The notes below the pieces were generated by a model. That model did not search any database, was not told the origin of the DNA, and was given only the letters and a program-made list of their open reading frames with translations. The translations under genes were made by a program, and so were the position numbers. Below, piece after piece: positions 1 through 64,000 of a DNA stretch of 64,000 nucleotides; the first letter of the stretch is position 1; every line of letters begins with the position of its first letter. The stretch covers positions 480,001 through 544,000 of the forward strand of contig CAWJAX010000005.1 of assembly GCA_963841015.1 (NCBI GenBank). The letters are read 5' to 3'. The stretch comes from an uncultured Methanoregulaceae archaeon (GTDB lineage Archaea; Halobacteriota; Methanomicrobia; Methanomicrobiales; Methanospirillaceae).

Positions 1-456
1 AAGATCCGCGCGGTCGAGCACCATGTGGGAAAACCTCCTGTCACCAATTTTGTTGACGCATGTTCCGGTGTGGGAACCCTGGGTCTCACTGCAGCATGTC
101 TTGGTGTGCCCCATGTTGTGATGAATGATGCATGGTATGCCTCGGCATTCTGGTCAGCATTTAATCTCGAAGTAAACCGGGGTTATCTCAAAATCAGCCG
201 GGTGAAGATCTTTGAACAATTACAGGATATGCAGAAACATCCGGTTACCATCGACCCGATAAAAATTGCCGAAACTGAAGGGGATCAGGTAATCGAGGTA
301 TATCAGGGTGATTTCCACCAATTATTTAGTGTGTTATCCCCTGGGAGCAATCCTTTGACTGCACTTGATATTTTCGATAAAAAAGATCTCACTTCCCTTG
401 AACAAACCAAGCGAGAATGGCTGGAAAAGGTGGGCGGTGAGGTATTCGTTCCTTAA
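1..456 (+). CDS. SAM-dependent methyltransferase-like protein, 5'-truncated by window edge
   Basis: Frame open from base 1; FVDACSGVGTLG resembles class I SAM-binding motif I. Confidence 0.6.
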   Translation, partial: KIRAVEHHVGKPPVTNFVDACSGVGTLGLTAACLGVPHVVMNDAWYASAFWSAFNLEVNRGYLKISRVKIFEQLQDMQKHPVTIDPIKIAETEGDQVIEVYQGDFHQLFSVLSPGSNPLTALDIFDKKDLTSLEQTKREWLEKVGGEVFVP

Positions 457-542
457 TTATTGCCATTTGTTGAAAGGGATACTTTGGTACCAGATCCTGT
501 TTACGGTAAAAAGCCTTTATTGACCAGTGCACAAAGGTATAT

Positions 543-850
543 GGGGACTAGCCCGGGTGGTTCGGCGTCACCTGTAACCTGAAACCGTCGGTACGCGGGG
601 GGCGAAGTTTGAGGAAGGCTGCAACGGCCTGCGGGAGCCTGTGCGTTCTGACTGTGAAACCTCGTCCCATGAGGTCGATGGCCAGGTATCAATATTCCGG
701 AGGGAATGGCGACCTGTCGCTGCGGGGACCGGTTCAGGCCCGGAAGGGAGCAGACTTACCGTAGACATCCGGCGCCCATGGGGTAACGGGGCGGAGGATG
801 GATGCTTTGGCAAACGTAGTAACGTACAGTCGACCGATAACACGTCCCCA
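543..850 (+). ncRNA. ffs: Archaeal signal recognition particle (7S) RNA
   Basis: GGGGAC...GTCCCC terminal helix, Alu-like 5' domain, helix 8 signature TCAGGCCCGGAAGGGAGCAG at ~732-752, ~308 nt. Confidence 0.93.
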
Positions 851-862
851 TTTACGATTATC

Positions 863-1816
863 ATGTCAAAAGTGACTATCCTTGGTGCAACCGGCAATGT
901 GGGATTGTTTGCTTCTTATGCAGTATCAGCAAATCCTCATGTGCGGGAAATCCTTCTTTACGGGCGGGAAGGGCGCGAAACACTACTCCGTGGAATCACG
1001 CAGGATTTTGTTGATTCATTTGCTGCACGCGGAACGAATATCAAAATCAACTGGACAACCAACTTAAAAGATGCTGCCGGGTCAGATGTTGTTATCATTA
1101 CCTCCGGGATTCCGCGCACTCCGGGACAGGACCGTCTTGATCTGGCTATGGGAAATGCAAGGGTAATCTCCCCTCTTGCGCAGACTATCGGGATTATCGC
1201 ACCTGAAACCAAGATTCTGGTAGTTACCAATCCTGTTGATGTCATGACCTGCGTTGCTTTGAAATATTCCGGCCTTAATCCCAGCCAGGTATTCGGGCTT
1301 GGAACGCATCTTGATTCAATGCGATTAAAATCCCTTATTGCTGCCTATTTCAAAGTCCATGTGAGCGAAGTCCACACACGTATTATCGGTGAACATGGCG
1401 ACAGCATGGTCCCGCTCTGGTCAGCCACGACGATAGGTGGTATCAAGATATCCAACCTGCCAGCATTTGCACACCTCCCGGTAAAAGAGATCATTGAATC
1501 GGTAAAATGCAGCGGAAACCTGATCATCAAAGATAAGGGATCTACCGTCTACGGACCTGGAGAAGCGATCGCTTCGTTAGTAAAGACGGTGCTTGGTGAT
1601 GAAAACCGGATCCTGACCGTTTCAGCCTATCTAAAAAGCGAGGTCCACGGTATTGGAGAAGGGGATATATGCATTGGTGTCCCGGCCAGAGTAAATCGCA
1701 ACGGGGTGTTCCCGATCACTATCAAGATCGATGAATCCGAAGTGATAGCATTCCGCGAATCGGTTGAAAAAATCCGGACGATCACGATGAAGGTTCTCGC
1801 AGATCTTGAAGTCTAA
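863..1816 (+). CDS. mdh: Malate dehydrogenase (LDH-like family)
   Basis: MSKVTILGATGNVG Rossmann motif, PRTPGQDRLDL, VTNPVD, GEHGDS; start set at ATG 863 because the upstream frame overlaps SRP RNA. Confidence 0.88.
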   Translation: MSKVTILGATGNVGLFASYAVSANPHVREILLYGREGRETLLRGITQDFVDSFAARGTNIKINWTTNLKDAAGSDVVIITSGIPRTPGQDRLDLAMGNARVISPLAQTIGIIAPETKILVVTNPVDVMTCVALKYSGLNPSQVFGLGTHLDSMRLKSLIAAYFKVHVSEVHTRIIGEHGDSMVPLWSATTIGGIKISNLPAFAHLPVKEIIESVKCSGNLIIKDKGSTVYGPGEAIASLVKTVLGDENRILTVSAYLKSEVHGIGEGDICIGVPARVNRNGVFPITIKIDESEVIAFRESVEKIRTITMKVLADLEV

Positions 1817-1841
1817 GAAAAAAGTGTTTTTATAACCTGAA

Positions 1842-2099
1842 TCAGGTTAATGTTACTTCGACAATTTCTGCACGTTCGACACCCGCTACTTCATTCAGGG
1901 ACTTCTCGATTGCATCGGTTTCTCCCCCGGAGTCGTTTACGACTGCAACAAGTTTAAGCGCCTTTAAACCAAAACCGATTGGCTCCTCTCGAATTTCATG
2001 AATTCCGGGCAGCTTCTGTTTTAATGCCTTTTTCAATTGTTCAAGGTCCACTTCCGGTGATTCGGGCATAACCCTGACAATTACAGCAACACCACCCAT
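1842..2099 (-). CDS. ef1b: Elongation factor 1-beta
   Basis: VMPESPEVDL and EEPIGFGLKAL motifs, 85 aa. Confidence 0.93.
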   Translation of the reverse strand: MGGVAVIVRVMPESPEVDLEQLKKALKQKLPGIHEIREEPIGFGLKALKLVAVVNDSGGETDAIEKSLNEVAGVERAEIVEVTLT

Positions 2100-2102
2100 G
2101 AA

Positions 2103-2264
2103 TTACGGTCCCCCAAATCCACATTTTGGGCAGATATAGGGAATGCTCTGCTCCCGGCACCGGTAACACCGGTTGATCTCAACACCACATGCGGGGCATC
2201 CGAATTCCGTTGCGCCCTCTTCTGCAAGCGGGGCATTGCAGGATGTACATTTTTTATCTGACAC
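2103..2264 (-). CDS. Small zinc-finger protein (HVO_2753/DUF1610 family), missed by the ORF track
   Basis: Manual translation from GTG: MSDKKCTSCNAPLAEEGATEFGCPACGVEINRCYRCREQSIPYICPKCGFGGP; four CxxC, GGAGG SD, usual neighbour of EF-1beta. Confidence 0.9.
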   Translation of the reverse strand: MSDKKCTSCNAPLAEEGATEFGCPACGVEINRCYRCREQSIPYICPKCGFGGP

Positions 2265-2307
2265 GATTGCTCCTCCAAGGATTCCAATAGTATCTCTTTT
2301 GGAACCT

Positions 2308-2931
2308 TTAAAAGGTTGTACAGATCTCAGTACGGGGGATCAGCTCTCCCTTCAGGTATTTTTCCACGCGATCTGGTTGTGATCCATTGATTATGGTTGT
2401 TTTCACGGTATTTTTTATCACAAACGGAATAAAACAGGGGTCAACGATATCTGATTCCACTGGCCCGGTTACCTGCTCCTGGAGGATCCCGTTGATGAAA
2501 ATACCATCAATAGATTTGAGAAGGAGAAGATCGAGATGAAGGGTGCCTGCAACCCATGCAGCGATAGTATCAGAAGTTACATCCCAGGTGTGGGGCAGAA
2601 TGTCAGTTAACCTGAGGCACCGATAAGGCAGCAATATTGTTGTTGTCAGAGGCACGGCAATTCTGTCTGTCGTTAAGATGCCAAATGAGGAGATGAACCA
2701 ACCATACTGCTCCATTGCGGCGATGGCCATCCAGTGTGCCGCATCGTTATTTACCCGAACCTGTCGTACAAGGTCAGCAAATGGACCCCCGCCAGGGATT
2801 AAAAATAACGGCCGGTCTGATGCAATAAGTATCGGTGCAAGGTCGGGAATCTGATTATACAGACTTCCCCCCACTTTGACAATTAATGGCGAAGTTGATT
2901 GATCTTTAGGTGATTCCCTGCTCTTATTCAT
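2308..2931 (-). CDS. Amino-acid kinase family protein (MfnE-like / uridylate kinase-like)
   Basis: VKVGGSL, PGGGPFAD, AHWMAI, WDVTSDTIAAW motifs. Confidence 0.75.
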   Translation of the reverse strand: MNKSRESPKDQSTSPLIVKVGGSLYNQIPDLAPILIASDRPLFLIPGGGPFADLVRQVRVNNDAAHWMAIAAMEQYGWFISSFGILTTDRIAVPLTTTILLPYRCLRLTDILPHTWDVTSDTIAAWVAGTLHLDLLLLKSIDGIFINGILQEQVTGPVESDIVDPCFIPFVIKNTVKTTIINGSQPDRVEKYLKGELIPRTEICTTF

Positions 2932-2988
2932 ACTTCCGGAGAGTTATATCGCCAGATTATAAAAGGAGCATGGCGAAATTGAGTGATA

Positions 2989-4662
2989 ATGCGCCGTTTT
3001 CTTGCGTTTTTCCTCATTTTATGGTGTGTGATGCACGCGGGTGCCGCAGTCCAGATTATTGAGTTCTGTCCTGATCCTCATAGTTATGAGGATGCGGATG
3101 AGTATCTTGTCCTCTCTGGTACCGGCTCCCTTGATGGTTTCACGATTTCCGATGGGGAGGGTGGATTTCGTTTCCCTCCGGGAACCCGGATCAACGGTGT
3201 GCTAACCATAGCCCGCAGCGGAACGGCTTTTAAACAAAGTCATGGAATATATCCTGATTTTGAATGGCTGGATTATTCTCAGCTGGTTCCAGATGTGATC
3301 AAGGGTGATACGCTCCGTCTGGCGAATTCGAACGATGCTCTCATGCTGTATGAGAATGGGATACTTGTTCAGAATGTTGCCTGGCCAGAAGATGTGAAAC
3401 CTCGCGAGGGACAGATACATTTTCTCGAAAAAGGGGTGTGGGATCTCCGCCCGCTCATGATAGGGCAGTCGCGCTTGTCTCCGGCGGTATTCCATAATGT
3501 ATCAATAACGACGTTTGTTTCGCCGGATTCGTCCAGCGAGGTTTTCTCGTATGCAGTGAATCAGGCATCAGATGAAGTACTGCTGAATGTGTATGAATTT
3601 TCGAGTCCTCTCATGGCAGATACACTGATTACCGCACACGCGCGGGGGGTCGATATTAAGGTTATTGTTGAAGGCGGTCCTGTTGGGGGTATTAGTCCGG
3701 AAGGAAAAGAAGCGATCCGGATGCTTAACGACGGTGGAATTCCGGTCTCAATGATGGTATCACGCAAAGGGGAGCCTGCACCTTATCGCTATGACCATGC
3801 AAAATACATGGTCATAGACCGGCAGTCAATCCTTCTTACCAGTGAGAACTTCAAATACAGTGGATTTCCTCCTGCAGGAATGAACGGTAATCGGGGCTGG
3901 GGTGTATATCTCGAGGACCCCGGACTTGCAGAATATTTTTCAATAGTCTACCTGACCGATTATAGCGGAAAATCTATGACTGCTTATAATGGATCAGCAG
4001 GGCCTCCCGAACCCATGCCTTCCAGGAAATATACCGTAGAATTCCAGCCTGGATATTTTACCGGTGCAACAGTTCGTCCTGTTATTTCACCAGACACCAG
4101 CAGCCAGATTACGGAGCTGATAAACTCTGCTGAACGGAGTATCGAGATCGAGCAGGCATACATCACCAACGAGACGGCGTATTCCCTGAATCCGTATCTT
4201 TCAGCAGCGATAAATGCCTCGCGCCGGGGAGTACATGTCAGGGTATTGCTCGATTCATATTGGTATAACATCGAAGATGAAACAGACAATGATGAGATGG
4301 TGGCGCTTATTAACCGCATCGGGTCATGTGAACACATCCCCCTGGAAGCCCGGTGTGCCGATCTCTCAACAAAAGAGATCGATAAGATTCATAATAAAGG
4401 GGTGATCGTGGATGATCGGTATGTGCTGGTAAGCAGTATCAACTGGAACAGCAACTCTCCCAATTTTAACCGGGAAGCAGGGGTAATTATTGATCATCCT
4501 GGCGTCGCCCGGTACTTTCTTGATGTATTTGAAAACGACTGGAATTCCGTGGTTAAATTACCGGCACACAAAACAGATTACCTGAAAATTGCCATTGTTG
4601 CTGTAGTAATAACCCTTTTGCTATTGCTCTATTATCACCATAAAAAAAATAATAAAATCTGA
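2989..4662 (+). CDS. Secreted/membrane-anchored phospholipase D-family protein
   Basis: Signal peptide, two HxKxxxxD motifs (HAKYMVID, HNKGVIVD), C-terminal TM helix. Confidence 0.85.
   Translation: MRRFLAFFLILWCVMHAGAAVQIIEFCPDPHSYEDADEYLVLSGTGSLDGFTISDGEGGFRFPPGTRINGVLTIARSGTAFKQSHGIYPDFEWLDYSQLVPDVIKGDTLRLANSNDALMLYENGILVQNVAWPEDVKPREGQIHFLEKGVWDLRPLMIGQSRLSPAVFHNVSITTFVSPDSSSEVFSYAVNQASDEVLLNVYEFSSPLMADTLITAHARGVDIKVIVEGGPVGGISPEGKEAIRMLNDGGIPVSMMVSRKGEPAPYRYDHAKYMVIDRQSILLTSENFKYSGFPPAGMNGNRGWGVYLEDPGLAEYFSIVYLTDYSGKSMTAYNGSAGPPEPMPSRKYTVEFQPGYFTGATVRPVISPDTSSQITELINSAERSIEIEQAYITNETAYSLNPYLSAAINASRRGVHVRVLLDSYWYNIEDETDNDEMVALINRIGSCEHIPLEARCADLSTKEIDKIHNKGVIVDDRYVLVSSINWNSNSPNFNREAGVIIDHPGVARYFLDVFENDWNSVVKLPAHKTDYLKIAIVAVVITLLLLLYYHHKKNNKI
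4445..4596 (+). repeat. Direct repeat copy A (3' part of PLD gene)
   Basis: 152 bp; 16 mismatches and no gaps versus 6011-6162 by manual alignment. Confidence 0.9.
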
Positions 4663-4849
4663 AATTTATTAAAAGAGAATAGTAACAATCCTCATCCACA
4701 CTCGGATGAAATTATTATTAAATCATCAAATGATATGCTGTTATCGCTGATAATTTCTGATCATTGGCAATGCAATGGTGCAATGCCACCCTTAATACCA
4801 ATCTCCGTTTCAAATCTTAAAAAATAAGATTGATTGCTTGGAATTACTG

Positions 4850-6052
4850 ATGAAAATGAAAACTGATGGCTTGAGAATTGAGCTCGTTGATTCAGAGGAA
4901 GAATTCTTAGCAATGAAAGTCGAATGGAATGCACTATTTGATAAAAGTATCAACTCCTCAATTTATTCATCATACCCTTTCGTGCATACGGCATGGAAAT
5001 ATTTTAAGAATGAAAACGATCGATTATTCATTCTTATCGTGAAACGGGATGCAACAATTGTCGCGATTGCACCCTTCAGAATTGAAAGAGTAAAAATGGG
5101 TAATCTTTGTTTCAAATGGTTGATACGCTTCATTTCCGAATACGGTGGTGGCGACAAACCCTCAATTTTGTCAATAGAAGAACCAGAATGCATTTGGGAG
5201 GGGATTTTTCAGTTTCTAAGCGAAGAGTTTACGCAATGGGATGGGATTCAGCTTTTTGAACAGCCTGCAAACAGTCCAATTCTTAATCTAAAGTTTTTTA
5301 GTGATAGATTGTACTTTGCCGTTGCAGTTCCGCAGGTTTCTTCTTATTATGTCTCAATTGCCGGGACGTGGGAAGAATACCTGAAAACACGGGGGAAAGA
5401 TACTCGGAGAAAATGGAAAAAATCCAGAAAAAAATTATTTGACCTGCCCGAAGGTGTCGGTTTTCAATGTATTGAAGATTATGAGACCCTGCCGGAGGCA
5501 TTAGAAAGATATATGGATATAGAACAATCCGGTTGGAAAATCAATCGAGATTTTAGTGTGGGCGGCAACGAGATAAATAAGAGATTTTATACAGAATTGC
5601 TGAAACATCTGGCTTGTAAAAATATGGTGTCGATGTATTTTTTGACATCAGGAACTACGGATATTGCTGCTTCGATACAGTATAAACAAAAATCCATTGT
5701 GTATGGAGCGCACACAACCTACAGACCAAAATATGCTGAATATTCTCCAGGAATTATTCTGATAACGGAATTATTGAAGAATCTGTTTGGTACGCAATAC
5801 CATGAATTCGATCTTCTTGGTTTCCGAAACGATAAGAAAAACATCTTGAAGAAAAATTTGAGTACAGGAACGCGACAAACGATCAGAATAGAAATTTATA
5901 AAAAAAGCGTTTTTATTCATTTCTACTTTTTAGGAAAAAGGGTAAATAAATTCTTGCAAAACGTCATAAGGATGATGATTTCACATACGCCATCAGAACA
6001 AACTCAGACAGGAACAGCAACTCGCCCAATTTTAACCGGGAAGCTGGGGTAA
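4850..6052 (+). CDS. GNAT-family acetyltransferase (CelD/BcsL-like)
   Basis: EWNAL...AIAPF N-terminus and YSPGIIL...FDLLG C-terminus; visibly AT-rich. Confidence 0.72.
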   Translation: MKMKTDGLRIELVDSEEEFLAMKVEWNALFDKSINSSIYSSYPFVHTAWKYFKNENDRLFILIVKRDATIVAIAPFRIERVKMGNLCFKWLIRFISEYGGGDKPSILSIEEPECIWEGIFQFLSEEFTQWDGIQLFEQPANSPILNLKFFSDRLYFAVAVPQVSSYYVSIAGTWEEYLKTRGKDTRRKWKKSRKKLFDLPEGVGFQCIEDYETLPEALERYMDIEQSGWKINRDFSVGGNEINKRFYTELLKHLACKNMVSMYFLTSGTTDIAASIQYKQKSIVYGAHTTYRPKYAEYSPGIILITELLKNLFGTQYHEFDLLGFRNDKKNILKKNLSTGTRQTIRIEIYKKSVFIHFYFLGKRVNKFLQNVIRMMISHTPSEQTQTGTATRPILTGKLG

Positions 6053-6219
6053 TTATTGATCATTCTGGCGTCGCCAGGTACTTCCTTGATGTATTCGAAG
6101 ACGAATGGAATTCCACAGTTAAATCACCGGCCGACAAACCCGATTACCTGAAAATTGCCATTCCTGGAATGGTATTGGTGATCCTTATCCTTCTCAAGTA
6201 TCACCTTCAAAAGGTATGA
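6011..6219 (+). pseudogene. Orphan duplicate of the PLD gene 3' end (repeat copy B)
   Basis: Intact frame NSNSPNFNREAGVIIDH...DYLKIAIPGMVLVILILLKYHLQKV* without its own 5' part. Confidence 0.85.
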
Positions 6220-6235
6220 CTCAGGAATTAAAATA

Positions 6236-6544
6236 TCAGAACTTCTTAAGTGCGCACTGGCACACATCACATAAATTTATGTCGCTCTCACCGGTAACTA
6301 CTGCAAGAGCCCAACGGTCTATCAGGGAATCAAGCTCATTGGATATCTGACCTTCACTCACTCCTCTTTTCTTACTCATATACTGCGACACTGCAGCTCT
6401 TGTTACTCCGAGACGTTTTGCAGCATCGCTCTGACTGAGCCCCTGCTTTTGCACTAACCGTGAAACCATCTCTGCTCTCATTGGCGGAAGAAGATTCCGT
6501 ACCATAGTATCACAATGCATCAGAGTGCAGGTGTGTTTCGTCAT
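6236..6544 (-). CDS. HTH transcriptional regulator with Cys-rich C-terminus
   Basis: GLSQSDAAKRLGVTRAAVSQY HTH; LCDVCQC; alternative start 6520. Confidence 0.8.
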   Translation of the reverse strand: MTKHTCTLMHCDTMVRNLLPPMRAEMVSRLVQKQGLSQSDAAKRLGVTRAAVSQYMSKKRGVSEGQISNELDSLIDRWALAVVTGESDINLCDVCQCALKKF

Positions 6545-6786
6545 ACACAGACAGATTGGGCTTTCGTCGTTTGTGTAGTCCGGTTCTGGTATATAATCTG
6601 CCGGGCATCACGGAAGTTAAACTTCTCGATGATAAGATGCCGTTCTTTGAGTTTTTTCAATGCATAACGCACTGTACGGGGAGCAAGATGGGTTTTTTGC
6701 ACGAGATCTTTGTGCGTCATAGCTCCGCCGGCATCCAGTATTTCCATCACCGTTTTCGATGAAGGTGGCAATGTTGTGGAATACAT
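6541..6786 (-). CDS. Winged-helix (MarR/ArsR-like) regulator
   Basis: LPPSSK...RTVRYALKKL...DARQIIY, a typical small archaeal wHTH. Confidence 0.82.
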   Translation of the reverse strand: MYSTTLPPSSKTVMEILDAGGAMTHKDLVQKTHLAPRTVRYALKKLKERHLIIEKFNFRDARQIIYQNRTTQTTKAQSVCV

Positions 6787-6792
6787 GGTAAG

Positions 6793-6811
6793 ATGTTAAC
6801 ACTGTTAACAT
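6793..6811. promoter_or_regulatory. Perfect palindrome, candidate operator
   Basis: ATGTTAACA-C-TGTTAACAT in the divergent intergenic region, immediately upstream of the wHTH start codon. Confidence 0.6.
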
Positions 6812-6855
6812 ATGAATCTATCGGTAATTTAAATGAGCCTTCTCAATACTCAATT

Positions 6856-7275
6856 ATGTTCGAACACCAGGAACGGGCGGCTATTTTGCTTTTACTTGGT
6901 GTTGCTTGTTTTGTAATCACGGCACACCTGGCCCTTGGGACGCTCGGAAAACAACCATTTGCACGACCTTTCACCAATAATTCGGCTGATGGTGAACTGG
7001 TGATTACTGATGGTACTATCAATCAGATTTTAATTACAAAAAATGGTGGACACATGAATGTGTATTTGGCCAATATAACCATTTTTGTTCCGGCACCGAT
7101 TGCCCAGGAATTGACTCTCCAAAAAGGTGATTCAATATCTGTGTATGGAGTTGTTCAAACGTATCGCGGGAAAAAAGAGATAGTAGTCAGTTCTGGAAAA
7201 GATATCTCTGTCCTTCCTGCAGGAAATGTTTCCCAGCTATCTTCCCGATATCAGATAAAACAGGAAAAAAATTAA
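6856..7275 (+). CDS. Membrane-anchored OB-fold protein
   Basis: N-terminal TM; GDSISVYGVVQTYRGKKEI OB-fold pattern. Confidence 0.65.
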   Translation: MFEHQERAAILLLLGVACFVITAHLALGTLGKQPFARPFTNNSADGELVITDGTINQILITKNGGHMNVYLANITIFVPAPIAQELTLQKGDSISVYGVVQTYRGKKEIVVSSGKDISVLPAGNVSQLSSRYQIKQEKN

Positions 7276-7336
7276 TTACATTAATTGCATTTTACTTGGC
7301 GGAAGTTAGCCGAAGTAGCTTCAATCTCTCCGATTG

Positions 7337-7930
7337 CTATACTTTTATTACGGAATCAGTACTCTTTCTGGTCTTTTCATGTTGTATCGAATCAAGAGCT
7401 TTTCGTGCTGCATCCCGCACTTCTGCATCCTCATCAGTAAGCATAGGGGACAGCCCTTCAGTCGCTCGTTCATCAGCAATAGTACCAAGAGCCCATGCAA
7501 CTGTTTTCCGGACTATTTTATTTTTATCTTTGAGAAGCGGGAGAAGTGGACCGACCGCTCGTGAATCGTGGAGCTTTCCCAGTCCCCAGGCAGCACCGGT
7601 ACGGAGCCATTTATCCTCAGATTTCAAAGCTTCTATCAAAGGTTCAACAGCACGGCTATCTCCCAGATTTCCCAGGGATTTTGCAGCAAGCCACGAAACA
7701 TCCACAAAAGGGTCTTTGAGTGCAGTTATCAGAGGTTCAACCGCTGTTTCATCCCCTTCTTTTCCCAAAGCTTCTGCCGCCCGCCAGCGGTAGTTGAGAT
7801 TGGGATCTTTGAGCAGGGTGATATATCCTTTGACGCGTAATTTTTTACGTTCTTTGATTCTCTCAAGTTCATCGGGAGTAGGTTCAGCGAAAGTTTCAGC
7901 ACTCAATGACTGTGTTTCAGGACTACTCAT
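7337..7930 (-). CDS. HEAT-repeat (PBS lyase-like) protein
   Basis: Tandem AAEALG...AVEPLI.ALKD repeats. Confidence 0.88.
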   Translation of the reverse strand: MSSPETQSLSAETFAEPTPDELERIKERKKLRVKGYITLLKDPNLNYRWRAAEALGKEGDETAVEPLITALKDPFVDVSWLAAKSLGNLGDSRAVEPLIEALKSEDKWLRTGAAWGLGKLHDSRAVGPLLPLLKDKNKIVRKTVAWALGTIADERATEGLSPMLTDEDAEVRDAARKALDSIQHEKTRKSTDSVIKV

Positions 7931-8081
7931 TGCTTTTCCTCAATAACCACCCATACGTAATACTGGACTATTAAAGTTTTCAATGGTGGAGGATTCCCCG
8001 TTTATGACAAGTGTATCCTGATGAAAAGCAAAATTCCCATGAAAAGGTGAATGTTTTTTAAAAAATTAAGGGAAAAAAATA

Positions 8082-8924
8082 TCACGGAATAATTTGTGGA
8101 ATAATTTCAAGATTAACTGAAAAATTTTTTACTGAATGGGTCAGCACTCCCAAACTGATGACATCGACGTCAATCTCTGCATATCGTTGGAGGGAACTCT
8201 CATCAATACCGCCAGAAAGTTCGATTATAACACGATCCCGCAAACCTTCGCTTTTCAAAACTCTGATTGTCCTGTTAATCTGACCCGGACTCATGTTGTC
8301 GAGCATAATGATATCTGCACCCGCTTTTGCCGCGGAAAGGGCATTTTCAGGTGTTTCTACTTCGATTTCAATTTTTTTATATGCTGAACCTTTTTTTGCG
8401 GCCAGAATAGCGTTTCTGAGTGGAACCAAAGCCAGATGATTGTCTTTGATAAGAATCCCGTCGCTTAAGTTCATACGGTGGGGATCGCCGCCTCCTATCT
8501 TTATCGCCTTTTTATCAAGAATCCGCAACCCCGGACATGTTTTTCGTGTACCTGCAACCCGGCAGCCTGGATTGACTGCTGATACGATATCGACATTCTT
8601 CCTTGTCTGTGTTGCAATGCCACTCATTCTTCCGATAATATTGAGGGCAGTCCGTTCAACAAGAAGTATCTTTTTTGCATCCCCCTTGAGTAAAAGGATC
8701 GAAGTATTCCGACAGACAGAATCCCCGTCTTTTACCAGATGAGTCACCTTCACCCCAAAATGGGAAAAAAGTGTGGATGCCTCTTCAATTCCGGCGATGA
8801 TTCCATCCTGTTCTGCCTTTATCTCTGCATTGCAGGTAATATCCGGTATGATTGCAGCAGAAGTAATATCCCCGGAGGGGGCATCCTCCTCAATGAACTT
8901 TAGCAGATAATCGAGCGCTACCAT
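8082..8924 (-). CDS. nadC: Nicotinate-nucleotide diphosphorylase (carboxylating)
   Basis: GDITS, TRKT.PG, LIKDNH, IEIEVE, IMLDNM motifs. Confidence 0.95.
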   Translation of the reverse strand: MVALDYLLKFIEEDAPSGDITSAAIIPDITCNAEIKAEQDGIIAGIEEASTLFSHFGVKVTHLVKDGDSVCRNTSILLLKGDAKKILLVERTALNIIGRMSGIATQTRKNVDIVSAVNPGCRVAGTRKTCPGLRILDKKAIKIGGGDPHRMNLSDGILIKDNHLALVPLRNAILAAKKGSAYKKIEIEVETPENALSAAKAGADIIMLDNMSPGQINRTIRVLKSEGLRDRVIIELSGGIDESSLQRYAEIDVDVISLGVLTHSVKNFSVNLEIIPQIIP

Positions 8925-8948
8925 ACCAGCTTCACCTGATGTATTGCA

Positions 8949-9707
8949 TCATGTTCCTATGATTATTGGGTCACTAAGATTATTGAGCAGCGAGAGGATG
9001 GACAGCGCAGCAAGGTAGCTTGTTGCCGGATTACCAGGGCTGGGAACATTTGTTACTTTAATGTAGGTATCCCCAAAATCTCCTTCAACGAAAACTTCGT
9101 GGACGTTTCGGTCGACTGAAGGGTCAACCCAGAGCTCCACATCCGTATCATGTCCGGCTGCAAGACTCATAGCGACTGATACATTGACATTTTTGGGAAA
9201 TGCTTTGATGCATTCGTTTGCTTTTCCTGAAAATATCAATCTCCGTGTATCAGCAGTAATACCCAGAGAAGCAGGACTTTTTGTGGTTCTCAGAAGTAAC
9301 TTTGTAATTTCTGAAATTTTTCCTATCTTGAGGTTATCAAGGCCAAATATCGCACCGCTGGGGATGTGAATTTTCTGTCCATATCTTTTAGCCAGTTCCC
9401 TGATCTCGTCCTGGAAGACCGAATCGGAAAGCGCACCAACACTCATGATCACGAGATCTTTTTTGTGGGATAAAACACGTCCTGCATAGATTTTAACGGC
9501 ATTGACAGATGCTGCTTCCACAACAATATCGATATCAGATGTAATAAATGACTCAAAATCATCATATGCATGTGCACCGGAAATCCTTGCGATCTCTTGT
9601 GCCCGCTCTGATACCTTATCATAGACCGATGAGATTTCGAAACCACCCCCATGCTGTGCGATGATATGTCCGATATTACCACAGCCAAGCAGCCCGATTC
9701 TCATCAT
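8949..9707 (-). CDS. nadX: L-aspartate dehydrogenase
   Basis: GCGNIG, VVEAAS, MSVGAL, PSGAI.GLD, FPKNVNV, NPATSYLA; adjacent to nadC. Confidence 0.92.
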   Translation of the reverse strand: MMRIGLLGCGNIGHIIAQHGGGFEISSVYDKVSERAQEIARISGAHAYDDFESFITSDIDIVVEAASVNAVKIYAGRVLSHKKDLVIMSVGALSDSVFQDEIRELAKRYGQKIHIPSGAIFGLDNLKIGKISEITKLLLRTTKSPASLGITADTRRLIFSGKANECIKAFPKNVNVSVAMSLAAGHDTDVELWVDPSVDRNVHEVFVEGDFGDTYIKVTNVPSPGNPATSYLAALSILSLLNNLSDPIIIGT

Positions 9708-9872
9708 GATAAACAGATTATGGGTGTTATTGGTTAAGTGTTGTGCTCACGGGATGAGATACACCGGAAATTTCAGGTATAATTGAATTATCACCTGACT
9801 TTTCATACATTTCGGTTGTCTTCCGTTTTTATTAGTTTAAGACTATTTATTGGAGCTCGTTCAATAGATCCG

Positions 9873-11153
9873 GTGGTGCTGAAAAGAGTGGGAGAAACAC
9901 CAGAAATCAGGTGCGGAAAAAATGCTGACTTTCAGATTTTTGAAACGTTTCGTGACCGGAGCGTCTACATCGAAACGTATGGGTGCCGCTATAACTTTGG
10001 TGATACAGCAAAACTTATCGAGATTCTAAAGGACAAAGGAAGTACTTTTGTCGATTCAGCTGAAGCGGCAGACGCAGTAATCATAAATACCTGCACAGTT
10101 GTCGGACCAACAGAGAGACGCATGCTCAGAAGGCTTTCAAGGTATAGGGATTATGAGCTCTATGTGACAGGATGCATGCCGGAAGTGCAGCGCGATGCAA
10201 TTTTTGCGGTGTGCACGCCAACCCTCCTCCCTTCTGAAACAATTCACAAGGCATACCAGGATGTCAGAACAGTCAGTGGTGGGGGTCTGGCGATTGTTCA
10301 GGTGGCTCAGGGATGTTTGGGCAGGTGCACGTACTGTCTTACCCGGTTCGCTCGCGGACGTCTGAAAAGTTTTCCTGAAGAAGAAATCCGGGCAGAGATA
10401 ATGAATCATGCAAATGCCGGAACACCGGAGATCCAGATTACTGCACAGGATACAGGTTGCTGGGGAAAGGATATCGGAAAATCACTTCCTGATCTTTTAA
10501 ATGGTATCGGGGATCTGCCAGGACGGTTTATGATCCGGGTGGGGATGATGAATCCCGCAACCGTGAAAGGAATTCTTGACGATCTTGTAGATGCTTATGC
10601 CAGTGACCGTATTTTCAAATTCGTTCATCTACCCGTTCAGTCCGGATCAGACACTATACTTGAACGGATGGGGAGAGGGTATACGATTGCAGATTTTGAA
10701 GAGATTGTTGCTGCGTTTAAGAAACGGTATCCAAAAATTACTATTGCCACAGACATGATTGTCGGGTTTCCCGGTGAAACAGAAGAAGACTTTTCAGAGT
10801 CGCTAAAACTGATAGAGAGGGTTCGCCCGAACAAAGTAAATATCACCCGGTATTCACCGCGTCCTTATACACCCCTCTCTTTAAAAGAAGACTTTCCTGA
10901 GTGGGTTAAGAAGGATCGTTCACGAACCATGAATTCCTTATCGGAAAAGATCTACGCATCGATCAACGCCAACTGTCTTGAAAAACCGGTGCCTTTTCTG
11001 GTGACAGAAACGATCAAAAAGGGATCGGTAATGGCCAGATCGCCCAATTATGAGGGAATTGTAATTAATGAGGATCTTCCTGTTGGATACGAGGGTCAGG
11101 CAATCCTGAAAAAAGACCGGAAGTATTTCTTTATAGGGCAACGGGTCAGGTGA
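9873..11153 (+). CDS. tRNA methylthiotransferase (MtaB/MiaB family radical SAM); start uncertain
   Basis: ETYGC, NTCTV, GCLGRCTYC (CxxxCxxC), HLPVQSGSD, IVGFPGETEEDF. Confidence 0.88.
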   Translation: MVLKRVGETPEIRCGKNADFQIFETFRDRSVYIETYGCRYNFGDTAKLIEILKDKGSTFVDSAEAADAVIINTCTVVGPTERRMLRRLSRYRDYELYVTGCMPEVQRDAIFAVCTPTLLPSETIHKAYQDVRTVSGGGLAIVQVAQGCLGRCTYCLTRFARGRLKSFPEEEIRAEIMNHANAGTPEIQITAQDTGCWGKDIGKSLPDLLNGIGDLPGRFMIRVGMMNPATVKGILDDLVDAYASDRIFKFVHLPVQSGSDTILERMGRGYTIADFEEIVAAFKKRYPKITIATDMIVGFPGETEEDFSESLKLIERVRPNKVNITRYSPRPYTPLSLKEDFPEWVKKDRSRTMNSLSEKIYASINANCLEKPVPFLVTETIKKGSVMARSPNYEGIVINEDLPVGYEGQAILKKDRKYFFIGQRVR

Positions 11154-11382
11154 TATCCAAATCTCTGTATTCTCAAGCTGGCGGAGTCGTAGTATGAAGC
11201 GATACCTCATTTCTTTTAAAGCATAAACTCCTTCAAGCACGCCTGGGGATAATATTACCACTTCTCCTCCATTAAAAAACCTCCTCCAAAGATGGATCCT
11301 GCCGTGGCTCACTTAAAAACGAGCGGATTTATACCTCCGGAATAACCACTCCTTAATGTAACCGCTGTGTAATGGTGAAGTC

Positions 11383-11916
11383 ATGGATGAAATAGAAGCT
11401 GGATTAAAAAAACTGGAGCAGAAGATACAAGATCTGCAGGAAAAAAGCGATTCGCTCTCACAGGAGATCAGGGACCATGACACAGAACTCCTTGCCCGGA
11501 TGGCCAAATCCACGGTTCCGGTTGTCAAGGTTGTCGGTCTGAATATGCTGAGAAAGGGTAAGCAGGATACCAAGGGAGAAATCTACGATCCCGCCTATTA
11601 CCCGCAAAAGATGATCATTCTTGGGAAGGCTGCAGAGGCCGCAGCATTCCGGCCGGACAACCCCCAGATGCCGGTCACCGACCAGTTCTGCGTGATGTCT
11701 GAAGAAGGAAAATTTTTTGAACTTATGTACAGTTTTGATGGGTTTCTTACCGACTCATACCTTAATCCTATTGATGCCAGAACTGCAATCGAGCACTACG
11801 GGTATGATATTATGTTCATGCTTTACCGCGCAATGCACGATTACCTGAAAGGAGAAGAAGCGCTGGTTGAAGCACTTGAAAAAGTGATGGGGTATATCTT
11901 TGCAAAAGAACGATAA
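11383..11916 (+). CDS. Hypothetical protein with N-terminal coiled coil
   Basis: 177-aa ORF, GGTGA SD, upstream TTTATA box. Confidence 0.7.
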   Translation: MDEIEAGLKKLEQKIQDLQEKSDSLSQEIRDHDTELLARMAKSTVPVVKVVGLNMLRKGKQDTKGEIYDPAYYPQKMIILGKAAEAAAFRPDNPQMPVTDQFCVMSEEGKFFELMYSFDGFLTDSYLNPIDARTAIEHYGYDIMFMLYRAMHDYLKGEEALVEALEKVMGYIFAKER

Positions 11917-12144
11917 CCGGTAATTTTTTTTCTTTTTCCCTATTTTGGCGAATAAGATTGTGGCTGATGATTGCCGGTTTTTCTGGTTGAAATGGCCCTC
12001 ATAATGAAAGATAGTATTTCCAGGACAAAGTGAAGAGACTCGTTAAAAAAAACCTGCGGACAGTATCTCCCCTGGTGGAAACGAAAACGTGATCTTGCAG
12101 AGAACCGTGCAGAGAAAGTAAAAAAACTACCGGAATATCGTGGA

Positions 12145-12218
12145 TGGGCCCGATGTGATTCGAACACATGACCTCCCGGTTATCAGCCGGGCGCACCACC
12201 GGGCTATGCTACGGGCCC
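12145..12218 (-). tRNA. tRNA-Ile(GAT)
   Basis: Cloverleaf GGGCCCG...CGGGCCCA, anticodon loop CT-GAT-AA, TTCGAA T-loop. Confidence 0.96.
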
Positions 12219-12355
12219 AAAAGTTTGCCTGAAATTTACCTTATTTACTACTCCACCAGAGTTTTTATAAGTTGTGAACCGGCAGAATGACATGATGATA
12301 CATTCAGATAGGGATATGTGTAGAAAAGCCACGGTATTAGTACGGGACTGAGATC

Positions 12356-14125
12356 ATGGGACGTAAATATCTCCTCGGGAATGAAGCGATCGCCCACGCA
12401 TGTGTTGAGTCCGGTGTGGATTTTGTAAGTGGTTACCCTGGCACACCCTCATCTGAAGTGATCGACGTGCTTCGTGTACAACCTGACCGCTCATACTATG
12501 TTGAATGGTCGGTCAACGAAAAGGTGGCATTGGAAAACGCTCTCGCTGCAGCATGGTGCGGTGTCCGTTCACTCTGCACTATGAAACACGTAGGACTCAA
12601 TGTTGCCGCAGATCCACTGATGACAAGTGCCTATACGGGTGTCACTGGAGGCCTCGTAATAATGAGTGCTGATGATCCGTTCGCCCACAGTTCGCAGAAC
12701 GAACAGGATACGCGGTGCTATGCACATTTCTCACGGATACCGTGTCTCGATCCTGCAAGTATTCAGGAAGCACATGACATGATACCGGAAGCATTCGGGC
12801 TTTCCGAGGAATTTGGGCTGCCCGTTCTCTTCCGCCCCACGACACGTATATGTCACTCGAAGGGTGATGTGCTGCTGGGTGAGCCGGTTGCAGGTCTGCG
12901 AAAAGGTGAGTTTCAAAAAGATCCGCGTCAGTATGTTGTCATTCCGGCGCATACCCGCATCCTGCATAAGAAACTTAATGAGAAGCAGTCTGCGATAAGG
13001 AAGAAGTTGGTTGAACGGGGATTCAACCATTACAAAATACGGGGAAAGACCGCAATCATCGCGAGCGGGATTGGCTCCACCTATGTGCAGGAGTTATTAC
13101 CGGAAGGTGTATCGTTTATGAAAATCGGGGCGTACCCGATAGATGAAGAATGGCTTGGGGATTTTGTAAAAAACCATGAAAAAGTGCTGGTGATTGAAGA
13201 ACTTGCACCAGAAGTGGAAGAGGTTGTACTCCAGGTCGCTGGCTGTGTCCCGGTATTTGGGAAAAAGAATGGGTACGCACCGTACGAAGGTGAGTTATCT
13301 CTCCCGGCGGTCGCGGGGATCATGGAAAAAGCGGGATTTTTGCCAAAAAATCCATTCGCGCAGATTGATCCCATTCAAAACCTTCCCCCCCGCCCCCCGA
13401 TTCTTTGTGCCGGCTGCCTGCACCGCGGTGTGTTCTATGCGATAAAAAAAGTATTCAGGGATGCTGTATATCCCAGTGACATTGGTTGTTATACACTCGG
13501 GCTCCAGCTTGGAGTTGTTGATACTGCTGTCTGTATGGGCGCGTCGATAACAGTGGCAAGCGGCATTTCTCATGCCGGTGATACCCATGATATTGTCTGT
13601 ACGATTGGGGACTCTACATTCCTGCATACAGGAATCCAGGGTTTAATGAACGCAGTTTATAATGGAGCAAACATTACCGTTGTGATTCTGGATAACCGGG
13701 TCACTGCTATGACCGGTCACCAGCCGAACCCTAATACCGGGGTGACCGCAGGTGGCGTGGAGAGTCCTCCGGTATCCCTTGATGCAATTTGCCGGGCATC
13801 TGGTGTCAGTTTTGTCGAGAGTATTGACCCGTACGATATTACCGGCATGGTTAACCTGTTCCAGGAAGCGAAAAAACGGAAGGGTGTAAAGGTCATCATC
13901 GCAAAACAGATGTGTGTTATATCAGCGCGTCGTGCCGGGGTGAAACGCGGGAGATACAGGGTCAATCCTGAGATATGTACCGGTTGCGGGACCTGCGTCC
14001 GGTTTGGATGCCCTGCCATTGAATTTGAGGATGAAAAAGCCCGGATTAATGAATTGTGCAGCGGTTGCGCGGTATGCGTTGATCTCTGTCCTGTCGGGGC
14101 AATTGTGAGGGAGGGGAAGAAATGA
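12356..14125 (+). CDS. iorA: Indolepyruvate ferredoxin oxidoreductase alpha subunit
   Basis: LLGNEAIA, GYPGTPS, MKHVGLNVAAD, RPPILCAGC, TPP motif GDST..H, C-terminal 2x[4Fe-4S]. Confidence 0.95.
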   Translation: MGRKYLLGNEAIAHACVESGVDFVSGYPGTPSSEVIDVLRVQPDRSYYVEWSVNEKVALENALAAAWCGVRSLCTMKHVGLNVAADPLMTSAYTGVTGGLVIMSADDPFAHSSQNEQDTRCYAHFSRIPCLDPASIQEAHDMIPEAFGLSEEFGLPVLFRPTTRICHSKGDVLLGEPVAGLRKGEFQKDPRQYVVIPAHTRILHKKLNEKQSAIRKKLVERGFNHYKIRGKTAIIASGIGSTYVQELLPEGVSFMKIGAYPIDEEWLGDFVKNHEKVLVIEELAPEVEEVVLQVAGCVPVFGKKNGYAPYEGELSLPAVAGIMEKAGFLPKNPFAQIDPIQNLPPRPPILCAGCLHRGVFYAIKKVFRDAVYPSDIGCYTLGLQLGVVDTAVCMGASITVASGISHAGDTHDIVCTIGDSTFLHTGIQGLMNAVYNGANITVVILDNRVTAMTGHQPNPNTGVTAGGVESPPVSLDAICRASGVSFVESIDPYDITGMVNLFQEAKKRKGVKVIIAKQMCVISARRAGVKRGRYRVNPEICTGCGTCVRFGCPAIEFEDEKARINELCSGCAVCVDLCPVGAIVREGKK

Positions 14126-14706
14126 CCCGAAGTTTTGATATCCTGATTGTCGGTATTGGTGGCCAGGGTACAATTCTTGCCTCAAACATTCTTGGCGAAG
14201 CATGCCTGATTGAAGGACGGCATGTGAAAGGGGCAGAGACACATGGCATGGCACAACGTGGGGGGTCAGTCGAGAGTCATATACGGATTGACGGGCTGCT
14301 CGGACCGCTGATCCCCCCGGGGCAGGCTGATCTTTTAATCTCGTTTGATCTTCTCGAAGCACTCCGCTATTCCCATTACCTGAAAACAGGCGGAAAGATG
14401 GTGGTGAACCGGCATCTTGTTCTCCCGACATCAGTATATACACAAAAACTTGTGGTGCCCACGGAAGATGAGATCATATCATCATTGAAAAAACACCTGC
14501 TCTGCCTGCTTGATGCAGATAAACTGGCAGAAGAAGCAGGAAGTCCTCTCTCGCAAAACGTAGTTATGCTGGGTGCGGCATCGCAATCCATGCCCCTTAA
14601 ACCTGAATCACTTTTAACTGCAGTTAAGAATCTTGTTCCGAAAAAGACCATCGGAATTAATATAAAAGCTTTTGAGAACGGCAGGGAATTTGGCGGGACG
14701 TGCTGA
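14122..14706 (+). CDS. iorB: Indolepyruvate ferredoxin oxidoreductase beta subunit
   Basis: GIGGQGTILAS, ETHGMAQRGGSV, NVVMLGA. Confidence 0.95.
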   Translation: MTRSFDILIVGIGGQGTILASNILGEACLIEGRHVKGAETHGMAQRGGSVESHIRIDGLLGPLIPPGQADLLISFDLLEALRYSHYLKTGGKMVVNRHLVLPTSVYTQKLVVPTEDEIISSLKKHLLCLLDADKLAEEAGSPLSQNVVMLGAASQSMPLKPESLLTAVKNLVPKKTIGINIKAFENGREFGGTC

Positions 14707-15434
14707 TGAAACGGAGGCTGGGTGCATTCGATCCTGATACCATTTACCCGGGTAATGCACTTGAGCTTATGCCGAAGATTCCCGATGGAGTGATTGATCT
14801 TATCGTCACTGACCCCCCCTTTGCGATTGACTTCAAAGCGCAACGGGGTAATTACAACCGTACCGGCTCCAACGTCATGGAAGGATATCAGGAAATCCCA
14901 GGAGCAGAGTACTCTGCATTTACTCAGAGATGGATGGCAGAAGCTGCACGGGTGCTTGCCCCCACCGGGAGCATGTATGTTTTTTCAGGCTGGAACCGGC
15001 TCCGGGATATCCTTGAAGGGCTTGATACAGCAGGTTTCACAACAATCAACCATCTCATCTGGAAATACCAGTTCGGTGTCTTCACGAAGAAAAAATACGT
15101 AACCAGTCATTATCACATCCTGTTTGTGGTAAAAGACCCGAAACGGTATACCTTCAATAAAATTGATCATTACCCGGAAGATGTGTGGGCAATCAACCGT
15201 GAATACTGGAAAGGAAAAAAGAAGACGCCAACCAAACTCCCCTCAGAGATTGTAAAAAAGATGCTTCTGTATTCAAGTAATGCCGGCGATCTGGTTTTTG
15301 ACCCGTTCCTTGGTTCAGGAACGGTAGCGATCGTTTCACAGCGGGAGGGGCGACGTTTCCTAGGGTTTGAAATCGTACCTGAATATTTTGCCTTTGCAAA
15401 TGAAACACTCTGTTCCCCCTCTAAAAAAGCGTGA
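14706..15434 (+). CDS. Site-specific DNA methyltransferase (N6-A/N4-C, beta class), orphan
   Basis: DLIVTDPPF motif IV precedes VFDPFLGSGT motif I. Confidence 0.88.
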   Translation: MKRRLGAFDPDTIYPGNALELMPKIPDGVIDLIVTDPPFAIDFKAQRGNYNRTGSNVMEGYQEIPGAEYSAFTQRWMAEAARVLAPTGSMYVFSGWNRLRDILEGLDTAGFTTINHLIWKYQFGVFTKKKYVTSHYHILFVVKDPKRYTFNKIDHYPEDVWAINREYWKGKKKTPTKLPSEIVKKMLLYSSNAGDLVFDPFLGSGTVAIVSQREGRRFLGFEIVPEYFAFANETLCSPSKKA

Positions 15435-15458
15435 AAAAATAAGGAGACAATAATCAGA

Positions 15459-15542
15459 CGCTGAGGGGGGGAATTGAACCCCCGAGGCACTTTCGCACCA
15501 CAGGCTTTCCAGGCCTGCGCCCTACCGCTAGACTACCTCAGC
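15459..15542 (-). tRNA. tRNA-Ser(GGA)
   Basis: GCTGAGG acceptor stem, CAGGC-CT-GGA-AA-GCCTG anticodon arm, long variable arm. Confidence 0.95.
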
Positions 15543-15554
15543 AAAAAGTGTATC

Positions 15555-16559
15555 CTATCTGTTAGACGGGTATTTTTTTAATGGTATCTTTTTTTCCGGT
15601 TTTGCATTCAGTGTTTTTTCTGGCATTTTTACCTTCCCTGATTTGGTCCAGCCGCGGGGATAGGTTCCCGGCGGCAGGAAAACGGTGGTAGGTGCGATTA
15701 CCAGTCCTGTATCCCCTGGTTTGAACGAATTGGATGGTACAAGTGCCCTGCCCAGGCAGATGAACTCTTTTTTCTTTGACAGAACCGCAACGGTCTGGTC
15801 TGGTTTAAACTCATCACAGCTGATTACTCCGACTCCTGCAAGCACCGCGCCGCGACAAATAGCATCAACAGCGGTGTCCCGGATAATAACCGTTGGGAGA
15901 TCGGGCACTGCTGAATCTACGGAGAGAATGATCGATGAGAGTGCACTACGATTCCCCTCTTTTACCGCATTACAGGCATCCTGAACATCGTGAAGTGTAT
16001 GCATGTCCTGTTCACTGAATGACCCCGACCGCGTTCGGCGAAGTTCCACCATGTGAGCACCTACCCCAAGAGCAAGACCCATGTGGTGGCAGAGTGAACG
16101 GATGTAGGTACCGGCATCGCAGTTGACGCGGAACAGGACAAGGCGCCCTTCAGTATCAATAACTTCAAGCTTATGGATGGTGCGGATTCGGAGGACGCGC
16201 TTGACTGCACTCTTTCGTGGAGGACGCTGATAGAGTCTTCCGGTGAACTCCGCGCTGATCTGTTCGATTCGGTTTTTGTCAATATCACCATGCAGCCGCA
16301 TCAGGCAGATATACTCTTTATCGTGCTGGAGGAGGAGCGGGGCAAGACGAACCGCGTTGCCGAGCATGATAAGAAGCAGACCAGAAACCTGCGGGTCCAG
16401 TGTTCCTGCATGACCCACCTGGCAGCCGAGCATCTTCCCCACCCATGCAGCTACCTGATGACTTGAGGGTCCTCTCGGCTTATCAATCACGATTATCCCG
16501 GCGTGGGTCCACAAATGGTGGGGATCATCCTTTTCAGCATCTCCGGTCATCCTGTTCAC
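15555..16559 (-). CDS. cbf5: H/ACA pseudouridine synthase Cbf5
   Basis: IDKPRGPSSHQV, GHAGTLDP, AGTYIRSLC, PUA domain. Confidence 0.93.
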   Translation of the reverse strand: MNRMTGDAEKDDPHHLWTHAGIIVIDKPRGPSSHQVAAWVGKMLGCQVGHAGTLDPQVSGLLLIMLGNAVRLAPLLLQHDKEYICLMRLHGDIDKNRIEQISAEFTGRLYQRPPRKSAVKRVLRIRTIHKLEVIDTEGRLVLFRVNCDAGTYIRSLCHHMGLALGVGAHMVELRRTRSGSFSEQDMHTLHDVQDACNAVKEGNRSALSSIILSVDSAVPDLPTVIIRDTAVDAICRGAVLAGVGVISCDEFKPDQTVAVLSKKKEFICLGRALVPSNSFKPGDTGLVIAPTTVFLPPGTYPRGWTKSGKVKMPEKTLNAKPEKKIPLKKYPSNR

Positions 16560-17242
16560 TTCCTTTGACTGTTGAGATAATTGTTGAGTGCCATCATTGT
16601 TCCTTCGAGGGAACCATCCCCAACTACCGCCGGGTTCGTTCCCGCTGCCTGCATTGTCGCGGCGGTGATATCACCGATTGCTATCACCACAATATCCGTG
16701 TGCTTATTCCAAACCGCCTTTGTAAATGACATGGCGCTCGTGAAAAGGATCGCATCTGCATCTTTAAGAAACAGGGACTCTCCGGTAGGTTCAAGCCCGT
16801 AACAGCGGAATTCATGGGGAATGCCCCCTGCTGCAGTGATTGCATCAATAAGTGAGGGATTCGGCACATCAGCCCGCGGGATGCCAATATGTTTTCCCCT
16901 GATCCATTCTCCAAGGTAGGGCACAAAATCTCTTGAATAGAAACTGGTCAGAGTTTCACAATCGATCTCGTAGTGCTGAAGTTCTTTTGCAGTCTGCGGT
17001 CCGATTGCAATTACACGGGGGAACCTGTTCAGCAGCGGCGCGATGATCTTTGCCGGTAGTGCGCTGGTAAAGAAAAGACAGTCAAATTCACTTCGATCGA
17101 CTGCTTCAATGAATGCTGTAATTGCACTCGGTCTGATTTCCGAGCGCAGAGGGTGGACACTGTAGCAGATATGACCGAACTGTGAACAGCGTGCGACGTC
17201 GTTTTTTTCCTTCCCCGCCAGCCGGGTGACTGCGATCTTCAT
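16556..17242 (-). CDS. hemD: Uroporphyrinogen-III synthase family protein
   Basis: MKIAVTR, FFTSA, AIGPQTA, LFTSA, AIGDITA. Confidence 0.8.
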   Translation of the reverse strand: MKIAVTRLAGKEKNDVARCSQFGHICYSVHPLRSEIRPSAITAFIEAVDRSEFDCLFFTSALPAKIIAPLLNRFPRVIAIGPQTAKELQHYEIDCETLTSFYSRDFVPYLGEWIRGKHIGIPRADVPNPSLIDAITAAGGIPHEFRCYGLEPTGESLFLKDADAILFTSAMSFTKAVWNKHTDIVVIAIGDITAATMQAAGTNPAVVGDGSLEGTMMALNNYLNSQRK

Positions 17243-17320
17243 TACGGATTCATCACCTCATTATGATATGATGGTATGCATTTCGGTGAATTTATGTTCA
17301 TTCTCCCACATCACTAGTGA

Positions 17321-18535
17321 ATGATCGAGATCCTGCTTGGTACTTTTATTGGGGTAATACTTGGTACCTTAAGCGGGATTATCCCTGGCGTCCATTCCAA
17401 CACCCTTGCCGGTGTTCTCCTAAGTTTACAGGTTGCATTCCTGTCTTTTTTCAGCCCCATCGTGCTTGCCGGTGCTATGTTCGCAGCCCTCATAACGCAC
17501 ACATTTGTGGACTCTATCCCCAGCACATTCCTGGGCATTCCGGATGCTGATACTTCACTTGCTGTACTCCCGGCCCATGCTCTCTGTCTTGAGGGGAATG
17601 GTGAGGAAGCGGTGAGGATTGCAGCACTTGGCAGTGCCTGTGCGATGGTCATAACTGTACCTCTTTCCATACTCTGTTTTTTCCTTCTCCCTGCTCTCCA
17701 GCCATATTTTGACTGGTGGATCGGCATTCTGTTGATTTCAACGATGGGGTATATGATCGTGACCAGTGAATGCCCCGGCTGGGCACTTGCACTATTCAGT
17801 GTATCCGGGATTCTGGGGATTTTTGCACTCCGCTACGCCTTCCTCAGCTGGCACACTCTCGCTGGAAGCAGTGCAATCCTTATGCCTCTTCTCACCGGGC
17901 TTTTTGGGATTTCTGTTCTCCTCACCGCATCGCAGGGAACAATGCCGGAACAGCATTTCCGGGGTATCCAAATGGAAGACAGGACCATAATGAAATATTC
18001 CGTGGTCGGTACATTTGCCGGAGTCGCAGTTGGCTGGCTTCCAGGACTCTCCACAGCCTCTGCAAACAGTGTGCTGGCGTCTCTTATCGGATATGAAAAG
18101 AACCGCCGGACATATATTCTTGCGACAAGTGCGGCGAACACCTCAAATGCGTTCATCGGCCTGGCTGCACTATTCGCACTGTCCCGGATGCGAAACGGCG
18201 TAATGGTTGCCCTATCAGAACTCCCGTTACCCACCATGAGTGAACTGACCATTATCGGCGTTCTTGCTGCCTGCGCTGCTTATGGTATTACTGTGGGATT
18301 GTCCCGCTCTGCGAGCAGGTTTAACGGGATTGACGGGAAATTGCTGAACCGTGCAGTTATCGTATTTATTATCCTCCTTTGCATCCTCCTCACGGGCCCG
18401 TTCGGGGTGGTTATTCTTATCCTGGCAACTGCTTTGGGACTCGTTCCGCATCTGGTAAATATTCCAAGGGTATTCTGCATGGGCGCGATCATCGCGCCGG
18501 TCATACTGTACTCTTTTGGAATAGCATGGATGTAA
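17321..18535 (+). CDS. TctA-like tripartite tricarboxylate transporter permease (DUF112)
   Basis: GIIPGVHSN, IPSTFLGIPD, VLPAH, PLLTGLFG; many TM helices. Confidence 0.82.
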   Translation: MIEILLGTFIGVILGTLSGIIPGVHSNTLAGVLLSLQVAFLSFFSPIVLAGAMFAALITHTFVDSIPSTFLGIPDADTSLAVLPAHALCLEGNGEEAVRIAALGSACAMVITVPLSILCFFLLPALQPYFDWWIGILLISTMGYMIVTSECPGWALALFSVSGILGIFALRYAFLSWHTLAGSSAILMPLLTGLFGISVLLTASQGTMPEQHFRGIQMEDRTIMKYSVVGTFAGVAVGWLPGLSTASANSVLASLIGYEKNRRTYILATSAANTSNAFIGLAALFALSRMRNGVMVALSELPLPTMSELTIIGVLAACAAYGITVGLSRSASRFNGIDGKLLNRAVIVFIILLCILLTGPFGVVILILATALGLVPHLVNIPRVFCMGAIIAPVILYSFGIAWM

Positions 18536-18612
18536 TCGGTTGATTAGTTCTGCATTTTCCAACACTCGGTGATCTATGGTTTTATACGGCCACAAACCCT
18601 AAATTTTCTCTG

Positions 18613-19476
18613 ATGCAGTCCTACTGGTTCGGTGATGTGGGTGATGGATGCTGCACATTGTTTATCGGAGATTTAAATGCCATAATCGATCGGATCCGAT
18701 CGATTTCCTCAAGTATGGACTCCTTTATACCGCTCGGATGGGAGCAGGCAGTTCTCTGCGGTGCATGTAATGATCGAATAGATTATCTCGCAAAATTGCA
18801 GGCAGTCTGCATCGCCGCTGCTGAACGTTCAATACGGGAGCAGTATTCAAGAAAAGATGCAGAACTGCTCCAGATGGTAAGAACGCTTGATGAGATCGAT
18901 ACCGTCATTAACCTGCTCTCGGAAAGGACAGCGGAATGGTATCTGGTCCGGCACCCGGCATTCTCCCGTAAGTATCGAAGGACACCGGCACATGTTCTGG
19001 TTAAATCCATGCGCGAGAGGAATAAAGGGGCACTTGGCAGGGTTGCCGGGGAGATAGAGCAGCTTTCGGAAACCCGGACTATTCTCGCTAAAGAGGTTTC
19101 GGCACGGGCAAATAGTGTGATGCCCAATACGAGTGCGCTTATCGGGGGACTTGTTGCTGCCCGGCTCCTGTCACATGCCGGAGGGCTTCTTTTACTCTCC
19201 CGGCTACCGGCAAGTGCAATCCAGGTACTGGGTGCCCGTACGGCACTGTTCGCGCACCTGAAAACACGGTCCCCCTGTCCGAAACATGGGATCATCTTTC
19301 AACACCGGCGGGTGCATAATGCCCCCCGGAACATACGGGGCAAAGTTGCCCGTGTGCTCGCAGGAAAAATTGCGATTGCAGCCCGGCTTGATTATTTCAG
19401 AGGAGTGACAGATCCGGCTTTTCTTGAATCGGCTCAGGAGCGCATCGATGGGGTTGGGAAGGGGAATGAACCGTGA
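18613..19476 (+). CDS. nop5: C/D box RNP protein Nop5 (Nop56/58)
   Basis: PASAIQVLGARTALF, PKHGIIFQH, RGKVARVLAGKIAIAARLD. Confidence 0.92.
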   Translation: MQSYWFGDVGDGCCTLFIGDLNAIIDRIRSISSSMDSFIPLGWEQAVLCGACNDRIDYLAKLQAVCIAAAERSIREQYSRKDAELLQMVRTLDEIDTVINLLSERTAEWYLVRHPAFSRKYRRTPAHVLVKSMRERNKGALGRVAGEIEQLSETRTILAKEVSARANSVMPNTSALIGGLVAARLLSHAGGLLLLSRLPASAIQVLGARTALFAHLKTRSPCPKHGIIFQHRRVHNAPRNIRGKVARVLAGKIAIAARLDYFRGVTDPAFLESAQERIDGVGKGNEP

Positions 19477-20081
19477 TCTGGATTGGTGATGTTTTACTAT
19501 CACAAGGTGAGGGTGGGGTCTATAATGAGCGGATACTAGGGGGGGCACGGGTATGGGACCCTCACCGAAGCAAGATGTCTGCCCTTTATCATGTCGGAAC
19601 CGGTGTCGAGCTCACACCCGGAATGCGAGTGCTGTATCTTGGAGCAGCGAACGGGACAACAGTATCCCATGTAGCTGATTATGTTGATGTGGTATACGCT
19701 GTGGAGTTTGCCCCCCGCCCCATGCAGGACCTCCTGGAAGTGTCCCGGCGGCGAAGGAATGTCATCCCGATTATGGCAGATGCTGCCCGTCCCGAACAGT
19801 ATGCCCCGCTGGTCGAAGCTGTTGATCTGCTCTATCAGGATGTGGCCCAGCCGGAACAGGCAAGTATTGCCCTGCGGAATTGTTCGTTCTTAAAAACCGG
19901 AGGATTTCTGGTTCTGATGCTCAAGACGCGGAGCGTTGATGTGAGAAAGGAACCTGCTGCAATCTTCCAGGATACCCTTGATGTTCTTCTCTCAGCCGGG
20001 CTGATTGTGCAGGAATGTGTCTGGCTTGCGCCGTTCCACCACGATCACGCAGCGATTGTCTGCATGAAACCGGGAGGATAA
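19473..20081 (+). CDS. flpA: Fibrillarin-like 2'-O-methyltransferase
   Basis: WDPHRSK, VLYLGAANGTTVSHV, YQDVAQP. Confidence 0.95.
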   Translation: MIWIGDVLLSQGEGGVYNERILGGARVWDPHRSKMSALYHVGTGVELTPGMRVLYLGAANGTTVSHVADYVDVVYAVEFAPRPMQDLLEVSRRRRNVIPIMADAARPEQYAPLVEAVDLLYQDVAQPEQASIALRNCSFLKTGGFLVLMLKTRSVDVRKEPAAIFQDTLDVLLSAGLIVQECVWLAPFHHDHAAIVCMKPGG

Positions 20082-20090
20082 GTAATTACC

Positions 20091-20807
20091 ATGAGTGACG
20101 GAGTCCGTTTCTATTCGGCTGGCCCGCTTTCCGTGTTCGCGATTATCTTACTTATCGCTCTTGTAATCATACTCATCCCGTTGCTCATTCTGGGCATTAT
20201 CGGCGCGGCATTCACCAGGCTCGGATTTTCATGGATTTCCGCACTCGCGGTTGTGTTGCTGATGCTGTTTGGGAGTTTTGTTAATATCCCTTTGTATCGT
20301 ATCCGGCGCGATATGATCAGAGTTTCTCACGATGCAACCTCCGACTTTGATGTGTGTGTTCCCTGCAAAAACGGTCAGGTCTGGGACACAACAATATCCC
20401 TTAATTTTGGTGGTGCAGTTATTCCGGTGTGTGTATCCGTATACATGATGTACCAGGCGATAATGATCACGGGACCTTCACTGATTTTTACGGTATGTGT
20501 TGGCTTAACTGTGGTAGCAATCATTTCATTTTTTTCAACCCGTCCTGTGACATATGTGGGTATACAGGTACCTCTTCTCATTCCGGGGCTTACAGCACTC
20601 CTTGTCAGTTTGCTTCTTGCCGGGGGAACAGGTCTTACGGCATCGGTAACAGCATTTGTGAGCGGGGTGACCGGGGTTTTGCTGGGTGGCAACATCGCTC
20701 AATTGAACCGGATAAAAGATCTTGAAGTCCCGGAGGTTAGTGTTGGTGGCGCCGGCACATTCGGTTCTGTATTCCTCTGTTGCATTCTTCCAGCCCTGCT
20801 TGCATAG
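20091..20807 (+). CDS. DUF1614 family membrane protein
   Basis: GSFVNIPL, NFGGAVIP, SVGGAGTF. Confidence 0.8.
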   Translation: MSDGVRFYSAGPLSVFAIILLIALVIILIPLLILGIIGAAFTRLGFSWISALAVVLLMLFGSFVNIPLYRIRRDMIRVSHDATSDFDVCVPCKNGQVWDTTISLNFGGAVIPVCVSVYMMYQAIMITGPSLIFTVCVGLTVVAIISFFSTRPVTYVGIQVPLLIPGLTALLVSLLLAGGTGLTASVTAFVSGVTGVLLGGNIAQLNRIKDLEVPEVSVGGAGTFGSVFLCCILPALLA

Positions 20808-20866
20808 TTAAACTGGTAAAATAAATCGGCAGATACCCATAAGATAAAAAACACCTTGAAAAGAAG

Positions 20867-20939
20867 TAGCCCGGAGCAGATTCGAACTGCTGTCGGGGGA
20901 TCCAGAGTCCCCCATGATTGACCGCTACACTACCGGGCT
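20867..20939 (-). tRNA. tRNA-Gln(CTG)
   Basis: AGCCCGG acceptor stem, GGGGA-CT-CTG-GA-TCCCC anticodon arm. Confidence 0.95.
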
Positions 20940-20995
20940 TTGTGCCTCTTATTTTTTGCCGCTGTTGCTTAATTAAGGTGACGGACTGCCAGCAG

Positions 20996-21721
20996 TCACA
21001 CAGCCTTAGCCCGTCCGCACTTCTGGCAGGCATGACACACTTCCCTGACCGGTTGAATGACCTCCCCTTTTTTGCAGAATGGTTCGATATCATGGATATC
21101 ACGAATATAGTAAATGTGGGGGACGAGCGAAATGTGGGAATACGTACCGCAGGGGACTAAAAGCGCATCGGCTATTGATTTCTGGAGTTGAACGAGAGCA
21201 TACATATTTGCGCCGGCCGCAGTCAGCATGTCATTTGAACGGAAAATTACCCGCATGTCAAGTTTTCCCTCCCGCAGGACACACTGGACAAGCTGGAGGC
21301 AGGGGCAGTCATCGAGTTTCTCGTCAATTACCGGGTTCCAGGTAATAGCGATAGCCCGCCGTGTTGCAGGAGCAGATTTGAGTTTGTCAATGATATAGGC
21401 AATCTGGTCTATGTGCACCGGCTGCCCATCTGCAACAAGACGCTCCCCCCAGTCGAAAAGCCTGCCATGATAATCATACTCAAAAGAAGCATGCGATCCC
21501 TGTAACAGGTCCCTGGCGTACTGTTCGACAAATCTTTGCTGGAACCGGGAGTGAGGGCTTACTGCTGGTTCTGCGAGAGGGGTGTCAACCTGCAACGTAA
21601 TTTCCTCGAATTCGATGGTTGACTCACCATCTTCGGTGTGAAGCACCCAGCCCTTCTCCAGAATCAATTGAATGACCAGTTCATGTGCCCGACCGATGCT
21701 TGGTGCCCGGATAATTCTCAT
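20996..21721 (-). CDS. thyA: Thymidylate synthase (archaeal ThyA type)
   Basis: FEYDYHGRL, IDQI, RRAIAITW, PCLQ catalytic Cys, FRSND, HIY. Confidence 0.88.
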   Translation of the reverse strand: MRIIRAPSIGRAHELVIQLILEKGWVLHTEDGESTIEFEEITLQVDTPLAEPAVSPHSRFQQRFVEQYARDLLQGSHASFEYDYHGRLFDWGERLVADGQPVHIDQIAYIIDKLKSAPATRRAIAITWNPVIDEKLDDCPCLQLVQCVLREGKLDMRVIFRSNDMLTAAGANMYALVQLQKSIADALLVPCGTYSHISLVPHIYYIRDIHDIEPFCKKGEVIQPVREVCHACQKCGRAKAV

Positions 21722-22249
21722 AAAAAAAGGTGTGTCATGGTAGATTGTATATCTGTTGAAACATTATGGCGAACTGCGGAATTCTGCGCAAATTCAATAC
21801 ATTGAGGAGTATAACAGAATCATGATCTTGTTGAAGCACTTTCACCAACGTACATGATGTATTGTGTTTTCTGTAATTTGGTGAAGGGTGGATAGAAAAA
21901 ATTATTGTATATTACCATACATAAATGTACATAGTATAGTATAATATATGTAATATTTATGCGCGAAACGGTAAAATGTTTATGTAGTCAATTATTCTGG
22001 CATGAACAACTGTGGAAGATGAATGGATTGCACAAAACTCATTTTAATTGCTCTGATTAATAATCGGGCAGCATATTGCGTTCGGAATCCCCGAAAAAAC
22101 CGACCACAAAGGATATATTAGGTCTTTTACAAATACTCTTTCATATTCCGTCTAAACGGAGTATGGGGCTCGCAGAACTGATATTCGGCATTTGTCGAAA
22201 TCGTTCGCGGCTTGAAATGTATGATGTAAACTTTGGAGGAATTGAACAA

Positions 22250-24976
22250 ATGACTAAGCGATTAACTATTGCACTCGTTGCTCTTGCAATGTTCGTGCTT
22301 GTTGCAGTATTGCCGGTATCGGCACTCTCAACAAACGGCTACTATCTTGTAGCTCCGAACATTAACCAGGGCGCAACGGTGTTTATTGGAGAGCAGGGTC
22401 TTAACATACAGCCCGCTCTGGATTCAGCTAATGCAGCTGGAGGAGTAACAACTTATACCACTATTGGATGGTGGGCATCAGCTGCTGATATCAGCAACAC
22501 TGCACCAACCGTTTCCGTTGACACAACCGGACGGGCTGGCACCTTTACTGTAACCCAGTCAGAATTTGACGGTTATGAAGGCCAGTGGTATCTCGTTGAC
22601 CCAACCAACAACCAGGTTGCGAAAGCCGGCGCAGGAGCAGTCTTTAACGTAAAATCACCAAGACTCGATGTAACCATCAGAGATCCCAACCAGAATGATG
22701 GTGCAGATGTTTCCGGCAAGTCTGTTCCGACCAGCTCGAAACTCCAGTTCCAGGTAGGCACCAACATGTATACGGTTCTTGACCCCTTGTTAAGGGGCCC
22801 GGTATACGGCACTGCAGGAAGTGGTGCAAACACTGACGGTTACCTTGATATTGTGGTAAAAACCGATTCCGGTGCTATTCTCACGGCTCTGTATAACACC
22901 AGCGGCGCGAGCAATTCAATCAAAGCCCTGAACGTTTCCGTCCAGCCCTTTGTATGGGGCAGGAGCCTCAATGGGGCCGGGACCGGAGCAGGTTCGGTTC
23001 TCTACGTCTGGGACACCGGTGCGCTGACACCCGGTACGAATGAGGCAGCCTACCCCGCAGGTACTTATACTGTCAGTGTTGTATCCAAACTGAACAACAT
23101 GAACAGCAACTACCTGAGCGGTGCTGCAGCATATACCGGAAGAACGGTTTCCGAGACAAAAACAGTTACCCTTGTCTCTGACACGGTGAGTATCACTGCA
23201 AACAAGGACACTGTTGTCCGTACCAAGCCATTCTCAGTAACGGTCGTTGGCAAACCCAGTGAATTCTACAATGTCTGGGTCAAGAGCACCGTCAACATGA
23301 AGCTTGGCGAATATGACAATGCTCCCCCGATAGTTACTGCATTCCAGGATAATGTAGTCCCCGGCGACGCGATCACCGCTGCCTACATGTACCAGAATGG
23401 TGGTTACAGAACGGTTTCCCAGGATTCCTTCGGTGACGCTGTAAATGGCACCTATTCCTACGCTCGTGTCAAACTCAGCACTTCCGGTACCAGAACCATT
23501 GAGTTCACTACCACTTCAAACACCAAATCCCAAAAGTACACCGTCCGTGTTGAAAGAAACGCCTATGGCCTTGGCTTTGGTAACACTACGACTGATTACC
23601 TGAACGGCAAGTTTAAGGGAGACGAAGTCGATGTGAAGGTCGAGAAGGGTGCAGTCACTGTCGTGGCAGCCGGCGACCAGAGCTACTATCTCGGTGAGGA
23701 GATCAAATTATCCGGTACTAACACAGAGAGCACAAAGACCTACCTGTTCATTATCGGACCGAACCTGCCCGCCAATGGTGGCGTACTCACCATGCCGAAA
23801 ACAGCCATCACGCCAGAAGTCAACCTCCCGGCTGACCTCGGACGATGGAATTCCGTTATTGCGGATGTTCTGGCAGACAACACCTGGTCCTACAAGTGGG
23901 GAACCTCAAACGTTGACCTCGATGCAGGAACTTACACGATCTATGCCGTAAGCAAGCCTTACGACAAGACACCAGAACTCCTCTCCAAAGCAGCATACGG
24001 TACGGTTTCAATCATCATCAAGAAGCCCTTCGTCTCTGCAACGGCATCCCAGTCAACGGTAGCACAGGGTGACAAGATCTTCATCACCGGTACCGCAGAA
24101 GGCCAGCCAAGCTCGGTTGCAATCTGGATACTCGGTAAGAACTTTGCAGTCAAACAAACGGAAACTGTGAACACTGACGGTACCTTCAAGTATGAGGTTA
24201 AGCAGGATACAACCAAGTCCATGTACAGCGGTCAGTACTTCGTTGTCGTCCAGCACCCGATGATGAACGGCAAGTACGATATTGACTGGGCAGGTGCCCC
24301 GGCAGAGTACGTCTTTGACTACGGTCTTGGCGAATCCACCGGACAGGTACTCAGTCTCTTCAAGATCTACGGACCCGGCAGCCTGCAGGGATCCGATGCA
24401 GCTGAAGCACTTGTACAGGGTATCAACCAGCCGTACATTGACGACACCTACACCAAGCTCCAGTTCCTGATTGAGCAACCCGTCATTACCATCGTCCCGA
24501 TTGGCGACAAGCATGTTGGTGACAAGTTTACCATCACCGCAGCCACCAACCTCGCGGTAGATGACGAAATCCTCGTTCAGGTCTACTCATCATCATTCAA
24601 GCCGACTCAGAAGAGCCAGAGCGGCGAGTTCAGCGGCGCAACCGGTACGGTCAAAGTCCAGAAGGGCGAGACCGGCATGAACAAGATCACGTTCGATGTT
24701 GATTCATCAACATTCAAGCCGGACGAGTACATTGTTACTGAAGACGCAGTCATTCAGGAAGCAACAGGCACAGCACTGTTCAACGTCCTTGAAGGCGCTG
24801 CCCCAACCCCGGAACCGACCACGGTTGTTGTAGTTGTACAACCAACAGCGGCAACAACTGTTCCGACCCCGCCCCCGACCCCGGTCCCGACCCCAACCAA
24901 GTCGCCCGGATACGGTGCATTGATTGCATTGATCGGTCTCGGTGCAGTAGCATTCATCGTAGTGCGCAGGCACTGA
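22250..24976 (+). CDS. Major S-layer glycoprotein (Methanomicrobiales type) with PGF-CTERM-like sorting signal
   Basis: GGAGG SD, signal peptide MTKRLTIALV, GATVFIGEQGL, Thr/Pro linker, SPGYGALIALIGLGAVAFIVVRRH. Confidence 0.9.
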   Translation: MTKRLTIALVALAMFVLVAVLPVSALSTNGYYLVAPNINQGATVFIGEQGLNIQPALDSANAAGGVTTYTTIGWWASAADISNTAPTVSVDTTGRAGTFTVTQSEFDGYEGQWYLVDPTNNQVAKAGAGAVFNVKSPRLDVTIRDPNQNDGADVSGKSVPTSSKLQFQVGTNMYTVLDPLLRGPVYGTAGSGANTDGYLDIVVKTDSGAILTALYNTSGASNSIKALNVSVQPFVWGRSLNGAGTGAGSVLYVWDTGALTPGTNEAAYPAGTYTVSVVSKLNNMNSNYLSGAAAYTGRTVSETKTVTLVSDTVSITANKDTVVRTKPFSVTVVGKPSEFYNVWVKSTVNMKLGEYDNAPPIVTAFQDNVVPGDAITAAYMYQNGGYRTVSQDSFGDAVNGTYSYARVKLSTSGTRTIEFTTTSNTKSQKYTVRVERNAYGLGFGNTTTDYLNGKFKGDEVDVKVEKGAVTVVAAGDQSYYLGEEIKLSGTNTESTKTYLFIIGPNLPANGGVLTMPKTAITPEVNLPADLGRWNSVIADVLADNTWSYKWGTSNVDLDAGTYTIYAVSKPYDKTPELLSKAAYGTVSIIIKKPFVSATASQSTVAQGDKIFITGTAEGQPSSVAIWILGKNFAVKQTETVNTDGTFKYEVKQDTTKSMYSGQYFVVVQHPMMNGKYDIDWAGAPAEYVFDYGLGESTGQVLSLFKIYGPGSLQGSDAAEALVQGINQPYIDDTYTKLQFLIEQPVITIVPIGDKHVGDKFTITAATNLAVDDEILVQVYSSSFKPTQKSQSGEFSGATGTVKVQKGETGMNKITFDVDSSTFKPDEYIVTEDAVIQEATGTALFNVLEGAAPTPEPTTVVVVVQPTAATTVPTPPPTPVPTPTKSPGYGALIALIGLGAVAFIVVRRH

Positions 24977-24990
24977 ACTAACATCTAAAA

Positions 24991-25002
24991 CTCTTTTTTT
25001 TC
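24991..25002 (+). terminator. Oligo-T terminator after S-layer gene
   Basis: CTCTTTTTTTTC just after the stop codon. Confidence 0.5.
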
Positions 25003-25177
25003 GCACCCCTTTCGTAAAAAAATTGTAATTGTGCTCTTTTGCAGCAATTGCTTATTCTATTGGGACTTATCCGGTCTGACCTTGAAGAGTGGCACCCTTT
25101 TAATGTCCGAGCGGTCAACGTAGTTGTAAACAGATTCATATCCGGGGAAAGTCTCCCCACCTGCGGAGGGTCAAGAA

Positions 25178-26701
25178 GTGAAGTTAACGGTAAAAAATCT
25201 TGATATTGCATCACGGGGTGTACTGCTCAACCGGGCGGATGCCCGCAGCATAGGTGTTCTCGATGGCGATCGTGTCCAGGTAATTAATTCGAAAAACGGT
25301 GTATCAGTTGCAGCTTTTGTGGAGACCACGTCAACCATCACACCCCAGGGAACCATAGGTGTCTATCGTTTCACCAACGAACGTCTCCACCTCGCTGATG
25401 GTATTGAGATAGAAGTCAGGGAAGCAGCACGACCAGCTTCGCTTGACTACGTCAAAAAGAAAATGGATGGCGGTAAAATCTCCAAGGAGGAGATGCTGAC
25501 TATCATCAAAGATGTTGTGAGCGATGACCTGTCTTCAGCAGAACTCACGGCTTTTATCATTGCATCCTATATCAACCCGCTTGATATGGATGAGGTGGAG
25601 CATCTCACCCGTGCCATGGTTGAGACGGGTGAACACATCAAGTTTGCATCCAGACCAATTGTGGATAAGCATTCAATCGGTGGTGTTCCCGGCAACAAAA
25701 TTTCCCTGCTGGTTGTTCCTATTATTGCCGCAAGCGGACTGAAAATACCTAAAACGAGCTCGCGTGCAATTACCGGGGCAGGTGGCACTGCCGACCTCAT
25801 GGAAGTTCTGGCAAATGTCGAGTTCTCTGCAACTGAAGTGCAGAAAATGACTGAAAAGGTTGGGGGGGTCATAGTGTGGGGAGGTGCGACTAACATCGCT
25901 CCTGCAGATGACCGGATCATCATCCAGGAATATCCGTTTAAAATCGACGCCCGCGGCCAGATGCTTGCCAGTGTTATGGCAAAAAAATATGCAGTCGGGG
26001 CAAATATTGTTGTAATCGACATTCCTGTCGGGCAGCATACCAAGATTGCCAATATGCAGGAAGGAAGAAAACTGGCCCGGGAATTTATCGAACTTGGTGA
26101 ACGCCTTAAGATGAAAGTCGAGTGTGCCCTTACCTATGGGGACATTCCTGTTGGCCGAAGCATAGGTCCGAAACTCGAAGTGATAGAAGCACTCCGGGTG
26201 CTTGAGGGTGCAACTGAACCAAACTCCTTCATCCAGAAAAGTTTGTCTCTTGCCGGTATTGCCCTTGAGATGTCAGGGAAAGCTGCTCGAGGTACCGGTG
26301 CTGCCATGGCACAGGATATCCTCACAAAAGGGAAGGCTCTTGAAAAGTTTCGCCAGATCATTGAGATCCAGGGCGGTGATCCAAATGTCAAATCCGGTGA
26401 TATTATTCCGGGAGAACACCAGTTTGTGGTAAATGCTCCGTCATCCGGCTATGTCATCGAAATGAACAACCATGCTCTTGTCACTCTTGCCCGCATAGCG
26501 GGGGCTCCCCATGATGCCGGTGCCGGGATCCTCCTGCATGCGAAAAAAGGCAAGCTCATCAAGGCAGGTGAACCACTTTTTACCCTGTTTGCAGAAAGAA
26601 AGTGGCGGCTCCAGAATGCAATCGAGGAAGGCCGGCGGCTCATGCCAATTCTTGTAGAAGGCATGCTTTTAGACCGGGTGCCCTCCTCATCCGAAATATA
26701 G
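25178..26701 (+). CDS. deoA: AMP phosphorylase
   Basis: N-terminal double-psi barrel-like domain, [30 protein letters not shown]. Confidence 0.92.
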
Positions 26702-26740
26702 ACCGATGTCCTCAAATATAAACAGAAGGCGATATTCTTT

Positions 26741-28135
26741 ATGTATCGCCAGAAAAATCGTTTCCTTTTTGCCCTGCTGTGCACCCTTATTCTCTGCAGC
26801 TCTGCACAGGCAACGATCCTGCAAATCTCCGTGCAGGATAGGTCAGATAATTCAACAATCCCTGACGCAACGGTATTTCTGAATGGAGATGAGTATGCCA
26901 AAACCAATAATACCGGACAGGTGTTTCTCAATCACTCCGGATTAAATGACCTTCTTATCCGTGTTTCCGTGACCGGGTATGAAGACTGGGAAAAGCTGGT
27001 GGCAAAAAATGAAACATCAGTTTTTGTTAACCTCAGCCGGACGAACCTTACCTTAAAAGTAAATCTTTATGACTCAGATTCCCTGGCAGCAGTGTCAGGT
27101 GCAAGAATAAACATTTCTGCAAAAAATAGTAACCAGACAAATCTGACAGATGGTGCCGGTTCAGTAACTTTTGGTGTAAATGCAACCACGTTGTATTCTC
27201 TGGATATTACCGCTCCTGGTTATTTGCCCCGGATTGAACTTATCGATACAGGTACAGAACATAAGGATGCTCAGTTCTGGATGCTTCCCGCGAACCGGTT
27301 CTCAATTATTGTAAAAGATAAAAATGGGATGTTGCCAGTGGCGGATGCAGAAGTGCGTATCGACAACGCACTTGCAGGAAAAACGGATAGCAGGGGAATT
27401 CTGACGATACCTGTTACTCGAGGCAAAGTAACAGGTATTGATATTAAAAAGGGTGGTTACCAGACATTTACTGAATCAAGAAGAATCAATGAAACCGATG
27501 CTCTCTATTCTGTTTTACTTTCAAAAGCAATTTTAGGAGCGGTTATTTCTGTTTCTGATGAAAATCGCGTTCCGGTTAGTGGTGCAGATGTATATATTAA
27601 CGGGACTCTTTCAGGAACCACCAACCCGTCTGGACGCATTAATTTTCCCGATCTTGTTTCCGGTTCCTATAATGTGGAAGTAAGGAAAACCGGATATCGT
27701 TCAATGAATCGTACGATTCTCATCATAAATAAGGGTGAAGACTTTACTTTCGAGATACCGGTTGAAAATGCAGACCTCACTATTTTTGTCCAGGAAAAAG
27801 ACCAGAAAATAGTGTCAAATGCTACAATTCTCATGAATGGAAACACAATGGGTGTTACTGATGAACATGGTTTGTTCAGGACCAGGGTCAGATTCAACAC
27901 GCTTTACAATATTACCGCTATAAAAGATACCTACCAGCCAGTTTCCGTCCAGAAACAGTTTGCTCAGGGAAATGCCACAACATCAGTAACTCTCGTCATG
28001 GAAAAGAATCTGGACTGGGGGATTATCACTATTATTGTTATTGGGGCACTTGGCATTCTTATAGCGTTTGGAATTATCAGAAAGTGGGGCGGTCGAAAGC
28101 CACAGCGCAGTATGAAAAAGAACAACGACTTATAA
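26741..28135 (+). CDS. Cell-surface protein with repeated carboxypeptidase-regulatory/PEGA-like domains
   Basis: Signal peptide, repeated A.V.IdG...G.T...G...v.K.GY units, C-terminal TM. Confidence 0.78.
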   Translation: MYRQKNRFLFALLCTLILCSSAQATILQISVQDRSDNSTIPDATVFLNGDEYAKTNNTGQVFLNHSGLNDLLIRVSVTGYEDWEKLVAKNETSVFVNLSRTNLTLKVNLYDSDSLAAVSGARINISAKNSNQTNLTDGAGSVTFGVNATTLYSLDITAPGYLPRIELIDTGTEHKDAQFWMLPANRFSIIVKDKNGMLPVADAEVRIDNALAGKTDSRGILTIPVTRGKVTGIDIKKGGYQTFTESRRINETDALYSVLLSKAILGAVISVSDENRVPVSGADVYINGTLSGTTNPSGRINFPDLVSGSYNVEVRKTGYRSMNRTILIINKGEDFTFEIPVENADLTIFVQEKDQKIVSNATILMNGNTMGVTDEHGLFRTRVRFNTLYNITAIKDTYQPVSVQKQFAQGNATTSVTLVMEKNLDWGIITIIVIGALGILIAFGIIRKWGGRKPQRSMKKNNDL

Positions 28136-28259
28136 TCTCTTTTTCCGGAATTGAAATTGAGTTACTTCTTTCAAATAAAGTTAAAATTTTTTAACGATGA
28201 AAATGGTTGAGATCTTAAAAAGAATCCCAGAGAAATCTTATCAAAGAAGAAAAAAGAAC

Positions 28260-28469
28260 GGCTCTGGAGAATTCCTTTTCCATTGATATGAAATTCAAGA
28301 TTCTGGTAAGAATGAAGGAGGGGACAGTGCCTGTCCCCCCATGCTGCCCCTGCGCTTAGCGATGATGAAGGTAGCACCAGTTCGGGAGTTATCGCATCGG
28401 GGGAGCCACAGCGGCGGGGGTGAAACCCCCTTGAGTGTTTAGCTTGTAATTGAGCATTTCTACAGAGTA
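28260..28469 (+). mobile_element. MITE-like element copy 1
   Basis: TIR GGCTCTGGAGAA / TTCTACAGAGTA, flanking duplication AAAGAAC, highly similar to the reverse complement of 32594-32802. Confidence 0.8.
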
Positions 28470-28667
28470 AAAGAACAACATATTTTTATAAACAGCAGAT
28501 GTTTTTTACGCTTTGACCGCAATGGCAGGATAATTTCCCAATCGCGAAAGTTTCGTATATCATATCTCTGACCAAATTTTCAGGACTTCATCAACTTGAA
28601 GATTCTGTCTCAAAAAAATTATTGCGGAACAGTGTTTTGGAGTATCAACTCTCCTTTATAAAAAAAA

Positions 28668-28739
28668 CGGACCCAGCGGGAATCGAACCCGCGTCCTTGG
28701 GTTCGAAGCCCAAGAGGATGTCCTCTACCCCATGGATCC
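28668..28739 (-). tRNA. tRNA-Arg(TCG)
   Basis: GGATCCA acceptor stem, TTGGG-CT-TCG-AA-CCCAA anticodon arm. Confidence 0.95.
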
Positions 28740-28795
28740 TTCTCATCTCTTATATATCAAAAGATATTAAGTATTTTCTACCGATAATCTAGTGA

Positions 28796-29233
28796 ATGAT
28801 TTTATCCGCACCAGAGATCATCCGCCGTCTCGACCAGAGTTGTGGACGGGGCAACCTCGTCATCACACCCTATAGCGGCGAGTGCCAGCAACCCGCATCC
28901 TACGATCTGCGTTCTGCCGGAGACAGTCTCCTTCCTAAAGGTACATGTACTCTTGTTCCTACGCTTGAATGGGTCGAACTTCCCATGGATCTTGCCGGAA
29001 CGCTCCGGTGCCGGTCCTCTTTCGGGAGACGGGGAGTTCTTCTTGGTGCAGGTTTTGTCGACCCGGGTTTTCGTGGACAATTGACACTCTGCCTGACAAA
29101 TCTGGGAAGCGATGATATTATCGTCAAGAAGAACGACCGCGTAGTGCAGATGATCCTTCACGAAGTGCGGGAAGGCAGCCAGAGTTATTCAGGTCGTTAT
29201 CAGGATAGCAGGGGAGCAGTGGAGGCAAAGTGA
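28796..29233 (+). CDS. dcd: dCTP deaminase / dUTPase family protein
   Basis: QPASYDLR, RSSFGRRG, GFVDPGFRGQLTL, YSGRYQ. Confidence 0.85.
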   Translation: MILSAPEIIRRLDQSCGRGNLVITPYSGECQQPASYDLRSAGDSLLPKGTCTLVPTLEWVELPMDLAGTLRCRSSFGRRGVLLGAGFVDPGFRGQLTLCLTNLGSDDIIVKKNDRVVQMILHEVREGSQSYSGRYQDSRGAVEAK

Positions 29234-30186
29234 CGATGATCCGTACTGAAAGAAAATATATCGAAATTCTTCGCATTCTCAAAGAACACCAGGATCCCAT
29301 TGGTGCAAAAAGGCTTTCAGAGCTTATGGCAGAACGGGGTTTTGTCCTCAGTGATCGGGCAGTTCAGTATTATCTCAGTTACCTTGATACAATGGGATTT
29401 ACTGAAAAAATCGGCAACCAGGGACGGATACTCACAAGGGCAGGACTGGATGAAACAGACAATGCTCTCGTAGATGACCGGATAGGTTTCGTCATTTCAA
29501 AACTTGAGCGATTGGCATACCGGAGTACCTTTGATCCTGCAACCAGTACCGGTGATGTTGCCTATAACCTCTCCATTGTTCCCGAGGAGTCACGGGAAAA
29601 AGTTACACTCGCATTTGATGAGGTTGTGAAAGCAGGATGCGGTTTTTTTAATTCATACCGGATTCTCGATAGTGATTCCCGTGTCCCATCCGGATCGGTG
29701 GGATTTATTACCATCTGCAGTATCTCCATGGATGGAGTTTTCCAAAGGAATGGCATCCCGGTAAGAATGGCTTATGGTGGCAGGCTTGAGATCGAACGCG
29801 GTACACCAACACAGTTCAGGGACCTGATAGGTTATCGGGGAACTACTATAGATCCACTCGAGCTTTTCATTTCATCAGGCCTCACCTCGATATCACAGTT
29901 TGCACGATCAAAATCCGGGATTGCACTGGCAAATGTCCGGGAAGTTCCCGGTTCCGCGAAAAAAAAGGTTGAAGAAACGATCCGTCTCATGAATACCTGC
30001 GGTTTTGTTTTTCCTGTTGCGATGGGTAATCAGGTCTTTAATCTGCCAAATAATCCTTTCCGCATATCGATTGTCGCTTTCAGTGGGCTGAATTATATTG
30101 GAAATACGGTGGAACACGGTATCGATATTACAACCGAAATAGGTGCCGGAAATATTCAGTTTTCAAAAGTTATGGAGATAAACTGA
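29230..30186 (+). CDS. NrpR-family (DUF128) transcriptional regulator
   Basis: IEILRIL...PIGAK...RAVQYYL wHTH, TICSISMDG, YRGTTIDPLELFI. Confidence 0.82.
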   Translation: MTMIRTERKYIEILRILKEHQDPIGAKRLSELMAERGFVLSDRAVQYYLSYLDTMGFTEKIGNQGRILTRAGLDETDNALVDDRIGFVISKLERLAYRSTFDPATSTGDVAYNLSIVPEESREKVTLAFDEVVKAGCGFFNSYRILDSDSRVPSGSVGFITICSISMDGVFQRNGIPVRMAYGGRLEIERGTPTQFRDLIGYRGTTIDPLELFISSGLTSISQFARSKSGIALANVREVPGSAKKKVEETIRLMNTCGFVFPVAMGNQVFNLPNNPFRISIVAFSGLNYIGNTVEHGIDITTEIGAGNIQFSKVMEIN

Positions 30187-32451
30187 TTATTTCCAGGAAA
30201 TATCATCTTTTTTTGGAGTGTTTTTTTCCCGCTTTTTGGATGTCCTGGATGATTCCGGGACATGATCACCGCTTCCCGGTTCGCTATCAACATCCTTTGA
30301 TTCCGAAAGGTTTTTTTTCGATTTTAGATCCGTGTGAATAAGGGCTGAATCCCGTACCTGGGGGGTCGCGGGCTTCTGAACACCTTTTCCCTCAAAAATT
30401 TCATCCTTTGATTTATGCGCAGAATTCTTAATGCTGACCTTTGAATCTTCAGAATCCATTTGCCTGGAATTGACCTCATGGCGCATAATGACGGATAGAT
30501 CGTTATCATCGACAGAAAGTTCCCCATTTGGATCTTCGGGGACAGGTGAATCCTGCGTCACAGGATGCACCTTCTTTTTTTGTATGACAACCGTTCGTTT
30601 CCTGTGCACCTGATGCACGACTACATCAGGATCGGATTTCTCATGCTCTGTATCCAGGGACGTTTTGTCGATTATTACACGTTTTAATCTTTCAATTTCA
30701 GGAGTTGGTTCAGGGTGCGATGACGCGGCCGACCCTGTTTTTGGCGTACGACCAGAGATTGCCATCGTCCGCTGTCGTTGCAGTTCTCTCTCAATTATCT
30801 GCCGCTCCGTCTCTTTGGTCCTCAAACGATCATCGCTTGTACGCGGCAAATGTTTCTCATCAAACCCCCGGGAATCTTTGGAATACGAGGATTTTTTGCC
30901 CTGGGGTATTCCATGAACTGAAGATTCATGGGATGTGGAACGTGGTGCTGGATGCGCGGCTTGATCAGCATGGTCCCTGGCTACAACAACCCGATGCCGC
31001 TGTGCATGCGAACCTGACGCATCCGGGGTGCTCAATTCGCTTGCTGACCTTTGAGGAATTACCTCTTCGATAATCTGAGGTTTTGCGATGTGCCGGGGTG
31101 CGGCTTTTTTTTCAGCAGGGGCTTCCTTTATCCTGTGCGCTGAAAAGGGGAGAAAAAGAGTCTCATCTTTTGCCGTTGCTGATCCTCCTTTGACAGATGA
31201 TCCTGCATTACTGCTGATTCCAGCACCTCCAGATATGCTGATCGTATCAGAACCTGAAAGTTTTTCACCGGCAATACTATCCTGACGATTGGCTTTATAC
31301 TGAATCTGGATTTCCTTGAGTTCGGTGATGCGGGGAATATTTTCAAGCCCGGAGAGCATGATGATAATTGCCACGTTTTTGGTATTCATCACAGGATAAT
31401 CACCGGATCTCGTTTCCAGTCCGGCAATACTTCTGTCGATCCATTTACGCACCGTCATAAACCCTTTCAATGACAGCTCATGGGACGGACCCGCCACAAG
31501 AATCAATGCCTTGTGCGCGCTCGTCATGTCGCAGGGTGTGGAAATCTCGTGGTAGATCGCCTGCTTTGCAAGGTCAACAATTCGCGACGCTTTCTTAATA
31601 TGCTCATCAGCGAAAAAACCCGTCGGACGCCAGCTGGAAAGGAAACTCAATGGATTATGGGGGAGACGTTCAACCGCATACCCTATGGTAATATAACCCA
31701 TCCCTTTCATGGTATTGAGAACTTCGCCTGAGTCCAGTACAACCTCTGCAAAATCAAGCCCGCCATCCGCCTTGAATTCTCCGGCTCTCAGAATGAGGCT
31801 AATCCTCCGGACAATTCCCTCGTTGAGGAGTAAATAAGTAGCAAGTTGTGGAGAAATCTCGGGCTCACCTTTCCTGAACCCGAGTTTTTCAACCAAACCC
31901 TTCTCTTTTTTTGTCAGCGTTGATTTCTGTGCTTTGGTTTTTTTATACCATGTTTCGTTATCAAAAAGAATGATACCGTCAAGGAGGGATGTCAGCATGT
32001 CGAGATCATCTGCTGCTTTTGCCGACCGGCGCTCTCCTTCAGCAAGACAGGGAAGTGTTACAAGACCAAAGATCGGTTCAGTAATCGAGGAACGAAGTGC
32101 AGCGATGATGTGCGGTGCAACATCCACCATGCTGCCACCAAGCCCGCAACACATAAAGATTGCATCAGTCTCCCCAATCTCGATGTTCTGGATGCGGGCA
32201 ATGATTTCCCCGATATCAATTGTTGCTGTATGAGTATCTCCAGTCTCTTCAGTATGAATGTCCAGGTCGATTGGGGGAAAAAATAGTTTTGCACTATCAG
32301 GCAGACCCCCCAAATGAGCTAATGTTTCTGCATTTACATCAATGGCAAGTGCCTGGACGCAGACAACTTTGCTGCTCCGTCGATCTGTTGTATAAAGACT
32401 GTTAACAATTCTGCAGCCTGCGCCGCCCAATCCAATAGCAAGTATACGCAT
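30187..32451 (-). CDS. Tubulin/FtsZ-family (CetZ-like) protein with long low-complexity C-terminal tail
   Basis: MRILAIGLGGAGCRIV, ILFDNETW, VLDSGEVLNTM, ALILVAGP, SGDYP. Confidence 0.82.
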   Translation of the reverse strand: MRILAIGLGGAGCRIVNSLYTTDRRSSKVVCVQALAIDVNAETLAHLGGLPDSAKLFFPPIDLDIHTEETGDTHTATIDIGEIIARIQNIEIGETDAIFMCCGLGGSMVDVAPHIIAALRSSITEPIFGLVTLPCLAEGERRSAKAADDLDMLTSLLDGIILFDNETWYKKTKAQKSTLTKKEKGLVEKLGFRKGEPEISPQLATYLLLNEGIVRRISLILRAGEFKADGGLDFAEVVLDSGEVLNTMKGMGYITIGYAVERLPHNPLSFLSSWRPTGFFADEHIKKASRIVDLAKQAIYHEISTPCDMTSAHKALILVAGPSHELSLKGFMTVRKWIDRSIAGLETRSGDYPVMNTKNVAIIIMLSGLENIPRITELKEIQIQYKANRQDSIAGEKLSGSDTISISGGAGISSNAGSSVKGGSATAKDETLFLPFSAHRIKEAPAEKKAAPRHIAKPQIIEEVIPQRSASELSTPDASGSHAQRHRVVVARDHADQAAHPAPRSTSHESSVHGIPQGKKSSYSKDSRGFDEKHLPRTSDDRLRTKETERQIIERELQRQRTMAISGRTPKTGSAASSHPEPTPEIERLKRVIIDKTSLDTEHEKSDPDVVVHQVHRKRTVVIQKKKVHPVTQDSPVPEDPNGELSVDDNDLSVIMRHEVNSRQMDSEDSKVSIKNSAHKSKDEIFEGKGVQKPATPQVRDSALIHTDLKSKKNLSESKDVDSEPGSGDHVPESSRTSKKREKNTPKKDDISWK

Positions 32452-32593
32452 GAACAAATCCCGATTAAAACCCTATAGGGCATCCTGTAGCTTATTGTAC
32501 TATTATTTGCTGGAAGTTCAATATCTTATAGTATACTGCTTTGCAGGCGATTTATTGCAGATTTTATTTTTAAAAAACCGAATTAAAAAAAAT

Positions 32594-32802
32594 TGCTCTG
32601 GAGAAATGCTCAATTACAAGCTAAACGCTCAAGGGGGTTTCACCCCCGCCGCTGTGGCTCCCCCGATGCGATAATTCCCGCAACGGTGCTACGTCATCAT
32701 CGCTCAGCGCAGGGGCAGCATGGGGGGACAGGCACTGTCCCCTCCTTCCTTCGTACCAGCATCTTGAATTTCATATCAATGGAAAAGGAATTCTCCAGAG
32801 CC
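32594..32802 (-). mobile_element. MITE-like element copy 2
   Basis: TGCTCTGGAGAA...TTCTCCAGAGCC flanked by an exact 8-bp duplication AAAAAAAT. Confidence 0.82.
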
Positions 32803-33025
32803 AAAAAAATAGTAAAAATCAATTTATCTCCCCCAAGGATCTCAATCGATGGGAATCATTCAAGGGGTAGTGTATGAACGAATTTATTCAATAACCCAAA
32901 ACAGGGGAAAACATCAGAAGGACGACTAAAATGTGTATATCTGGGTGCGTTCACCTCCGCTCCACGATCCTTGGGAAGATTGCAAAAGAAAAAAACGATA
33001 AAATGGGCATATTTTGAGCGGATAG

Positions 33026-33064
33026 CGCAAAATGATCAACGCAAAATGATAATTTATTTAAATG
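33026..33064 (+). promoter_or_regulatory. mer promoter: tandem CGCAAAATGAT repeats followed by TATA-like TTTATTTAAA
   Basis: Repeats at 33026-33036 and 33040-33050; GAGGTGA SD downstream. Confidence 0.5.
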
Positions 33065-33099
33065 CGTGGACAGTAAATACTCCATGAGGTGAATAACCC

Positions 33100-34087
33100 T
33101 TGACATATGGAATTGAATTTGTACCAGGAAATGTCAATGTAAAGCAAGTTGTCAACTTCTGTAAACTTGCAGAGTCAAAAGACATAGATTTCGCATGGAT
33201 CACTAACCACTACAACAACCGCCACTGCTACCCCACCCTCGCCGCGATCGCTCAGGCGACTACATCGTTGAAGATGGGCCCGGGTATCATGAACGCGTTT
33301 ACCGACACCCCCGCCGCAATGGCGTCATTCGCATGCACACTCAACGAGATTTCCGATGGACGTGCTGTCCTCGGTATCGGGCCAGGCGACCTTTCAACCC
33401 TCCCGAAGCTTGCAATCAACGCTGAAAAGCCGGTCGGACGCCTCGAGGAAGCTGTAGTCCAGATTCGCAAGCTCTGTGCCGGTGAAGAAGTCAAGAAATC
33501 AGGAATGACATTCTTTGACTACGATGGCGCAAAGCTCACGGGGGTCACTCTCCCGGGCAAAAAGGGCATCCCGATCTACATCGGTGCACAGGGACCTAAA
33601 GGTACTGGACCTCGCCGGAAGGATCGGCGACGGTGCGTTGATCAACGCATCCAACCCTAAGGACTTCAAGATTGCAATCCCGATTATCCAGGCCGCCTGC
33701 GACAAAGTCGGCAAGAAGGGCTTTGATATCGGTGCATACACGGCGATGTCCATTGATCGGAGTGAAAAGAAGGCACGCAATTCAGCAAAAATTGTCGCTG
33801 CATTCATCGCTGCAGGTTCCCCACCGGACCTCCTTACCCGCCACGGTCTTGACCTCAACAATGTTGCAAAGATTAAGGCAGCACTGGGGAAGTTTGACTT
33901 TAAGACGGTTGGAGAACTTGTCGGAGACAAGGAGATTGACGCATTCACCATTGCAGGAACTCCTGAGATGGTCAAGCAGAAATGTGAAGACCTCACCAAA
34001 GCCGGTGTCACCCAGATTATCTTCGGCTCACCGCTCGGTCCAGATATGACCACCTCTATCCGCCTGCTCGGCAAGTACGTCGTATAA
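33100..34087 (+). CDS. mer: F420-dependent methylene-H4MPT reductase (apparent +1 frameshift near 33598)
   Basis: YGIEFVP, WITNHYNNR, GRAVLGIGPGD, IYIGAQGPK continuing in another frame as VLDLAGRIGDGALINASNP...GSPLGPD. Confidence 0.92.
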
Positions 34088-34184
34088 GTGCGGAACGACC
34101 TTCCTGCCTGAATACAGCCGAAAAGTGGCAAGGCAGAAATGCCTTGGCAGATAGACTAATCTCTTTTTTTTTTAATAATACACG

Positions 34185-34557
34185 GTGGACTGTGTGTTTT
34201 TGCGCCCGACCAGAGAACCCATCCAGGTGTTATGTATACATTTTTGGTGCCATTTGGGAAATAGATGTCAAGTCTAAGCGGCGGGCTTCGCCCGCCTTTC
34301 CAGCAGCCAGGTTTACCTGCGGAACTTGGTTATCAAGCCTTGGACCGTTTCTCTGAGCCCGCTGGAGGGATTGTAGAGGGAGAATTTATCCCCCCTTTTT
34401 GCTCACCACCCCCCGAAAGGGAGCGAGGCAGGATAGCCTCCCTGAAGGGAGGACGGGCTCCAGACCGGGACCATGAACATCGCCCTGTGATACACTTGTA
34501 GCGAAGCGTCACTCCCTTCATTTTTGCGATTTTTCGCAGTGGACTGTGTGTGTTTTT
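34185..34557. repeat. Structured intergenic element bounded by direct repeats GTGGACTGTGTG(TG)TTTTT
   Basis: Repeats at 34185-34201 and 34539-34557; multiple GC-rich hairpins inside. Confidence 0.6.
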
Positions 34558-34633
34558 AAAAAATTTCCTTTTCAGGTCAGTTACTGTGCAAACGACTATC
34601 TGATCTTACCGGAAATAGTTTTGTGGAACAGGC

Positions 34634-35563
34634 ATGTTTTCGGTCCGGGAAGTGGTCACCAGCAGAGGCACGCTACAGTATCGCGAAGAACATCTCACGG
34701 GCATCCGGTGCAGGATCAGTCCTGACCGGTTAAAAAGGCAGATCGATCGGACTGCATACATTCCTTCAAATGCTGAGGGTTGCCCGTTCTGCCGCGATGC
34801 TGTTTTTTCTGTTACACCCACATTTCCCGATGGCAGACGGATCATCCGAGGGGAGAGTGTTACCTTCCCGAACCTGTTTCCCTTCGGGGAAGGGCACGTA
34901 GTCACCGTAATCACCCGTGAGCACTCGGTCACTGCGTTCAGCAGGCAACAGATAACAGATGCACTCCTCGCGCAAACCGAAGCCCTCCGGCAGGCCGATG
35001 GCTATGCCAGCATCAACTGGAACTTCCTTCCATCGGCAGGTGCAAGTCTTGTCCACCCTCATATGCAGGGTTTGTCAGATTCATGCCCATCCCGTATTGT
35101 CGACTCTTATATTACCGCAAGCGAACAGTTCCGCAGGATACAGGGCAGGAACTACTGGGATGTAGTAAGGGAGGAGGAAAAATCCTCAGATCGATACCTG
35201 TTCGGTGATGAAATACTCTGGTCAGCCCATGCGGTGCCGGTTGGTGAGCGTGAAGTGAGAGGTATACTGCCAATCTCCACACTTGAAGAAATGGAAAACT
35301 ACGTGGATCTCGTGGCGCAGGGCATACTTGAGATCATCTCATTATACCGGCAACTGGGAACCCATGCGTTCAATATGTCCATTTTTTTTGATAAGAATGG
35401 CAACGATCACGGATTACGGGCGTTTTGCTCTATGATCTCACGAATCAACCCCAACCCTTCATCCACAAGCGATTCTGCATTCATGGAGCGGCTCCACCTC
35501 GAACCGGTAATAATGACGCTTCCAGAAGACCTGGGAAAATTTTACAAAAAAGAGAAAAAGTAA
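34634..35563 (+). CDS. Galactose-1-phosphate uridylyltransferase-like (HIT superfamily) protein
   Basis: CPFC, FPNLFPF, AGASLVHPHMQ. Confidence 0.82.
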   Translation: MFSVREVVTSRGTLQYREEHLTGIRCRISPDRLKRQIDRTAYIPSNAEGCPFCRDAVFSVTPTFPDGRRIIRGESVTFPNLFPFGEGHVVTVITREHSVTAFSRQQITDALLAQTEALRQADGYASINWNFLPSAGASLVHPHMQGLSDSCPSRIVDSYITASEQFRRIQGRNYWDVVREEEKSSDRYLFGDEILWSAHAVPVGEREVRGILPISTLEEMENYVDLVAQGILEIISLYRQLGTHAFNMSIFFDKNGNDHGLRAFCSMISRINPNPSSTSDSAFMERLHLEPVIMTLPEDLGKFYKKEKK

Positions 35564-35567
35564 AAAT

Positions 35568-36407
35568 TTACTCGAATTTTGCTACGAGTTTGTTCTTGGA
35601 AACGAGCACGCCGTCTTTCTTGTGGGGCTTTCTGAGAACGGAGTCGTTTGCCTTTTCTATTTCGCGGGCTTCATCACAGAGAATTGCTGCAACTTTCAGC
35701 ATTTCGTGAGCGCTTGCAACGATCGGGATATATTTCTCCCATTCCTTGGTCATGAAGCAGCCCTTGACATTCTGTCCTGCAACAGCCATTGCGATCTCGT
35801 GGGCTGCGCGTGCCTTCGCCAGTGCATAGTTGTTGGTGAACTCACCCTCAACAGCCTTGTCAGTGGTCATGACGATCTTCGGGAGGACAAGTTCTGCGCC
35901 CTTCTTTCCTGCCTTCACCTGGTCGATGACCAAGTCAACAGCGAGCTGGAGTTTGCGGAATGCACCGGTAATTGCCAGAACTTTGACAAGGTTGCCGTTG
36001 AAGTCGGCCATCTCTACGGGGTCAAGGAACTCGCGGCGTGCACCGATCATGGAGTCTGCCTTCATGATGATGTAGCCGAAATTGCTGGCCTTGACTCCTT
36101 CCCATTCCTTCTTCGTGGTCACATCATCGGTTATGATGATGACCGGGATTCCTGCCTTGGCGAGTTCTTCACGGGCACCGGTGGGTCCCGGGAGAACACC
36201 ATTCGGGGAAACCACAATGCAGAAATCTGGTTTCCATGCCTTCATGTTCGTTACGACACGGTCAATGTCTTCCGGCTGGAGTTTCGTCCCGCTGGTCGCC
36301 ATGAATGTCTGCATGTCTTCACGGTCTGCCCTCTCATCGAGAAGCAGCTCAGCCATTACACCACTTGCAATATTGCCGAGTTTGGCAACTCCTACTTTAA
36401 CAACCAT
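35568..36407 (-). CDS. mtd: F420-dependent methylene-H4MPT dehydrogenase
   Basis: [42 protein letters not shown]. Confidence 0.96.
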
Positions 36408-36611
36408 CTATATCACCTAATTTTTTTTTATAACACGTTATTATGACCCGGTATTCATATAAACATTTTGAAATGTCCTCTCTCGCCGAAAAATTGTGAA
36501 AAACCAAGGGTATTGTTGAATGATGATGTTTTAATGAGGGCACTTCAAGAGTAAATTGTATTTGGGCATAGTTAACGAAAAGTGTTTAAGTTTGTATAAA
36601 GTATTAATAGT

Positions 36612-37016
36612 ATGAAAGATGGTCTGCTCACTGAACGCCAGATGGAGGTTCTCAGGTACCGTAAACAAGGGCTGACCCAGCAGCAGATTGCTGATATTAT
36701 CTCTACTTCAAAAGCAAATGTCTGCACGATTGAAAAGAGTGCTATGGAGAATATCAGAAGGGCAAAAGAAACACTTGAATTTCTATATACACTGGATGCA
36801 ACACATCTGTGCACTATCCCTTCAGGGACGGATCTCTTTGATGTTCCCTCCATTATCTTTGGTGAAGCAGAAAAAATTAACATAAAAGTGATGTATGATA
36901 CAATTTCCCTCATAAACCGGCTGAGAGAAACCCGTCCCCAGTGTTGTAAAGCCCGTTGTTTATGTGAAGATATTATTGTGTATGTCACTGATCTCGGTGA
37001 ATTGTATTTTGGATGA
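36612..37016 (+). CDS. tfx: Tfx family DNA-binding protein
   Basis: LTERQMEVL...GLTQQQIA...TSKANVCTIEKSAMENIRRAKETL. Confidence 0.85.
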   Translation: MKDGLLTERQMEVLRYRKQGLTQQQIADIISTSKANVCTIEKSAMENIRRAKETLEFLYTLDATHLCTIPSGTDLFDVPSIIFGEAEKINIKVMYDTISLINRLRETRPQCCKARCLCEDIIVYVTDLGELYFG

Positions 37017-37206
37017 AACCGAAATGAAAATCAAAGGATAATAATAAAAAAGCATATTTTTCCTGGAGAATCCGTAGCACGTTGTATCCGGCCATGGGCA
37101 TATGTTTATATTCTTTTTTATGCAATGATTAAGGAAGCCGATATGAGGTTATCCTCTGATGTATCCATGTGCTGATTCGATGAAAAGCACATTTTTGATA
37201 TTATCA

Positions 37207-37684
37207 TACGGCGGGACCAGACTTCCGGACACAGGAAAGTCGGTTGTGCCGTGGGTATTCCTCGATTGGTGAACTCCGCACCATAGCGGAGGAAACCCGA
37301 GAAGGAGTTGTGACTCGTCACAACAGGCTGACTAAGTGGGATCTGACCAGCACGCATGGGTCGACGTTTGAACAAACGAGCCCGTTCCACCTGCTCTCTC
37401 ATTGAGCAGATGGATGCGTTATTGTCAGGATCTTCTTTCGCGAGACAGGAAAGCTGGTGTATCAGCTCGTGGATGAGAAAAATATCATCCCAATGTCCGT
37501 AGGCCACATGAAAAAACCGGACGTTCATTAATACCCGAAAAATCCCGCAAATGCGGGTTAGCGTATTACCTGAGTTGTCCGGATTTCTCAACTGGCTTCG
37601 CGTGTTGGCATCTAAACCAGACAACGTTATCACACGGTCTCGGATTAATCAAAAATTCGTGTCGCAAAGGGAATAACCTACACG
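37207..37684 (+). ncRNA. Candidate large structured RNA / 5' leader of the ribosomal protein superoperon
   Basis: No + strand ORF of 60 aa or more; more than 10 consecutive helices including a nested multi-way junction; TATA-like TTTATA near 37106. Confidence 0.55.
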
Positions 37685-37706
37685 CAGAAAAAGGATTGAT
37701 TAACAT

Positions 37707-38720
37707 ATGCCAAAAATAAACAGACCACGCCGTGGTTCTCTTGCATTCAGCCCAAGAAAGCGTGCAAAGAGCCCGATCCCGAAATACCAATCGTGGCCTC
37801 TCTATGACGGGGCACCGGTACTGCAGGGGTTTGCCGGTTATAAAGTAGGTATGACACACGTTATCATGGTAGATGATCACAAGAACAGTCCTACAGAGGG
37901 GAAGGAAATTATGGTGCCGGTCACCGTTATTGAAATTCCCTCTATGAAGGTCGCTGCGATTCGTGCCTACTCTGAAGATACCTATGGCAAACATGCGCTG
38001 ACAGAAATCTGGGCAGACCAGCTCGATACTGTGCTTGGTCGCCGTATCACCCTGCCGAAGGACTATGACAAAAAGGCTGCTGAGAAGAAATTTTCGGATG
38101 CAGTTGAAGCTGGTACGGTTGCTGAGATCTATGCAGTCTCCTACACACAACCGGCAATTTTATCAGGTGTCCCCAAGAAAGTCCCCGATCTTATGGAGAT
38201 TAAGGTGGGAGGCGGAGACATCAAAAAGCAGTGGGAGTTTGCCCAGGGTATTTTGGGAAAAGAGGTTTTTCTGAACAATGTCCTCCAGTCCGGTGCATAC
38301 GCCGATATTACTGCGATCACCACCGGAAAAGGTACGAATGGTGCAGTAAAACGGTGGGGTATAGCGCTGCGCAAGCGTAAACACTCCGTCGGCGGAAAGG
38401 AGCGCCACCTGGGGACACTCGGACCCTGGAATCCCCATCATGTAAGATGGCAGGTACCCCAGATGGGCCAGCTGGGATTCCAGCAGCGGACAGAGTTTAA
38501 CAAACGTATTTTAAGGATAAGTGAAGACGCGAGCGAGATCACCCCAGCCGGGGGGTTCCTGCACTATGGTGTACTCAGGAGCCCGTATGTCCTGGTCAAG
38601 GGATCCATTCCTGGCCCGGTCAAGCGGCTTATACGTATCCGTCCGGCGATGCGCCTTGGTGAACATGTAGTCAGGATGCCGACAATCCAGTTTGTGAGCG
38701 TCCAGAGCAAACAGGGATGA
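37707..38720 (+). CDS. rpl3: 50S ribosomal protein L3
   Basis: [31 protein letters not shown]. Confidence 0.97.
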
Positions 38721-38726
38721 TCAGAG

Positions 38727-39473
38727 ATGAAAGCACAGGTTAAATCACTTGATGGCGGAATCGCGAAAGATATTGAACTTCCGGAACTCTTTTCCGAGGA
38801 GTACCGCCCCGATCTGATCAAAAAGGCAGTCATGGCCCTTCAGAGCACCCGGCGACAACCCCATGGGACGAATCCGTATGCCGGAATATGTTCTTCAGCA
38901 GTCGGCTGGGGAAGTGGCCGCGGGTCATCGCATGTACCCCGTATCAAGAACGGTTCACGCGCTGCAAAAGTTCCGCAGGCAAAAGGAGGCCGTGAAGCAC
39001 ATCCTCCGAAGGTTGCCAAAATCCTGATCAAAGAGATCAACCAGAAGGAAAAACAAAAGGCATTCCGTTCAGCGGTAGCTGCTAGTATATCTGCGGACCT
39101 CATCCGCGGTCGCGGTCACCGGTTCGAGGGGGCTGTTCCCGTTATCCTTGAGGATAAGTTTGAGTCACTCGACCGTACGCAGGATGTCATATCAGCGCTT
39201 ACTACTGCAGGTGTCTATCATGATATCGAACGGGCAAAGGAGAGCAAGAAAGTCCGTGCAGGAAGAGGCAAAATGCGCGGTCGCAGGTTCAAACAGAGAA
39301 AAAGCCTGCTCATTGTCACCGCAGGAAAACCACTACGGGCAGCACGTAACCTTTCCGGTGTCGATGTTGTAACCGTAGACCAGCTGAATGTCGAGCACCT
39401 TGCACCGGGTATGCTGGCTGGACGTCTCACGGTCTGGACTGAGAGCGCCCTTGTGCGCCTGGAGGGGAGATAA
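38727..39473 (+). CDS. rpl4: 50S ribosomal protein L4
   Basis: RPDLIKKAV, WGSGRG, AGRGKMRGRR, LAPG. Confidence 0.97.
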   Translation: MKAQVKSLDGGIAKDIELPELFSEEYRPDLIKKAVMALQSTRRQPHGTNPYAGICSSAVGWGSGRGSSHVPRIKNGSRAAKVPQAKGGREAHPPKVAKILIKEINQKEKQKAFRSAVAASISADLIRGRGHRFEGAVPVILEDKFESLDRTQDVISALTTAGVYHDIERAKESKKVRAGRGKMRGRRFKQRKSLLIVTAGKPLRAARNLSGVDVVTVDQLNVEHLAPGMLAGRLTVWTESALVRLEGR

Positions 39474-39722
39474 ATGGTTCTGAAATACCCGTTTGTAACA
39501 GAAAAAGCAATGGTCCTTTTAGAGAACCAGGCAAAACTCCAGTTCCTCGTCAGCCGTGAAGCCTCCAAAAGCCAAATCAAACGTGAAATCGAAAAAGCGT
39601 TTGGACAGAACGTCAAAAACGTTCGCACGCTCATGACCATGCACGGTCAGAAGAAGGCAATTGTGAGTTTTGAGAACGAAAAGGCCGCCGAGGAAATTCT
39701 CAGCCGGCTTGGTATTATGTAG
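39474..39722 (+). CDS. rpl23: 50S ribosomal protein L23
   Basis: PFVTEKAM, KKAIV. Confidence 0.96.
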   Translation: MVLKYPFVTEKAMVLLENQAKLQFLVSREASKSQIKREIEKAFGQNVKNVRTLMTMHGQKKAIVSFENEKAAEEILSRLGIM

Positions 39723-39730
39723 GTGGGAAC

Positions 39731-40447
39731 ATGGGACATCGTATTACAACACAAAGCCGGGGCAAGGGAGGCCCGACCTATCGAGCACCATCCCACCGGT
39801 ACAAGGCCGAACTGAAGCACATCGGTGATGATACACAAAAAATCACGGGAAGTGTCATTGATATTGAACATGATCCGGCACGCAATGCACCGATAGCACT
39901 CGTGAAACTCGAAGATGGGGCCAAAGTCTATATGCTGGTCACCGAAGGTCTCGGTATTGGTGAAATAATTACCTGGGGATCCAATGTTGAGGTAAAGAAC
40001 GGCAACACGCTCACCCTCCAGCATATTCCCACCGGTACATATATTTGCAATATCGAATCACGGCCGAATGATGGCGGCAAATTTGTCCGTGCATCTGGCG
40101 TCCAGGCGGTCGTCATTGATAAGATTGAGGATCGTGTCGGTATCAGAATGCCCAGCGGAAAGACCAAATGGTTCAACCACCGTTGCCGCGCAACTATAGG
40201 AATTGTGGCCGGCGGCGGTCGTGTCGACAAGCCGTTTGTGAAAGCAGGCAACAAGTACCACAAGATGCAGAACACAGCGTCAAACTGGCCACGAGTCCGT
40301 GGTGTTGCAATGAACGTCATCGACCACCCGTTTGGTGGCGGCGGTCACCAGCACACCGGTCGTCCGAAGACGATTGCACGAGGGACCTCTCCGGGCAGGA
40401 CGGTCGGACATGTGGCTGCACGCAGGACAGGTAAGAGCAGGAAGTGA
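39731..40447 (+). CDS. rpl2: 50S ribosomal protein L2
   Basis: HDPAR, WPRVRGVAMNVIDHPFGGG. Confidence 0.97.
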   Translation: MGHRITTQSRGKGGPTYRAPSHRYKAELKHIGDDTQKITGSVIDIEHDPARNAPIALVKLEDGAKVYMLVTEGLGIGEIITWGSNVEVKNGNTLTLQHIPTGTYICNIESRPNDGGKFVRASGVQAVVIDKIEDRVGIRMPSGKTKWFNHRCRATIGIVAGGGRVDKPFVKAGNKYHKMQNTASNWPRVRGVAMNVIDHPFGGGGHQHTGRPKTIARGTSPGRTVGHVAARRTGKSRK

Positions 40448-40452
40448 ACGGA

Positions 40453-40872
40453 ATGGCAGCACCAAAAAAGACTCAGAAGAGAATGCCAAGAAGGCGTGAA
40501 GAGTTCACCTATCGGGGATACAGGATAGACGAGCTGAAGGCGATGGGGATTAGCGAACTCCTCCCGCTCATGCCGGCCCGTGCACGCCGCAAGATAGTAC
40601 GCGGTTTCTCCCGTGGTGAAGAAATTTTGCTTACAAAGGTCCGTGATGGGGACGAGAAGATCAGAACGCATCTGCGGGAAATGATTGTCATGCCTGAGAT
40701 GGTGGGCAAATCGATTGAGATTTATAACGGCAAGGAATTCATGAAAGTTGAATTTCAGCCGGAATCTGTTTTCCACTATCTCGGTGAGTTTGCACTGACA
40801 AGAAGGAAGGTCGCTCATGGTAGTGCCGGTATCGGTGCAACACGAGGAAGCAAATACGTTCCGCTGAAGTGA
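40453..40872 (+). CDS. rps19: 30S ribosomal protein S19
   Basis: [21 protein letters not shown]. Confidence 0.96.
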
Positions 40873-40877
40873 TGAAC

Positions 40878-41342
40878 ATGGCACGAATTGATTATTCACA
40901 GAAAATCAGCGGCGACAATATCGCAAAAGCGAAAGCTAACGAACTGAATATGTCGCCCAAGCATTCGATCGAAATTGCTACGTTCATCAGGCATCAGCGC
41001 GTAAACGACGCAATCGCGTACCTGAATGATGTCGTGGGTTTAAAGAAAGCAATCCCGTTCCGGCGTTTTAACCGGAATGTGGCGCACAAACGCGGTCTCC
41101 CGGGAAACTGGGATGCAGGAAGGTACCCGGTGAAGGCATCGAAGGCATATATCCGGGTTCTTGAATCGGTTAAGAAGAATGCCGAGTATATCGGTCTCGA
41201 TGCTGATAATCTTGAGATCATCCACGTATCGGCTAACCGCGGGCGCGCCCAGAAATCTTTCTTCCCCCGTGCAATGGGACGAGCGACCCCCAAGGTCCGT
41301 GAAAGTGTGAACATTGAAGTTATAGTCCGCGAGGTGGTGTAA
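40878..41342 (+). CDS. rpl22: 50S ribosomal protein L22
   Basis: [24 protein letters not shown]. Confidence 0.96.
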
Positions 41343-42040
41343 TGGCGGTGGAGCAGAAGTTTATCTCAGAAGGTGTGCGGAAAGCCCGTGTTGAAAAGTA
41401 CCTGTCAAAGGAACTGAAGCGTGCAGGATACGGCGGCATGGATATAGCCAGAACCCCGCTGGGCACACAAGTGACCATCTTTGCAGAAAAACCCGGTATT
41501 GTTATCGGAAAAGGCGGCAAACTGGTTCACCAGTTGACCCTGGACCTTGCTCAGAACTATGGCGTTGAATCTCCCCAGATTGAAGTTCAGCAGGTAACAA
41601 ACCCAAGCTTCAATGCCCAGATTATGGCAGAACGGCTGGCAAATGCCCTTGAACGAGGCTGGTACTTCCGTAAAGCGGGATCGAGCATCCTTCGCAGGGT
41701 TATGGACTCCGGTGCGCTTGGATGTGAAGTTGTGATTGCCGGTAAATTAACCGGAGCGCGTGCCCGTACCCAGAAGTTTACTGAAGGGTACATCAAGCAC
41801 TGTGGTGAACCGAGTAACACCATCGTTGAGAAAGGGTATGCAGTCGCCATCAAGAAACTGGGAGTCATAGGTGTCCAGGTAAAGCTTGTCCCAGCTGGTG
41901 CGAAACTACCGGATCACTTTGAAATAATTGAACAGGAGAAGAAGCGAAAGGCACCGAAAGTGACCGTCACGGATATTGGAGATATTGACGTGGACGAACC
42001 AGCCCTTCCCGATGAAATTCCCTTCAGGGAGGATCGGTAA
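41342..42040 (+). CDS. rps3: 30S ribosomal protein S3
   Basis: RAGYGG, KPGIVIGKGG KH domain. Confidence 0.97.
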   Translation: MAVEQKFISEGVRKARVEKYLSKELKRAGYGGMDIARTPLGTQVTIFAEKPGIVIGKGGKLVHQLTLDLAQNYGVESPQIEVQQVTNPSFNAQIMAERLANALERGWYFRKAGSSILRRVMDSGALGCEVVIAGKLTGARARTQKFTEGYIKHCGEPSNTIVEKGYAVAIKKLGVIGVQVKLVPAGAKLPDHFEIIEQEKKRKAPKVTVTDIGDIDVDEPALPDEIPFREDR

Positions 42041-42243
42041 TGGCACTATTACGGGCACGGGAAGTCCAGCAGCTTTCTGAAGTAGAACTGCAGGAACAGA
42101 TGGAAAAACTCCGGATGGAGCTCGTCCAGCATTACGGAAAAGTCAGTGCCGGTGGCGCCACAGAAAACCCGGGTCATATTGGGGAAATCAGGCGAACAAT
42201 CGCCCGTTTGAAGACCGAGCAGAACCGCAGGAGAAATGTATGA
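42040..42243 (+). CDS. rpl29: 50S ribosomal protein L29
   Basis: ENPGHIGEIRRTIARLKT; operon position. Confidence 0.95.
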   Translation: MALLRAREVQQLSEVELQEQMEKLRMELVQHYGKVSAGGATENPGHIGEIRRTIARLKTEQNRRRNV

Positions 42244-42524
42244 TCTCTTCCCAGAATGTCCTCCGTCATGAACTGATCGGACTGGACGTTCTGGTATCGG
42301 GAGCGGCAAACCCCCTTCACCGGGGACTATGCGGTCACATCATCGATGAAACAAAAAATCTGCTGATAATTGAGACCTTAAACGGGGTCAAACGCATTCC
42401 TAAGATGCACAGCAGATTTCAGCTGCACCTTCCAGGCAGTGAACTTGTTGAGATAGATGGATCCGTGATGGTTTTGGCTCCTGAAAAGAGAATCAACCTG
42501 CACGAAAAGAAGAGGATAAAATAA
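42240..42524 (+). CDS. rnp1: Ribonuclease P protein component 1 (Rpp29)
   Basis: RHELIGL, IIDETKN, PEKRI. Confidence 0.93.
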
Positions 42525-42850
42525 TGGCACTAAACATTGGATTGAACGTTCAGGCACCAAAACAAGAATGCCATGACGTTAATTGTCCGTTTCACGGCAC
42601 TTTACCGGTGCGCGGCCAGGTGATCACCGGCAAAGTCGTGAGCGATCGAATGATGGGAACGGTCGTTGTCGCACGTAATTACCTGCACTACATCCGTAAA
42701 TATAAGCGGTATGAAAAACGCAGCTCGAAACTTCACGCCCACAACCCAGCCTGTATTCAGGTTAAGGTTGGCGATATGGTGAAGATCGCTGAATGCAGAC
42801 CGCTGTCGAAGAGTACAACCTTCGTTGTCGTTGAGGTGCTGCAGCCATGA
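42524..42850 (+). CDS. rps17: 30S ribosomal protein S17
   Basis: [26 protein letters not shown]. Confidence 0.96.
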
Positions 42851-43245
42851 AGGCAAAGCAGTCTACGATTCCTCGCGCGCTTGCCACGGGGACAAGGCTT
42901 GCCTGCGCAGATAATACCGGTGCAAGGACAGTTCAGATCATTTCTGTCTTCGGCTACCACGGTGTCAGGCGCCGTCAGCCCAAGCTGGGTCTCGGGGATC
43001 TCTGCACAGCGAGCGTCCAGAAGGGGACTCCTGACATGCGCCGCAAGCTTGTGCGTGCTGTCATCATCCGTCAGAAAAAAGAGATGCGCAGGCCGAACGG
43101 CATGCGGGTATCCTTCGATGACAACGCAGTTGTTGTTGTGGATGAGAAGAACGAACCAAAAGGGACGGAGATCAAGGGTCCGATAGCCCGCGAGGTCGCG
43201 GAACGGTTCCCCAAGCTCGGTTCCATGGCAACGATCATTGTGTGA
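42847..43245 (+). CDS. rpl14: 50S ribosomal protein L14
   Basis: [23 protein letters not shown]. Confidence 0.97.
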
Positions 43246-43255
43246 GGTGAGAAGT

Positions 43256-43618
43256 ATGGTAAGAATCGAAAGTGAACAGCCAAGAAAGCAGAGAAAGGCG
43301 CGCTACCAGGCACCTTCACACGTGAAGACCAAATACCTCAACGCCCCGCTTTCCGCTGCGCTCAAGGAAAAATACAAGAAAAAGACGCTGCGGGTGATTA
43401 AGGGTGATACCGTTAAGGTAACCCGGGGAGATTTTGTTGGCAACGAGGGTATTGTTGACGCAGTTGATAGCAAGAAGTCAAAACTTGTTGTCCATGGTGT
43501 TTCTTCCACGAAAGCAGATGGAACCGAAGTACCCCGGAACATCGATGCCTCAAATGTGCAGCTCACCAAACTGAATCTCACTGACAAGCGCCGTGGGGAA
43601 AAATTAGGGGAGGCTTAA
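43256..43618 (+). CDS. rpl24: 50S ribosomal protein L24
   Basis: QPRKQRK, KGDTVKVTRGD. Confidence 0.96.
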   Translation: MVRIESEQPRKQRKARYQAPSHVKTKYLNAPLSAALKEKYKKKTLRVIKGDTVKVTRGDFVGNEGIVDAVDSKKSKLVVHGVSSTKADGTEVPRNIDASNVQLTKLNLTDKRRGEKLGEA

Positions 43619-43621
43619 ATA

Positions 43622-44347
43622 ATGTCGGATCATCTGAAGCGGTTAAACGCCCCTGACTCGTGGCACATTGCAAAGAAGACCACGAAATTCATTACGAAAA
43701 CAGCCCCCGGACCGCACAATGCAAATGCAATGCCGATTGCAGTCTGGCTCCGTGATCATATGGGTCTGGCACGGAATTTAAAAGAAGTCAAGCAGATCCT
43801 TCACCAGAACGATGTAATTATCAATGGAAGACCCTGCCGTGACGCAAAAGTTGGCATCGGTATTTTTGATATTATCTCATTACCGAAGATCAACAAATTC
43901 TACCGTATCCTGCGTGACAAGAACGGTCGTCATGTCTCGATTGAAATTGATGCCGAGGCAGCAAAGACCCGTCTGTGCAAGGTTAAAAACAAGACCATTG
44001 TCTCAGGTGGTAAGGTTCAGCTCAACATGAGGGATGGAGCCAACCTGCTTGCTGACAACACCTACAAAGCCGGGGACTCGATCATTCTCTCGCTTGAACC
44101 TGAAACAAGGTTCAATATTATTGACCACTTCCCGTTTGCCGTTGGTAACATGGCCATGGTTATCGGGGGTCGTCACTCAGGAAAGGTTGCAAGAATCGTT
44201 GATATTGTCAAGATGCCGGGCAGCGTCCCCAATAAGATTATCTTAGAGGATGAAACGACAAAGACGCGGTTTGACACGATTGCACCCTATATTTACATGG
44301 TCGGAAAACAGACCTCCGCGATAGCGTCATGGGGGCATGAGCAGTGA
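43622..44347 (+). CDS. rps4e: 30S ribosomal protein S4e
   Basis: [14 protein letters not shown]. Confidence 0.96.
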
Positions 44348-44850
44348 CGTCAATGCGCGATATCTATATCGACAAGGTGGTAGTTCACATGGGAGTCGGC
44401 GAGAGCGGGGAAAAGCTCGTAAAAGCTGAAAATATCATGAAGACTATCACCAGACAGACCCCTATCCGGAGTATTGCGAGGATGACTCAACCGGCATTCT
44501 CAATAAGGAAAGGTGCCCCGATTGGATGCAAGGTCACCCTCCGTGGCAAACCAGCCCGGGATTTTTTCTCGACATCGATTGGGATCATTAACAAAACCGT
44601 CTTTGAGAGCCAGTTTGACAAGAGCGGGAATATCTCATTTGGAATAGAGGAACATACTGATTTTCCCGGCATGTCCTACGACCCACAGATTGGTATCTTT
44701 GGTATGGATGTCAATGTGGTTCTCGAACGCAAAGGCATACGAATCACCCGCAGGCGCATGGAGCAGAAAAAACTCCCGGCAAAACAGCGCGTGAAAAAAG
44801 AGGATGCGATTGCATTTCTCAAAGAGCAGTATCAGGTTGAGGTGCGCTAA
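44344..44850 (+). CDS. rpl5: 50S ribosomal protein L5
   Basis: [27 protein letters not shown]. Confidence 0.97.
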
Positions 44851-45005
44851 TGGCTGGAGAACAGAAGAAGATCTATGGTCGCGGTGCGAACGAATGCAAG
44901 ATGTGCGGGCGTAAACAGGGGCTTGTGCGCAGATATCATATTATGTTCTGCAGGCAGTGCTTCCGCGAGTGGGCCCGGAAAATCGGATTTAAAAAGATGA
45001 GCTGA
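44850..45005 (+). CDS. rps14: 30S ribosomal protein S14 (zinc-binding), missed by the ORF track
   Basis: Manual translation [51 protein letters not shown]. Confidence 0.95.
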
Positions 45006-45018
45006 AGGTGAATGCACA

Positions 45019-45411
45019 ATGACACGAAGTAATCCAATAGCAGACGGAATGTGTTCCCTGAAAAATGCCGGTGACACCGGTAAGTCCGTGTGCATCATCG
45101 AACCAGCAAGTAAACTCCTCGGTGCAATGCTCCGTATTATGCAGGACGCCGGTTACATCAGCAGTTTTGAGTTCATCGATGATGGCAGAGGAGGACAGCT
45201 TAAGGTTCACCTCACGGGTAAAATTAACCGGTGTGGTGCGATAACCCCGCGGTTTTCGGTACAGATGGATGAGATGGAATACTGGGAGAAGCAGTACCTG
45301 CCCGGAAAGAACTTCGGGCTGCTGATACTTTCGACCTCGCGTGGTGTACTATCACACGAACAGGCGAGGAAAGATGGTATCGGTGGCGAACTGCTCGGGT
45401 ATGTTTATTAA
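45019..45411 (+). CDS. rps8: 30S ribosomal protein S8
   Basis: [22 protein letters not shown]. Confidence 0.96.
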
Positions 45412-45424
45412 AAGGTGCGAGATC

Positions 45425-45949
45425 ATGTCAGCAGTCAGAAAAGTTAAGATTCCCGAGGGTGTAAAAGCCCGTCTGGATGGCTCGCAGCTCGAAGTGAAAG
45501 GTCCAAAAGGTCAGCTTTCACGAAACATGCGGTTCCCCCAGGTAATCGTAACCTGCGAAGGAAACGAGGTTACTATCTCAACCGAATCCAAGAGAAAAGA
45601 GATGACAGCGATGGTTGGGACACTGGAGGCGCATACCAAAAACATGTGCCGGGGTGTCAGTGAAGGGTTTGAGTACCATATGAAAATGGTCTACAGCCAC
45701 TTCCCGATCCAGCTGAAACTTCAGGGAAACCGGCTTGAGATTGCCAACTTCCTTGGTGAGAAGAAGGCGCGTTACGCACGGATTGAGCCGGGTGTTACCG
45801 CAAAGATAGCAAATGATGAAGTTGTGCTCACAGGAATCGACCGCGAACTGGTCGGAACCTCAGCAGCAAACATTGAGCATGCTACTCACATCCGTAACCG
45901 TGATCCCAGGGTCTTCCAGGATGGCATCTATATTGTGCAGAGGGGCTGA
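45425..45949 (+). CDS. rpl6: 50S ribosomal protein L6
   Basis: VKGPKG, YSHFPI, NFLGEK, DPRVFQDGIY. Confidence 0.96.
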   Translation: MSAVRKVKIPEGVKARLDGSQLEVKGPKGQLSRNMRFPQVIVTCEGNEVTISTESKRKEMTAMVGTLEAHTKNMCRGVSEGFEYHMKMVYSHFPIQLKLQGNRLEIANFLGEKKARYARIEPGVTAKIANDEVVLTGIDRELVGTSAANIEHATHIRNRDPRVFQDGIYIVQRG

Positions 45950-45955
45950 AGATCG

Positions 45956-46699
45956 ATGACCACTGAAATAAAACGGTTAATCCGGGTGCGTGTAGAAAAG
46001 GGTGCAACCTTCAAGCGTGACGGATACGGTAAGAAGAAGCAACTCTCTGATTCCTGGAGAAAGCCACGGGGGCAGCACAATAAGCAGAGAGAGCAGAAAA
46101 AGGCAAAAGGAGCACTCCCCAAGCCCGGGTTCGGAAGCCCGATTGCAGTCCGCGGGATGCACCCCAGCGGATTTTTTGAGGTGTTGGTCTCTTCGGCTAA
46201 GGAACTTGAGGGTATTGATCCCAAGACTCATGCGATCCGGATAGGAGCAACAGTTGGTGACCGTACACGTGCCGGACTCCAGGAAAAGGCACTTGCGGCA
46301 GGGTTCAAAGTGCTGAATGCCCGCACGGTAAAGACCGGATCAGAACAGGAAAAGGTCCGCAAACCAGCAAAGGTGGCAGACAACAAGAAGAGCGAAGAAA
46401 AGAAACCCGCAAAGTCAAAAGCCCCGGCAGCAGAACCTGTCAAAAAAGATACCAGGAAGACAAAGAAAACACCCGAGGCAGAAGAGAAAAAGGCTCCGGT
46501 AAAAGAAAAGAAACCGGTAAAACCGAAAGCGGAACCGGCAGAAAAAACACCGGAAAAAACGAAGGAAGCAGCTCCTCCAAAAACAACCAAGAAAGCGGTG
46601 AAGCCAAAGACGGATGCTCCTGCTGAAGCCAAACCCAAGGCAGCAGCAAAACCCAAGACTAAAAAGAAGACCGAGTCAGAGGTGAAGAAGAATGAGTGA
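45956..46699 (+). CDS. rpl32e: 50S ribosomal protein L32e with long Lys/Ala/Pro/Glu-rich C-terminal extension
   Basis: WRKPRG.HNK, RGMHPSG core of ~122 aa, then ~125 aa low-complexity tail. Confidence 0.93.
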   Translation: MTTEIKRLIRVRVEKGATFKRDGYGKKKQLSDSWRKPRGQHNKQREQKKAKGALPKPGFGSPIAVRGMHPSGFFEVLVSSAKELEGIDPKTHAIRIGATVGDRTRAGLQEKALAAGFKVLNARTVKTGSEQEKVRKPAKVADNKKSEEKKPAKSKAPAAEPVKKDTRKTKKTPEAEEKKAPVKEKKPVKPKAEPAEKTPEKTKEAAPPKTTKKAVKPKTDAPAEAKPKAAAKPKTKKKTESEVKKNE

Positions 46700-47144
46700 T
46701 GTTGCCAGCCAGAAACGCATCGCTGCATCAGTATTGAAGTGCGGTGTCAATCGTGTCTGGTTTGACCCGGCCCGTATCTCGGATATCGAGAACGCAATCT
46801 CACGTGAAGACTTACGAGGGCTTATCACTGATGGTGCAATCAAGGCACAACAGAAGAAGGGTGTAAGCCGCGGGAGAGCCCGTGCACGGATCGCAAAACG
46901 GTCATACGGCCACCGTAAGGGTGCGGGAAAAAGAAAGGGTGCGGCAGGTGCCCGCAATCCAAGCAAAACAGCCTGGGTCCAGAAGATCCGTGCTATACGA
47001 AAAGTGCTCGTCGAACTCCGCGATGCCGGTACGATTGACCGTCATCTGTACCGCATAATTTACCGGAAAGCGGCAGGCGGTCAGTTCAGGAGCGTTGCGC
47101 ACATGAAGGCACAGATGGAGATCCTCGCAGGGAGGATGAAGTAA
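46692..47144 (+). CDS. rpl19e: 50S ribosomal protein L19e
   Basis: QKRIAA, RVWFDP, GKRKG. Confidence 0.96.
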   Translation: MSDVASQKRIAASVLKCGVNRVWFDPARISDIENAISREDLRGLITDGAIKAQQKKGVSRGRARARIAKRSYGHRKGAGKRKGAAGARNPSKTAWVQKIRAIRKVLVELRDAGTIDRHLYRIIYRKAAGGQFRSVAHMKAQMEILAGRMK

Positions 47145-47145
47145 C

Positions 47146-47670
47146 ATGGCAACAGGATCACGGTATTTTGTTCCCTTCCGAAGACGAAGAGAGGGCAAGA
47201 CCGATTACTACAAGCGGACCAGGCTCGTCGTAGCAGATGCGCCACGAATGGTTGTGCGCAAAACAAACCGGCATATCATTATCCAACTCGTTACAGCAGA
47301 GATGGATGGCGACCGCACACTCATCGCAGCAAATTCTGCCGAGCTGGAAACATACGGATACAAGGGATCGACATCCAATACACCGGCAGCCTACCTGACC
47401 GGCATGCTCTTTGCCGTAAAAGCGAAAAAAGCAGATTACGGCAGGGCTATCCTGGATATCGGGCTCAACCGCGCAACTCCCGGTGCCCGGGTCTTCGCCG
47501 CACTGAAAGGTGCTGTTGAAGCAGGACTTGATGTACCTCATGGAGAGAAGATCCTTCCCTCCGACGAACGTGCCAAGGGTGCACATATCGCTGCATATAA
47601 TAAAAATGCCAGTGATATTGTTTCAATTGTCGAACAGGTGGCAGACGCCATAAAAAAGGAGCTGGTGTAA
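47146..47670 (+). CDS. rpl18: 50S ribosomal protein L18
   Basis: RRRREGKTDY, PAAYLTG, LDIGL. Confidence 0.96.
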   Translation: MATGSRYFVPFRRRREGKTDYYKRTRLVVADAPRMVVRKTNRHIIIQLVTAEMDGDRTLIAANSAELETYGYKGSTSNTPAAYLTGMLFAVKAKKADYGRAILDIGLNRATPGARVFAALKGAVEAGLDVPHGEKILPSDERAKGAHIAAYNKNASDIVSIVEQVADAIKKELV

Positions 47671-48288
47671 ATGGCTTATGAAAGAGAAGAGTGGCGCCCG
47701 GTCACCGGTCTTGGCAAACTCGTCGCCTCGGGAGAGATAAAAAGTATTGACCAGGTACTTGAGAGCGGCAGGCCGATCAAGGAACCCCAGATTGTCGATA
47801 TGTTCCTTCCCGATCTGGAAGATGAAGTTCTTGATATCGCCATGATGCAGCGGATGACCGACTCAGGTCGTCGCGTTCAGTTCCGTGCTGTTGTTATTGT
47901 TGGCAACCGGAACGGGTATATCGGATTTGGTCAGGGTAAGGACGTGCAGGTAGGTAATGCGATCAAGAAGGCGATCGTGAAAGCCAAGATGAATCTTATT
48001 AAGGTGCGGCGCGGTTGCGGCAGCTGGGAATGCGGGTGTGATGCAACTCATTCGATTCCAATGCAGGTCAAGGGAACTGCAGGCAGCGTCCAGGTCACCC
48101 TCAAACCCGCACCCCAGGGTATCGGACTTGTTACCGGGGATATCAGTAAGAAAGTGCTTGAGCTTGCAGGAATCAAGGATGTGTGGACGTTCGCACGCGG
48201 ACAGACACGTACTACTATCAACTTTGCCAAGGCTACCTTCAACGCCCTCAATGAAACCAATATGATCAGGACAGGGAGGTTGCCGTAA
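47671..48288 (+). CDS. rps5: 30S ribosomal protein S5
   Basis: [17 protein letters not shown]. Confidence 0.97.
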
Positions 48289-48750
48289 ATGTTTGCAGTT
48301 GTTCAGGTCCGTGGCGTCGTAAAAACGCGCCGGGACATCAAGGACACCCTCAAGATGCTGCGTCTTCATCACATCAACCACTGCGTGCTCGTGCCGGACA
48401 CACCGGAAAACCTCGGCATGATCCGCAAGGTAAAGGACTATGTTGCTTATGGTGAAGCCGATGCATCCACCATTGAGACACTGCTGCTGACCCGTGGCAG
48501 GGTTATTGGTGATGCACCCCTTACCGATGAGTACATCAGATCGAATTCGACATACAGCAACATTTCCCAGTTTGCACAGGCGCTTGCGAGTGGTGAAACA
48601 AAACTGCGTGAAATTCCGGGACTCAAACCTGTATTACGCCTTCATCCGCCACGCAAGGGATACAAGACCACCAAACGCACTTTCCCTCAGGGTGGAGCGC
48701 TTGGCTATTATGGTCAGGAGATCAATACTCTCCTCTATAAGATGAGGTGA
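48289..48750 (+). CDS. rpl30: 50S ribosomal protein L30
   Basis: TLKMLRL, RLHPPRKG. Confidence 0.96.
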   Translation: MFAVVQVRGVVKTRRDIKDTLKMLRLHHINHCVLVPDTPENLGMIRKVKDYVAYGEADASTIETLLLTRGRVIGDAPLTDEYIRSNSTYSNISQFAQALASGETKLREIPGLKPVLRLHPPRKGYKTTKRTFPQGGALGYYGQEINTLLYKMR

Positions 48751-48756
48751 TGCAGG

Positions 48757-49185
48757 ATGCCAACCAACAAACGTTCAAAGTTCCGCGGATCGCGGACATG
48801 CGGTGGCGGCACCCATAAAAACCGTCGTGGTGCAGGCAACCGCGGCGGTCGCGGTCGCGCCGGTATTAACGCTCACCACTTTGTAAAGTGGTATAAAGAG
48901 ATGGGAGGACCGGTCTTTGGAAAGGATGGTTTCTCGAATAGTTCCCGGACTTCAGTCACGGTAATGGATGTCGGGATTATCGATCAGATTATACCATCGC
49001 TCCTGGCGCAGGGTATTGCAAAGAATGAAGGAGATGTCATCATAATCAACACCGCTGATATGGGCATCGAGAAGGTGCTGGGCAGCGGCAAAGTCACAAA
49101 AAAGCTGAACATCACCTCGCAGGCATTCTCTGAATCAGCCAAGGTAAAGATTGAAAAAATGGGTGGAAAGACGCAAATCGTCTGA
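48757..49185 (+). CDS. rpl15: 50S ribosomal protein L15
   Basis: RGSRTCGGG, RGAGNRGGRG, KVLGSG. Confidence 0.96.
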   Translation: MPTNKRSKFRGSRTCGGGTHKNRRGAGNRGGRGRAGINAHHFVKWYKEMGGPVFGKDGFSNSSRTSVTVMDVGIIDQIIPSLLAQGIAKNEGDVIIINTADMGIEKVLGSGKVTKKLNITSQAFSESAKVKIEKMGGKTQIV

Positions 49186-49211
49186 CCTGACCCGTAATTT
49201 TTGGTGAAACA

Positions 49212-50644
49212 ATGGGAAACCTGCTGGATCGAATGGAACCCCTGCTCGCTGCGATGCCCGCAGTCAGGAGTCCCGAAGGACATGTCCATTTCAAGAATAA
49301 ACTGATCTGGACAGTTGCAATACTGATTCTGTATTTTGCCCTGACGAATATCCCGCTTTTTGGCATGGCACCCCAGTCCGAGGATTTATTCGCGGCATGG
49401 CGTGCGCTTCTTGCAGGTTCAAGCGGTTCAATCGTTCAACTGGGTATCGGACCAATAGTTACAGCATCCATCGTGCTCCAGCTGCTGAAAGGAGCAGATA
49501 TCCTCCACATTGATACGAGCGAGACACGCGGACAGGTCATGTACATGGGTCTTCAGAAGCTCCTTGTCATGGTCATGATTGTAATTGAAGCAGCCCCGAA
49601 TCTTGTGGGAGGCTTCATTCAGCCAGATCCGGTGATCGCCCAGCAATTCTTTGGTGGCAACCTCTTTGCTGTATCCTTCATCATCTTTATCCAGATCTGT
49701 ATCGGGGGCCTTCTCATCTTCTTCATGGATGAAGTAGTAACCAAATGGGGTATTGGTTCAGGGGTCGGGCTCTTCATCATTGCCGGCATATCCCAGGCAT
49801 TGGTGAATGGGTTTATTCAGTGGGCAGCAGTTGCCGATCCATATCCGGTCGGTTTTTTCCCCGGCTCGTTGCCATCGGGCTGGATGGGGCAAGTTATCTC
49901 ACGTACTTTAGCAGGGACATGCTCGCATTTGTTACAACCGTTGTAATTTTCCTTGTTATTGTCTTTGTCGAATCAACGCGCATCGAGATCCCGCTTGCTC
50001 ACGCCCAGGTAAGGGGTGCACGGGCACGTTTCCCGGTAAAACTGATCTATGCAAGTGTCCTGCCAATGATCCTCGTCATGGTGCTTCTGGCAAATATCCA
50101 GATGATTGGGCTGTTCCTCTACAATATGGGTATCACAATATTCGGTACCTTCGTAGGTACACAAGCCGTCAGCGGTATAATGTATTACCTGTCACCGATC
50201 AATGGGCCATCGGACTGGATGTGGTGGGCTTACGATCTCCTGCATGCTCCATGGGAGGTGCTTTTACGTCTGGGCATCAATATGACAATTATGGTGGTCG
50301 GTGGTGCGATCTTCGCGCTCTTCTGGATCAAAACTGCAGGGCTCGATTCAAAAGATGTAGCCCGGCAAATCCAGTTATCGGGTATGTCCATTCCCGGCTA
50401 CCGCAGGAACCCGCAGGTACTTGAAAAGTATCTTGACCGGTATATCCCCCGGGTCACCGTCATTGGTGGTGTCTTTATTGGTGTGCTCAGTGTAGTTGCA
50501 AACCTCTTTGGTGTCATCGGTGGTGTGAGTGGAACTGGCCTGCTGCTGACGGTAAGCATCACATACCGTCTCTATGAAGAAATCGCAAGCCAGCAAATCA
50601 TGGAGATGTACCCGTTCATGCGGACATTCTTTGGTAAAGAGTGA
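49212..50644 (+). CDS. secY: Preprotein translocase SecY (apparent -1 frameshift near 49860)
   Basis: LGIGPIVTASI, GIGSGVGLFI, then FPVKLIYASVLP, IPGYRR, GTGLLLTV in a second frame. Confidence 0.93.
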
Positions 50645-50663
50645 AGACGTGGAAGGGACCAGG

Positions 50664-51236
50664 ATGGAAGGAAAAAAGGTTATCATAACCGGAGTACCGG
50701 GAGTCGGAAAGACGACGGTCGTCAACGAGGCGTTAAAGAAAATCAAGGAAGAAGGTGTCGAGTACAAATCCATTAATTTCGGCACCTTCATGTTTGAGGT
50801 TGCCATGAACGACAAAATCGTTCAGGACCGGGACCAGATGCGCACGCTGGACCGTGCAGTCCAGAAACGACTGCAACAGCGTGCTGCACAGGCAATTGCA
50901 CAGGTCCCCGGCAACGTTCTGATTGATACGCATGCATCGGTAAAGACACCGAAGGGGTATCTTGCCGGATTACCCGACTGGGTTCTGCGCGAGATTATGC
51001 CTGATAGTATCGTTCTCGTTGAAACGGATGAAGACCAGATCCTCATGCGGCGTTTAACGGATGAAACGCGATCCCGGGACAAAGAGGGTGCACGATCGAT
51101 AGCAGAGCACCAGCAGTTCAATCGCTCTATTGCAGCTGCATATGCAATGCTTACCGGCTGCACGGTAAAAATTGTGATAAACGCTGATTTCCTCCTCGAA
51201 CGGGCTGCAGAAGATATGGCAGCCGTGCTCAGGTGA
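50664..51236 (+). CDS. adkA: Adenylate kinase (archaeal type)
   Basis: ITGVPGVGKTT, DTHA, GYLAGLP. Confidence 0.94.
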   Translation: MEGKKVIITGVPGVGKTTVVNEALKKIKEEGVEYKSINFGTFMFEVAMNDKIVQDRDQMRTLDRAVQKRLQQRAAQAIAQVPGNVLIDTHASVKTPKGYLAGLPDWVLREIMPDSIVLVETDEDQILMRRLTDETRSRDKEGARSIAEHQQFNRSIAAAYAMLTGCTVKIVINADFLLERAAEDMAAVLR

Positions 51237-51240
51237 ACAT

Positions 51241-51852
51241 ATGGATATTGGAAAAGTTTGGGATAAATACGGTCTTTTCATTGCATTAGGCTTTATGATG
51301 CTGATGATGTTTTCCTACAGCGTCGAGTGGCTCCGTGTGGGAGTCGGCCAGGGGATGGATGGTGCATTCTCACCCTTAATCGAAGGATTTAAGATTCCCT
51401 TTTATATTCTCATCGTAATACTTTCTGCTCTTACGGGATTGTACTCTTCCGTTATCCAGAAATATACGATAGATTACGAGAAGATGACTGAAACTCAGGA
51501 ACGGATGAAGGAGTTCCAGACCGAGTATCGTGAAGCGCAACTTTCCAAGGATGAGAAAAAAATCAAGAAAATGGATGCAAAAAAAGACCGGGTAATGAAG
51601 GAACAGCTTGAAATGTCCCAGAACCAGTTCAAGCCGATGGCATACATCCTCGTACTGACCGTTCCAATCTTTTTCTGGTTGCTCTACAGGCTGAATGAGG
51701 TGCCCAGCACGATCACGCTACCCTATGCAGGGCTTCAAAGCCTGCTTGCTCCGGTGCTCTGGGTTGTCCCGGCATGGATGATCTGGTATATGATCTGTTC
51801 CATCACTTTGAGTCAGGTGATAAGGAAATCCTTAAACATCGGGGGTATCTGA
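51241..51852 (+). CDS. DUF106 (EMC3/TMCO1/YidC-like) membrane protein
   Basis: TM-coiled coil-QFKPM-TM, WY.ICS; conserved position after adk. Confidence 0.88.
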   Translation: MDIGKVWDKYGLFIALGFMMLMMFSYSVEWLRVGVGQGMDGAFSPLIEGFKIPFYILIVILSALTGLYSSVIQKYTIDYEKMTETQERMKEFQTEYREAQLSKDEKKIKKMDAKKDRVMKEQLEMSQNQFKPMAYILVLTVPIFFWLLYRLNEVPSTITLPYAGLQSLLAPVLWVVPAWMIWYMICSITLSQVIRKSLNIGGI

Positions 51853-52394
51853 TGAGGATTACCGTGAGCGGGCTGCCCGGGAGCGGGACAACCTCACTCT
51901 CACGGTACCTCTCAGAACGCCACGGTTTTTCATTGATCTCTGCCGGGGAAGTCTTCCGCCAGCTTGCCCAGGAACACAACATGGGACTGGCCGAGTTCGG
52001 GCGCCTGGCTCAGGAAAACCCGGCTTTTGATACCATGATTGATGCCCGTCAAAAAGAGATCGCAGAGCAGCGGGACAATATCATCGTTGAAGGCCGGCTT
52101 TCCGGCTGGATGGTCAGGGATGCGGATATCAGGATATGGCTCTTTGCCCCGATTGGGTGCCGGGTAAAACGAATTGTCTCAAGGGATCAGATAGCAGATG
52201 ATACGACTGCAGAACGGATCACCATTGAGCGGGAAGCGTGCGAAGCGGGCAGGTATCGGACGTATTATAATATTGACATCAGCGACCTCTCCATATATCA
52301 GATAATCCTGAACTCCGAGCACTGGAGTGTTGAAGGACTCGGTTCAATTATTGATACGGCAATCGTGCAGCTCAATTCTCATGAAACCCGGTAA
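51852..52394 (+). CDS. cmk: Cytidylate kinase
   Basis: ITVSGLPGSGTT, SAGEVFR, EGRLSGW. Confidence 0.92.
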   Translation: MRITVSGLPGSGTTSLSRYLSERHGFSLISAGEVFRQLAQEHNMGLAEFGRLAQENPAFDTMIDARQKEIAEQRDNIIVEGRLSGWMVRDADIRIWLFAPIGCRVKRIVSRDQIADDTTAERITIEREACEAGRYRTYYNIDISDLSIYQIILNSEHWSVEGLGSIIDTAIVQLNSHETR

Positions 52395-52499
52395 TTTCTC
52401 TCTCTGTATACAACAGAATATTACACCATGTCGGGATCGCATCTCGTTATTTTTACCCATGATACTGAAGAAAAAATCCTTTAACCGGTATCAGGGAAT

Positions 52500-52928
52500 G
52501 TGATTACTGTGGAAGATGATATTACAATCCAGCTGGTTCGGGACTGGGATGAGGTGGATATCGTAAACCTGTACCGTGCCGGCGGCTGGTGGAAGGAGGA
52601 GTACAACCCAAGGGAGCTACCCCGTCTGATCCGGGGTAGTTTCCTGTTTGTCGTTGCGATTGATGTGAAAACCGGTCATGCTGTAGGAATGGGAAGAGTC
52701 ATATCCGATGGGGTTTCCGATGGTTATATTCAGGATCTTGTTGTGCTTCCGGAATACCGCAAAACCGGGATCGGAGCCCGGATCATTTCAACATTAGTAA
52801 AAAAATGCGTTGAAAGGGGAATTTCCTGGATTGGTATTATAGCAGAACCAGATACTGAAAAATTTTACCTGCCTCTCGGATTCCACCCCATGGAAGGACA
52901 CGTTCCGCTGAAATTCCGGAGTGATTAA
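52500..52928 (+). CDS. GNAT family N-acetyltransferase
   Basis: VGMGRVISDG, DLVVLPEYRKTGIG, FY..LGF. Confidence 0.87.
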   Translation: MITVEDDITIQLVRDWDEVDIVNLYRAGGWWKEEYNPRELPRLIRGSFLFVVAIDVKTGHAVGMGRVISDGVSDGYIQDLVVLPEYRKTGIGARIISTLVKKCVERGISWIGIIAEPDTEKFYLPLGFHPMEGHVPLKFRSD

Positions 52929-53825
52929 GTGATGCTTACCCAGGAAAATTTCAAACCCGTTACTCTTTCGGATAGGGCTTTTTTTGAGCGGCACTATGCA
53001 CAATATCCGCAGACACATAGTGACAACACGTTCACGAATATGGTCTGCTGGAACCATTACGCACACTACCAGTATGCCTATGTACAAAAAAATCTCATCA
53101 TCGCAAGCACCATTGATGGTGTCACCCGGTTTCGTCCCCCTATCGGTCCAAGGGATCCCACCCTCCTCCGGTCGCTGATACGGCTGGCATCGGATATAAG
53201 CGATAATGAACCAATCGTGCTGATAGATCCTGATACCGCCAGCTGGATGCGTGAAATCTGTCCTGGTATAAATCTCATTCCTGACCGTAATCATTTTGAA
53301 TACGTGTACCGATCTGCAGACCTTGCCGATCTACCCGGCAAGAATTATCTGACTATCCGTCGCCAGATAAGCAAATTCCGTCGCAACTGCACCAGCTCGG
53401 TTGAGCAGATTACCCGGGATAACTGGGAGGAGGTAAAACGATTCCTGATCGAATGGTGCGAATGGAAAGGGTGTGAAAACGATAAGGTTCTCGCACATGA
53501 AAAGGAAGCGGTTTTTTTCGCTATTGATCACTTTGACGAACTGGCGATCAAGGGAATGATCATACGGGTCTTTTCAAAAATAGGTGCAATGGCCCTGTTT
53601 GAACACCTCAATGCGGATACTGCATTGGTACATTTTGAAAAAGGGCTGCCTGATTGCGAAGGGATCTATAAAGTCATAAATGCTGAAACTGCAACATTTC
53701 TGTCGAAAAAATACCCCTACCTTAACCGGGAAAGTGATCTTGGTATACCCGGGCTCCGTGAGGCAAAAATGCGCTATCATCCTCATCATATGGTTGAGGT
53801 TTATTCTCTGAAGCGTGATTCCTGA
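52929..53825 (+). CDS. DUF2156 domain protein (MprF C-terminal-like aminoacyl transferase fold)
   Basis: SDNTFTN, EYVY...DLADLPG, VHFEKG, YLNRESDLGIPGLREAK..YHP. Confidence 0.82.
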   Translation: MMLTQENFKPVTLSDRAFFERHYAQYPQTHSDNTFTNMVCWNHYAHYQYAYVQKNLIIASTIDGVTRFRPPIGPRDPTLLRSLIRLASDISDNEPIVLIDPDTASWMREICPGINLIPDRNHFEYVYRSADLADLPGKNYLTIRRQISKFRRNCTSSVEQITRDNWEEVKRFLIEWCEWKGCENDKVLAHEKEAVFFAIDHFDELAIKGMIIRVFSKIGAMALFEHLNADTALVHFEKGLPDCEGIYKVINAETATFLSKKYPYLNRESDLGIPGLREAKMRYHPHHMVEVYSLKRDS

Positions 53826-53937
53826 TAACATAGTGCTGACGACAGGTTTTGCCGGAAAAATTTCCCGGATTTTGGTTTGACAATATTGCGTCTGTTGCTC
53901 CACGTTTGACAGAACAGACGCATTTTGTTAAAAATCT

Positions 53938-54346
53938 GGCTCTGTGATGCTGGTATGAATGAAGGAGGGGACAGTACCTGTCACCCCATGCCGCCTCTGC
54001 GCTGAGCGATGATGACGTAGCACCGGTTCGGGAGCTATCGCATCGGGGGGCCATAGTGGCGGGGGTGAAACCCCCCTGAGCGTTTCAGCTTGTAATTGAG
54101 CATATCCCATGAAAATCAACGTATTCAGATATAATATGGGGATTGCTGCTACTCTCTGTCTCAGACACGATGATTGCCGCCGCCCCCGACGGGGTGCCGG
54201 GGCGGCGGATTGGTAAGCAAAATTCAAAAAAAGTCCCTGCCCCGCCGTGCCTCGCAGAGGCCCTGAGGCGGGAGTCTATCGTATTAATTAAGATTTTCAT
54301 GGATCGGGAGTGAACCCGATGAGTTCATACCCGTTTCTACAGAGCA
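53938..54346 (+). mobile_element. MITE-like element copy 3 (5' internally deleted, carrying a nested insertion)
   Basis: GGCTCTG...TTTCTACAGAGCA ends, core similar to copies 1/2, imperfect flanks AAAAATCT/AAGAATCC. Confidence 0.72.
54107..54302. mobile_element. Nested second MITE-like element
   Basis: Perfect 11-bp inverted repeat CCATGAAAATC / GATTTTCATGG with ATC on both flanks. Confidence 0.55.
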
Positions 54347-54427
54347 AAGAATCCAAGATTCTTCAGGATTGAATTTCTTCCTGTGGGTTTATTAAAATGG
54401 TCATGGGATAAAAAATTTTGGAAATGT

Positions 54428-54532
54428 GGCTCTCGAGAAATTTTTTTGCCATGATATGAAATACAAAGCACTGGAATAATGAAGGAGGGGCCCTACCTGT
54501 CCCCCGATGTCTTCCTTAAAGCAGGGAGAGTC
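54428..54532 (+). repeat. Degenerate short copy 4 of the MITE-like family
   Basis: GGCTCTCGAGAA...TGATATGAAAT...AATGAAGGAGGGG...CCTGTCCCCC matches the 5' half of copy 1. Confidence 0.6.
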
Positions 54533-54544
54533 TTAAAAAATGCG

Positions 54545-55141
54545 TTATACTGCTGCCATATACGCCATGATACCTGATGCTATAATATTAACCGCAATAG
54601 CGGCCACCAGCATTCCAAGGACTTTTCCCATGATATCGGTCACAACATCTCCTAAAATGCGCTGGATGTATTCCGAATAGTACAGAACGAGCCACGTGGC
54701 AATGAGGGAGAGGGTAATGGCAATTAATGGGACGAGGAATCCATAATCTTTTGAAAGAAGCATTACTGTTGTGATAGCACCCGGCCCACACAGAAGTGGT
54801 GTACCGATGACCACTCCGGCAGCAGTTGCTGAATGGTCTTTACAATGCCCGATTTCAATCCCCAGTGCTTCCTGAATCCCGAGAAGGAAAAGAAGAATTC
54901 CCCCGGCAATCTGGAAGCTGGCGATATTGAGCCCAAGGATATCAAAGATCATCTTATTGAAAATTAAGAAGAGATACATCAGCCCTCCTGCAACTGCAAC
55001 TGCGATGAACGCCTGTTTATGTATTTCAGCAGGTGTCTGACCTTTGGTCATTGCCGCAAAGATAGGCACGGACAGAAGCGGGTCAAGAATGATGAACAGG
55101 GCAGCAAAAGCATAAATGATTTCGGAAAGTATCTCCTGCAT
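54545..55141 (-). CDS. MarC family membrane protein
   Basis: ILDPL, FQIAGGILLF, PLLCGPGAITTV. Confidence 0.9.
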   Translation of the reverse strand: MQEILSEIIYAFAALFIILDPLLSVPIFAAMTKGQTPAEIHKQAFIAVAVAGGLMYLFLIFNKMIFDILGLNIASFQIAGGILLFLLGIQEALGIEIGHCKDHSATAAGVVIGTPLLCGPGAITTVMLLSKDYGFLVPLIAITLSLIATWLVLYYSEYIQRILGDVVTDIMGKVLGMLVAAIAVNIIASGIMAYMAAV

Positions 55142-55226
55142 GGTCTGAATTATGATATAGGCTCTGATTGTGGATAAAATTGCGGGATCAGGGGTCGGTT
55201 TTTCATGTGCCGCAAGGGTACAATCT

Positions 55227-56387
55227 CTAAACGATAAAGTAAATAACGAGGATCGAAGCCGTTGAGATTGCTCCAGCGGCAGAAACCAGACGGGCTTTGA
55301 TATCGGTCACCAGCACCCATGAAGCAAGACAGAAAAAAATGTAGGGGACAAGCGTTGTGATCACGGAAATTGTCGCGAGCTGGTCAAAATGGTTGGAAAA
55401 GAGCAGGAGCGCTGCACTGATTACGCTTCCGGTGATGAGTGCATACACCGGAGTACCATGAAGGTTTAAATCCCTGATCTTAGGCACTGAAAACTGTGCG
55501 GACAGGGACTGGAGTATCCGTGAAGTTCCGATAATATAGGCGTTTATTGCCGAAAGCATTGCCACAATGCCGATTATTGCAATAAAGGTGCCTGAACGGT
55601 CAAAGACGATCGCAGCTGCAGTCGCAAGAGGAGCGGGTGATGCAGCAAGGGCTTGTGCACCAACACTGCCGATAAGGGCAACATTGAGAAGAAGATACAG
55701 TGACACTACAATACCCATGACCAGGATAAGCGATCGCCGGATAAGTTTTGGATCCCGCGTCTCTTCAACCATAATCGCGCTGATCTCAAAACCGGTAAAC
55801 GGCCAGTACACAATAATGATTGTGGCGAGGAAACCAGTGACAGTGACCGGAGTCTGGGGGACAAAATTATCTGCTTTTATGAACGGTATAAGAAGGAAAG
55901 AGAGGAGCACCAGGGGGATAATCTTGAGCGTAGTGAGGATATTTTCAGTCATCCCCGAAAGAGAGATTCCCCTGATGTTCAGCCAGCAGAATGCGCCAAT
56001 AATCACGATCTCGATGAGCAGAACGCTTGAGATGCCAAAATACGCAATGTACTGACCTATCCCTGCTGCAATAGTAGAGATGCCAAAAACAGAAGAAACA
56101 AGGTACAGTATGATAAGCAGGAACGCAAACCGGGTGCCGAATACCGAAGAGAAAAGTGAATAAAAACCATTGGATGACGTAAACCGGAAAGAAACATAGG
56201 CAAGGGAAAGGAGAACACAGGATGCAGACACGGCAACAATCAGCCATGCAAGCAGTGACCAGGGACCGCTGAGTTTCGCAGCCACTCCGGGAACAACGAA
56301 GATACCTGAACCAATGGTCCCTCCTACCCCGAGGCTGACGAGTTCAAACAATCCCAGCGATCGTTTGTACTTACCCTCCTCCGTCAT
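55227..56387 (-). CDS. APC family amino acid permease
   Basis: GGTIGSGIF, FTGFE, many TM helices. Confidence 0.88.
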   Translation of the reverse strand: MTEEGKYKRSLGLFELVSLGVGGTIGSGIFVVPGVAAKLSGPWSLLAWLIVAVSASCVLLSLAYVSFRFTSSNGFYSLFSSVFGTRFAFLLIILYLVSSVFGISTIAAGIGQYIAYFGISSVLLIEIVIIGAFCWLNIRGISLSGMTENILTTLKIIPLVLLSFLLIPFIKADNFVPQTPVTVTGFLATIIIVYWPFTGFEISAIMVEETRDPKLIRRSLILVMGIVVSLYLLLNVALIGSVGAQALAASPAPLATAAAIVFDRSGTFIAIIGIVAMLSAINAYIIGTSRILQSLSAQFSVPKIRDLNLHGTPVYALITGSVISAALLLFSNHFDQLATISVITTLVPYIFFCLASWVLVTDIKARLVSAAGAISTASILVIYFIV

Positions 56388-56509
56388 ATTTCATCTTTCT
56401 TATTTGCATGAAACCAAATTTATAATAGCCGGTAATCTCCATTGTCAGCTATACCTGGCTCTTTAAAAAAAAGATGTTGATGAAGGGCTTTGGAAGGTGT
56501 GAATTTCTT

Positions 56510-56980
56510 ATGGTAAAAGCAGCAACACCCTCAAAAAAGAGCAGTGCGACCAAAAAACCGGTTGCAGCAAAAAAGAAAGTCGCAGCAAAAAAGAAAAGTG
56601 TCTCCCTGATGAGATACAAATGCAGGGTCTGCGGGTATGTCTATTCACCACTTCGCGGGGAGCCGCATAATGGTATTCCTGCAGGAACCGCGTTTGATGA
56701 TCTTCCTGACACCTACCTTTGCCCGGTCTGCGGATTTCAGGGAAAAGGCAAGGTTGGCAAGTGGGGTTTTGACGAATGGCGCCCGACACGCTATATCTGT
56801 TCCATGTGCGATTACATCTATGATGAAAAACGCGGGGAACCTCATCGTGGTATCAAACCCGGGACAAAATTTGAAGATCTTCCTGAAGATTATGTCTGTC
56901 CTGTCTGTGCAACCGATCCAAAAATTGTTTTACGGTATGGGAATGTTCTCAAGCAGGGTTTCTCCCCCCTGTATGAATGA
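56510..56980 (+). CDS. Two-domain rubredoxin
   Basis: CRVCGYVY...[16 protein letters not shown] and CSMCDYIY...[16 protein letters not shown]; Lys-rich N-terminus. Confidence 0.88.
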
Positions 56981-57537
56981 TTAATCAACTTCCCCTCTTT
57001 TTTTTATCATACAAGGAGATAGGCGTGTTTTTTTTTAAAGAATCACCCTCTTCCGGATTCAGGTGTTTTTGCCTGGTGTTTGGTTTTGGTACCTGATGCA
57101 TAAACTCACCGGCAGTTTATTTGACAAAAAAACAGGAATTAATGCCTGTTCTTTACTGCCCCGCGGTGAGGTCATTTTACCGATATACAATTGAATTGGT
57201 CTGATGTCCATACCTTCAGAAGTGTGTGGCGCAGTCTCCTGCCTCAAAGGGATGCAGGTACCCCCTTCTTAATTCGGACCTGGATAAAGTGAGGGGAGTA
57301 GCAAACCTGTGCCCGCTATGAGAGGCAATTCATCACCGAAGATCTTTCCATAGGACCAAACCAAAAAAAAACAGATCCTGAAAATTTCAGAGAAAAGATT
57401 TCCGGACCGAAGATATCAGTGGATCTCAACGCCGATGGATAACCGCTTCACTGTCCATATGTGATTATGGAAAGAAACCTAAAAGATTTCTCATCGGGAG
57501 AAAATAGCCCGCATCGAAAAGAAAATACAAAAAAAAT

Positions 57538-58576
57538 TTAGATGAGTTTGAAGATTGGGTGGTTTTCTGCTTTGCACTCGATACCCAGTTGACGGGTAGC
57601 CTCAAGGACCGTGATATCCGTGTAGGCCTGTGCGGTGATCATTGCTTCTACATTCTCGATGGGTCCGTACATAATCAGGTCTGCCCCAAGCGTGCTGGCA
57701 ATCATGTTGCAGCCAATATCGGGGGCTGACCATGCTGCCTGCTTGATGCCTTCCATTCCGCCGAGGTAGTGGTGGGACATCTGCTGGAGGAGGAGATCTT
57801 TGCCCTTGTATCCTTCTGCGAGTACCTGAGGGGGTCTTGCTTGTTCCCTTCCAGCGTTTGAGCCAGGTCCAGGAAACCGTCATGTTATGGTAGGCACCAC
57901 CGGTCGGGTAGCCGTGAATTGCCTTGCATGCAAGGATCTCACGGTATGAACCACCGCTTCCAAGACCGAGCGGTGTTGCTGCAGTGTCGAGAATCGGGCG
58001 TTTGATACCGCAATATTCTGCAATCTCCAGCATACCCTTGGCCTGTCCGGCAACGCCACCCTCAACAAGAACCTTCTCCCTGCCGACAACGGATGGGTCA
58101 GCCGGGTTGAAGGCGAGGACGATGGCTGCATCGACGTCACTGTTCTTCAGTGCTTCGATGCTTTCGGGAAGGATCGAACCGTTGATCGAGTTGTAGATCG
58201 CACGGTGTGCAAGCCCGACATCAGTCACATACTTGCATGCGTGGGCAAGTGCCTTGGGAACTGATGAGTCCATCAGGAAGGCAGTCTTGTTGTCAATGCT
58301 GTCGAACCAGCTGATATAACTCTCGAATGCTTCCCCGTATTCCGCGATAATCTGGATGAAGTGCGGGATACCAGTCAGGTCAGAGAGGACCTGACAGCGG
58401 TTCCAGAGCGCCTCTGCTTTTGCCTTGTCAATAGTTCCTTTGTGGTCGTCAAGCACCACTTCGTGCTTGTTATAGAAGATTGAGGCACCCAATACCGTCG
58501 GGTACTCCCCGGGTTGTCCACCGATCTTGGTGCCGTTGAAGTCCCAGACACTCTGTTCTTTTTCAAATTTGAACAT
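57538..58576 (-). CDS. mtrH: Tetrahydromethanopterin S-methyltransferase subunit H (apparent frameshift near 57830)
   Basis: MFKFEKEQ, IGGQPGEYPT, IYNSIN; C-terminus GADLIMYGPIEN...HPIFKL in a second frame. Confidence 0.93.
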
Positions 58577-58592
58577 GTTATTTTACACCTCC

Positions 58593-59330
58593 TTATACCA
58601 ATGTCATCAATTTCTGGTACAAAAACAACAGCATCACAAATACGGTTAGTCCTGCGACCAGGCCGTAGAGTATGCCGATATCTCGTCCGATCTTTCTTCC
58701 AACACGCTGCGCAACCTCAGCATCAACGAACTCAAGCTGCTTCTCGATCTTATCGAGTCGCTTCTCAATTTCGAGGAACTGGGGATTTGCACCTGCGGCA
58801 GCAGTCTCAACCCCACCTGCAGCTTCCTTGACCTCTACGACAATGGCATCAGCAGCGAACGCACCCGGGTCACGGGCTTTGAGTTCGTTGATTTTTGCCT
58901 TGATTACGTTGAGGTCTTCGCTTTCCATGATGTTGACGATTTCCGTCTGTTCCTGGAAGCGCTTGATGGCTGCATCATTGAGGTTCTCGATGAAAGGAAT
59001 AGCACCTTCAGCACCGACAACTCTGCCTTCCTTGACACCGCCTTTATGGAGTGCCCCGAATGTCTGGCCGGATAGGTGGCCTTTGACTTCGGTACCGCAG
59101 AACAGCATGAACCTGATGTTGGGGTTGGCGATGACGTTGGCGATGACCTTTTCAAGACCGAGGTTTTCAGTCTTACAGGAACCGCACAATGCCGCACCTG
59201 CGTCACAGATGCCTTTTTCGTCGAGGTGTGAACCCATAGTGACAACAGCCACCGGACTGTTTGCGTCACCTGCGTAGAAGTCACCCTTGACGAGCGGCCA
59301 GCCACTTGCTGGTGATTTCTTGTCTGCCAT
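58593..59330 (-). CDS. mtrA: MtrA-MtrG fusion subunit
   Basis: MtrA corrinoid domain followed by MtrG-like [11 protein letters not shown]...[16 protein letters not shown]. Confidence 0.9.
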
Positions 59331-59339
59331 TTTTCCACC

Positions 59340-59543
59340 TCATCCCACCAGTAATACCGGCAATACAATCAGGATCAATGCACAGAGCAATCCTGCCATG
59401 AACCCGATTATACCGTTCGCGCCGACTGCCGAGTCAATTTTATTGGTCCGTGCCAGGATTTGTGATTTATAGCGGATGTTTTCCACCATGTTTTCAATCG
59501 CAACCATCCTGACTGGTCCTGTATTCTTTGCGTCTTCTCCCAT
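59340..59543 (-). CDS. mtrF: Tetrahydromethanopterin S-methyltransferase subunit F
   Basis: VENIRYKSQILARTNKIDS plus TM helix. Confidence 0.9.
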   Translation of the reverse strand: MGEDAKNTGPVRMVAIENMVENIRYKSQILARTNKIDSAVGANGIIGFMAGLLCALILIVLPVLLVG

Positions 59544-59548
59544 CTCTT

Positions 59549-60271
59549 TCACCTCATCATCAGGAATCCGACCAGGGCGAACGAGACGATCAGACCGATC
59601 ATCAGGCCTTCGATCTTACCTGCATAGACCCCGGCAGCAAATTTGTCCCGGTATCCGATATTCGTCACCATTTTTTCGATGACTTTCATGCGGGCAGTGA
59701 TAAGTGCCATTTCACCGGACAACGGGCGGACTTCGCCACCAGTCTCTTCTGCACCACCTGCAGCTTCCTTGACCTCTACGACAATGGCATCAGCAGCGAA
59801 CGCACCCGGGTCACGGGCTTTGAGTTCGTTGATTTTTGCCTTGATTACGTTGAGGTCTTCGCTTTCCATGATGTTGACGATTTCCGTCTGTTCCTGGAAA
59901 CGCTTGATAGCTGCATCATTGAGGTTCTCGATGAAGGGAATAGCCCCTTCAGCACCGACGACCCTGCCTTCCTTGACACCGCCTTTGTGGAGTGCCCCGA
60001 ATGTCTGGCCGGATAGGTGGCCTTTGACTTCGGTACCGCAGAACAGCATGAACCTGATGTTGGGGTTGGCGATGACGTTGGCGATGACCTTTTCAAGACC
60101 GAGGTTTTCAGTCTTACAGGAACCGCACAATGCCGCACCTGCATCACAGATGCCTTTTTCGTCGAGGTGTGAACCCATGGTGACAACAGCCACCGGGCTG
60201 TTTGCGTCGCCTGCGTAGAAGTCACCCTTGACGAGCGGCCAGCCACTTGCTGGTGATTTCTTGTCTGCCAT
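59549..60271 (-). CDS. mtrA: Tetrahydromethanopterin S-methyltransferase subunit A
   Basis: [37 protein letters not shown]-terminal GVYAGKIEG. Confidence 0.95.
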
Positions 60272-60272
60272 A

Positions 60273-60566
60273 TCAGCCCACCTTTATCATTTGGAATGCA
60301 ATGATTCCGGCGATGAATAGTCCGATTGCAAGCCCGTACCAGAATGAGGTAATAGCACCACCGATCTTGAGACCGTTCTCCCTGTTGGGGAATGATGCAA
60401 GCAGATTGCCTGTCCCCGAGAGCATGTTGATAAGGTCATCGCTTGTTGCTTCAAGGATAGCCACCTTTTCAAGCACGGGTGAGAGCGATTCCCCGGCTGA
60501 GGTCACGAGTCCCACAAGGGGATCTGCGACAAGCCCGAATTCCGGAAGTACCTGAATGTATGCCAT
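60273..60566 (-). CDS. mtrB: Tetrahydromethanopterin S-methyltransferase subunit B
   Basis: [21 protein letters not shown]. Confidence 0.92.
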
Positions 60567-60567
60567 G

Positions 60568-61422
60568 TCAGTGTCCCTCCATCTCAGGAATCGGCTTTGC
60601 ATCAAGCCATGCAGCGGCATCGCGCTTTGACAGGCAGATATACTGGTTGTAGGTGTATGCCCACCCGATAATTCCAACAATCAGCGATATGACTGCAGCC
60701 CCCACGCTGATGAGCGCAAAGGACATGAATGCCGCGACGATCATGCTTAAAAAACCACATTCTGCGGTCAACATGAGCATCCGGTCCTGTTTCCAGCCAG
60801 GTCCGAGAGTTGCGTTGAACGGGTGCTGGATTGCGATAGCTCCCAGCAGGAATGCAACGGCGATAAGTGCGCCACCGATGAATGAGTTCTCGGTAGAGGT
60901 TATGGATAACCCGAGCATCGAGACTTCGCCTGTGGTCAGGCCGGCAAAGGTGAATCCACCGGTCATCAGTGCTGCGAATCCCATGAGAGAAAGTGCACCG
61001 ACTATTGCCATCTCGGTAAGTGCCTGGACCATTGCCGGGATCTTCATGTTCAGGATATTATTTGAAATATACCCGAGGATGAACCCGACAAAAGCTGCGA
61101 GAAGAGTTGCTACGATTGGAGCTGCCATACCGAATATTGGTTTAGTGGCAAGCACCATTGCAATGACACCGGAACCGAATGCGATCATACCTGCTGACGG
61201 AACACCGGTACCAATACCGTAACTGCACAGCACCTTGATAGTGTGGCTTCCCCAGATCAATGCGATAACCATCGCAAGTCCACCAAAGAATGCGAACATT
61301 TCGGTGTTGGTGAGCACGTTGAGGTACGTCAGGTAGAGGCACACAAGTGTGCCCACGAGTCCCCCAATCATGATCTTCTGGTGAGGAATGCCCCCTTCAA
61401 TTACTTCAATTTTTACTGACAT
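60568..61422 (-). CDS. mtrC: Tetrahydromethanopterin S-methyltransferase subunit C
   Basis: YGIGTGVPSAG, HPFNATLGP, KRDA. Confidence 0.94.
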   Translation of the reverse strand: MSVKIEVIEGGIPHQKIMIGGLVGTLVCLYLTYLNVLTNTEMFAFFGGLAMVIALIWGSHTIKVLCSYGIGTGVPSAGMIAFGSGVIAMVLATKPIFGMAAPIVATLLAAFVGFILGYISNNILNMKIPAMVQALTEMAIVGALSLMGFAALMTGGFTFAGLTTGEVSMLGLSITSTENSFIGGALIAVAFLLGAIAIQHPFNATLGPGWKQDRMLMLTAECGFLSMIVAAFMSFALISVGAAVISLIVGIIGWAYTYNQYICLSKRDAAAWLDAKPIPEMEGH

Positions 61423-61432
61423 CTTCAACACC

Positions 61433-62267
61433 TCAAATTGCAACGATCAGGATAGCCAGAAAACCGCAGAGGGCTGATGCGACAGCGGATGCAACGATTG
61501 CCCGTGGCCAGCGCTTGAATTTCGGGTCGTGGGGTCCTTCGATGGTTCCCGTGATGTTATATGCGGTCAGCACTGCATTCACGAGGAACAAACCAACAGC
61601 GAAAATACCTGCGGCTGAAACTGCAATTGGCATCACCTGTTCGGGACGCATACTCATAACGGCCGGGAGCGTTGCCTCGTAGAGGGTAAGAAGCTGCAGG
61701 TAAATGATTGTACCGCCAGCGCCTCCGAGAAAACCCCCGATGACACCACCGACGAATGATACAAACGGAAGACCGTGACCTTCAGTTCCCTGGGATTTGA
61801 ATTCCTTCTGTGAATCTCCGGTGATGGGGTCATTAAGGACTTTACCTGATGCTGCAGGAATACCCATGCCGAAAACATAGACGTAATTCACCATCATACA
61901 GGTAATGGCCATCATGAGTCCGCCACCGACTCCACCGGTTATTGTCGCGACGACAAGACCCTGTTCAGCAGCCCATGCACCGCCAAAGAGCCCTGCGAGA
62001 CCAGCACCAGTCTGCAAGCATCGCTACACCAGTTGCGATACCGGGTGCCTGCCCCATTGCTGCGGGAGCACCACCGACCGGCACGAAGTGTGTACCGAAT
62101 CCAATCAGGACCCCGCCGATGATGATACCGATCAGGGCCGTGATTCCCAGACCGGGTGAGATAGCGTATGCCAGACCAATGATGATAATCAGCATGACAA
62201 CGCCGACTGCCATCGCGGCCGGGTTCACAGCGCCGCCAGCCTGTGGTTTTGCTGCAACTGCGCTCAT
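61433..62267 (-). CDS. mtrD: Tetrahydromethanopterin S-methyltransferase subunit D (apparent frameshift near 62011)
   Basis: HFVPVGGAPAAM, then GAGLAGL...GTEGHGLP...GTIEGPHDPKFK in a second frame. Confidence 0.93.
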
Positions 62268-63164
62268 GAGGATGCCTCCTTGACTTCAGTGTACGGGCCG
62301 TAGTTCTTGCGTGCCCAGACCTCAATGTACCGGTCGATGACCGTGAAGATGAGGATCATCAGGACACCGACAACGATTGCACCCCAGCCGGCACTGACCT
62401 GTTCAAAGAGAACCTGTACGCCAGATTTCCAGGAACACAATCAGACCAAAACAGACTCCTGATGCTGAACCACCAATCTTTGCGGTAAACCATCCGTTGT
62501 CCAGTGAGTTGCGTTCGCCGGCTTCAGCGTACCGGACGATGTTCCCCGATGCTGAGATCGGGACACCTGCACCGAACTTCTGGTTCTGGTACTGGCGTTC
62601 CTTTCCATAGTACGGGTTGCCTGTCGCAGAACCTGCTGCACCAAGTGCAATACCCCAGATCAGACCGAGCAGCGGCAGCGGGAACGGGTGTCCCAGTGCA
62701 CCGTTGATCAGGTGACAGAGTGTTACTACACAGAATATTGCGATAAAGGCATGTGCCATTGTGACCGATGTCATGGACTTGAGAACGTCCACGTAGACCG
62801 GCTGACCGAACTTGGCGAGACTTGCTGTCCTGCCAAGATACGCGGTTGTTGCATAGACGCCCTGTACAAAGACTGCGAGTACACAGCCAAGGACAATTGC
62901 GAGAACCGCGTTAATCTGCATCGCCATAAAAGCCCAGGCCAGACCTGCGCCGAGTGCACACCAGAGACCGTATGCTGGGGGTTCACCGGCAACCGCCTTA
63001 TTGAAGATGCGGTGCACGAAACCCATCTGCGGTGCGAGCTGAACCTGTGAGTTCGGGTCACCCTGGGACCCGATGTTGGATTCAGTATCTTCCGCAGAAC
63101 CGGCTATAGTGGCAAGAGCTCCTGTCAATGCAGTAATTCCAATGCCAAATACAATTTGTTCCAT
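62264..63164 (-). CDS. mtrE: Tetrahydromethanopterin S-methyltransferase subunit E (apparent frameshift near 62413)
   Basis: AEDTESNIGSQGDPNSQVQLAPQMG; after WRT the alternate frame reads VLFEQVSAGWGAIVVG...WARKNYGPYTEVKEASS*. Confidence 0.93.
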
Positions 63165-63264
63165 TTAGCCTCCTCCCTACGTGCGAATGCACGAGAGTAT
63201 TCAAAATGCAATGCCACGCACATTGAGTTAAAACTCTTTGTGGTTAGTGTAAAATTGGTGAGAG

Positions 63265-63282
63265 CTTAATTAAAAGGTTTCG
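63265..63282 (-). promoter_or_regulatory. Candidate BRE/TATA promoter of mtr operon
   Basis: Minus strand CGAAACCTTTTAATTAAG ~100 bp upstream of mtrE, which has a GGAGG SD. Confidence 0.5.
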
Positions 63283-63560
63283 AAACTTAATTTTCGAGAT
63301 CGCACTGTAAATCGCCCGAATTATAAAACCAGCGATAATATTGGTTTATTTAATCATGTAAATTTACTTTAACGAAAAAAAAGTTGAGTTAATGTGATCA
63401 TCGGGTTTTTTCTGTGCCATACTCCTTAAAATTCAGTTATCTTATCCAAGGAGGGCAAATGGTACTGTCTCTCCTTGAATTTAGGAATCCCGGGAATATT
63501 CCCCTGGCCCGTCCTGAGAGAATGGAATCGTAGGAAAAATTGAATTTTTTTTTAATTGTA

Positions 63561-64000
63561 TTATTGCGAAACTACCTTGTGCATCAATGCCATAACACCG
63601 GGTTTTGCTGCCTTGCGGGACCTTTTTGGGAAAGCATCCATCTCCATCATGGGGGATTCAAACATCTCCTTATTGAGCCGGTCATTGATCTCATCGAAGA
63701 TCCGGGTGTAAGCAGTGCAATGAGGATCTACCCCGCGGATTTCACCGGGTGTTGGCGCCATGGCATTATACGGGCATCCTCCCCGGCAATATTTTATATG
63801 CCGGCACTCCCCGCAGGCTGTATCCACATAGTTCTTAAACCGGCTCATCAGTTTCCCTGCATCAGATTGCATGAGGTCATCCATCCCAGGATGATCCCGT
63901 ACGTTACCCATAACGTATTCCGGCATTCCCACGAACCGATAACACGGGTAGATGCTCCCGTCAGGTCCGACAGCAAACGTGTTTCCCATGCAATCCACGT
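63561..64000 (-). CDS. Radical SAM/SPASM domain protein, C-terminal part (5'-truncated by window edge)
   Basis: C...AVGPDGSIYPCYRF...CGECRHIKYCRGGCPY...DPHC SPASM cysteine pattern. Confidence 0.85.
   Translation of the reverse strand, partial: VDCMGNTFAVGPDGSIYPCYRFVGMPEYVMGNVRDHPGMDDLMQSDAGKLMSRFKNYVDTACGECRHIKYCRGGCPYNAMAPTPGEIRGVDPHCTAYTRIFDEINDRLNKEMFESPMMEMDAFPKRSRKAAKPGVMALMHKVVSQ

Follow-up and report, generated by a model that had tools for sequence, protein, structure and literature searches.

The window, as we call the whole 64,000-nt stretch of archaeal DNA analysed here, contains a 690-nt spacer (37017-37706) between a tfx-like regulator gene and rpl3. Positions 37133-37706 of this spacer very probably represent a non-coding 5′ leader which evolved from the transcript of a former PF02598 gene. 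A leader of this origin acting in cis on the rpl3-rpl4-rpl23 operon is the explanation that accounts best for the whole of the data, and we judge it probable. Feedback by a ribosomal protein as the function of the leader is a more tentative proposal, possible rather than probable.

The spacer is flanked by the following genes:

36612-37016, + strand: tfx-like regulator gene, the upstream neighbour (PF14601 TFX_C, 108.2 bits)
37707-38720, + strand: rpl3, with its ATG at 37707 (PF00297, 286 bits)
38727-39473, + strand: rpl4 (PF00573, 125.9 bits)
39474-39722, + strand: rpl23 (PF00276, 52.9 bits)

The arrangement tfx-spacer-rpl3 is maintained across the genus and the order. The spacer displays ORFs of just 37-53 aa on the + strand and one ORF of 171 aa on the − strand, and Pfam searches returned no family for either the 171-aa − strand ORF or the 53-aa + strand ORF. 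Open-frame lengths vary freely on both strands among 21 members of the genus; the − strand frame, for example, measures 174 aa here vs 90 aa in the closest relative. The 171-aa ORF was rejected as a gene, since its length is not conserved and it has no Pfam match. A small ORF starting from the 5′ ATG at 37144 was also rejected, as it is not conserved beyond four codons and one genus member lacks the ATG. No conserved ORF was identified in 37017-37706 on either strand in the 21 genus members. The first-pass annotation had noted the lack of a + strand ORF between tfx and rpl3, and with only short ones of 37-53 aa, none of them conserved, this is confirmed.

When 41 relatives were searched at the DNA level, the region turned up in 22 of the 24 further genomes that belong to the genus. 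We aligned 21 genomes from the tfx stop codon to the rpl3 ATG. The sequences are unalignable 5′ of 37097, conservation then sets in abruptly, and long invariant blocks follow from GGCATA-TTTATAT onward. All 21 aligned members have this leader in common, TATA box through ATG. Because conservation begins so abruptly at 37097, we placed the promoter at 37097-37112 and the putative start at about 37131-37134. The elements at both ends of the leader are:

37097-37112, + strand: promoter block with TATA-like TTTATATT (37105-37112), near-invariant in 21 genus members
37133-37148, + strand: 5′ element GGAAGCCGATATGAGG, 14 of 16 positions identical in 21/21 members
37691-37709, + strand: Shine-Dalgarno-like AGGATTGATTAAC block and the rpl3 ATG (37707), near-invariant in the genus

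The TATA-like box suspected near 37106 in the initial reading is thus the TTTATATT motif, which lies in a block conserved in 21 genomes. In all ten spacers of the order that we examined, a TATA-like box is located 27-28 nt upstream of the 5′ element. This spacing suggests that GGAAGCCGATATGAGG forms the 5′ end of the transcript, with the start site falling at about 37131-37134. Near the other end, AGGATTGATTAAC would act as a Shine-Dalgarno sequence. The 3′ end of the 16S rRNA reads GGATCACCTCCT, and GGATTGAT or GGGTTGAT is present in five of nine other spacers of the order (L067, L068, L070, L072 and L074).

We compared the leader with rpl3 using the mean identity of 153 genus pairs. At four-fold sites (codons 1-240 of rpl3) it came to 0.44, compared with 0.65 in the leader columns and 0.79 in the core (37297-37465), so the leader is not drifting. 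Judged from these alignments, conservation well above neutral is seen in the promoter, at the 5′ end, in the core and just ahead of the start codon, and the leader is under purifying selection as RNA.

Evidence on the transcript was sought in four metatranscriptome runs belonging to three studies, whose Logan contigs we mapped onto 36500-38800. Contigs running from the leader into rpl3 were found in three runs of two studies (37406-37758, 37367-37870 and 37470-37786); they come from environmental relatives (90-100% likeness), could contain DNA, and speak for the joined form only, not for starts, ends or levels. These bridging contigs join the 3′ half of the leader to rpl3, and further contigs span 37156-37447. 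Differences in contig depth along the leader and the lack of cover at 36962-37115 in the four runs were discounted, as the data are contigs and depth sums over relatives.

Regarding structure, the + strand of 37106-37706 folds with -208.1 kcal/mol vs -163.9 +/- 6.4 kcal/mol for 20 shuffles (z -6.91); the − strand of the same stretch gives z -5.30. A consensus fold with 130 pairs was obtained from an alignment of 21 genus members that covers the inferred start to the rpl3 ATG in 628 columns (MAFFT alignments being rough in the variable parts of the leader). In this fold 93.1% of the cells are paired vs 37-42% when the partners are slid by 1-3 columns. Changes on both sides affect 37 pairs vs 19-24 with slid partners, and 147 cells vs 36-45. 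None of 500 column shuffles matched the consensus fold on any of five measures. We consider the slid-partner control fairer, because the structure was predicted on the same alignment that was counted and the sequences are related. For the whole order (33 sequences) the fold has 38 pairs, 91.6% paired, with double changes in 17 pairs vs 5-11 after sliding. Covariation in relatives, proposed as a check of the leader, is therefore present as compensatory changes in both the 21 genus members and the 33 sequences of the order. The main features of the fold are as follows:

37137-37270, + strand: 5′ domain (helices 2-5), in which a long-range helix 37137-37154/37253-37270 encloses hairpins 37157-37206 and 37209-37251
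37274-37292, + strand: hairpin CTCCGC/GCGGAGG (helix 6), 4 of 6 pairs changed on both sides
37307-37324, + strand: hairpin GTTGTGA-CTCG-TCACAAC (helix 9), invariant in the genus
37343-37428, + strand: three-way junction RF03135 (L4-Archaeoglobi; cmscan 60.6 bits, E 7e-10, gathering threshold 34.5)
37424-37447, + strand: near-invariant block GTCAGGATCTTCTTTCGCGAGACA, 17 of 24 positions identical in 21/21 genus members
37453-37466, + strand: hairpin GCTGGT/ATCAGC (helix 17), 3 of 6 pairs changed on both sides
37544-37557, + strand: hairpin CCCGC/GCGGG (helix 18) in the variable 3′ half, 5 of 5 pairs changed on both sides
37598-37650, + strand: 3′ blocks TCGCGTGTTGGC (37598-37609) and TCTCGGATTAATC (37638-37650), largely invariant columns
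37658-37684, + strand: hairpin CGTGT/ACACG (helix 20) just 5′ of the ribosome-binding region, invariant in 21/21

Well supported among these are the 5′ domain with its two hairpins, the hairpin at 37274-37292, the junction including its extended outer helix, and the hairpins at 37453-37466 and 37544-37557. In the 5′ domain 15 of 36 pairs are changed on both sides, and in single-sequence folds of other genera the same domain is closed by different sequences. Blocks TCGCGTGTTGGC and TCTCGGATTAATC form the consensus helices 7, 8, 10, 16 and 19, and the candidate partners of 37598-37650 are 37297-37333, 37439-37443 and 37694-37700. The predicted pairings of the core flanks with 37598-37643 and of 37644-37650 with 37694-37700 (helix 19) are hypotheses, since the columns involved are almost invariant. 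An automated RNAduplex comparison of the core-to-3′ long-range pairings across genera was too noisy to support any conclusion.

Comparative folding returned most of the helices drawn from the single sequence: CGGCGG/GCCG and the stem inside it, CTCCGC/GCGGAG, GTTGTGA/TCACAAC, the two-hairpin junction GATCTGAC/GTCAGGATC, GCTGGT/ATCAGC, CCCGC/GCGGG and CGTGT/ACACG at 37658-37684. Others fall outside the consensus fold, namely the outer CTCG/CGAG, GGATGA/TCATCC, AATGTCCG/CGGACGTT and the first CGTGT/ACACG stem; the outer CTCG and CGAG strands pair elsewhere.

The nested junction with two hairpins is the part of the leader that can be named. It corresponds to RF03135, whose match is full length (all 85 positions of the model, over 86 nt of the leader) and is the only hit in the region that reached the threshold in a cmscan of the whole window. 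The outer helix extends here to 37334-37347 paired with 37424-37437. The junction helices show compensatory changes within the genus (helices 11-15) and across the order (order-wide helices 2-6, 9 of 26 pairs). Moreover, rpl3, rpl4 and rpl23 lie downstream, in keeping with the position described for the family. In a permissive search, C/D-box sRNAs and other Rfam families gave only sub-threshold scores of 14-20 bits against cut-offs of 33-110 and were rejected. Identity with SRP RNA or RNase P RNA, which the first-pass annotation had argued against, is also rejected: the leader gave no RF00373 or RF01857 match, and both RNAs are encoded elsewhere in the genome, the former at 541-851 of the window and the latter on another contig (C3, 212.9 bits).

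RF03135 was introduced by Eckert and Weinberg 2020 (PMC7247131), where the motif is described upstream of rplC-rplD-rplW-rplB. In that description L4 is named as the ligand only because it regulates the bacterial S10 operon, that is, by analogy ('Prior'), and the authors rated the motif '?'. Their alignment contains mostly rows from hypersaline metagenomes and haloarchaea (PMC7247131), and one row from a RefSeq chromosome resembles, by eye, the form found in the order of the window. With the core already in Rfam and such a row in its alignment, the leader is not a new kind of system. It shares with RF03135 the junction, the CUGA/UCAG outer helix and the place 5′ of rplC-rplD-rplW. It differs in that RF03135 is a motif of 85 positions, whereas here the motif is the centre of a conserved multi-domain leader of ~575 nt.

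The distribution of RF03135 in the phylum points to the origin of the leader. We searched a sample of 151 genomes from the phylum and found RF03135 in 97 of them (87 above the cut-off) and PF02598 in 87. Outside the order of the window, 84 genomes have both features, two have RF03135 alone and three PF02598 alone. The DNA surrounding RF03135 elsewhere in the phylum is plainly coding. In all 29 loci fetched from outside the order, RF03135 lies within a full-length frame of PF02598 (Methyltrn_RNA_3), scoring 143-222 bits and ending at or just upstream of rpl3. The family as described in PMC7247131 stands upstream of L4 operons, whereas these 29/29 loci place it inside the PF02598 coding sequence. 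The COG2106 protein (HVO_2565, structure 1K3R) was predicted to be a 23S m3U methyltransferase by Grosjean et al. 2008 (PMC2584109), where the gene is also placed within ribosomal-protein operons. Control searches matched both RF03135 and PF02598 in Haloferax volcanii.

In the order of the window, PF02598 was detected in only five of 121 genomes, belonging to three genera, vs 64 of 121 for RF03135. As all five PF02598 genomes are also positive for RF03135, 59 genomes have the RNA motif without the protein. The remaining 57 'negatives' are partly false: the count used fast filters, which entails at least some false negatives, and the same leader was recognised by eye before rpl3 in 5/5 of those checked, from five genera. 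The genome that contains the window is 94% complete and yielded no PF02598 match of at least 27 bits in six frames with stops read through. Most of the order therefore appears to lack the predicted 23S m3U methyltransferase. A second loss was observed in a genus of another order, where PF02598 is present in three of eight genomes and RF03135 in five of eight. Two of the PF02598-negative genomes there retain a full-length but multiply broken copy 5′ of rpl3, and the junction is intact in both.

Similarity to the lost protein can still be seen in the leader itself. Searching it by tblastn with PF02598 proteins from ten loci, we identified three remnants of the frame:

37283-37333, + strand: PF02598 remnant in frame 1
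37336-37389, + strand: PF02598 remnant in frame 0, with an in-frame TGA
37418-37446, + strand: PF02598 remnant in frame 1

For nine of the ten queries the best piece had an E value between 1.6e-6 and 0.008; there was none for L031, L035 and L047 there. In the above order, the pieces were matched by six, nine and three of the ten queries. Taken alone, 37283-37333 reached E 0.02 at best and 37418-37446 E 0.9 at best, and no credible piece was found by these ten queries elsewhere in the leader, outside 37283-37446. A programmed frameshift is excluded, because an indel at alignment column 224 alters the frame relation between species of the genus.

The few intact genes of the order link the coding and the non-coding forms. 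The coding DNA of L024, L063 and L065 holds the hairpin GTTGTGC-N4-(G/T)C(A/G)CAAC, a counterpart of GTTGTGA-CTCG-TCACAAC with a C-G top pair or a wobble pair. The same three loci share the GGATCTGAC...GTCAGGATCT helix and the CTGGTGCAC(G/A)CCAG hairpin with the leader. The GTCAGGATCTTCTTTCGCGAGACA block is also found within the intact ORFs of the order, and the GCTGGT/ATCAGC hairpin corresponds to CTGGTGCACGCCAG within the ORF of L024. In L024 and L064 the intact PF02598 ORF is preceded by a TATA-like box and the 5′ element GGAAGCCGCTATGGGG, as in the non-coding forms. We also considered GGAAGCCGA as codons for the N-terminal REAED of haloarchaeal PF02598 proteins; this was rejected because the element lies in the 5′ UTR of the intact genes of the order. 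The 5′ element and the rpl3 start codon are 574 nt apart here, as against some 890 nt in L024. According to single-sequence folds and duplex predictions, the 5′ element finds its partner just 5′ of the core, ~290-335 nt downstream in coding loci and 75-145 nt downstream in non-coding ones; this shared placement is suggestive only.

The window thus shares with the PF02598/COG2106 gene the slot 5′ of rpl3, the promoter-proximal 5′ element known from within the order and residual protein similarity at 37283-37446. It differs in having no ORF, no HMM match, a broken frame and a shorter length.

Intact genes also bear the mark of the RNA. Among 30 PF02598 ORFs, the share of identical codons at positions with a common residue was 0.685 in the motif columns vs 0.496 outside, and its local maxima (0.66-0.71) fall exactly over the two helix-forming flanks, the pairs compared being not independent. 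In the 3′ strand of the outer helix, Arg is encoded by AGG in 16 of 16 loci with high GC3, while AGG accounts for just 1-3 of all 28-49 Arg codons of these frames. In the 5′ strand the residue is Ser, Pro or Thr, yet the paired letters CU-GA are unchanged. By these codon comparisons, RF03135 inside intact genes is suppressing synonymous change.

The first-pass annotation had read the region as an undescribed large leader of the ribosomal-protein operon. The large structured leader stands: it is conserved, covarying and joined to rpl3 in contigs. The word 'undescribed' does not, because the core is catalogued and the length was inherited from a former ORF. Two observations that could have spoken against a leader turned out to be true in part. 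An 86-nt portion belongs to a known Rfam family, and the region descends from a PF02598 gene with a broken frame, yet it is under purifying selection as RNA.

This descent raises the question of whether the similarity is just the slow decay of a lost gene. Frame shifts and an in-frame stop at 37283-37446, a genome with no PF02598 match and a less shrunken decayed copy in another order would all fit a functionless pseudogene. However, the four-fold sites of rpl3 are near saturation (0.44) while the core keeps 0.79 and has blocks invariant in 21/21 members. Helices are maintained by compensatory changes, and the former ORF has lost its flanks but not its RNA elements; RF03135 without PF02598 in 59/121 genomes and the leader in 5/5 'negatives' are difficult to reconcile with decay. 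The data contradict this explanation, and we find it barely credible. A transcription attenuator, in which a hairpin with a U tract stops transcription before rpl3 under the control of a ribosomal protein as in the E. coli S10 leader, is very improbable as well. The hairpin at 37544-37557, with all five pairs changed on both sides, is a suitable candidate, and a run of 5-7 T follows it in four of 21 relatives, but 17 of 21 members, including the window, have no run of five T there, and RNA contigs cross the site.

Another option is that the core (about 37297-37466) is set free as a separate, stable ncRNA acting in trans or in an RNP, with the operon promoter merely driving it. The core is indeed the best-conserved part (0.79 identity), has defined flanking hairpins and persists in two orders after the ORF was lost. 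However, contigs continue from the core region into rpl3, and the blocks 3′ of the core are also conserved up to the start codon and predicted to pair with the core flanks, so we regard release as improbable. Somewhat less so, but still unlikely, is a role in structure or processing that involves no protein feedback. The paired 5′ end and compact domains would then protect the long ribosomal-protein mRNA from 5′-end-dependent decay or guide a cut during its maturation, and ribosomal-protein levels would not be sensed. A conserved closing helix is predicted to sequester the first nucleotides of the transcript, in coding as well as in non-coding forms, and PMC5496347 counts the DUF171 gene at the same position among the genes that a haloarchaeon expresses abundantly. 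The failure to find rRNA mimicry also agrees with such a role: searches of the leader against its own 23S rRNA, ITS and the 3′ part of 16S rRNA by blastn-short gave only chance matches of 8-13 nt with E values of at least 1.9 (the best listed being 1.9), and thus no mimicry at the level of primary sequence in these rRNA parts. What a purely structural role leaves unexplained is a specific junction with invariant loop and joining nucleotides, present phylum-wide and inside coding sequence.

We thus favour the gene-derived leader, which probably acts in cis on the ribosomal-protein operon. A leader of ~575 nt would be transcribed with rpl3-rpl4-rpl23 from the TATA box at 37105-37112. It very probably represents the RNA of the former first gene of the operon, a PF02598/COG2106 SPOUT RNA methyltransferase that is still intact before rpl3 in most of the phylum; here the frame decayed and selection kept the RNA architecture. 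The parts retained are the 5′ domain closed by the first nucleotides, a hairpin, RF03135 with its extended outer helix, a further hairpin, the conserved blocks and the hairpin just 5′ of the ribosome-binding region. As the most likely mechanism, a ribosomal protein encoded in the operon would bind the junction; Eckert and Weinberg suggested L4, purely by analogy. Such an interaction could promote the long-range pairings, placing 37644-37650 onto the Shine-Dalgarno-like 37694-37700 and lowering the translation of rpl3. The 278 nt between the junction and the rpl3 start were counted against the favoured explanation, as was the lack of sequence similarity to the rRNA parts searched.

The leader of the E. 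coli S10 operon is bound by L4, which causes both transcription attenuation and translational repression; that leader is about 170 nt long and has a defined terminator hairpin. It is a structured leader heading the operon for L3, L4, L23 and L2, as the one described here heads rpl3-rpl4-rpl23, and it is the precedent for the proposed feedback by L4. The two have no relation in sequence or in Rfam, however, and a defined terminator hairpin is absent from the leader described here. To our knowledge, the autoregulation of ribosomal proteins in archaea is almost unexplored. We found no account in the literature of the extent of the leader, of its embedding in coding sequence or of the repeated loss of the frame with the RNA kept, although the supplement of PMC7247131 may mention the overlap.

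RF03135 is kept with compensatory changes after frame decay, constrains synonymous sites and forces a rare codon; taken together, these findings speak independently for a functional RNA and validate a motif marked as doubtful by its authors. The view of the family is corrected as well, as in most lineages the motif is embedded in coding sequence and is not a conventional intergenic leader. The non-coding forms are suitable for binding and reporter tests, because they are free of coding constraints. Moreover, the conversion of a gene into a leader is documented in an operon that ranks among the most strongly expressed, and at its very start.

A broader reading, which in our view falls just short of probable, takes the first 'gene' of the archaeal ribosomal-protein superoperon in this phylum to be an RNA device above all, its PF02598 protein layer being dispensable and its RNA layer indispensable. 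An ancient RF03135 and its flanking helices may then have been written through the PF02598 coding sequence, which we hold with the same reserve. The protein layer may, with no greater assurance, have been shed at least twice, in the order of the window and in one genus elsewhere. If this is true, the non-coding forms would serve as a natural experiment, demonstrating that RF03135 exists as a true RNA rather than as an artefact of coding sequence, and they would provide a clean system for finding its ligand.

Outside the leader upstream of rpl3, the following features were annotated in the window:

541-851, + strand: archaeal SRP RNA (RF01857, 182.4 bits)
12145-12218, 15459-15542, 20867-20939 and 28668-28739, all - strand: four tRNA genes (Rfam)
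34634-35563, + strand: 309-aa ORF, convergent with the adjoining PF01993 ORF and without a Pfam match at E 0.001
35568-36407, - strand: F420-dependent methylene-tetrahydromethanopterin dehydrogenase ORF (PF01993, 353 bits)

Within the leader, we noticed a run of 5-7 T directly 3′ of the hairpin equivalent to 37544-37557 in four of the 21 genus members (genomes G002, G021, G011 and G004; columns 447-480 of the leader alignment). This combination of hairpin and T run is a terminator-like leader element in these four genomes. In the window itself, the hairpin is followed by TT only.

The invariant block of the leader, TTCGCGAGA, is located at 37437-37445 of the window. At one locus of genus g2 (L071, genome G025), the spacer carries four to five tandem, slightly varied copies of this block at positions of about 370-440 (CTTCGCGAA, TCTTCGCGAAA, CTTCGCGAC, CCCGCGAAA and TCTTCGCGAGAC). 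Because TCGCGA is self-complementary, these copies could serve as a repeated protein site or as a set of mutually pairing strands. At three loci of family f14 (L053, L058 and L060), the 100-190 nt that separate the PF02598 stop codon from the start of rpl3 form a conserved spacer, ACAGCGTAAGTATC...GATACCTGGCGATTGACAAAGCCAGAGCC, which may represent a separate leader element of this lineage.

Regarding the PF02598 methyltransferase gene, two loci from genus g30 of another order (L076 in G079 and L077 in G149) carry it upstream of rpl3 with many stops and frame changes. The broken copies are still full length and retain the RF03135 sequence, and they seem to have advanced less far than the window along the same path of gene-to-leader conversion. 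The two loci have a strongly conserved 5′ region in common, which includes GGCTGATCACCTCGT, a sequence with likeness to the 16S rRNA 3′ end. In the order-wide sample of 121 genomes, intact PF02598 was recovered in three genera only (g7, g70 and g78). These genera fall in two families, both of which also contain non-coding forms, and the spread of PF02598 in the order would imply either several independent losses or allele exchange.
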